20,224 nucleotides of DNA, taken from Pseudomonadota bacterium (GTDB lineage Bacteria; Bdellovibrionota; FAC87; UBA2466). Below are positions 1 through 20,224 of the stretch, piece after piece. The stretch is taken from positions 1-20,224 of the forward strand of contig JAYUGC010000192.1 in NCBI GenBank assembly GCA_043767805.1, given 5' to 3'. The notes below the pieces were generated by a model. The model made no database searches. It was not told the DNA's origin and worked only from the letters and a program-made list of their open reading frames with translations. How positions within the stretch are numbered: the stretch's first letter is position 1; each line of letters begins with the position of its first letter. The position numbers and the translations under genes were made by a program.

Positions 1-66
1 CTTAATGCGGTGGGTATATCCGATGCGTCACAGGGGGTCGGATACGTAAAATCTTAGGGGGTTTTC

Positions 67-2634
67 GTGGCAAAGCATCTCGGTTTGTTCGCGGTCTTGG
101 CTCTAACGTGCCTCTCGGGCACGGCCCACGCGGGGGTTTACTCCTTCGGCGGTGCCTGCGCCTCTCTGGGTTCCTGGTCCCAAGCGGCCTTGAACCAAAC
201 TCAGACCATCATCCAAGTGGTCGAGACCCTCAAAGACAACCCCGACTGCAAAGGCATCGAGTCCATCGTCCCCAAGATCCAGATTGCCCAGAAGCAGATG
301 GAAAGCACGCCCGGCGAAGAAGAGCGCACGGATCGCACGGAGAGCATTCCGAACGAAGTAAGCGCCCTTCGCGGTGTCGCCGTCTCCTCGCCCGATCTGA
401 AAGAAGACGTTTTAAAGCTGCTCGCCTCTCGCACCATGGAAGGCGCGGCGCTTTCTTCTGAAATTCCCATGGCGGCCGCCGGACCCGTGGGCGCGGCTGT
501 GGTCGGCGCGCAGGTTCTCCAAACGAAAATGCGCCGGGCGAGCCTCACCGGAATCGAAATGCTGAACCAGGCGATGGCGGTGCTTCCCAGCTACGACCGC
601 TGCCTCATCGGCCGTCCGAGCCAAGGGCTCGCCATGCTCGGCGCCGCCGTGAAACTTTCCGCCGCGTTCGCCTCCTCCGAAGAAGGGGTCGCGAGCAAGA
701 TGGGCGATACCATCGCCAATCTCGTGACCATGCTTCGTAACCGCAAGTTCACCAAAGCGCTGCGCAACCTCGACGAGACGCAGTTCTGGCTTTCCATGTC
801 CTGTCTCATGGAGACCACGGCGCAGAGCTACTGCGCGGCTCACGACGCGCGCACCATTTTGAACTACGGCATGAGCCAGATGCAGAACGCGAAGGGCACC
901 ACCGGGCAGCCGGGAAACCCGCTCGAAGGCTACTACGTTCTGACTCGCGACATTCCCGTCGTCTCGGAATGGATGCAAAAGATTCAGTTCGGCATCACGC
1001 CGAAACTCTCCTCCGACGCGACTTTCAAGAACCGCGTCTGGACGGACGTCACGAGCCTTATCACCGAGACGAACTCACTGCGCGGCTTATACTCGGAGCA
1101 GATGCTCACCTACTCGACGCTTCAAGACGTGGCTTCGAAGCGCGCGACTTTAATGAAGCTCATCCGGAGCCTCACCAGCCGGCTCCTCGGTAACGTGGAA
1201 GCGGCCGAGCAGCAGCTCAACTTTTTCACCATGACGGTCATCGAGGAAGCGATTCCCTTCAAGCTCATCGGGCTCGACCAGATTCCGCCGGAATGCGCCT
1301 CGAACGACAAAGGCCAGTTCATCATGCCCTGGGACGTGTGGATGCAGAACGGCGGTAATTTCCAACCGCAGTTCAAGGATCCGGACGCGCTCGCCAAAGT
1401 CATCGGCCAGCAGCTCGAAGAGCTCATCGGCTCCGCCCTCACCAAGGCGAGTCTCTACTTCCAACAGCGCATGATCGTCGACATGCCGAACCTCGTTTCG
1501 GAATCGGTCACGAGCCAGACGGTCACCGTGGTGCAGAGCCTGACCCAAATTGAGAAATACTTGGCGTCCCTGGAGAAAAAGATCATCGCGAGCAAGGACG
1601 ATCTCATCTTGATTCCGAATATCCGCAACACCCGCGCGCGCATCTTGAGAGTGCTGCAGAGCTATCAGGCCGTGCGCGACGTCGTCGCCAAATTGCCCGA
1701 CGATCCGCTGAAGGAAGACGCGAAAGTCGAGGAAGAGATCAAGGAAGCGTACAAGGCCATCATCGAGAAGGCCTACGAGCAGTTCAATATCTTGCTCCAA
1801 AAAGACACCTTCCTCGCCACCCGCCTGGGCACGTTCATTCACTACGACTACGCCATGCGGATCAAAAAAGGCGAGGACATGTCTCGCTACGAAGAAGACG
1901 TGCTGAAAGTCAGCGGTAAGGACTTGCTGAACCGGATCCTTCAGGTCAACAGTTCGAACCCCACCATGGCCTTAAACGATCTGTCGGCCGCGCAAGTCGT
2001 GAATAAGCGCAACCTCCGGGACTTGGAACAGCTCTTCCGGGAAAGTCTCTATCCCGTCATTGGGGAGCTCGACGGCATCGTGAAGCATTACAAGCCGAAT
2101 GATTTGGGCCGCCAGATGCTTTTCGCTCAGCGGACTTTCCGGGACAGCTTCAAGTACTCCGGTAGCAATGTGGACTTCAGAGATCCGTTCCAGCTGGGAG
2201 TCGCCTACCTCTGGGCTTTCGGAACCACGGTCCAGACGCACTTTCGTCAGCTCATGCCGGCGACTCGTAACTTTCTCTGGTCGGCGTACTTCCCTTTTCA
2301 GGTGAACCAGAAGCAGCCGTTCGCCCGCGCCGACGACGAGTTCGGTTCGTTCGATCAGTTTCGCGCGAAGCTCTGTACGCAAACTTTGGGCTTCGAAGAC
2401 CGCAAGTACTTCGCTCAAGTCTGCCGGGGATCGGAGCTGAAAAGTGCCTTCGATCTCGGCGAACATCCCATGGCGGCACGGTTCGAGCTCAGCGTGAAGT
2501 ACGACAAGTTCCTAAACGACGACACGCGGTTCGCGCCCGTGAAGAGCGATAGCATCTGCGCGTTCCACAACTACGCGCGCCGAAACCTCGTGTACTGGCT
2601 GACGCAGGATTTACCGCAGGCGACCAAGCCGTAG
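67..2634 (+). CDS. Secreted hypothetical protein, 855 aa, predominantly helical, 9 Cys in the mature chain
   Basis: Long ORF with GTG start preceded by AGGGGG (56-61). The N-terminus MAKHLGLFAVLALTCLSGTAHA is a Sec signal ending in A-H-A. Codon usage is strongly C/G-ending. I recognise no catalytic motif. Confidence 0.85.
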   Translation: MAKHLGLFAVLALTCLSGTAHAGVYSFGGACASLGSWSQAALNQTQTIIQVVETLKDNPDCKGIESIVPKIQIAQKQMESTPGEEERTDRTESIPNEVSALRGVAVSSPDLKEDVLKLLASRTMEGAALSSEIPMAAAGPVGAAVVGAQVLQTKMRRASLTGIEMLNQAMAVLPSYDRCLIGRPSQGLAMLGAAVKLSAAFASSEEGVASKMGDTIANLVTMLRNRKFTKALRNLDETQFWLSMSCLMETTAQSYCAAHDARTILNYGMSQMQNAKGTTGQPGNPLEGYYVLTRDIPVVSEWMQKIQFGITPKLSSDATFKNRVWTDVTSLITETNSLRGLYSEQMLTYSTLQDVASKRATLMKLIRSLTSRLLGNVEAAEQQLNFFTMTVIEEAIPFKLIGLDQIPPECASNDKGQFIMPWDVWMQNGGNFQPQFKDPDALAKVIGQQLEELIGSALTKASLYFQQRMIVDMPNLVSESVTSQTVTVVQSLTQIEKYLASLEKKIIASKDDLILIPNIRNTRARILRVLQSYQAVRDVVAKLPDDPLKEDAKVEEEIKEAYKAIIEKAYEQFNILLQKDTFLATRLGTFIHYDYAMRIKKGEDMSRYEEDVLKVSGKDLLNRILQVNSSNPTMALNDLSAAQVVNKRNLRDLEQLFRESLYPVIGELDGIVKHYKPNDLGRQMLFAQRTFRDSFKYSGSNVDFRDPFQLGVAYLWAFGTTVQTHFRQLMPATRNFLWSAYFPFQVNQKQPFARADDEFGSFDQFRAKLCTQTLGFEDRKYFAQVCRGSELKSAFDLGEHPMAARFELSVKYDKFLNDDTRFAPVKSDSICAFHNYARRNLVYWLTQDLPQATKP

Positions 2635-2647
2635 GGTTCGGAGAAGG

Positions 2648-3898
2648 TCAGTTCTTCAGGGCGTCCCGGAGCTCCTCGTTTTCGAGAATTTCTTCGGTAA
2701 GGGTACCGTCGGGATCGCCATGCTGACGGATGTGTTCGCGAAGCTTTACGTTTTCTTGATCGAAGAAGTTGTTAACCGCCGGGCTACCACCCGGGCGTTC
2801 GTGATATTTCTGCAGGATCTTCTTTGAAGTCTCTGGCTCGGTGATCTTTTTCAGAAGGCTCGTCGCCTCTTCCTGAGCGATGCGGCGGTCGGACGAAAGC
2901 AGGAAAGTAGTGGCCTTCACCACGCCAAAGGAAGCACTCGCGATGGCCATGCCGAAATAGATATTTCGCAAAGTGGAAGCGCCATAATTAAAGCTGGCGC
3001 GGCTTCCAAAGGTGGACCAAAGATGCTGGCGAAGCCCACCCGGCTGTTCTTTCTCCGCCAGCCAGAGATCGCGTCCCTGAGCGGTCAGGTGGTATCTCTT
3101 CAGCGGATCATAGGTGGGCCAGGCTAGCAGGAAGGGAAATCGCAAGCCGGCTTTCCACCACTGAAACTTCGGAATGGTATCGGCTGGTAAAACAAGGGGC
3201 TCTTCGAAGTGCTGATTCCACTCGTGAACGAAGGCGTAATCTCTCTTGGCCGAATTCTCGACCACATCGATGACCTGTTTCGGATAAGAAGCGTTGCTAC
3301 TGCCGAAAGGGAGACTTCGAATCGGGGAGCGTTGCCGGAGCTCCGCGACTTCAGCCTCGCGTACGGCTTTGGCTAGGAAAAGGAGATTGTCCCTGACTTC
3401 GCTCATGGCTTTTGGAGCCTTGTGAGGAAAGTAAAGGGCGAGCCGAGTGGGACTTCGCCGAAAAACCCCTCCCCATTTGAGAGTAGCACCTGGCGCACGT
3501 GCCCAGGGCCAGAGAAATTTCTTACCAACCGTTTCCACCGATTGGGAATCACGCAGCTGCTTCAAGGCTTCGCTCAAAAGCGGGCCTTCCCCTTGAATGG
3601 CATCGAAGAGCGCGACCTGGCTCTCGAGAGAGGGATGCTCCTTGATCGCTTTGAGAATCGCCACATCTCTCTCGGCGCCCGAGGAAGCGCTCAAAGTCAG
3701 CTTCCATCGGGCCAAGGCTTCCGCCGAAGCGTCAAAATCGAAAGCTATTTTAGCGGGAGGGGCGGAAACGTTTTGTTTGGTGGGCGCCGAGCCGGCGAGC
3801 TGGCGAGCGGCAGGCGCGCACTCAGGAAGACCGCCGGAATACGCAAAAGGCGCACCAAAAAGGAGGAAGAAGAATAGAATTAGGCTTCTACTTTTCAT
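2648..3898 (-). CDS. Secreted or membrane-associated hypothetical protein, 416 aa
   Basis: Start moved from 3958 to ATG 3898. That gives the signal peptide MKSRSLILFFFLLFGAPFAYS and an 11-bp overlap with the upstream gene, whose stop is at 3888-3890. There is a hydrophobic segment NIYFGMAIASASFGVVKATTFLL in the C-terminal third and a single Cys (ECAPAARQL). Confidence 0.8.
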   Translation of the reverse strand: MKSRSLILFFFLLFGAPFAYSGGLPECAPAARQLAGSAPTKQNVSAPPAKIAFDFDASAEALARWKLTLSASSGAERDVAILKAIKEHPSLESQVALFDAIQGEGPLLSEALKQLRDSQSVETVGKKFLWPWARAPGATLKWGGVFRRSPTRLALYFPHKAPKAMSEVRDNLLFLAKAVREAEVAELRQRSPIRSLPFGSSNASYPKQVIDVVENSAKRDYAFVHEWNQHFEEPLVLPADTIPKFQWWKAGLRFPFLLAWPTYDPLKRYHLTAQGRDLWLAEKEQPGGLRQHLWSTFGSRASFNYGASTLRNIYFGMAIASASFGVVKATTFLLSSDRRIAQEEATSLLKKITEPETSKKILQKYHERPGGSPAVNNFFDQENVKLREHIRQHGDPDGTLTEEILENEELRDALKN

Positions 3899-4931
3899 CG
3901 GTTTCAGCGCCGCCGATATCGTACAGGGGTTTGAACCAAAGAAGTTCGGTTTGGGCATTTAACGTAGTGGCTTCGCCCACCGAAATGCCGAAAGGCTCGT
4001 AAACGTAAATGTCCGAGCCGAGATAAGGAACGTACTCGTAGCCTTTGGGCCCGGTCCAGGCGAGATGGCTCCCGCTTCCGATGCGCTTATGCATGGAGCC
4101 CATCCAAGTCCCGCCGTTTTTGGAGAGGGTGGTCGTCGTGGGCAGCGGAATTTCGACCGCCCATCCCTGGTACAGACCTTCGAGATCGCTCATTTTAACT
4201 TTCTTGAAGTTTGAGTGATCGCTAACGAGAAACTCACTTCCGCCGAAGGAAAATTCGAGTTTTCCCTTTTCCTTCTTCTCAATTTGTCCGCCCATGAAAA
4301 TACTAAGCACCGCTTCCGTTTTCATGGCCTTGCCGTCGGTGACATCCATCCGATGACCGAAGGTCAAGCAGAGACGCCCTTTGAGTCCGGCAGTGACCCA
4401 TTTGATTCGTAGCAGACCGACTTCGGCTCCAATAAAACAAACGTTATAAGCAGCCACCAGAAGCTTGGTCCCCTTTTCGAAGCCAAAATCTTCCGGTTTC
4501 TTTTCCAATTTCTTATGGGCTTTGGCGGCCTCCATCACTTTCGTTCTTTTGTCCGCAATGAGCTTGAGAGCCTTTTCCTTGTCCTCGGAGTCCGGGCGCG
4601 CCTTGATCTCCGCTTCCTGGTCGTCGAAGAAGGCAATGACGTCACGATACAGTCCAAGAGCCTCACCCGGGACGAACTCGACCTCATGCTTCAACTTGGG
4701 ATCGACGACTTCCGGCACTTCGCCTTTTGCCCCATTGAGCCCGTTTTCACTCGGCGCGAGGCCCGTGCGGTCGCCCCCGGGAGCCGCCTTAGCCTCTTCA
4801 TGAGATTTACCGGTAGCCACCGGGCTGACAGGCTGGCCACGCTCAGAGCCCCCTTTGGGGCCGTCCTGCGCCTGCAGGGTGCTGGCGGCGAGGCAGAGTA
4901 GGCACAAGATATGAAGTTTTGAGCGTGTCAT
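3888..4931 (-). CDS. Secreted hypothetical protein, 347 aa; low-complexity N-terminus and beta-rich C-terminal domain
   Basis: Start moved from 5054 to ATG 4931, which has an RBS-like AGGGG just upstream and gives the signal peptide MTRSKLHILCLLCLAASTLQA. The C-terminal half has alternating Gly/hydrophobic strands and two Cys. Confidence 0.8.
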   Translation of the reverse strand: MTRSKLHILCLLCLAASTLQAQDGPKGGSERGQPVSPVATGKSHEEAKAAPGGDRTGLAPSENGLNGAKGEVPEVVDPKLKHEVEFVPGEALGLYRDVIAFFDDQEAEIKARPDSEDKEKALKLIADKRTKVMEAAKAHKKLEKKPEDFGFEKGTKLLVAAYNVCFIGAEVGLLRIKWVTAGLKGRLCLTFGHRMDVTDGKAMKTEAVLSIFMGGQIEKKEKGKLEFSFGGSEFLVSDHSNFKKVKMSDLEGLYQGWAVEIPLPTTTTLSKNGGTWMGSMHKRIGSGSHLAWTGPKGYEYVPYLGSDIYVYEPFGISVGEATTLNAQTELLWFKPLYDIGGAETDEK

Positions 4932-4981
4932 GAGTCCCCTATCGTCCATTCCCGAGCTTTGGTTTGATCTCCGTAAATTGT

Positions 4982-4997
4982 TGCAAATTGCGTTCCC
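4982..4997 (-). promoter_or_regulatory. Putative sigma-54 (RpoN) -24/-12 promoter for the 347-aa/416-aa gene pair
   Basis: The minus strand reads GGGAACGCAATTTGCA, i.e. GG-N10-GC with TTGCA, close to the consensus TGGCACG-N4-TTGCW. It lies about 50 bp upstream of ATG 4931. Confidence 0.6.
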
Positions 4998-5183
4998 TGC
5001 TACCCGAAACGGCGTAGGCACGGCTTTCTTCGCGCACGCATCGAATACAGGCATCGGCTCTGTCCAAGTAGCAACAAGATGTCCACTAATGGAATTATTT
5101 CGAGGGTCCAGGCGGACGAGGTTTCTCGATCTTATTGGTTATGACGACGATAAGGATGGGATTATCGACGATTAAAGAGCGCG

Positions 5184-5211
5184 CGAGGAGGCACCGGCGG
5201 TGCCTCTCTCG
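5184..5211 (-). terminator. GC-rich hairpin downstream of the 594-aa gene; possible terminator or mRNA 3'-end stabiliser
   Basis: CGAG-GAGGCACC-ggc-GGTGCCTC-t-CTCG forms an 8-bp perfect stem extended by 4 bp past a bulge. It lies 25 bp after the stop at 5237. The U-tract on the minus strand is weak (CGCGCTCTTTAA). Confidence 0.45.
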
Positions 5212-5236
5212 ACTGGAGATAGGCGAATTTCAGAAA

Positions 5237-7021
5237 CTATTTCTTGGGACGAGTCCCACGAATGTCCGAAAGGACTCGGCCAAAACGAGCGAGGATTTCC
5301 ACTTCCCCGTCCGTGGAGCGAATGTCTTTGACCGTCTGAGTGACGGCTTGAAGCTCCGCTTCGGTGAGGTCCATCCGGAGAGCCGTATCGAAAACTTCCC
5401 GGATCTCCTTCAGTTTCTCTTCCCGCGTCACTCTGGTGAAATGCCGGTTGATCACCGAATCTCTCAACCGCTGCAATTCCTTCGTCGCGTCGTGCGGAGC
5501 CGCCTTCACAGCGGGTGCTTCTTCCTTTTCCGCGACAGTCTCGGTTTTGAGCTTAGGAAGCGGCACTTCCTCCTCCACGTAGGAGACGGGCACTTTGGTA
5601 TCAATAGCGGTAAGGGTCATTCTCCCCGCTCTCGAGCGGTCCACAGTCAGCACTAGCGCGAGATGTTCTCCCGTCGGCAGTACCGCCATCGTCATATAAT
5701 GCTGCTTCGCAAAGCCGGTGGTGGGTTTTCCGCCGTAGACTTCTCGGGCGATCTCCCTAATTTTTTCCATCGGACCAGGCAACTCCGGCTTCGTTTGACC
5801 GCCCTCACTTTTAACTATTTTGGTAAAGTTCCGGGCAACGAGCGTTCCCCCAAACTTCTTGCAGGCGGCGGCTCCCACAAAACCACCAGCCGCCAGGCCT
5901 GCGGCGAATTCAACGCCGGTAGCCCCGTATCGAGATAGCCCTAGATACTTCTCCCCTTTGCGCCGGAGCTCATCATGAGAAAAGACGCCTTTGAACTCAT
6001 AGGCGTCAGGATGTTCGTTCTTCTCTCTGCGAAATGCCGAAAATTCGTTATTTAAAGTCGTCTGATTGACGTGGCCGGGCTCCCGGTAAGCCAGCTGCCT
6101 TTCCCATCTCGTGACGGCCTCCATGCTGAGGGAGTACTCGCTCTCGCTTTCGCGGCGTGCGATGTTCGAAGGAGCATAAGCGATATCTCTAGCGCCGAAC
6201 CGAGGCGTATTTCCCACCTTCGCTTGAGCTTCAAAAAAATTTCTCTCCGCAGTCATCGCGGACTCGATTTGCTGATCCGTAACCGTGCCCTTGGACTTCA
6301 GATCGTTTAAAACACCGCGGTAGAGCTCGAGATGCTTATCCACCGTTCCCGCGACGGATTGACCGGCTTCCTTGAGAATGGCGCGGTCGACTGTCGCCTC
6401 TCTGTTTCCTATCATTTCCACGGCACCTACTCCAGCCGCGAGACCAAGTGTGCCACCGGCGCCCAGCACACAGGTGAGAAAACCGCTCTGTTTGAGTTTC
6501 GAATCGTATTTAATCTTCGTAAGGACTTCCATCGTCTCCAAAAGGCTTTTGATGACTTCGTGATCCGAGGTCGAAAAGTATCCGGCGTCGCGCAGCCCAT
6601 TGCCCTCTTTTTCCAGGCTCTTTCGGACGGCCCCGACACGCTGCTTCAGAACGGTGTAATCCTCTTCGGACAATCCGCCTCTGGTCGCGGACCGATCGCC
6701 AATTTCATAGGAGGCTAAAAGCCCATGGTCGTCCTTCGCGGACACCGGCGGACGCTCGCCGCTCAATTGACCCGTTCGTTCGGCCGCAAGAGAGGATTGC
6801 ATGTCGCTCTCGATGGCATCCTCCAGGAGCTGGAGGTGGGCAATCGCATTCGCCCCGGCGGAGGCTCGCTCCTCAGGGCTCAATCCATCGACCCCACGCT
6901 TTATAAGATCCGACATCGCAAACGCGCACACACTACTCATGTGCTTACCGTCATCCGCGAAAAGAAGACGGCTTGGCATCACTAGCGTAGCGATAAGATA
7001 GGCTAGCAAAAGAGCGCGCAT
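5237..7021 (-). CDS. Secreted hypothetical protein, 594 aa, with two Gly-rich hydrophobic helices; paralog of 10772-13042
   Basis: The ATG is 3 bp after the stop of the AAA+ gene, with RBS GGAGG. Signal peptide MRALLLAYLIATLVMPSRLLFA. Gly-zipper-like segments FLTCVLGAGGTLGLAAGVGAV and GVEFAAGLAAGGFVGAAAC. Collinear similarity to the 756-aa protein. Confidence 0.85.
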   Translation of the reverse strand: MRALLLAYLIATLVMPSRLLFADDGKHMSSVCAFAMSDLIKRGVDGLSPEERASAGANAIAHLQLLEDAIESDMQSSLAAERTGQLSGERPPVSAKDDHGLLASYEIGDRSATRGGLSEEDYTVLKQRVGAVRKSLEKEGNGLRDAGYFSTSDHEVIKSLLETMEVLTKIKYDSKLKQSGFLTCVLGAGGTLGLAAGVGAVEMIGNREATVDRAILKEAGQSVAGTVDKHLELYRGVLNDLKSKGTVTDQQIESAMTAERNFFEAQAKVGNTPRFGARDIAYAPSNIARRESESEYSLSMEAVTRWERQLAYREPGHVNQTTLNNEFSAFRREKNEHPDAYEFKGVFSHDELRRKGEKYLGLSRYGATGVEFAAGLAAGGFVGAAACKKFGGTLVARNFTKIVKSEGGQTKPELPGPMEKIREIAREVYGGKPTTGFAKQHYMTMAVLPTGEHLALVLTVDRSRAGRMTLTAIDTKVPVSYVEEEVPLPKLKTETVAEKEEAPAVKAAPHDATKELQRLRDSVINRHFTRVTREEKLKEIREVFDTALRMDLTEAELQAVTQTVKDIRSTDGEVEILARFGRVLSDIRGTRPKK

Positions 7022-7024
7022 GGT

Positions 7025-10000
7025 CTATTTCCCTCCGATGCCGATTTTGGGAATTAGATCCGACGCCCGGACGGGATGCCACTCCACGCCTTTTCTCGCG
7101 CTCAAGGGGATGTCTCTATCCAAGATCCGGCGCAACGGGGTCGAACAACCTCCCCATCGAACTAAATTGGTAAGGACTCCCGGCCGAAGGCTCTCATAAA
7201 GGTCATCGTACTTGGCCGGATTACGAACCAAGCTGGCGAAAAGCATTAACATGTTCCGCCGCCCGATTTTTTGCAGCGAAGGAAAGAGGTTGACGACGTA
7301 CTCATCGAGATTCTTTTTGGCCTCGTAATCATTCTTGAGCCACAAATACAGCATGCCTAAATTGTACCCTTTGCGCGGAGTCGCCCTGTTGACGGCTTCC
7401 ATTATCTCGTCGCGAATCGAATCTCTCATTTGCGGATCTACATTCCTATAAAACTCCGCAAAGTCGCTGGTAGGGTCTCCCGCGGGAAGTTTTTTCACGA
7501 ACTCGTGAAATTGATCGAGCTGAGTTGCTCTGGCTTCCGTGGCTTTCGCCGCCAGGAGGTTTCTCTCGCCTTGAGTGCTCTCGAAAGCCAATTTCTTTTC
7601 CAGCTCCGCTTTGTCGACCTTGGCCTTTGCGTCCGCCTTCCTTTGCTCATCCAGTTCTTTCAGAGTCGCGGGAACCGCTTCCGCGGCGTAAAGGGACGGG
7701 TTCTCGGCGGCCCAAACATAGGATCGTTTGTCGGGATACTCCGCTTCCGCCTGGAGATCCTTGGAAGGCCTAAAATGATGGAGATACCCTGGGCCGATAA
7801 CCTTTTTACTCGTATATTTTCCCCAGTTTTCGGCGGTCGCCGCCCCACGAAGGATCTTGCCGCCCTCCTGCGTATACTCGGGATGCATCGTCCTCAGTTT
7901 GAGAACGTTATTATCTCCGTCCAATTTTTCATTGATGATACCGATATTCATCATGATGGGAGTACTCGGGTTTTTAGCCCGTTCGGTATCCACGTAAAGG
8001 TTAAGCTGGGTAAGCAAGTCGCCCATCACTTGCCTTACGTGTTCGATGACGACGTTGGGTCCCAATTCCGCGCTGTCCCCTTCCCGGACGAACAAGGCGG
8101 GAACATTTTCATGAATGAAGAGGTCGCCGCTGAATTTGACTCCCTCGCTTATCTTCTTGCTCTTCCAATCCTCGTACAAATTCTTCATCGTGGTCGTTGC
8201 ATGATTTAAGAGAAGCGGAGCCCTGGCGGGACCAATAAAGACAGGCCCCCGCGCTCCCTCGAGTCTTCTTCGGGTAGAGCCTTGAGGTCCATGGGCCGCC
8301 GTTTCACTAATCAAGGGCCTAAAGAGGTCCGGGAAATGCTCGCTGAACATTTCGGCAGGCCAGGACGCAAATTCGGGTCTTCTTAAGAGCTCGTCGTACC
8401 AGTCAGCATACTCATTCCAGCCTACCTTGCGCCCACTCGCGAGAACGTTGGCAACCCGCTGCTTAATTTCCTGCTCTAACTTGAGCACATTGGTGGTCCA
8501 CACTACCAGCATGTTGCCGAAGAATTTGCCGTTGGTCGTAACTGAGAAATTCGTCACGGCCTTTCGCACGATTTCTCGGGCGGCCGTGGGATTCATCGCC
8601 AGCATCTGGGCGAACTGAATTTTTGAGTCCTTCGAGTTCTTGAGATGCTGGATCCAGTCTTCCGGATTATTTTTGAATCTTTCGAGGCGCTGCGCAAAGT
8701 CTTTTGAAAATTCGGCAAGTTTTCCGGCATCCAGCTCGTTATTGACGAAATCCTGGACCGCATGGATCGCCGCGGTGGTTTCCAGAGCATCATCAATCGA
8801 TCGTTCGTAGTCCTTTTCGAGCTTAATCAGTTCGGCGAGCAAGGCTTCCGTCTGCTTCATCTCATCCCGGTGAACCTGCTGTTCCTTTTTTCCCCACGCC
8901 TTTTTGGTCTCGACGCTGTCTTGTACGGCCTTCTTTTCCCTGACAATTCTTGGCTCGAGGTCGGCAAGGTCATGGTCCAGCTTGGTGATGTGCCCGGTGA
9001 GAGCGTCGGCCGCCATTTTCCGGAACGCATTGATACTCGCGTTCAAAGACGCTTCTTTTGCCTCGACATAGCCAACCGTGCCTCTTCGAGAGTGGCTGGG
9101 ATCCGAGGTGAGATCCTTCATCATTTGCTCAAAAAAATCAGGAAGCGTGGGAGAGCCGTTTCGTAGCCGGCGGATCTCATCTTTCTTCCCATGGGTCTCG
9201 GCCCAAAGCTCAATTTGTCTGGGGCTAGCGTCCTCAAAGTCCTCGAGAGTTTCTTTAAGAGTTTCCGCCTTTTTCAAGAGGCTCTTGATTTCCGCGTCAG
9301 AAGCACTCAACTTCGTTTCCGCCTCCTTGATTTTCTGCTGCAGCTCGGCAGCTTCCTTCAGGAGAGGATCGTGTTCATACTTCGCCTTGAACTTAGCTAG
9401 CCTTTGAAACGTATCTTCAATTTCTTTTTTGTGAGATTCAGCCATTTGCTGTTCCTCACCTTCTTCAAACGTGCCTCCAGAAAGGGCACTCCAAAGTTTT
9501 TTGGTGAAATTGTTTATTTTGTCGCGGGCGCGTCTGTCCGTCTCGTACTTTTCACGGCGCTTTGTCGCTAATTCTTCATAAGTTCGCTTGAGTCCCTCGG
9601 CATCTTTTGCCTCACCAAGGGCGAGAGCGGCTTGCCAGTCATTTACCGCCGTGGCGTACTCTCTAAGATGATCCCGGTACGCTTCATAATTGCCGCCAAA
9701 TTCGCTCTCATCCCGCTGAACCGGTTTTTCCTTGCCTCTCGGTTTCAGTCTCTTTTCCTGCACCGCGATCCACGTTTCTTTGAGGTGATCGAGGTCCCTA
9801 TTCAAATCTTTCTCGAGGTCTTTGGACGGGCGCGCGAAATGGGAAGCTTCATCAAACCCGATTACGGCTGAAGTATCCAGGAAAAGCTCAAAGCGCTTGG
9901 TGAAGGAAAGCTTGGGGCCATTGATGGCCTCTATTTCCTTGAGGTCTTTGCCGTATTCGTCGACGATCGTGAGGTTCATTTCCTTCGTCGCGGTTCCGTT

Positions 10001-10429
10001 TTGAATGCCTTTTCGATTCTTGCGGAGAAGGCCGAGCTCTTCTCGCCATTTGATGAAATCCTTGAGCATCGCCGATTTACCGCCACCGGTGATGCCGCCA
10101 ACTTGCAAAAAGTTCAGATCTTGCGTGATTTCCTCACGAGAGACCAAGTCGAAAAGCGGCTTCATGAAAAAATCGATTTCCTGGCGGATCGGCTCATTGA
10201 GAAGAGGAGACATGATGTAGTCTTCATGCCCTAGATATTTGTTTACCATTCGCCGTCTGAGCTCATTGACCTTGATGGTGATTTTGGCTTTGAGCTCCGA
10301 GTCCGCATCGATGGTGCTGGATTGATTGGAATCAGTCTTCGGCGGCTCCGCCCAAGCGGAGTGCGCCACGAGCAAGAACAGTAGCGTCGGCGCGACAAAT
10401 CGAAATTTTAGAGTCTGAGCTCCAAACAT
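7025..10429 (-). CDS. Signal-peptide-bearing AAA+ ATPase-like protein (ClpB/ClpA second-domain or torsin-like fold) with large helical/coiled-coil insertions, 1134 aa
   Basis: Signal peptide MFGAQTLKFRFVAPTLLFLLVAHSAWA. Walker A G112-ITGGGKS119 (10073-10096), Walker B VIGFDE (9848-9865), sensor-1-like NMLVVWTTN647 and Arg-finger-like STRRRL occur in the order seen in ClpB NBD2. Confidence 0.75.
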   Translation of the reverse strand: MFGAQTLKFRFVAPTLLFLLVAHSAWAEPPKTDSNQSSTIDADSELKAKITIKVNELRRRMVNKYLGHEDYIMSPLLNEPIRQEIDFFMKPLFDLVSREEITQDLNFLQVGGITGGGKSAMLKDFIKWREELGLLRKNRKGIQNGTATKEMNLTIVDEYGKDLKEIEAINGPKLSFTKRFELFLDTSAVIGFDEASHFARPSKDLEKDLNRDLDHLKETWIAVQEKRLKPRGKEKPVQRDESEFGGNYEAYRDHLREYATAVNDWQAALALGEAKDAEGLKRTYEELATKRREKYETDRRARDKINNFTKKLWSALSGGTFEEGEEQQMAESHKKEIEDTFQRLAKFKAKYEHDPLLKEAAELQQKIKEAETKLSASDAEIKSLLKKAETLKETLEDFEDASPRQIELWAETHGKKDEIRRLRNGSPTLPDFFEQMMKDLTSDPSHSRRGTVGYVEAKEASLNASINAFRKMAADALTGHITKLDHDLADLEPRIVREKKAVQDSVETKKAWGKKEQQVHRDEMKQTEALLAELIKLEKDYERSIDDALETTAAIHAVQDFVNNELDAGKLAEFSKDFAQRLERFKNNPEDWIQHLKNSKDSKIQFAQMLAMNPTAAREIVRKAVTNFSVTTNGKFFGNMLVVWTTNVLKLEQEIKQRVANVLASGRKVGWNEYADWYDELLRRPEFASWPAEMFSEHFPDLFRPLISETAAHGPQGSTRRRLEGARGPVFIGPARAPLLLNHATTTMKNLYEDWKSKKISEGVKFSGDLFIHENVPALFVREGDSAELGPNVVIEHVRQVMGDLLTQLNLYVDTERAKNPSTPIMMNIGIINEKLDGDNNVLKLRTMHPEYTQEGGKILRGAATAENWGKYTSKKVIGPGYLHHFRPSKDLQAEAEYPDKRSYVWAAENPSLYAAEAVPATLKELDEQRKADAKAKVDKAELEKKLAFESTQGERNLLAAKATEARATQLDQFHEFVKKLPAGDPTSDFAEFYRNVDPQMRDSIRDEIMEAVNRATPRKGYNLGMLYLWLKNDYEAKKNLDEYVVNLFPSLQKIGRRNMLMLFASLVRNPAKYDDLYESLRPGVLTNLVRWGGCSTPLRRILDRDIPLSARKGVEWHPVRASDLIPKIGIGGK

Positions 10430-10485
10430 GGAATAAGCCCCGGGAAAATATTCGTTTCAATTTAGTGCTTAGCGAAGAATGATTT

Positions 10486-10501
10486 TGCAAGGCTTGTGCC
10501 C
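10486..10501 (-). promoter_or_regulatory. Putative sigma-54 (RpoN) -24/-12 promoter for the AAA+/594-aa operon
   Basis: The minus strand reads GGGCACAAGCCTTGCA, i.e. GGCAC-N5-TTGCA, a near-consensus match. It lies about 57 bp upstream of ATG 10429 in an AT-rich 340-bp intergenic region. Confidence 0.7.
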
Positions 10502-10771
10502 ACCACCAGACCACAGCGTACGTGCCTGAACGGCTACGGGATTTCCGGGCCGTCCACCTCGGTGTGTACATTCTTTGACTAACAGAATACGAACAGGGTC
10601 GTGTTCTCGCGGTCTAACTCTTTGAAGTTTCATTTGTATTCACAGACTGTCCGGTTTTTGATCAGTCGTTTCTTTATGTAACCTACTGAAATTCAATGAA
10701 GAAAGCGTGGAGAAGGATCCGCGGACGTGGTTTTTTGGGGATCAGGAGCGTTTAAATTTTAGGAGAGTATT

Positions 10772-13042
10772 CTAGAACCCGCCGAACCCGCTGCCCCAGG
10801 GGAGGCTGTTGTTCTGGCGGCTGCGGCGCGGACCGTCGTAGAGGAACGCATAGAGGTCCGGCGGCAGACCGTCCCAGGAGGGACGAGGGAACTTAATCAT
10901 CGGACTCTCGCCCTCTTCCTCGCCCATGGTCCGAAAATAATGAGTCGCTTTTAGCGCGTCCCTCAAATAATTTTCGGCCCCTTCGAGACTCCATTCGTAC
11001 TCTTTTTCCATGATCGTTTCGCCGGCTTTTTCGAACGCAGCCAGCTCCATGGGACTCATATTCAGCTCGCGAGCGATGGCGAAATCCCGCCTTATCACGG
11101 CTTCGATTTCAGCGCGGGTCGCGAACTTTTGCGTTATCCAGCTCTCCACGTCGCCCTTGGTCAGGAGCTTTTTGGTGTCCAGCCGCTGCTCCATGCGATT
11201 GATCACGCGCTCGGGACTTCGGAAATCAGAGATAGTAGGAACATAGATCGATGAGGTGTCCTGAGGGTACTCGAACCGGCCTCGGCGCGCGTCCTCTTCT
11301 TTTTGCCTCTTGTCTCGCGCGTCCGCAAGACGCCGCCGTTCCTTTTTGATGTCGATGAGGGTATGCCGAAGCCATCTTAGCTCTTCATAGCTATGGATCT
11401 CGCCGACGGTTTTTGCCCATATTTTCAACTCCGCGGGCGTGAGCTTGAGACTGGTTGCCTCCGAAAAAGTTTGGTCAATGAGATCACTGGGCGCTTGAAA
11501 CTCTTCGCCGACGTGACTGGTGAAACGGTGAGTGATGAGCTTCCGTTTGAGGAGTCCCAATTCGACGTCCGCCGACACATGGGGCTCCGCCGGCGGGGGA
11601 TCGTAGTCCATAACGATTGGCTCCCCTTTGGGAACCGCGGGAGAAAAGCTTAGCCCGGTAAGTCTCACCTTGGGGATACGGCCGGTCCGATCAATTTCCA
11701 ATAGGAGCGTGGAATACGTTCCGTCGGGATTCTCGCTGTCGAGCCAAACCGTCTCTTTCGCGAAGCCGGGCTTTTCCCGCTCGACGGCGCGATCGACTAC
11801 CCCGGCAAGCGCGGTGTGGATCTTTTTCAAGGCGGGAGATACTTCGGTCGGCACTACTTTTTCAAAACCCGGCAACCCTATTCGTTCCGCAATCTGGGTG
11901 CACGATAAGGCCCCGGTCACTCCGCCCAGTAGGAGGGAAGGAACCGATAGATAAGTCGTCATTCGTTCGTAGTTCGCATGAGCGCTATCTGCACCCAAAC
12001 GTATGAGCTCGTCTTCGTTCAGGAGGCCATTTCTCTTGGGAGTGCCGTATTTATTGTAGTTCTCGTCGTTATGAGATTCGGCCAGCTCCTTTTTCATGTC
12101 CAATCTTCCGGGCGTCTCGGTCGTGGAGTAGGTGCTTACCGGTGCCCGGCTGTAAGCGGCCAGATCACGGGCCCTGTCCAAAAACTCAGCTTTCGACACG
12201 CCCTTCAGAGCCTCATAGTCGGTAAATCGATTGTGGTAAGCGAAGGGGCGCTTGTCTGCTTTTTCTTTGCCCACGACGCTAGCCGAGTACTCCTTAATCC
12301 ACTTCTCGCCGTCCGGCATCTCTTTGACGGCCAGCCGCAAGCGTTCCAGGTGACCTTTTTCATCCCGAACCGTCGTCGCCAAAACCTCCTTCTGGATTTC
12401 ATCCGCGGGCCTGGCATTGGGATTGTTGTAACGTCTAATTCCAGACATCAAGAAATAGCCCGCGCCGGCTGAGAGCGCGGTACACCATCGATTCCACTTG
12501 GTTCTATTTTGCTGGCGCTCATCCAGGTCTTTTGCGTTTCTTAGTCTTTCGCCTTTCTCAAAAAAATCTCGGATCGACTCAGGTGTTTCTTTCTCCAAGC
12601 TCGTCTCGAAAAACTTGAAATCGACCACTTGGGGACTCGAAGTATGCAACTGTTCGGCAAGTCTCGAAAGTCTAGCTCTTAGCCGATCGAAATCGCGCGT
12701 TTGCATCGCGTGGTCGGAACCCTCGTAGTCTCCCGTGTGATAGGTGACTTTCGAGCCCTCGGCTCCCTCCTCTAAAGGAGGAGCCCGCATTTGGCTGGAC
12801 GCACCCAGCGTAACATCCTGAGCCCCCAGCGTGGCCTTCTCCTCGGCGTTAATGAGGGACTCGAGGTGCTTCATGAATTGGTAGGCCGCAGGATAGTTGC
12901 TATGAGAAGGATCAGCGCGTTTCACGACCTTGGCCAGCGCGGCACAGCACTCTCCCACCGAACAAACTGCGGAATCACCAAGGGCAAGGGAGCCCATAGT
13001 GATGCCGAAAATCAGGAAGAATATGTTAAATGGCCGATTCAA
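10772..13042 (-). CDS. Secreted hypothetical protein, about 756 aa; paralog of 5237-7021 with a duplicated C-terminal helical domain
   Basis: Start moved from 13141 to TTG 13042, preceded by AGGGGGCAGGGGAGA. That gives the signal peptide (M)NRPFNIFFLIFGITMGSLALG. It shares collinear motifs with the 594-aa protein. The exact start is uncertain. Confidence 0.8.
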   Translation of the reverse strand: MNRPFNIFFLIFGITMGSLALGDSAVCSVGECCAALAKVVKRADPSHSNYPAAYQFMKHLESLINAEEKATLGAQDVTLGASSQMRAPPLEEGAEGSKVTYHTGDYEGSDHAMQTRDFDRLRARLSRLAEQLHTSSPQVVDFKFFETSLEKETPESIRDFFEKGERLRNAKDLDERQQNRTKWNRWCTALSAGAGYFLMSGIRRYNNPNARPADEIQKEVLATTVRDEKGHLERLRLAVKEMPDGEKWIKEYSASVVGKEKADKRPFAYHNRFTDYEALKGVSKAEFLDRARDLAAYSRAPVSTYSTTETPGRLDMKKELAESHNDENYNKYGTPKRNGLLNEDELIRLGADSAHANYERMTTYLSVPSLLLGGVTGALSCTQIAERIGLPGFEKVVPTEVSPALKKIHTALAGVVDRAVEREKPGFAKETVWLDSENPDGTYSTLLLEIDRTGRIPKVRLTGLSFSPAVPKGEPIVMDYDPPPAEPHVSADVELGLLKRKLITHRFTSHVGEEFQAPSDLIDQTFSEATSLKLTPAELKIWAKTVGEIHSYEELRWLRHTLIDIKKERRRLADARDKRQKEEDARRGRFEYPQDTSSIYVPTISDFRSPERVINRMEQRLDTKKLLTKGDVESWITQKFATRAEIEAVIRRDFAIARELNMSPMELAAFEKAGETIMEKEYEWSLEGAENYLRDALKATHYFRTMGEEEGESPMIKFPRPSWDGLPPDLYAFLYDGPRRSRQNNSLPWGSGFGGF

Positions 13043-13084
13043 TCTCCCCTGCCCCCTAAAAAAATCGAGTCCCCTGTATTCCCA

Positions 13085-13100
13085 TGCAAAACACAGGCTA
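13085..13100 (-). promoter_or_regulatory. Degenerate sigma-54-like element upstream of the 756-aa gene
   Basis: The minus strand reads TAGCCTGTGTTTTGCA. It has a good TTGCA -12 box at a similar distance from the start as the other two sites, but AG instead of the invariant GG at -24. Confidence 0.25.
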
Positions 13101-13222
13101 AGTTCCAGCCGGGATTTTTTCTCCGTATTCTGTTCGTCCACGCCCAGTCTTTGGACAGCCCGCCGATTCGAAAGCGTGCAAACTCACGATTTACGGGCGC
13201 TTTCCGCCGTTTGTCGCGACGC

Positions 13223-13251
13223 CTCAGGCGCACGCTCTGAACTACCGATAA
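13223..13251 (+). promoter_or_regulatory. Putative sigma-28 (FliA) promoter for the cyclase-PilZ gene
   Basis: CTCAG-N16-ACCGATAA, against the FliA/SigD consensus TAAA-N15/16-GCCGATAA. The spacing is identical to the site at 17750-17778. Confidence 0.45.
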
Positions 13252-13257
13252 GTCTCC

Positions 13258-15585
13258 GTGCTTCCCCCACGCCAAAAGTCCGTGAAAAACACTCCCTGGT
13301 ACGGTGCAGCCAGCCTGCCTCCTTGGCGAGCCGCCGGGCTAACTTTGGCGTTCACCTCATTGTGGGTTCTGTTTTCCCTGACTCCGCTCGCGGAGTGGCT
13401 GAATTTACGCATCGAGACCCGACTCGATTTCCGCCTGCGCCAGATGGTCGGCCTCGCGCCGCGGCTCCACCCGAAGCTGAAGATTTTCGCGGTCGATCCG
13501 GCGGCACTCGCCGCGGGAGACTTGGAGTACGTTCCTTTTTCCCTCTGGACGTCTCTCTTGAAGAGTCTGGGAGAGATGAAACCGAAAGCGATCTTGGTGG
13601 ACAAGATCCACGCCCCGCGCACGACCGACGCCGCTCAGCTGAACCTCTTTCTTCGCGGCCCCCATCCCTACGGCGGAGTCACCTGGTCTGCGACCGAGCG
13701 AGAAGACTGGACTAGATTGCCTAATGACTGCTGCGGTTTTACGTCCGTCCTTGGCGCGACCAAAACGGGGACCACCCGCAAGGGGAGTTACCTCTATGGC
13801 CCAAGCCTTTCCCTGCTCCCGGGATTCAAACGGCTCGGGCACACCGGCTTTCGCAGCGACGGGTACCTCGATCTGGTTTTGCGGCAACCCGGGGATTTGC
13901 TCATCCCGCACTGGTCGGTTCAATTTGCGGAGCCCTTGGTTTGGAGCCACGGCCGAGTGCTTGCCGCCGGCAAGGAGATCCCGCGCGACCGAAAAGGCCG
14001 CTCCCTTCCCAACTATCCGAAACCTGAAGTGACGGCGAGTACCGTACATAGCCTTCTGCCGCTTTTGCAGCGGGTCTTGAAGCAAGAGCCTGTCACCGGC
14101 ATCGAGGAAGGCGACGTGGTCGTGATCATGAACCACGCCTCCGAAGGAGATTTACCGACGATAGAAAGCCCTGTCGGCACTATTCCCGCGTTCTACGCCT
14201 CGCTCGCGATGACCAACGATGTGCTCACGGGGAAGTTTCTCAAAACCGTATCCCTTCCCGAGCTCTGGATCGCGCTGGGTTGTTTTGTGGGCGCCTGGCT
14301 CGGCTTCGTCTACTCGGCGGCGCCCCTGACGTCTTATATGATCTCGGCGCTCGGCCTCATTTCACTGGCGGGGCTACTCGCCTTCGCTTTCGCCGGCACT
14401 TTATTTCCGTGGCTACTCACCGCGAGCGGCTGCGGGCTTTGTGGCACTCTCGTCTTTCTCGAGAAAACCCGTCAGCAAGGCAGACTGCTTCGCAAGGTGC
14501 GGGGATCGCTGGAGGGCTGCCTTCCGAAGCCGGTGCTGGAAAGCATTCTGGAGAATCCAGCGACGCTCGATCTGACGCCCTCGACGCAAATCATTACCGT
14601 GATGTGCGTCGACATCCTGGGTTTTTCATTAAACGCCGAGCGCGAGTCGCCCCAAGGCGCGTTTCGCGTGCTTCGCCAAAGCATGGAAATTCTCACTCCC
14701 ATCCTCCACCGACACGGGGGCATTCTCGACCGCACGACGGGCGACGGTATCATCTGCTTTTTCGGCTACCGTTACGGCGAAGGCGGGAAGGTCGACTTGA
14801 ATCACGCCGAGTCGGCCGTCCGCTGCGCCCTCGAAATGCAACGGAGCCTGCTCGCCCAAAATGGGCGCAACTTCGCCCTAGGCTACGCGGTTTATCCGCT
14901 TCGCATCGGCGTGCATACCGATCGCGTCCACGTGGGCGACGCGGGCGCCACCGACCGTATCGAGATCGCGGTTTTAGGCAGCGGCGTGAACTTCGCCCAA
15001 AAGCTCAAGGCGGCGTGCGAGCCCTATCGGGTTCAGATTAGCTCCAGCACCCGCGACAGATTGCACGGTCTGTCGACGGAAATGCCGGGGCTTCACCAAA
15101 AATTCGTGCCGGCCGGGGATCGGGACGAGCTTTTCGACGCCTTCGAGATCAATCCGTTCTTCGAGGCGCCCGTGAAATTAGAGAGCTCTCTCGACCATTA
15201 TCGAAAAGGCGCCGAGCTGACCCGCCTGGAAGCGCGCTGGCCCATCGATTCGGTGGGCTGGATCTTTGCGGAATGCCAGTGGGGAAAAGGCGATGTCATC
15301 AACTTCTCCCGAGGGGGGCTCGCCCTTCGCCTTCCGCAATACTACGGGCTCGGCGTGACGTTTAATCTGAAGCTCAACTCCGGCAACGGAAAGCTGGCCG
15401 AAGCATGCCGCGAAATTGGCCTCCCGGTCCTTGCCGCCGAAGTCCGCTGGGGAAAGCCCGATCCGTCGGGTTACCTACACGGCATCGCTTTCAAGAATCT
15501 TTCCGTCGAGCAGAAGGAAAAGCTTTTCGAAGCCATCCACTCGCTCCACCTCACCCAGCCCGTTGCGAAAACGCATGCCGCCTAA
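13258..15585 (+). CDS. Membrane protein: N-terminal TM, CHASE2-like sensor, about 3 TM helices, class III adenylate/guanylate cyclase domain (non-canonical), C-terminal PilZ domain
   Basis: CHASE2-like motifs KPKAILVD, DVVVI and ESPVG..N.L.G.FL. Hydrophobic helices at about aa 335-400. Cyclase motifs ITVMCVDILGFS, GGILDRTTGDG and LRIGVHT...GSGVNFAQKL. PilZ motifs R656-LEA-R660 and N682-FSRGG. The start could instead be GTG 13282. Confidence 0.85.
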   Translation: MLPPRQKSVKNTPWYGAASLPPWRAAGLTLAFTSLWVLFSLTPLAEWLNLRIETRLDFRLRQMVGLAPRLHPKLKIFAVDPAALAAGDLEYVPFSLWTSLLKSLGEMKPKAILVDKIHAPRTTDAAQLNLFLRGPHPYGGVTWSATEREDWTRLPNDCCGFTSVLGATKTGTTRKGSYLYGPSLSLLPGFKRLGHTGFRSDGYLDLVLRQPGDLLIPHWSVQFAEPLVWSHGRVLAAGKEIPRDRKGRSLPNYPKPEVTASTVHSLLPLLQRVLKQEPVTGIEEGDVVVIMNHASEGDLPTIESPVGTIPAFYASLAMTNDVLTGKFLKTVSLPELWIALGCFVGAWLGFVYSAAPLTSYMISALGLISLAGLLAFAFAGTLFPWLLTASGCGLCGTLVFLEKTRQQGRLLRKVRGSLEGCLPKPVLESILENPATLDLTPSTQIITVMCVDILGFSLNAERESPQGAFRVLRQSMEILTPILHRHGGILDRTTGDGIICFFGYRYGEGGKVDLNHAESAVRCALEMQRSLLAQNGRNFALGYAVYPLRIGVHTDRVHVGDAGATDRIEIAVLGSGVNFAQKLKAACEPYRVQISSSTRDRLHGLSTEMPGLHQKFVPAGDRDELFDAFEINPFFEAPVKLESSLDHYRKGAELTRLEARWPIDSVGWIFAECQWGKGDVINFSRGGLALRLPQYYGLGVTFNLKLNSGNGKLAEACREIGLPVLAAEVRWGKPDPSGYLHGIAFKNLSVEQKEKLFEAIHSLHLTQPVAKTHAA

Positions 15586-16640
15586 GCGAAACTGACCCGG
15601 CCGCCGAGCCGCGTCGGGTGCTCCTGCGCATGCGCCGCGATCACTCGGCGGACTTCGCGGAGATTGCCCTTCATGCACTTCTTCCAAAAACTATGGCCGA
15701 AGGGAAGCCAGCGGCTTCCCACGCCGATGAAAAAGCGAAGCCGTTTCAGCGCCATTTCCTCAGGTCCCCCGTACTGCTCCAGATAATCCACCATGGCGAG
15801 GCACGCGCGGTAGTACTCCCGGCCCTCTGCTTCCGGGGTTTCCGGTGGCAATTCGCCCTCTCGGCCCCACGGCGACTCTTCATGTCCCAAGCGGTGCGCG
15901 ATCTGCCACAGAATCCATGGGCGGGCGGTCGCCGCGCGCGCGATCATCGCGCCGTCGGCGCCGAACTCGCGCACTACCTTAATAGCGTCATCCGCGGTTT
16001 GAATGTCGCCGTTACCGACGATGGGAATCTGTCTCGCCCGGGCGATGTCTCCGACGACGGCCCAGTTGGCCTCTCCGTGATGTTTTTGCCCACGAGGCCG
16101 GGCATGAATCGTCATCCAGTCGGCGCCCGCATCCTCCAAGGCTGCGGTGAAATCGGAAAGATAGGCCAGGTCGTCTTCTTCTCCGGGGCTCGAGCGCAGC
16201 TTCACGCTCACAGGTACGGGAGAATGCTTTTTAGTGATGCCGACGACGTCGGCCGCGTACTTTCGGTCCCCCATGAGCTTCACGCCCCAGTTGTGTCGGA
16301 GCGAATGGGTCACCGGACAGCCCATATTGATGTCGATGCCCCAGGGCTCAAGTGGCATGAGCTTTTCGATGCTCGGCGCGATGAACTTCTCTTCGTTGCC
16401 GAGAATTTGCGGGATGAAGGGCTTCTCCCCTCCCCAGGCGGTTTTGAGGGAATCCGCCGATTCGAGCTTTTCCTGAGGCAAAAGCCTCGTGGAAAGCATC
16501 TCGGTGAAAACCAGGGGCTTTAAGTTGCGAGGGGTATAGCTCCGCACCAGCTCGCGGAACGCGACATGGCTCAGCCCCACCATGGGGGCGACGAGGAAGG
16601 GGAAATCAATCCCAAGCCGGTTGAGCCGCGTCTCTATCAC
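15582..16640 (-). CDS. dus: tRNA-dihydrouridine synthase (Dus family)
   Basis: Motifs APMVG, TEM, PQILG, GIDINMGCP (catalytic Cys), SVKLR, TIHAR, GNGDI and MIARA. The stop overlaps the convergent cyclase stop by 4 bp. I did not assign the DusA/B/C subfamily. Confidence 0.92.
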   Translation of the reverse strand: MIETRLNRLGIDFPFLVAPMVGLSHVAFRELVRSYTPRNLKPLVFTEMLSTRLLPQEKLESADSLKTAWGGEKPFIPQILGNEEKFIAPSIEKLMPLEPWGIDINMGCPVTHSLRHNWGVKLMGDRKYAADVVGITKKHSPVPVSVKLRSSPGEEDDLAYLSDFTAALEDAGADWMTIHARPRGQKHHGEANWAVVGDIARARQIPIVGNGDIQTADDAIKVVREFGADGAMIARAATARPWILWQIAHRLGHEESPWGREGELPPETPEAEGREYYRACLAMVDYLEQYGGPEEMALKRLRFFIGVGSRWLPFGHSFWKKCMKGNLREVRRVIAAHAQEHPTRLGGRVSFA

Positions 16641-16667
16641 GGCCGTAACCTGCCACGAGTCGGGAGC

Positions 16668-17726
16668 TTATGCCGCTTTTTTCTTACGGCTGGAGAGGCC
16701 TTCGACAATCTCTTTCAAGATGTTCGGAAGGCTCATCCCTAAGCGGAAGGACGGGTAATGAGCGCGGAACTTGCTCATGTCCGAGTAGTAGCAAATGTGG
16801 TCACCCTTACGAGCCTGGTCCACATAGGTGGTGTTCACTTTGACGCCGAACTCGGCCTTCAAGGTGTTCACCACTTCGAGTAGCGAGGCGCTGTTCTCGA
16901 AGCCGCCGCCAAGGTTATAGACTTCGCCCGGGCGCGGGTTCTTGCGGAACAGCTCACAGGCTTGGAGCACGTCCGACGAGTGAATCTGGTCGCGGACCTG
17001 CTTACCTTTGTAGCCGAAGATGGAATAGGTCTTGTGCTCGATGCCGCACAAGATGATGTAGTTCAGAAATCCGTGGAGTTCGACGCCCGCGTGGCGCGAT
17101 CCGGTGAGACAGCCGCCGCGCAGGATGCCGACGTTCAAGCCGAAGTACCTGCCGTACTCCTGGCAGAGAATGTCGGCCGAAAGCTTGGAAGCGCCAAAGA
17201 GGGAGTGCAAGCAGCGATCGACGGAAAGCGTTTCATCGATGCCCTTTCCTTTCATCGGGCTCTTGTACTCGTAGCGCGTCGCCGCCTCACTCATGGGGAG
17301 GAAGTTGGGCGCGTCGCCGTACACCTTATTGGTGCTCATGAACACGAACACGGCTTTGGGCGCGAACTGGCGCATCCCTTCCAGGAGATTCAAGGTCGCC
17401 ATGGCGTTGACTTCAAAATCGGTGAAAGGCTCGCGAGCCGCCCAATCGTGGGAGGGCTGGCTGGCCGCGTGGAGAATGAAATCGGGCTGAAACTCGCGGA
17501 GGCAGCGGAAGACTTCCGCGCGGTCCCGGATGTCGAAAGCTTGGTGCTTGTAATTGGTGTAGCTTCTGAGGAGCTGCTCCCGCGTTCCCGTCGTATCTCC
17601 GCCAGGGCCGAAGAAGTACTGCCGCAGGTTATTGTCGATCCCGCACACTTCATGACGCTGCGAAGCGTAAAAGATGACCGCTTCCGAACCAATCAAACCG
17701 CAGCTTCCCGTGATCAAGACTCTCAT
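16668..17726 (-). CDS. NAD-dependent nucleotide-sugar epimerase/dehydratase (extended SDR, CDP-paratose/tyvelose epimerase RfbE-like), 352 aa
   Basis: Start moved to ATG 17726, with RBS AAGGGG. Motifs LITGSCGLIGS (GxxGxxG), HAASQPSH, STNKVYG, GKQVRDQIH and YNLGGG. The catalytic position reads FGASK. Confidence 0.88.
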   Translation of the reverse strand: MRVLITGSCGLIGSEAVIFYASQRHEVCGIDNNLRQYFFGPGGDTTGTREQLLRSYTNYKHQAFDIRDRAEVFRCLREFQPDFILHAASQPSHDWAAREPFTDFEVNAMATLNLLEGMRQFAPKAVFVFMSTNKVYGDAPNFLPMSEAATRYEYKSPMKGKGIDETLSVDRCLHSLFGASKLSADILCQEYGRYFGLNVGILRGGCLTGSRHAGVELHGFLNYIILCGIEHKTYSIFGYKGKQVRDQIHSSDVLQACELFRKNPRPGEVYNLGGGFENSASLLEVVNTLKAEFGVKVNTTYVDQARKGDHICYYSDMSKFRAHYPSFRLGMSLPNILKEIVEGLSSRKKKAA

Positions 17727-17749
17727 TTCGTTCCCCTTTGCTGCCTGAT

Positions 17750-17778
17750 TTATCGGCAGGAAAAACAGATTCATTGAG
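17750..17778 (-). promoter_or_regulatory. Putative sigma-28 (FliA) promoter for the RfbE-like epimerase (and possibly dus)
   Basis: The minus strand reads CTCAA-N16-GCCGATAA, with a perfect FliA -10 box. It lies 23 bp upstream of ATG 17726 and downstream of an intrinsic terminator, so the gene probably needs its own promoter. Confidence 0.6.
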
Positions 17779-17837
17779 AGATTGTGCGGATTAGGTTCGA
17801 AGCGGACTGATGCATTGAGTCGCGAGGGAAAGCGCTT

Positions 17838-17879
17838 AAAAAACAAAGGCCCGGCCCGCCCACTACGGCGGCCCGGGCC
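17838..17879 (-). terminator. Rho-independent terminator of the small lipoprotein gene
   Basis: 13-bp GC stem with one mismatch (17848-17860 / 17867-17879) and a 6-nt loop, followed on the minus strand by TTTGTTTTTT. Confidence 0.85.
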
Positions 17880-17915
17880 CTCTATAAGAGTGGTTGCCCG
17901 TGAAGGGCGCTCACC

Positions 17916-18167
17916 TTAGCCGGACTTTTTCTTGGACTTGGCCTTCTTCGTGGTCTTCGTCTTCGTGGCCGAAGACGCATCGAGGGTCGGAGACTTCGTC
18001 TCGACCTTGGCTTCGTCCGTCTTCACGGTCTCGGTCGCCGCCGTGGTAGGCGTCGTCTCGGTGGTGGTCTCAGAAGCCTTTTCCGTCGTGGCGGTCGTCG
18101 TCGTCTCGTTGCTCGAGCAGGCGGCCAAGAAGAAAAGGGTAGCAAGAATCGTTAGCAAGTTTTTCAT
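17916..18167 (-). CDS. Small lipoprotein, 83 aa, Thr/Glu-rich disordered body with a Lys-rich tail
   Basis: ATG 18167 with RBS GGAG. Signal MKNLLTILATLFFLAAC with lipobox LAA|C. Followed by a terminator. Confidence 0.8.
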   Translation of the reverse strand: MKNLLTILATLFFLAACSSNETTTTATTEKASETTTETTPTTAATETVKTDEAKVETKSPTLDASSATKTKTTKKAKSKKKSG

Positions 18168-18276
18168 CGAATACTCCAGATGCACTTAAAGCGAAGCTCT
18201 TTCACAATCCGAACCCGGTCTTCCTAAGGCAGAGCTTCTTAGCCTCGAGTCCGGACACGTACTTTCGCGCTGCCGC

Positions 18277-18306
18277 ACTTTAACTCATGATTTCCCAACA
18301 TTTCAA
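18277..18306 (-). promoter_or_regulatory. Possible sigma-70-type promoter for the lipoprotein gene
   Basis: The minus strand reads TTGAAA-N18-TAAAGT, which would give a leader of about 100 nt. Confidence 0.3.
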
Positions 18307-18329
18307 ACGCGAAACGGGGGAAAAACCGC

Positions 18330-19181
18330 TTAGAGAGAATCGATGAAATTGCTCTCCACCCGGCGAAACGCCCGGATGCCGGCGAGCAAAAAGGCCAAGG
18401 TAAGCCCCAAAGAGCACCCTAAAGCGTGCCAGCCGACGAGACCGCGCCCGAAAAGGCCGTGACGAAAGGCCTCGACCACGGGGCTCAAGGGGTTCACGTA
18501 GAGCCACCACCAGCAAGAAGCCGGCAAAGAGGTGGCGGGATAAATCACCGGCGTGCCGTACATGATGAGGGGAATGACGAAGCCGATGAGATTTTGAAAG
18601 TCGCGATGGCGCACGGTCATCGCCGCGCTATAGAGCCCGGCCCCGAGACTGAGTAGCGCGATCTGAAGCATCAGAAACGGAAGGGCCAAAAGCCAAACGG
18701 TAGGAGCGATGCCCTTCGTCTCTCCCAGAAAATAGAGGGCGCCGTAAAAAGTGGCGACGAGTCCCAGCTGAAGTAACACCGTGAACAGCCGGGAGATGAC
18801 CACCGAGAGTGGAAGCATCAGACGCGGAAAATAAACTTTCGACAAAAGCGGCGCGTGACTCCGCAAGCAATCCCCAACGCTTTCGAAAGACTGGTAGAAA
18901 TAATTCCAGACCACCAGCCCCGAGAGATAAAAGAGCACCGGCGGAACTTCATCGGTGCTGACTTTCGCCACTTTATGAAAGACCACGCAAAAGGTCAGCG
19001 TCATCAAGAGCGGCTGAAGCAAGAACCAAAGCGGTCCGAAAAGATTCTGACGGTACTTGTAGAGAAAGTCCCGGCGAACGAAGCTGTAGAGCAGCTCGCG
19101 TCGCTCCCAGATTTCGCGCACCTCCAGCGAGCCGAAAGCGTCCGTGTCCTCGCCCAGGATTTGTATGTCATCGGAAGTCAT
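18330..19181 (-). CDS. wzm: ABC-2 type polysaccharide (O-antigen/glycan) export permease, Wzm-like, 283 aa
   Basis: Start moved to ATG 19181, which forms an ATGA overlap with the upstream stop. Motifs RDFLYKYRQ..G.LW.LLQPL, KVYFPR, RDFQ, MYGTPVIYP and NPLSPVVEAFR. About 6 TM segments. Confidence 0.88.
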   Translation of the reverse strand: MTSDDIQILGEDTDAFGSLEVREIWERRELLYSFVRRDFLYKYRQNLFGPLWFLLQPLLMTLTFCVVFHKVAKVSTDEVPPVLFYLSGLVVWNYFYQSFESVGDCLRSHAPLLSKVYFPRLMLPLSVVISRLFTVLLQLGLVATFYGALYFLGETKGIAPTVWLLALPFLMLQIALLSLGAGLYSAAMTVRHRDFQNLIGFVIPLIMYGTPVIYPATSLPASCWWWLYVNPLSPVVEAFRHGLFGRGLVGWHALGCSLGLTLAFLLAGIRAFRRVESNFIDSL

Positions 19182-20161
19182 GAAAGGTATTTGAACCAGT
19201 CTTCGGTCGCTTTCGCGATGGAGTCCGGCGTCCAAACGGGCGCGTCTTTCCAAAGCTCGATCTGATGCAAGAGCTCCCTCACTCCGTCGTCAAAAGCGAC
19301 CTTCGGTTTCCAGCCGAGCGCGCTCTCTATTTTTTTAATGTCGGCGAAAGTGCAATCGGGCTCACCCGGCCGCTTGGGAATGTGGATAACCGCTCCGCCG
19401 AGAATTTCCACGAGATGATTCACCGAGTGCGTGCCGCCGCTACCGACGTTGAAAATCTCTCCCGTGAAAGAGGAGTTCGCGGCGGTCATCAGCGCATCGA
19501 CGATGTCGGTGACGTAGGTGAAGTCGCGGGTCTGGGTGCCGTCGCCGACCACGGTGAGCGGCTGGCCATGTAATTTCTGCGAGAGGAAAACTCCGAATAC
19601 GGCGCCGTAAGTCCCGGAAGTGCGCGCGCGCGAGCCGAACACGTTGAAGAAACGAAGCGACAGCGCCGGCATGCCGTACACCTGCGCCCAATGCAAAACC
19701 AAGCACTCACCTAAGTATTTGGTCAGCGCGTAAGGATACTGCGGAGAAATCGGAGACGTCTCGGGCGTCGGGTATTTTTCGGGAATGCCGTAGCAGGAAG
19801 ACGACGCCGCGTAGAGAAACCGTTTCACGCCGTGCTCACGCGCCGCCTCGAGCACCGCAAGCGTCCCATCCACATTCGCGCGGTGATACAACACCGGCAT
19901 CTGAATCGAAGGAACGATGTCGGCCCGCGCCGCCAAGTGAAACACCCGCTCCGCCCCCGCAAAATGCGGACGAATGGCGTCCAACTCCGCGACATCCGCT
20001 TTTACGAAAGTAACCTCCCTGCTTTGCCGATGCGCGTCGAGATTCGCGAGCCGGCCCACGGAAAGGTCATCGATGACGGTAACGGAGTCACCGCGCCGCA
20101 CGCAGGCATCAACGAGATGGCTGCCAATGAAGCCTGCTCCTCCGGTAACGACGACTTTCAT
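19178..20161 (-). CDS. NAD-dependent nucleotide-sugar epimerase/dehydratase (extended SDR, UDP-hexose 4-epimerase-like), 327 aa
   Basis: Motifs MKVVVTGGAGFIGS, FHLAA, YAASSSCYG, catalytic YALTK (YxxxK), LRFFNVFG, GDGTQTRDFTYV and KRPGE. The frame stays open to the window edge, but the start is placed at the Rossmann-fold Met. Confidence 0.92.
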   Translation of the reverse strand: MKVVVTGGAGFIGSHLVDACVRRGDSVTVIDDLSVGRLANLDAHRQSREVTFVKADVAELDAIRPHFAGAERVFHLAARADIVPSIQMPVLYHRANVDGTLAVLEAAREHGVKRFLYAASSSCYGIPEKYPTPETSPISPQYPYALTKYLGECLVLHWAQVYGMPALSLRFFNVFGSRARTSGTYGAVFGVFLSQKLHGQPLTVVGDGTQTRDFTYVTDIVDALMTAANSSFTGEIFNVGSGGTHSVNHLVEILGGAVIHIPKRPGEPDCTFADIKKIESALGWKPKVAFDDGVRELLHQIELWKDAPVWTPDSIAKATEDWFKYLS

Positions 20162-20224
20162 AGGCTTAATATCCCACAGCCGTGAAGGCATGGGAACGGG
20201 CCGGTCACTGGTTGCTAGATGCTG

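Follow-up and report, generated by a model that had tools for sequence, protein, structure and literature searches.

Lone cysteines shortly behind the signal peptide recur on unrelated exported proteins of a Bdellovibrionota lineage

Introduction

In bacteria that possess a Dsb system, unpaired cysteines are normally avoided in exported proteins. A well-known place for a single cysteine is the bacterial lipoprotein signal (Lgt, LspA, and Lnt), in which an invariant cysteine, often the sole one of the mature protein, lies behind a Sec-type signal peptide in the lipobox L-[AS]-[GA]-C. Disulfide-linked envelope assembly by DsbA-type oxidases is known from Chlamydia with its cross-linked outer-membrane complex, exoproteins of type IVb pili such as TcpF carry an N-terminal export signal, and the MYXO-CTERM type is a C-terminal, cysteine-containing sorting signal.

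We analyzed a window of 20,224 nucleotides from a Bdellovibrionota genome (assembly GCA_043767805.1, contig JAYUGC010000192.1, positions 1 to 20,224 of the forward strand), in which the original prediction had described an eight-residue motif, C-x-x-[AP]-[ALM]-x-x-[LVI], near one or the other end of four exported proteins, and had taken it for a sorting signal of a second export step, an acylation site, or a disulfide handle to a carrier. A description of such a cysteine tag behind a signal peptide was not found in the literature, and PMC12622784 contains no occurrence of the words cysteine, lipobox, amphipathic, or sorting.

Results

The window contains a lineage-specific block (2648..13141, minus strand) with five exported-protein genes, which stands out by its low G+C (0.505-0.56 versus 0.59-0.615 in the flanks and 0.579 in the genome) and by comparison of the flanks. 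It is bordered by a conserved 855-aa gene on one side and a CHASE2-cyclase-PilZ gene on the other, and in a genome of the same genus (G001) the two flanking genes lie some 2 kb from each other, separated by different genes. Signal-peptide-like N-termini were predicted for 6/6 block proteins with a crude heuristic predictor. None of the six matched a Pfam or NCBIfam family, and lookups of block proteins in the ESM Atlas gave nothing above threshold. One of the exported proteins, encoded by a 388-aa ORF (3888..5054, minus strand, probable start near Met42), has no N-proximal cysteine. Its mature cysteines, Cys206 and Cys229, are both aligned in its sole homologue, whose gene in G042:C212 immediately precedes a member of the 416-aa family; in the window, there is an 11-nt overlap between the stop of the 388-aa ORF and the start of the 416-aa gene.

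The four cysteine codons were confirmed on the minus strand (TGC at 3818-3820, 6926-6928, and 12947-12949, TGT at 7145-7147), as were the four peptides, each being the sole motif match in its own protein. CAPAARQL (3797..3820, minus strand) starts with Cys27 of the 416-aa protein (Cys47 of the longest ORF), some six residues past an AYS↓GG site, and CAFAMSDL (6905..6928, minus strand) with Cys32 of a 594-aa protein, some 10 residues past LFA↓DD. CCAALAKV (12926..12949, minus strand) comprises Cys65/Cys66 of a 789-aa ORF, corresponding to Cys32/33 of its 756-aa form, and this ORF has an additional cysteine five residues upstream. CSTPLRRI (7124..7147, minus strand) starts with Cys1095 of a 1134-aa protein, 39 residues from the C-terminus. 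The mature 416-aa form (gene 2648-3898) indeed has a single cysteine, and C1095 is the only one of the 1134-aa protein overall, while the 594-aa protein has three (C32, C184, and C387). The sites (LPEC, SSVC, SAVC, and VGEC) failed a lipobox test with [LVI][ASTVI][GAS]C; features of a lipoprotein-type signal peptide, namely a positive n-region and a hydrophobic h-region, are present as judged by the heuristic only.

The 416-aa exported protein (2648..3898, minus strand) represents an undescribed small family that lacks a Pfam or NCBIfam entry. It has 32 relatives among 1.84 billion representatives, which are only 15-41% identical to it, and a related-locus query from a three-row alignment gave one named relative. 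Counted over the 29 N-complete members of the 33-row alignment, the cysteine column is invariant (29/29), and the cysteine is the sole mature one in 19/29. The family pattern can be written as C-[P]-x-x-L-x-x-[LA], with Pro at +1 in nine and Leu at +4 in 14 of the 29 members. The spacer between hydrophobic core and cysteine varies from 0 to 20 residues and carries charged residues in 17/29, and a strict lipobox occurs in none of the 29 and a relaxed one in two. This agrees with the original view that the residue is not a lipobox cysteine, and a lipoprotein reading of the family was rejected on these counts. Among the other columns of the 33-row alignment, A96, D99, and Y221 alone reach 90%, and no near-invariant His, Cys, or Met partner column was found. 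The signal peptide is followed by the cysteine-bearing helix, a helical domain of about 330 residues with a three-stranded sheet, and a hydrophobic stretch, and the C-terminus forms a helical hairpin that carries a GDPDG motif. In the AF2 model (pLDDT 88.9, pTM 0.74), Cys27 opens a predicted helix (residues 27-36, pLDDT ~55) ahead of the confidently modeled domain. With this model, Foldseek gave no match in the PDB at E <= 0.001, and a wide VIA-align search reached Z <= 6.5, with the terminal helical hairpin alone being matched. Alignment and model indicate that selection keeps the cysteine in this family, exposed on a predicted flexible segment that starts a few residues past a signal peptide of the SPase I type.

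The four carriers of the motif had been regarded as otherwise unrelated, but two of them are related. The exported 594-aa protein (5237..7021, minus strand) and the 789-aa ORF are paralogous over their full length (BLASTP E 6e-13, 23% identity over 621 columns). The TTG start of the exported 756-aa form of this ORF (10772..13042, minus strand) was confirmed at 13040-13042, where it is preceded by GGGGAGA, and alignment shows that the 756-aa protein has 190 aa extra at the C-terminus in comparison to the 594-aa paralogue. C32 and C387 of the 594-aa protein align with C65 and C414 of the 789-aa ORF, and C184 and C220 are two columns off; the N-proximal cysteine of the pair is common by descent. 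The 594-aa protein has two glycine-rich hydrophobic stretches, one around C184 and one around C387. Firm transmembrane helices were not obtained for the pair, as only one stretch (residues 180-198 of the 594-aa protein, KD 1.61) passes the KD threshold of 1.6, and barely so. The 594-aa family was found in this genome alone (1/401 Bdellovibrionota genomes), and a homologue search of 5.8 billion proteins with the pair returned only the query itself.

The 1134-aa exported, coiled-coil-rich protein (7025..10429, minus strand), the stop of whose gene lies 3 nt from the 594-aa gene start, had been labeled an AAA+ ATPase. We could not support this label, as the protein has no Pfam or NCBIfam match, and profile searches that also covered PDB sequences remained negative. 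It passed a P-loop motif test with a Walker A of GGITGGGKS and a Walker B of VIGFDEASHF (Walker-A-like motif at 10073-10099). Homologues were found in G000, G001, and G014 (a contig-end fragment) among the 401 genomes, together with a weak match in G343 (E 1.1e-4), and a homologue search of 5.8 billion proteins returned the query alone. The Walker-A-like GGxxGxGK[ST] and FDEASHF are conserved in three orthologues, with G84, G85, G88, K91, D166, and E167 being invariant (numbering of the aligned segment, residues 28-340). AF2 modeled the N-terminal part poorly (pLDDT 63.8, below 50 in the motif region). The full-length orthologue in G001 (1108 aa) also has a single cysteine, at position 1088, 12 alignment columns apart from Cys1095, and both proteins have the common tail RWG...W...D..KI. 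A C-terminal sorting signal of the MYXO-CTERM or PEP-CTERM type was also considered for the 1134-aa protein and rejected: there is no hydrophobic 19-mer and no NCBIfam match at E <= 0.1. Genome-wide, lone cysteines are not enriched in the last 50 residues of exported proteins (29 versus 23.9 expected).

Because the 594-aa and 756/789-aa proteins are paralogous along their whole length, two of the four motif sites count as one. The four contexts score highest of all four-of-six sets from the block (BLOSUM62 sum of pairs 25), but in 1000 random draws of six signal-peptide-like proteins with matching cysteine counts this score was reached 64 times; once the paralogues were reduced to independent triples (scores 11 and 15), 32% and 18% of the random draws, respectively, did as well. 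Genome-wide, the motif follows about 0.8% of cysteines. It follows 8/593 cysteines at mature positions 1-30 of signal-peptide-like proteins and 64/8633 in protein interiors (Fisher P 0.14), so no enrichment at exported termini was seen. The motif fits just 3/29 members of the 416-aa family, and it does not fit the G001 orthologue of the 1134-aa protein (CLAAWAKM). Comparison of the 416-aa family with the 594/789 pair by hhalign revealed no shared module (probability 0.7%, E 0.08), and profile-profile comparison with the 1134-aa pair gave nothing at the tail. The best hhalign alignment, which is not significant (P 0.08), lands on both cysteine segments. The eight-residue pattern is the product of chance plus one gene duplication and not a common signal. 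It would arise where a cysteine opens an amphipathic helix on its hydrophobic side (i, i+3/4, i+7), and an Ala/Leu-rich composition and the duplication that gave the 594-aa and 756-aa proteins would help to produce it.

The position of lone cysteines in exported proteins is a different matter. In this genome, 24 exported proteins have their only cysteine at mature positions 2-15, with 6.7 expected (P 1.8e-7), whereas positions 16-30 and 31-45 hold six each versus 7.2, and proteins without a signal peptide show no such positional effect. The gene caller and the signal-peptide predictor are crude heuristics, with 44% of genes passing the lowest threshold, and cleavage sites and some starts are therefore uncertain; the excess was nevertheless robust when only genes with their first start (17 versus 4.6), a stricter signal-peptide score (12 versus 3.7), or only polar contexts (22) were considered. 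It was repeated in 800 kb of G005, which is of another genus (7 versus 1.4), related genomes not being independent samples, and it was absent in 1.6 Mb of G036 from another family of the phylum (0 versus 1.4), the control being this one genome with a G+C of 0.37 that was run through the same pipeline. Other families likewise keep an N-proximal cysteine in their orthologues, in 5/5 members of the C66 family and in single orthologues of C155 and C91:54500; the lone-cysteine proteins C71 and C115:15974 had no orthologues in five relatives, and C115:17873 gave weak partial matches only. Exported proteins with at least two cysteines have an even number in 165/245 cases, and one-cysteine exported proteins are as frequent as two-cysteine ones (80 each). 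The genome encodes an oxidizing system with a VKOR-DSBA fusion frame and more DSBA-family genes, and a DsbB was looked for in the genome and not found. About 130 proteins have a canonical lipobox, mostly L[AS][GA]C. Unrelated exported proteins in this lineage carry a lone cysteine shortly behind the signal peptide at a frequency far above chance.

Discussion

Our analyses separate a motif from a position. Given the paralogy, the chance level, and the missing enrichment, we find no support for the motif as a sorting or tethering tag that four unrelated proteins would share at one end or the other; it is a post-hoc pattern that is not worth taking further. Of the two findings that the original prediction had named as speaking against it, lack of enrichment at secreted termini was observed, whereas lack of conservation was not, as the cysteine is kept by 29/29 members of the 416-aa family. 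The idea of a thiol handle therefore survives for the N-terminal sites, where a conserved lone cysteine recurs in the lineage behind the signal peptide, and it loses its sequence definition and its C-terminal member.

We consider it somewhat better than even, with a probability of roughly 0.55, that these cysteines present an exposed lone thiol that forms an intermolecular disulfide and that evolved family by family. The VKOR-DsbA machinery of the genome would oxidize the lone thiols, and the proteins would thereby be linked covalently, either as dimers or to a partner located in the envelope or on the prey. Such handles would have evolved separately in the families of this lineage, without a common peptide tag. 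The tail cysteine of the 1134-aa protein may do likewise, which would be based on one orthologue with a differing column; a lack of function is also possible for this residue. A wider proposal, which we put forward only tentatively, is that Pseudobdellovibrionaceae mark unrelated, fast-evolving exported proteins with one cysteine 2-15 residues past the signal peptide, as a lineage-specific thiol handle by which disulfides would dock them to a carrier, to one another, or to prey structures. Sorting or assembly would then depend on residue position and not on a peptide motif, and the block described here would form one set of clients, with the 416-aa protein, the 594/756-aa pair, and perhaps, through its tail cysteine, the 1134-aa protein.

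It is rather doubtful that the cysteine on its short amphipathic helix is a lineage-wide address that is read by one common machine or carrier, be it for a second export step into prey or for disulfide docking, a looser form of the original idea that would include the three N-terminal sites. The positional excess on mostly unrelated proteins, which two genera show and the control lacks, would agree with this, and so would a sub-motif, C-x3-[YFW]-x2-[VIL], that was found at 10/29 N-proximal lone cysteines versus 1.6% of other cysteines and 5/108 lone cysteines elsewhere (Fisher 6e-5), with Tyr at +4 in 6/29 in an unbiased scan (P 1.3e-4, 0.02 after 160 tests). The genes are also weakly clustered (four pairs within 10 kb versus 1.3 expected, P 0.04). 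However, the aromatic sub-motif was defined after the data had been seen and was dropped as a lineage-wide tag because it was not replicated in G005 (0/8), and the four sites of the window, which read A, M, L, and L at +4, do not fit it. A common sequence is lacking, the spacers differ in length and context, lone cysteines show no enrichment at the C-terminus, the profile comparison fell short of significance, and no candidate for the recognition machine was identified.

Ligand, nucleophile, or acylation site would be equally possible roles of the conserved lone cysteine. A role inside each protein, as metal or cofactor ligand, nucleophile, or 'cysteine switch' of an N-terminal propeptide, and thus unrelated to sorting or tethering, would suit an invariant residue that is accompanied by the conserved Pro at +1 and Leu at +4, and the spacers of variable length could be propeptides. 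We regard such a role as unlikely, as in the model the cysteine segment does not pack against the domain, a partner column is missing, and the same placement recurs in sequence-unrelated families. Still less probable is an atypical lipidation, in which a relaxed Lgt or another acyltransferase would S-acylate or diacylglyceryl-modify the cysteine to give a membrane anchor. The cysteine does closely follow the signal peptide and precede a short amphipathic helix, and in four of the first five family members examined it is 2-3 residues past an AXA-like site, but the lipobox counts, the gaps of up to 20 residues with K, R, D, or E, and the use of canonical lipoboxes by the organism argue against it. 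Very little, finally, speaks for incidental cysteines whose genome-wide excess is an artifact of mis-set cleavage sites or start codons. The crude predictor would allow such errors, the 'signal peptide' of a GlpD-like gene (C91:57161) probably stems from a wrong start, and some of the listed cases are membrane-like. The excess survives all filters and is absent in the control genome, however, and with a cysteine column that persists among relatives of such low identity, this reading is already disfavored for the 416-aa family. Intermolecular disulfides of independently evolved lone thiols remain the most likely explanation.

The lone cysteine is notable because one-cysteine exported proteins are as common as two-cysteine ones and have their cysteine at a preferred place, against the usual avoidance. 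It is found on lineage-specific secreted proteins, which in a predatory bacterium are the class that is likeliest to act on prey, and a principle of covalent docking, if true, would offer a way to find partners of proteins that are otherwise unannotatable.

In comparison with the known systems, MYXO-CTERM signals resemble the 1134-aa protein and its orthologue in the conserved cysteine near the C-terminus, but in the 1134-aa protein no hydrophobic helix or basic cluster follows, and the cysteine column is not conserved. Sorting tags of the TcpF type are also short elements behind the signal peptide that are common to unrelated exported proteins of one lineage, whereas we see no consensus across families beyond the cysteine and a helical hydrophobic spacing. 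The lipoprotein signal has the same cysteine placement behind a Sec-type signal peptide; here, however, a strict lipobox is missing, and the cysteine comes 0-20 residues past the hydrophobic core, in many members after charged residues, with an AXA site of the SPase I type upstream. Envelope assemblies made by DsbA differ in that the proteins described here have one cysteine each, fixed near the mature N-terminus, and belong to small lineage-specific families, but they would share with them the oxidation of unpaired cysteines of exported proteins to inter-chain disulfides outside the cytoplasm, and a VKOR-DsbA system is present here.

Results

The original prediction read C-x-x-[AP]-[ALM]-x-x-[LVI], found in the 416-aa (CAPAARQL), 594-aa (CAFAMSDL), 756/789-aa (CCAALAKV) and, C-terminally, 1134-aa (CSTPLRRI) proteins, as a sorting or tethering tag on independent chains. 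Its coordinates, peptides and Cys counts were all correct on re-check, and the TTG start behind the 756-aa form is plausible. The eight-residue motif is not a genuine shared feature. The 594-aa and 789-aa proteins are full-length paralogues (E 6e-13, 23% identity, 621 columns), in whose alignment motif Cys falls on motif Cys and C387 on C414, with C184 and C220 two columns apart; two of the four sites taken as independent therefore go back to a single ancestor. The four contexts are the top-scoring four-of-six set in the gene block (sum of pairs 25), a score that 64 of 1000 sets reach when six signal-peptide-like proteins matched in Cys count are drawn at random. If the paralogues are merged, two triples can be formed; they score 11 and 15, and random draws equal them in 32% and 18% of cases, respectively. 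A lack of enrichment at protein termini genome-wide had been named as part of what would refute the tag, and the motif indeed follows about 0.8% of Cys regardless of location: in signal-peptide-like proteins it was found at 8 of 593 Cys among mature residues 1-30, against 64 of 8633 in protein interiors (Fisher P 0.14), and at 6 of 690 within the last 50 residues. These counts come from a rough gene set of 4098 genes (88% coding) and an equally rough heuristic for signal peptides. Starts, cleavage sites and gene calls come from home-made heuristics rather than trained predictors. Profile comparison detected no common module between the families; the top local match between the 416-aa family and the 594/789 pair does cover both Cys segments, at a probability of 0.7% (E 0.08), and the 1134-aa tail had no match to the 416-aa family. 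We infer that the motif reflects nothing beyond the way hydrophobic residues are spaced (i, i+3/4, i+7) in an amphipathic helix headed by Cys.

The source genome is a 4.5-Mb draft, of which the window is one complete 20.2-kb contig. Five genes on the minus strand form the block, encoding the 789/756-aa (10772-13141), 1134-aa (7025-10429), 594-aa (5237-7021), 388-aa (3888-5054) and 436/416-aa (2648-3958) exported proteins, and the plus strand carries, at 67-2634, the gene for an exported protein of 855 aa; all six proteins have signal-peptide-like N-termini, and none has an above-threshold match in Pfam or NCBIfam. The G+C content of the block (2648-13141) is 0.505-0.56, against 0.59-0.615 in the flanks and 0.579 in the genome. 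CHASE2-cyclase-PilZ and Dus genes flank the block; G001, a genome of the same genus, has these two genes about 2 kb from its copy of the 855-aa gene (79% identical), with unrelated genes between. Based on the low G+C content and the absence of the block between the same flanks in G001, we regard it as a lineage-specific insertion of exported-protein genes. In the flanking 775-aa protein (13258-15585), Pfam recognises three domains on a single chain: CHASE2 sensor, adenylate/guanylate cyclase and PilZ. The 855-aa protein (67-2634; loci L026-L033) carries AG[VIT]YSFGG[AG]C right behind its signal peptide, kept in those orthologues where the pattern search located the segment, and the number of Cys in its mature chain, nine, is odd.

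The 388-aa and 416-aa genes (2648-5054) overlap by 11 nt, and their homologues adjoin in the same order on a contig of another genus (G042:C212, locus L038, 4416-6557), amid unrelated housekeeping genes; the two genes are a conserved module, probably encoding partners. The 416-aa family is small: the source genome has two paralogues, 5 of the bacterial family's 34 genomes contain members, and 1.84 billion representative proteins yielded 32 matches. Our alignment comprised 33 sequences: the G001 member, the window protein and 31 matches, P0010 having been dropped from the 32 as a 252-aa piece of the window protein. Because four rows are without the N-terminus, 29 are informative for the Cys column. 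All 29 have Cys in this column, so that the conservation in orthologues, whose lack had likewise been named as refuting, is borne out for this protein, and the alignment shows that the Cys is under selection. It is the sole Cys of the mature chain in 19 of the 29; the proposed motif fits only three, the family's own pattern being C-[P]-x-x-L-x-x-[LA].

The 594/789 pair was found in one of 401 Bdellovibrionota genomes, a search of 5.8 billion proteins returned only the query, and the paralogue is the only conservation test for its Cys. Both paralogues (5237-7021, and 10772-13042 for the 756-aa form) have two glycine-rich hydrophobic stretches with one Cys per stretch; just one stretch barely reaches transmembrane-like hydropathy. 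The 1134-aa protein has no known-family match and was found in three genomes, with one weak match, among the 401 of the phylum. Its G001 orthologue, 1108 aa long and 27% identical across residues 7-896, likewise contains just one Cys, which lies 20 residues before the C-terminus, and a further homologue in G014 is a fragment at a contig end. The two single tail Cys lie 12 alignment columns apart, in tails that share RWG...W...D..KI; this one sequence comparison is suggestive of retention. Lone Cys within the last 50 residues are not enriched genome-wide (29 against 23.9 expected). As a separate observation, the exported, coiled-coil-rich 1134-aa protein (7025-10429) has a Walker-A-like motif (10073-10099) and FDEASHF, invariant in three orthologues.

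A lone Cys just behind the signal peptide is over-represented in this lineage. In the source genome, with the block's six left out, 145 signal-peptide-like proteins that lack a lipobox and are 150 residues or longer have a single mature Cys. It lies at mature positions 1-15 in 27 (7.2 expected if uniform, P 1.2e-8) and at positions 2-15 in 24 (6.7 expected, P 1.8e-7), with no enrichment at positions 16-30 or 31-45 (6 each, 7.2 expected); for proteins with no signal peptide, the count at positions 1-15 is 18 against 14.0 expected. The excess at positions 2-15 persists if genes are restricted to those in which the signal peptide begins at the earliest start codon (17 against 4.6), if the threshold on the signal-peptide score is raised (12 against 3.7), and for polar-context Cys only (22). 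With the identical pipeline, 800 kb of G005, from another genus of the same family, gave 7 against 1.4 expected at positions 2-15 (P 6e-4), and 1.6 Mb of G036, from another family of Bdellovibrionota, gave 0 against 1.4, both of its N-proximal cases having a lipoprotein-like Cys at +1; this control is a single genome of other base composition, and the compared genomes are related to one another. By phmmer, most of the carriers show no relationship to each other, and for several of them five relatives yielded few orthologues or none. Where orthologues exist, they retain the N-proximal Cys: in one family it is present in 5 of 5, and in two other families the only orthologue found has it. The pattern C-x3-[YFW]-x2-[VIL], defined post hoc on data already seen, follows 10 of 29 N-proximal lone Cys of the source genome against 1.6% of other Cys, none of eight cases in G005, and none of the four sites of the original prediction. 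About 20 signal-peptide-like proteins, 13 of them single-Cys and mostly unrelated, open their mature chains with this pattern, often as C-x3-Y-[GAS]-x-[VI], which is strongly over-represented in the source genome; carriers include those at C115:15974-20176, C71:20769-22814, C146:4736-6973, C66:11188-12903, C155:10247-11752, C91:54500-55729 and C26:10344-11171 of its contigs.

Discussion

Our analyses show that the Cys is real: one undescribed family conserves it, a second has it through common ancestry, and a third may have retained it. The explanation that we favor, at a probability of roughly 0.55, is that the lone Cys forms an intermolecular disulfide. The thiol would be oxidised, and the resulting bond would either join two copies into a covalent dimer or tether the protein to a partner. 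The source genome encodes VKOR and DSBA domains within one 464-aa open frame (contig C38, 14237-15364) and further DsbA-family proteins, and a search of it found no DsbB; exported thiols are probably oxidised via the fused VKOR-DsbA. Cys counts are even in 165 of 245 exported proteins with two or more Cys, and one-Cys exported proteins are as common as two-Cys ones (80 each).

We consider it rather unlikely that the lone Cys truly serves for docking or as an address throughout the lineage. It is still less probable that the Cys acts within its own chain, as a ligand, a nucleophile or a cysteine switch. The AlphaFold model of the 416-aa protein from the 33-row alignment (pLDDT 88.9, pTM 0.74), whose domain has no fold match among solved structures, is less certain at residues 20-50, where the Cys begins a short helix at a pLDDT of about 55; as modelled, the Cys sits on a flexible segment, conserved yet undocked at the N-terminus.

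Atypical lipidation seems quite improbable. In the 29 family members, 0-20 residues separate the Cys from the signal peptide's hydrophobic core, and 17 of these spacers include charged residues; a strict lipobox occurs in none and a relaxed one in two, and the source genome encodes about 130 ordinary lipobox proteins; on these grounds the original prediction was right to exclude a lipobox. Artefact or chance is very improbable for the 416-aa family, and less so for the 1134-aa tail. In its favor, at least one signal peptide probably stems from a wrong start codon: the frame of a GlpD-like FAD enzyme (G000:C91:57161-58915; L049, 2662-4416) runs upstream into a signal-peptide-like stretch with a Cys motif, and its orthologues in the four relatives whose N-termini were read begin about 40 residues later; otherwise, it would be an exported flavoenzyme.

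In summary, the intermolecular disulfide remains our preferred reading, and the placement of the lone Cys fits a lineage-wide habit that merits a proper survey and a Cys-to-Ser test. In the literature searched, we found no description of a lone-Cys handle behind a signal peptide in Bdellovibrio-like bacteria. A C-terminal Cys-bearing sorting signal was considered for the 1134-aa protein and rejected, as no hydrophobic helix follows the Cys and there is no NCBIfam match. The nearest textbook case is the lipoprotein signal, from which the arrangement described here differs in that the window sites and the 416-aa family fail the lipobox test by which that signal is defined.

Follow-up and report, generated by a model that had tools for sequence, protein, structure and literature searches.

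The 1134-residue open reading frame P0001 (positions 7025..10429) of a Bdellovibrio-like sediment bacterium probably encodes an exported, split AAA+-type NTPase, as judged from its sequence. The window analyzed here is the whole 20,224-nucleotide stretch of contig JAYUGC010000192.1 (assembly GCA_043767805.1), and all features described below lie on its minus strand. We favor, by a modest degree of confidence, the reading that P0001 is a Sec-exported soluble protein with a very divergent AAA+-type P-loop core of the Clp/HslU/FtsH kind. Export would be odd, because ATP-driven motors are normally confined to the cell interior, where ATP is found. The first-pass annotation had described P0001 as a Clp-NBD2/torsin-like AAA+ ATPase; the AAA+-type P-loop core stood up, with NBD2 as its best long match, whereas kinship with torsins did not.

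P0001 starts with an ATG, which is the earliest start in its frame and lies 9 codons past the upstream stop, and it occurs as a single copy in the genome. A search of 1.84 billion representatives (E≤1e-3) yielded a family of 15 proteins, which was present in 3 of 401 sampled genomes of the phylum; the family is an orphan and is rare. Neither curated models (Pfam, NCBIfam, PADLOC) nor a PDB sequence search recognized P0001, and no curated model scored above threshold for it or for any family relative. Word-indexed homologue searches returned the query alone, scans of genomes, metagenomes and viral contigs gave no relative, an ESM Atlas search gave no usable match, and nothing was found in plasmid and phage searches. 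No significant paralogue was detected when the six-frame ORFs of the host genome were compared with the HMM. One match (G017), which contained three stops, was not reproduced by tblastn and is regarded as spurious. The stretch was also present in three DNA runs, all sediment metagenomes of one study, any one of which may be its source, and no RNA run was listed as containing it. Conservation is given below as counts out of the nine family sequences covering a site (the number of N-complete members is also nine). It was highest at Walker A, Walker B, a WxAxSGG motif and an RRL..P block, and the invariant residues include G112, K118, E194, H197, N647, R721 and R722.

The string of the proposed cleavable signal, ..AHSAWA|EPP, is present at residues 1-27 (10349..10429), which have the features of a Sec-type signal peptide by sequence inspection. 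K8 and R10 provide a positive n-region before a 12-residue uncharged core, FVAPTLLFLLVA, which is within the usual 7-15 residues; small residues at -1 and -3 (A-W-A) precede the predicted cut, and the mature N-terminus beyond it is acidic. An N-terminal uncharged run of 11-20 residues was conserved in 8 of the 9 N-complete members, and the hydrophobic core of the family is 12-16 residues long. A 19-residue hydropathy cut-off was reached by six of the nine members and missed by the core of P0001 itself, which has no further hydrophobic window. Two members deviate: the signal is entirely absent from P0008, and a Lys-rich stretch follows the hydrophobic core in P0014. Were the segment an uncleaved anchor instead, most of P0001 would still end up outside the cytoplasm, since positive charges flank the core on its N-terminal side and an acidic stretch lies beyond it.

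The N-terminal half of the AAA+-like core (residues 50-200, 9830..10282) would comprise helix 0, strand 1, the P-loop and strands 2 and 3, as supported by hhalign, a genome screen and shuffles. The helix-0 string ELRRRMVNKYLGHED is located at residues ~55-69. Walker A (GITGGGKS, residues 112-119, 10073..10096) follows a hydrophobic strand, LNFLQVGGITGGGKS, and conforms to GxxxxGK[ST], with G112 and K118 present in 9/9 sequences. Walker B (VIGFDEASH, residues 189-197, 9839..9865) contains a conserved His; the string SAVIGFDE occupies residues 187-194, and its AVIGFDE part corresponds to hhhhDE, with E194 and H197 in 9/9 and D193 in 8/9. Some family members may be impaired, since the Gly before the Walker A Lys is replaced by Ala in five of nine and by Met in one, and the Walker B Asp by Glu in one of nine.

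In hhalign comparisons, the block from the pre-Walker A helix to Walker B gave P values of 1e-6 to 1e-5, and probabilities of 82-94% were obtained against ClpB-D2, ClpA-D2, ClpX and FtsH. For ClpB NBD2, the probability was 86.7% over 116 columns, 91.3% over 110 columns with a profile of 69 diverse ClpB sequences, and 82.6% over 121 columns with another comparison tool. Against ClpB NBD2, the N-half scored 49.3, compared with 14.8±2.5 in column shuffles, and none of 50 shuffles reached the real score. ClpX reached 90.3%. The FtsH AAA module had the best P-value before and through Walker A (93.8%, 48 columns); however, this match ends after the P-loop helix, and P0001 has neither an M41 peptidase nor two transmembrane helices. 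Distant or non-AAA+ references scored low (DEAD helicase 1.8%, sigma-54 activators 4.6%), and the reference comparisons gave no support for MoxR, sigma-54 or DEAD proteins as kin of P0001.

An unbiased screen of all 392 ORFs with a P-loop motif in the genome pointed in the same direction: the best non-self matches were FtsH, ClpB NBD2 (121 columns) and FtsH, followed by ClpX tied with CysNC. Alignments that started at helix 0 and included Walker B (97-121 columns) were obtained with ClpB/ClpA NBD2 only, whereas non-AAA+ matches spanned mostly the P-loop. The N-terminal helix predicted before strand 1 and the Walker A-B region of P0001 resemble AAA+ proteins in profile more than other P-loop proteins. 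Curated AAA-clan models did not reach threshold for P0001 (its own best was AAA_22 at E 0.14). Five of nine N-terminal pieces had sub-threshold Pfam AAA-clan matches extending from Walker A to Walker B; AAA_5 in the piece of one relative scored best (6e-4, 20.2 bits against a cut-off of 22).

A putative strand 4 with the sensor-1 Asn, FFGNMLVVWTTN, is located at residues 636-647 (8489..8524). The polar residue ends the string VVWTTN, with N647 in 9/9; the strand itself is predicted. Its best local match was the sensor-1 strand in ClpB-D2, ClpA-D2, Lon and an AAA_5 protein, and among the five templates with nine or more aligned columns, four were hit at this strand. The segment scored 18.9 against 11.7±2.3 in shuffles (0 of 80 reached the real score), and it gained ~6 bits against ClpB only if placed after the N-half. 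The natural order of segments alone scored 48.4 against ClpB, compared with 42.8 for the other 23 permutations. The proposed sensor-1 assignment is therefore upheld by both the shuffles and the order-dependent gain.

Insert 1 (residues 201-302, 9524..9829) is 45% charged, helix-favoring in composition and variable in length. It is followed by a conserved family-specific motif, WSALSGG (residues 313-319, 9473..9493), in which W313, A315 and G319 are present in 9/9; equating this motif with Clp helix 3 found no support. The suggested match of FTKKLWSALSGG to helix 3 (FNILLQVLDDG) added no score and had no signal above shuffles; with low confidence, helix 3 may instead sit directly after Walker B. 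Insert 2 (residues 327-621, 8567..9451) is a long, predicted helical/coiled-coil region, with a Pfam Tropomyosin match at residues 350-421 (E 0.004) and profile matches to coiled-coil PDB chains within residues 350-565. PDB phmmer and full-length profile searches of P0001 gave nothing beyond coiled-coil noise, with YaxA (E 0.014) as one example.

The most conserved block, STRRRLEGARGPVFIGP (residues 718-734, 8228..8278), is a candidate for the Arg finger and strand 5. It includes STRRRL at residues 718-723, and R721, R722, G725, G728 and P734 are present in 9/9, but it showed no Clp similarity above shuffles. A candidate helical lid follows (residues 735-830, 7940..8227), in which AELGPN at residues 787-792 had been taken for sensor 2; its alignment to YGARP (P 0.24) had no signal above shuffles and contains no conserved Arg. 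Residues 690-830, which would correspond to the Clp region after sensor 1, scored 12.0 against a shuffle mean of 12.3±2.8. Since neither the Arg finger nor sensor 2 can be assigned on this basis, the earlier statement that GAR is replaced by GPN is unsupported. Residues 600-830 had no significant profile match, and the best screen matches there were not AAA+ proteins. The C-terminal extension (residues 831-1134, 7028..7939) carries a module, RDSIRDEI ... LYLWLKND, that is common to only some family members. Overall, the motif strings quoted in the first-pass annotation were all present and collinear, and about four of its seven Clp correspondences were supported, those of Walker A and Walker B as parts of an N-half block scoring above shuffles; helix 3, the Arg finger and sensor 2 were alignment-compatible only.

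Clp/Hsp100 NBD2 (AAA_2 plus ClpB_D2-small) gave the longest profile alignment with P0001. Both share a helix 0 resembling L..RVIGQ, a GP(S/T)G.(G/A)K(T/S) P-loop, the spacing to hhhhDE followed by His, and an F.N..hhh.(T/S)(T/S)N sensor-1 strand. However, P0001 differs from NBD2 in having ~400 residues inserted between Walker B and sensor 1, and neither a GAR sensor 2 nor an Arg finger of the Clp type could be detected in it. Unlike ClpB/ClpA, it is single-tier and has a signal peptide as well as a C-terminal extension of 300 residues. At E≤10, neither the AAA_2 nor the D2-small model matched P0001 or the 14 members compared, and a genome-wide AAA_2 search had no place on the contig of P0001 among the matches listed. 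HslU was the top group in a PDB profile search (7 of the 9 matches listed), at an E of ~0.4, which is not significant. HslU is a cytoplasmic Clp-family AAA+ protein with a protease partner, and its large domain also contains a big inserted domain; in HslU the insertion separates Walker A from Walker B, whereas the inserts of P0001 come after Walker B.

Torsins are AAA+ proteins of the eukaryotic ER lumen with a signal sequence, and their Walker A ends in K-N, whereas that of P0001 ends in K-S/T. The Torsin model (PF06309) had no match on the contig at E≤1, and its best match in the genome was ClpA, at 19.2 bits and thus short of the cut-off of 27. P0001 showed no alignable GCK-type sensor 2 and is not a member of this family. 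The likeness is one of analogy: a single-tier, Clp-NBD2-like AAA+ protein behind a signal and away from bulk ATP (AAA+ proteins are described in general terms in 10.1101/567099). A precedent of another kind is an enzyme that depends on nucleotide and always carries a periplasmic signal peptide; its authors (10.64898/2026.03.22.713542) leave open how ATP would be supplied in the periplasm or outside, and its fold and chemistry are unrelated to P0001.

Genuine AAA_2 proteins, in which a signal-like N-terminus precedes Clp-type AAA+ domains, are encoded in related Bdellovibrio-like genomes. They come from the same bacterial group, but unlike P0001 they have several tiers and are recognized by Pfam, and in some of them an M41 peptidase forms the C-terminus. 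P0001 was no closer to them than to housekeeping ClpB, and the host genome had no orthologues of these proteins. The host ClpB was closest (73%) to the ClpB of a Pseudobdellovibrionaceae MAG.

Could P0001 be an exported pseudo-ATPase or scaffold that binds nucleotide at most once, such as prior to or in the course of folding, or never? Its AAA+-like domain would then be the oligomerization hub of a long coiled-coil envelope or surface structure, so that no ATP supply outside the cell would be needed. The substitutions of the Walker A Gly in 6/9 members and of D193 in one, the absence of an Arg finger or sensor 2 recognizable by similarity, and the ~400 coiled-coil-like residues are in line with this idea. 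Active AAA+ enzymes such as MCM and MoxR, however, tolerate Ala before the P-loop Lys, and the invariance of K118, E194, N647 and R721/R722 in 9/9 is hard to explain without catalysis. We consider this explanation unlikely, even with the report in PMC7391070 of a periplasm without ATP in its favor. It is highly improbable, on the other hand, that P0001 is cytoplasmic, with the hydrophobic stretch explained by a wrongly chosen start or by an anchor in N-out orientation, so that the ATPase would stay where ATP is available. In-frame TTG and GTG at codons 19 and 21 would allow a later start, and P0008 and P0014 depart from the family pattern in this direction. Nevertheless, the ATG is the first start in frame, the hydrophobic N-terminus is kept in 8/9 members at 20-45% identity, positive charges lie ahead of the core and acidic residues behind it, and 12-16 residues are too short for a typical membrane anchor.

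We also judge it improbable that the P-loop NTPase core belongs to another ASCE or kinase-GTPase lineage and that the sensor-1 match is fortuitous. STAND/AAA_16-like, ABC/SMC-like (with coiled coil and 'LSGG') and kinase-like P-loop proteins are the candidates here. The sub-threshold Pfam matches include AAA_22, AAA_16, PRK and Zeta_toxin; CysNC/APS kinase, ArsA and ABC ATPases are in the top 10 of the proteome screen; and the C-terminal half has no AAA+ signal. The SGG motif together with a long coiled coil also recalls SMC-type ABC ATPases. In these, however, a coiled coil or Q-loop comes after Walker A, followed by the LSGGQ signature, Walker B and the H-loop; the signature stands ahead of Walker B, and the coiled coil sets Walker A apart from the two. 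The order in P0001 is instead Walker A, Walker B, SGG and coiled coil. ABC proteins either aligned with P0001 in the P-loop only or scored below AAA+ proteins. The alignment from helix 0 through Walker B with ClpB/ClpA NBD2 alone, the low DEAD helicase probability and the sensor-1 strand, backed by shuffles and order dependence, also argue for an AAA+-type core.

The downstream gene P0002 (594 residues, 5237..7021) begins 3 nt past the P0001 stop and has a signal-like N-terminus and an internal hydrophobic segment; the upstream gene P0003 (789 residues, 10772..13141) is its paralogue (23% identity over 621 columns, E 5e-13). This genome was the only one in which the two were detected. No AAA-like signal was detected in the neighbors P0002/P0003, P0004, P0005 and an 855-residue ORF, and LAP1-like activator partners were therefore dropped. 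The three genomic loci of the P0001 family had no neighbors in common, and so gave no hint of a partner or pathway. Rfam, tRNA and repeat scans of the window revealed nothing notable, and a promoter/terminator scan was not above shuffles.

If P0001 is an exported AAA+-type protein, as we favor, its nucleotide-binding domain would be split: residues 50-200 would contain helix 0, strand 1 and both Walker motifs, and the sensor-1 Asn strand (636-647) would come ~440 residues later, with ~400 residues of charged helical/coiled-coil inserts between them, followed by the RRRL-G-x2-G-x2-F-x2-P block, a probable lid and the C-terminal extension of 300 residues. These pieces would fold into one ASCE sheet. 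Because K118, E194, N647 and R721/R722 are invariant, we infer that P0001 binds and hydrolyzes NTP. It would work beyond the cytoplasm of its producer, either within the envelope or, once released, at or in prey, where prey nucleotide or leaked ATP could drive it, and the long coiled coils could act as arms or spacers linking nucleotide state to a target. Action in an ATP-containing compartment of another cell, as raised in the first-pass annotation, would fit a Bdellovibrio-like producer. It is possible, although we regard it as doubtful, that a functional AAA+ motor is exported via Sec by a predatory, Bdellovibrio-like producer and acts at or inside prey on prey nucleotide, and that this family and the multi-tier Clp/torsin-like ATPases with signals in related genomes make up an undescribed extracytoplasmic AAA+ repertoire.

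A phrase search of the literature found no paper on exported or periplasmic AAA+ proteins or on a periplasmic P-loop for the wordings tried. Since the periplasm contains no ATP (PMC7391070), energy-dependent processes past the inner membrane of Gram-negative bacteria are generally regarded as requiring a link to ATP in the cytoplasm or to the proton motive force. An exported protein that keeps every checkable catalytic AAA+ residue challenges this energy picture, or implies action in the cytoplasm of another cell. P0001 also illustrates how far inserts can split a conserved AAA+ core, and proteins like it escape routine annotation, because no curated model sees it. If the more doubtful reading of a prey-directed AAA+ repertoire is true, its machines would be a bacterial counterpart to torsins in the eukaryotic ER lumen.

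P0001, the candidate AAA+ protein under study, is encoded by a single-copy ORF (7025..10429, minus strand, 1134 aa) that has no earlier start codon available in its frame. All strings quoted in the first-pass annotation were found in it, in the order stated there. The contig, all 20,224 bp of which form the window, comes from a draft genome of 4.5 Mb. P0001 lies within five consecutive orphan genes on the same strand (2648-13141), none of which had a Pfam or NCBIfam match and all of which encode signal-like N-termini. Its stop codon is separated by 3 nt from the start of the downstream gene, P0002 (5237-7021, minus strand). P0002 and the upstream gene, P0003 (10772-13141, minus strand), form a paralogous orphan pair on either side of P0001 (23% identity, E 5e-13), each with glycine/alanine-rich hydrophobic segments and a signal-like N-terminus; among the four genomes searched, the pair was present only in that of P0001. 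The called ORFs of two further neighbors, P0005 (2648-3958) and P0004 (3888-5054), both on the minus strand, share 71 nt, and both have long N-terminal leaders ahead of the hydrophobic segment; their true starts are therefore probably further downstream. P0005 has two paralogs, on contigs C90 and C87.

An 855-aa ORF (67-2634, plus strand) had no Pfam or PADLOC match, and the genes to the right of the orphan block are ordinary, coding for a CHASE2-cyclase-PilZ protein (13258-15585, plus strand), Dus, epimerases and an ABC-2 permease. The first of these combines in a single protein a CHASE2 sensor (24.3 bits, below the cut-off of 26.3), an adenylate/guanylate cyclase domain and a C-terminal PilZ domain. 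The G+C content of P0001 (51.5%) ranks at the 0.6th percentile when set against 3.4-kb windows of the genome (57.9±1.8%), and that of the whole orphan block (53.7%) is also low. Foreign origin could account for this, or simply coding rich in Lys/Glu; scans of the window showed neither tRNA nor integrase nor flanking repeats around the block.

Neither curated libraries nor sequence searches of the PDB recognized P0001. Exhaustive HMMER searching across 1.84 billion representatives yielded a family of 15 proteins at E<=1e-3, P0001 included (11 at <=1e-10 and 6 at <=1e-30), and all ten members that were looked up were singleton clusters, unnamed or annotated as hypothetical. Carriers were found in three of 401 genomes sampled from the phylum, all within one taxonomic family; a fourth weak match was not reproducible. 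Searches of plasmids, phages, viral contigs and two contig collections yielded no relatives. In two other genomes the homologs have unrelated neighbors, and therefore there is no conserved operon. The nearest match to ClpB of the P0001 genome came from an uncultured Pseudobdellovibrionaceae MAG (73%).

Conservation was scored in 15-residue windows of a 14-sequence family alignment, and peaked at 0.67 in the RRL..P block, with 0.66 for Walker A, 0.64 for Walker B and 0.62 for the WxAxSGG block. Residues G112, K118, E194, H197, W313, N647, R721, R722, G725, G728 and P734 were identical in all nine covering sequences. The resemblance to Clp NBD2 proposed in the first-pass annotation held for the N-half (residues 50-215), which was compared by hhalign with a small set of alignments built from relatives of the genome's own proteins. 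Probabilities against ClpB NBD2 ranged over 82.6-91.3%: 86.7% (P 4.4e-6, 116 columns that begin with the helix preceding strand 1 and end at Walker B), 82.6% in a second run (P 9.7e-6, 121 columns) and 91.3% against a profile of 69 diverse ClpB (110 columns). The real ClpB score was 49.3 versus 14.8±2.5 for column shuffles, none of 50 of which reached it. ClpA NBD2 gave 82.3% (97 columns), FtsH 93.8% over 48 columns and ClpX 90.3%, limited to the P-loop helix; lower values were obtained for ClpB NBD1 (43.7%), sigma-54 activators (4.6%), DEAD helicases (1.8%) and MoxR (0.3%). An unbiased screen took in every six-frame ORF of the genome that is 150 aa or longer and contains [AG]xxxxGK[ST] (392 in total); the best non-self matches were FtsH, ClpB (NBD2, 121 columns), a second FtsH, and ClpX tied with CysNC, followed by ArsA, ABC proteins and a helicase. 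HslU made up seven of the nine matches listed in a PDB-wide profile search, but with E as high as about 0.4, and five of nine family N-terminal pieces had sub-threshold Pfam AAA-clan matches across Walker A-Walker B.

Residues 600-830 had no significant match to any reference alignment, and nothing AAA+-specific in the screen against the 392 P-loop ORFs. For a 41-residue piece around FFGNMLVVWTTN, five templates aligned over 9 columns or more, and in four of them (ClpB-D2, ClpA-D2, Lon and an AAA_5 protein) the best local match lay on the sensor-1 strand. The piece scored 18.9 versus 11.7±2.3, a value that none of 80 shuffles reached. Of the 24 possible arrangements of four conserved blocks, the natural one alone scored 48.4 against ClpB (42.8 for the remaining 23), and against a merged Clp profile ~6 bits were gained in every order that placed the sensor-1 block after the N-half. 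The proposed sensor-1 match thus survived both tests, its gain depending on block order. The match of the WxAxSGG block to helix 3 added no score; with low confidence, helix 3 may instead come right after Walker B, with H197 as the His of the Clp 'KAH'. The block proposed to hold the Arg finger and sensor 2 (RRRL plus AELGPN) scored like shuffles (12.0 versus 12.3±2.8). Both assignments, and hence the replacement of GAR by GPN, are conjecture. The suggested likeness to torsins was not borne out, as the Torsin model had no match on the P0001 contig. The two inserts, residues 201-302 (45% charged) and 327-621, are of helix-favoring composition with few Pro and Gly, and gave weak matches of coiled-coil type only. 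The whole protein contains one Cys.

At the N-terminus of P0001, K8 and R10 lie ahead of an uncharged core of 12 residues, which leads into A-W-A and then an acidic stretch. Elsewhere in the protein, hydropathy never reached 1.5 over a span of 19 residues. Such an uncharged run of 11-20 residues was present in eight of nine N-complete family members, supporting the export signal suggested earlier, and six of the nine reached the hydropathy cut-off. P0008 lacked a signal-like run and P0015 is a partial record. It is very improbable, given this conservation, that P0001 is a cytoplasmic protein whose N-terminus was misread. The charge distribution predicts an N-in/C-out orientation, which would place the ATPase outside the cytoplasm even with an uncleaved signal. 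In the metagenomic member P0014, Walker A reads GPSATMKT, with Met preceding Lys, and the hydrophobic N-terminus gives way to a Lys-rich stretch; this protein may be degenerate or of different topology.

On balance, and with some reservation, these features point to P0001 as a split AAA+-type NTPase that is exported by Sec and works outside the cytoplasm of its producer. The periplasm is devoid of ATP according to PMC7391070. Alternatively, P0001 could be an exported pseudo-ATPase scaffold, which we regard as unlikely; K118 and E194 are among its invariant residues. Slightly less likely still is a P-loop protein outside the AAA+ class, a reading favored by the lack of AAA+ signal in the 600-830 region and opposed by the sensor-1 match. 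Lig E offers a precedent for an ATP-dependent enzyme that carries a signal, and its ATP source is debated (10.64898/2026.03.22.713542).

Related genomes encode other proteins that combine signal-like N-termini with AAA_2 domains. Three giants of 1434-1551 aa with signal-like N-termini (L192:1962-6266, plus strand, in G005; L193:2154-6809, minus strand, in G004; L194:1157-5770, plus strand, in G003) contain three tiers, AAA_16, AAA_2 and AAA, and then a C-terminal Peptidase_M41. Their last tiers passed the Pfam Torsin cut-off of 27 (33.3, 28.8 and 27.8 bits, respectively), which no protein did in 14 control genomes or in the P0001 genome. Four proteins of 867-1015 aa (L190:3669-6272, plus strand; L191:3238-5880 and L191:6656-9703, minus strand; L195:491-3109, plus strand) have bona fide AAA_2 domains and signal-like N-termini, that of L195 adding AAA and ClpB_D2-small. 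The P0001 genome contained no orthologs of either group, and no special kinship of P0001 to the signal-bearing AAA_2 proteins was found. Judging from the co-occurrence of signal-like N-termini and AAA_2 in these genomes, exported Clp-type ATPases seem to be recurrent in the group.
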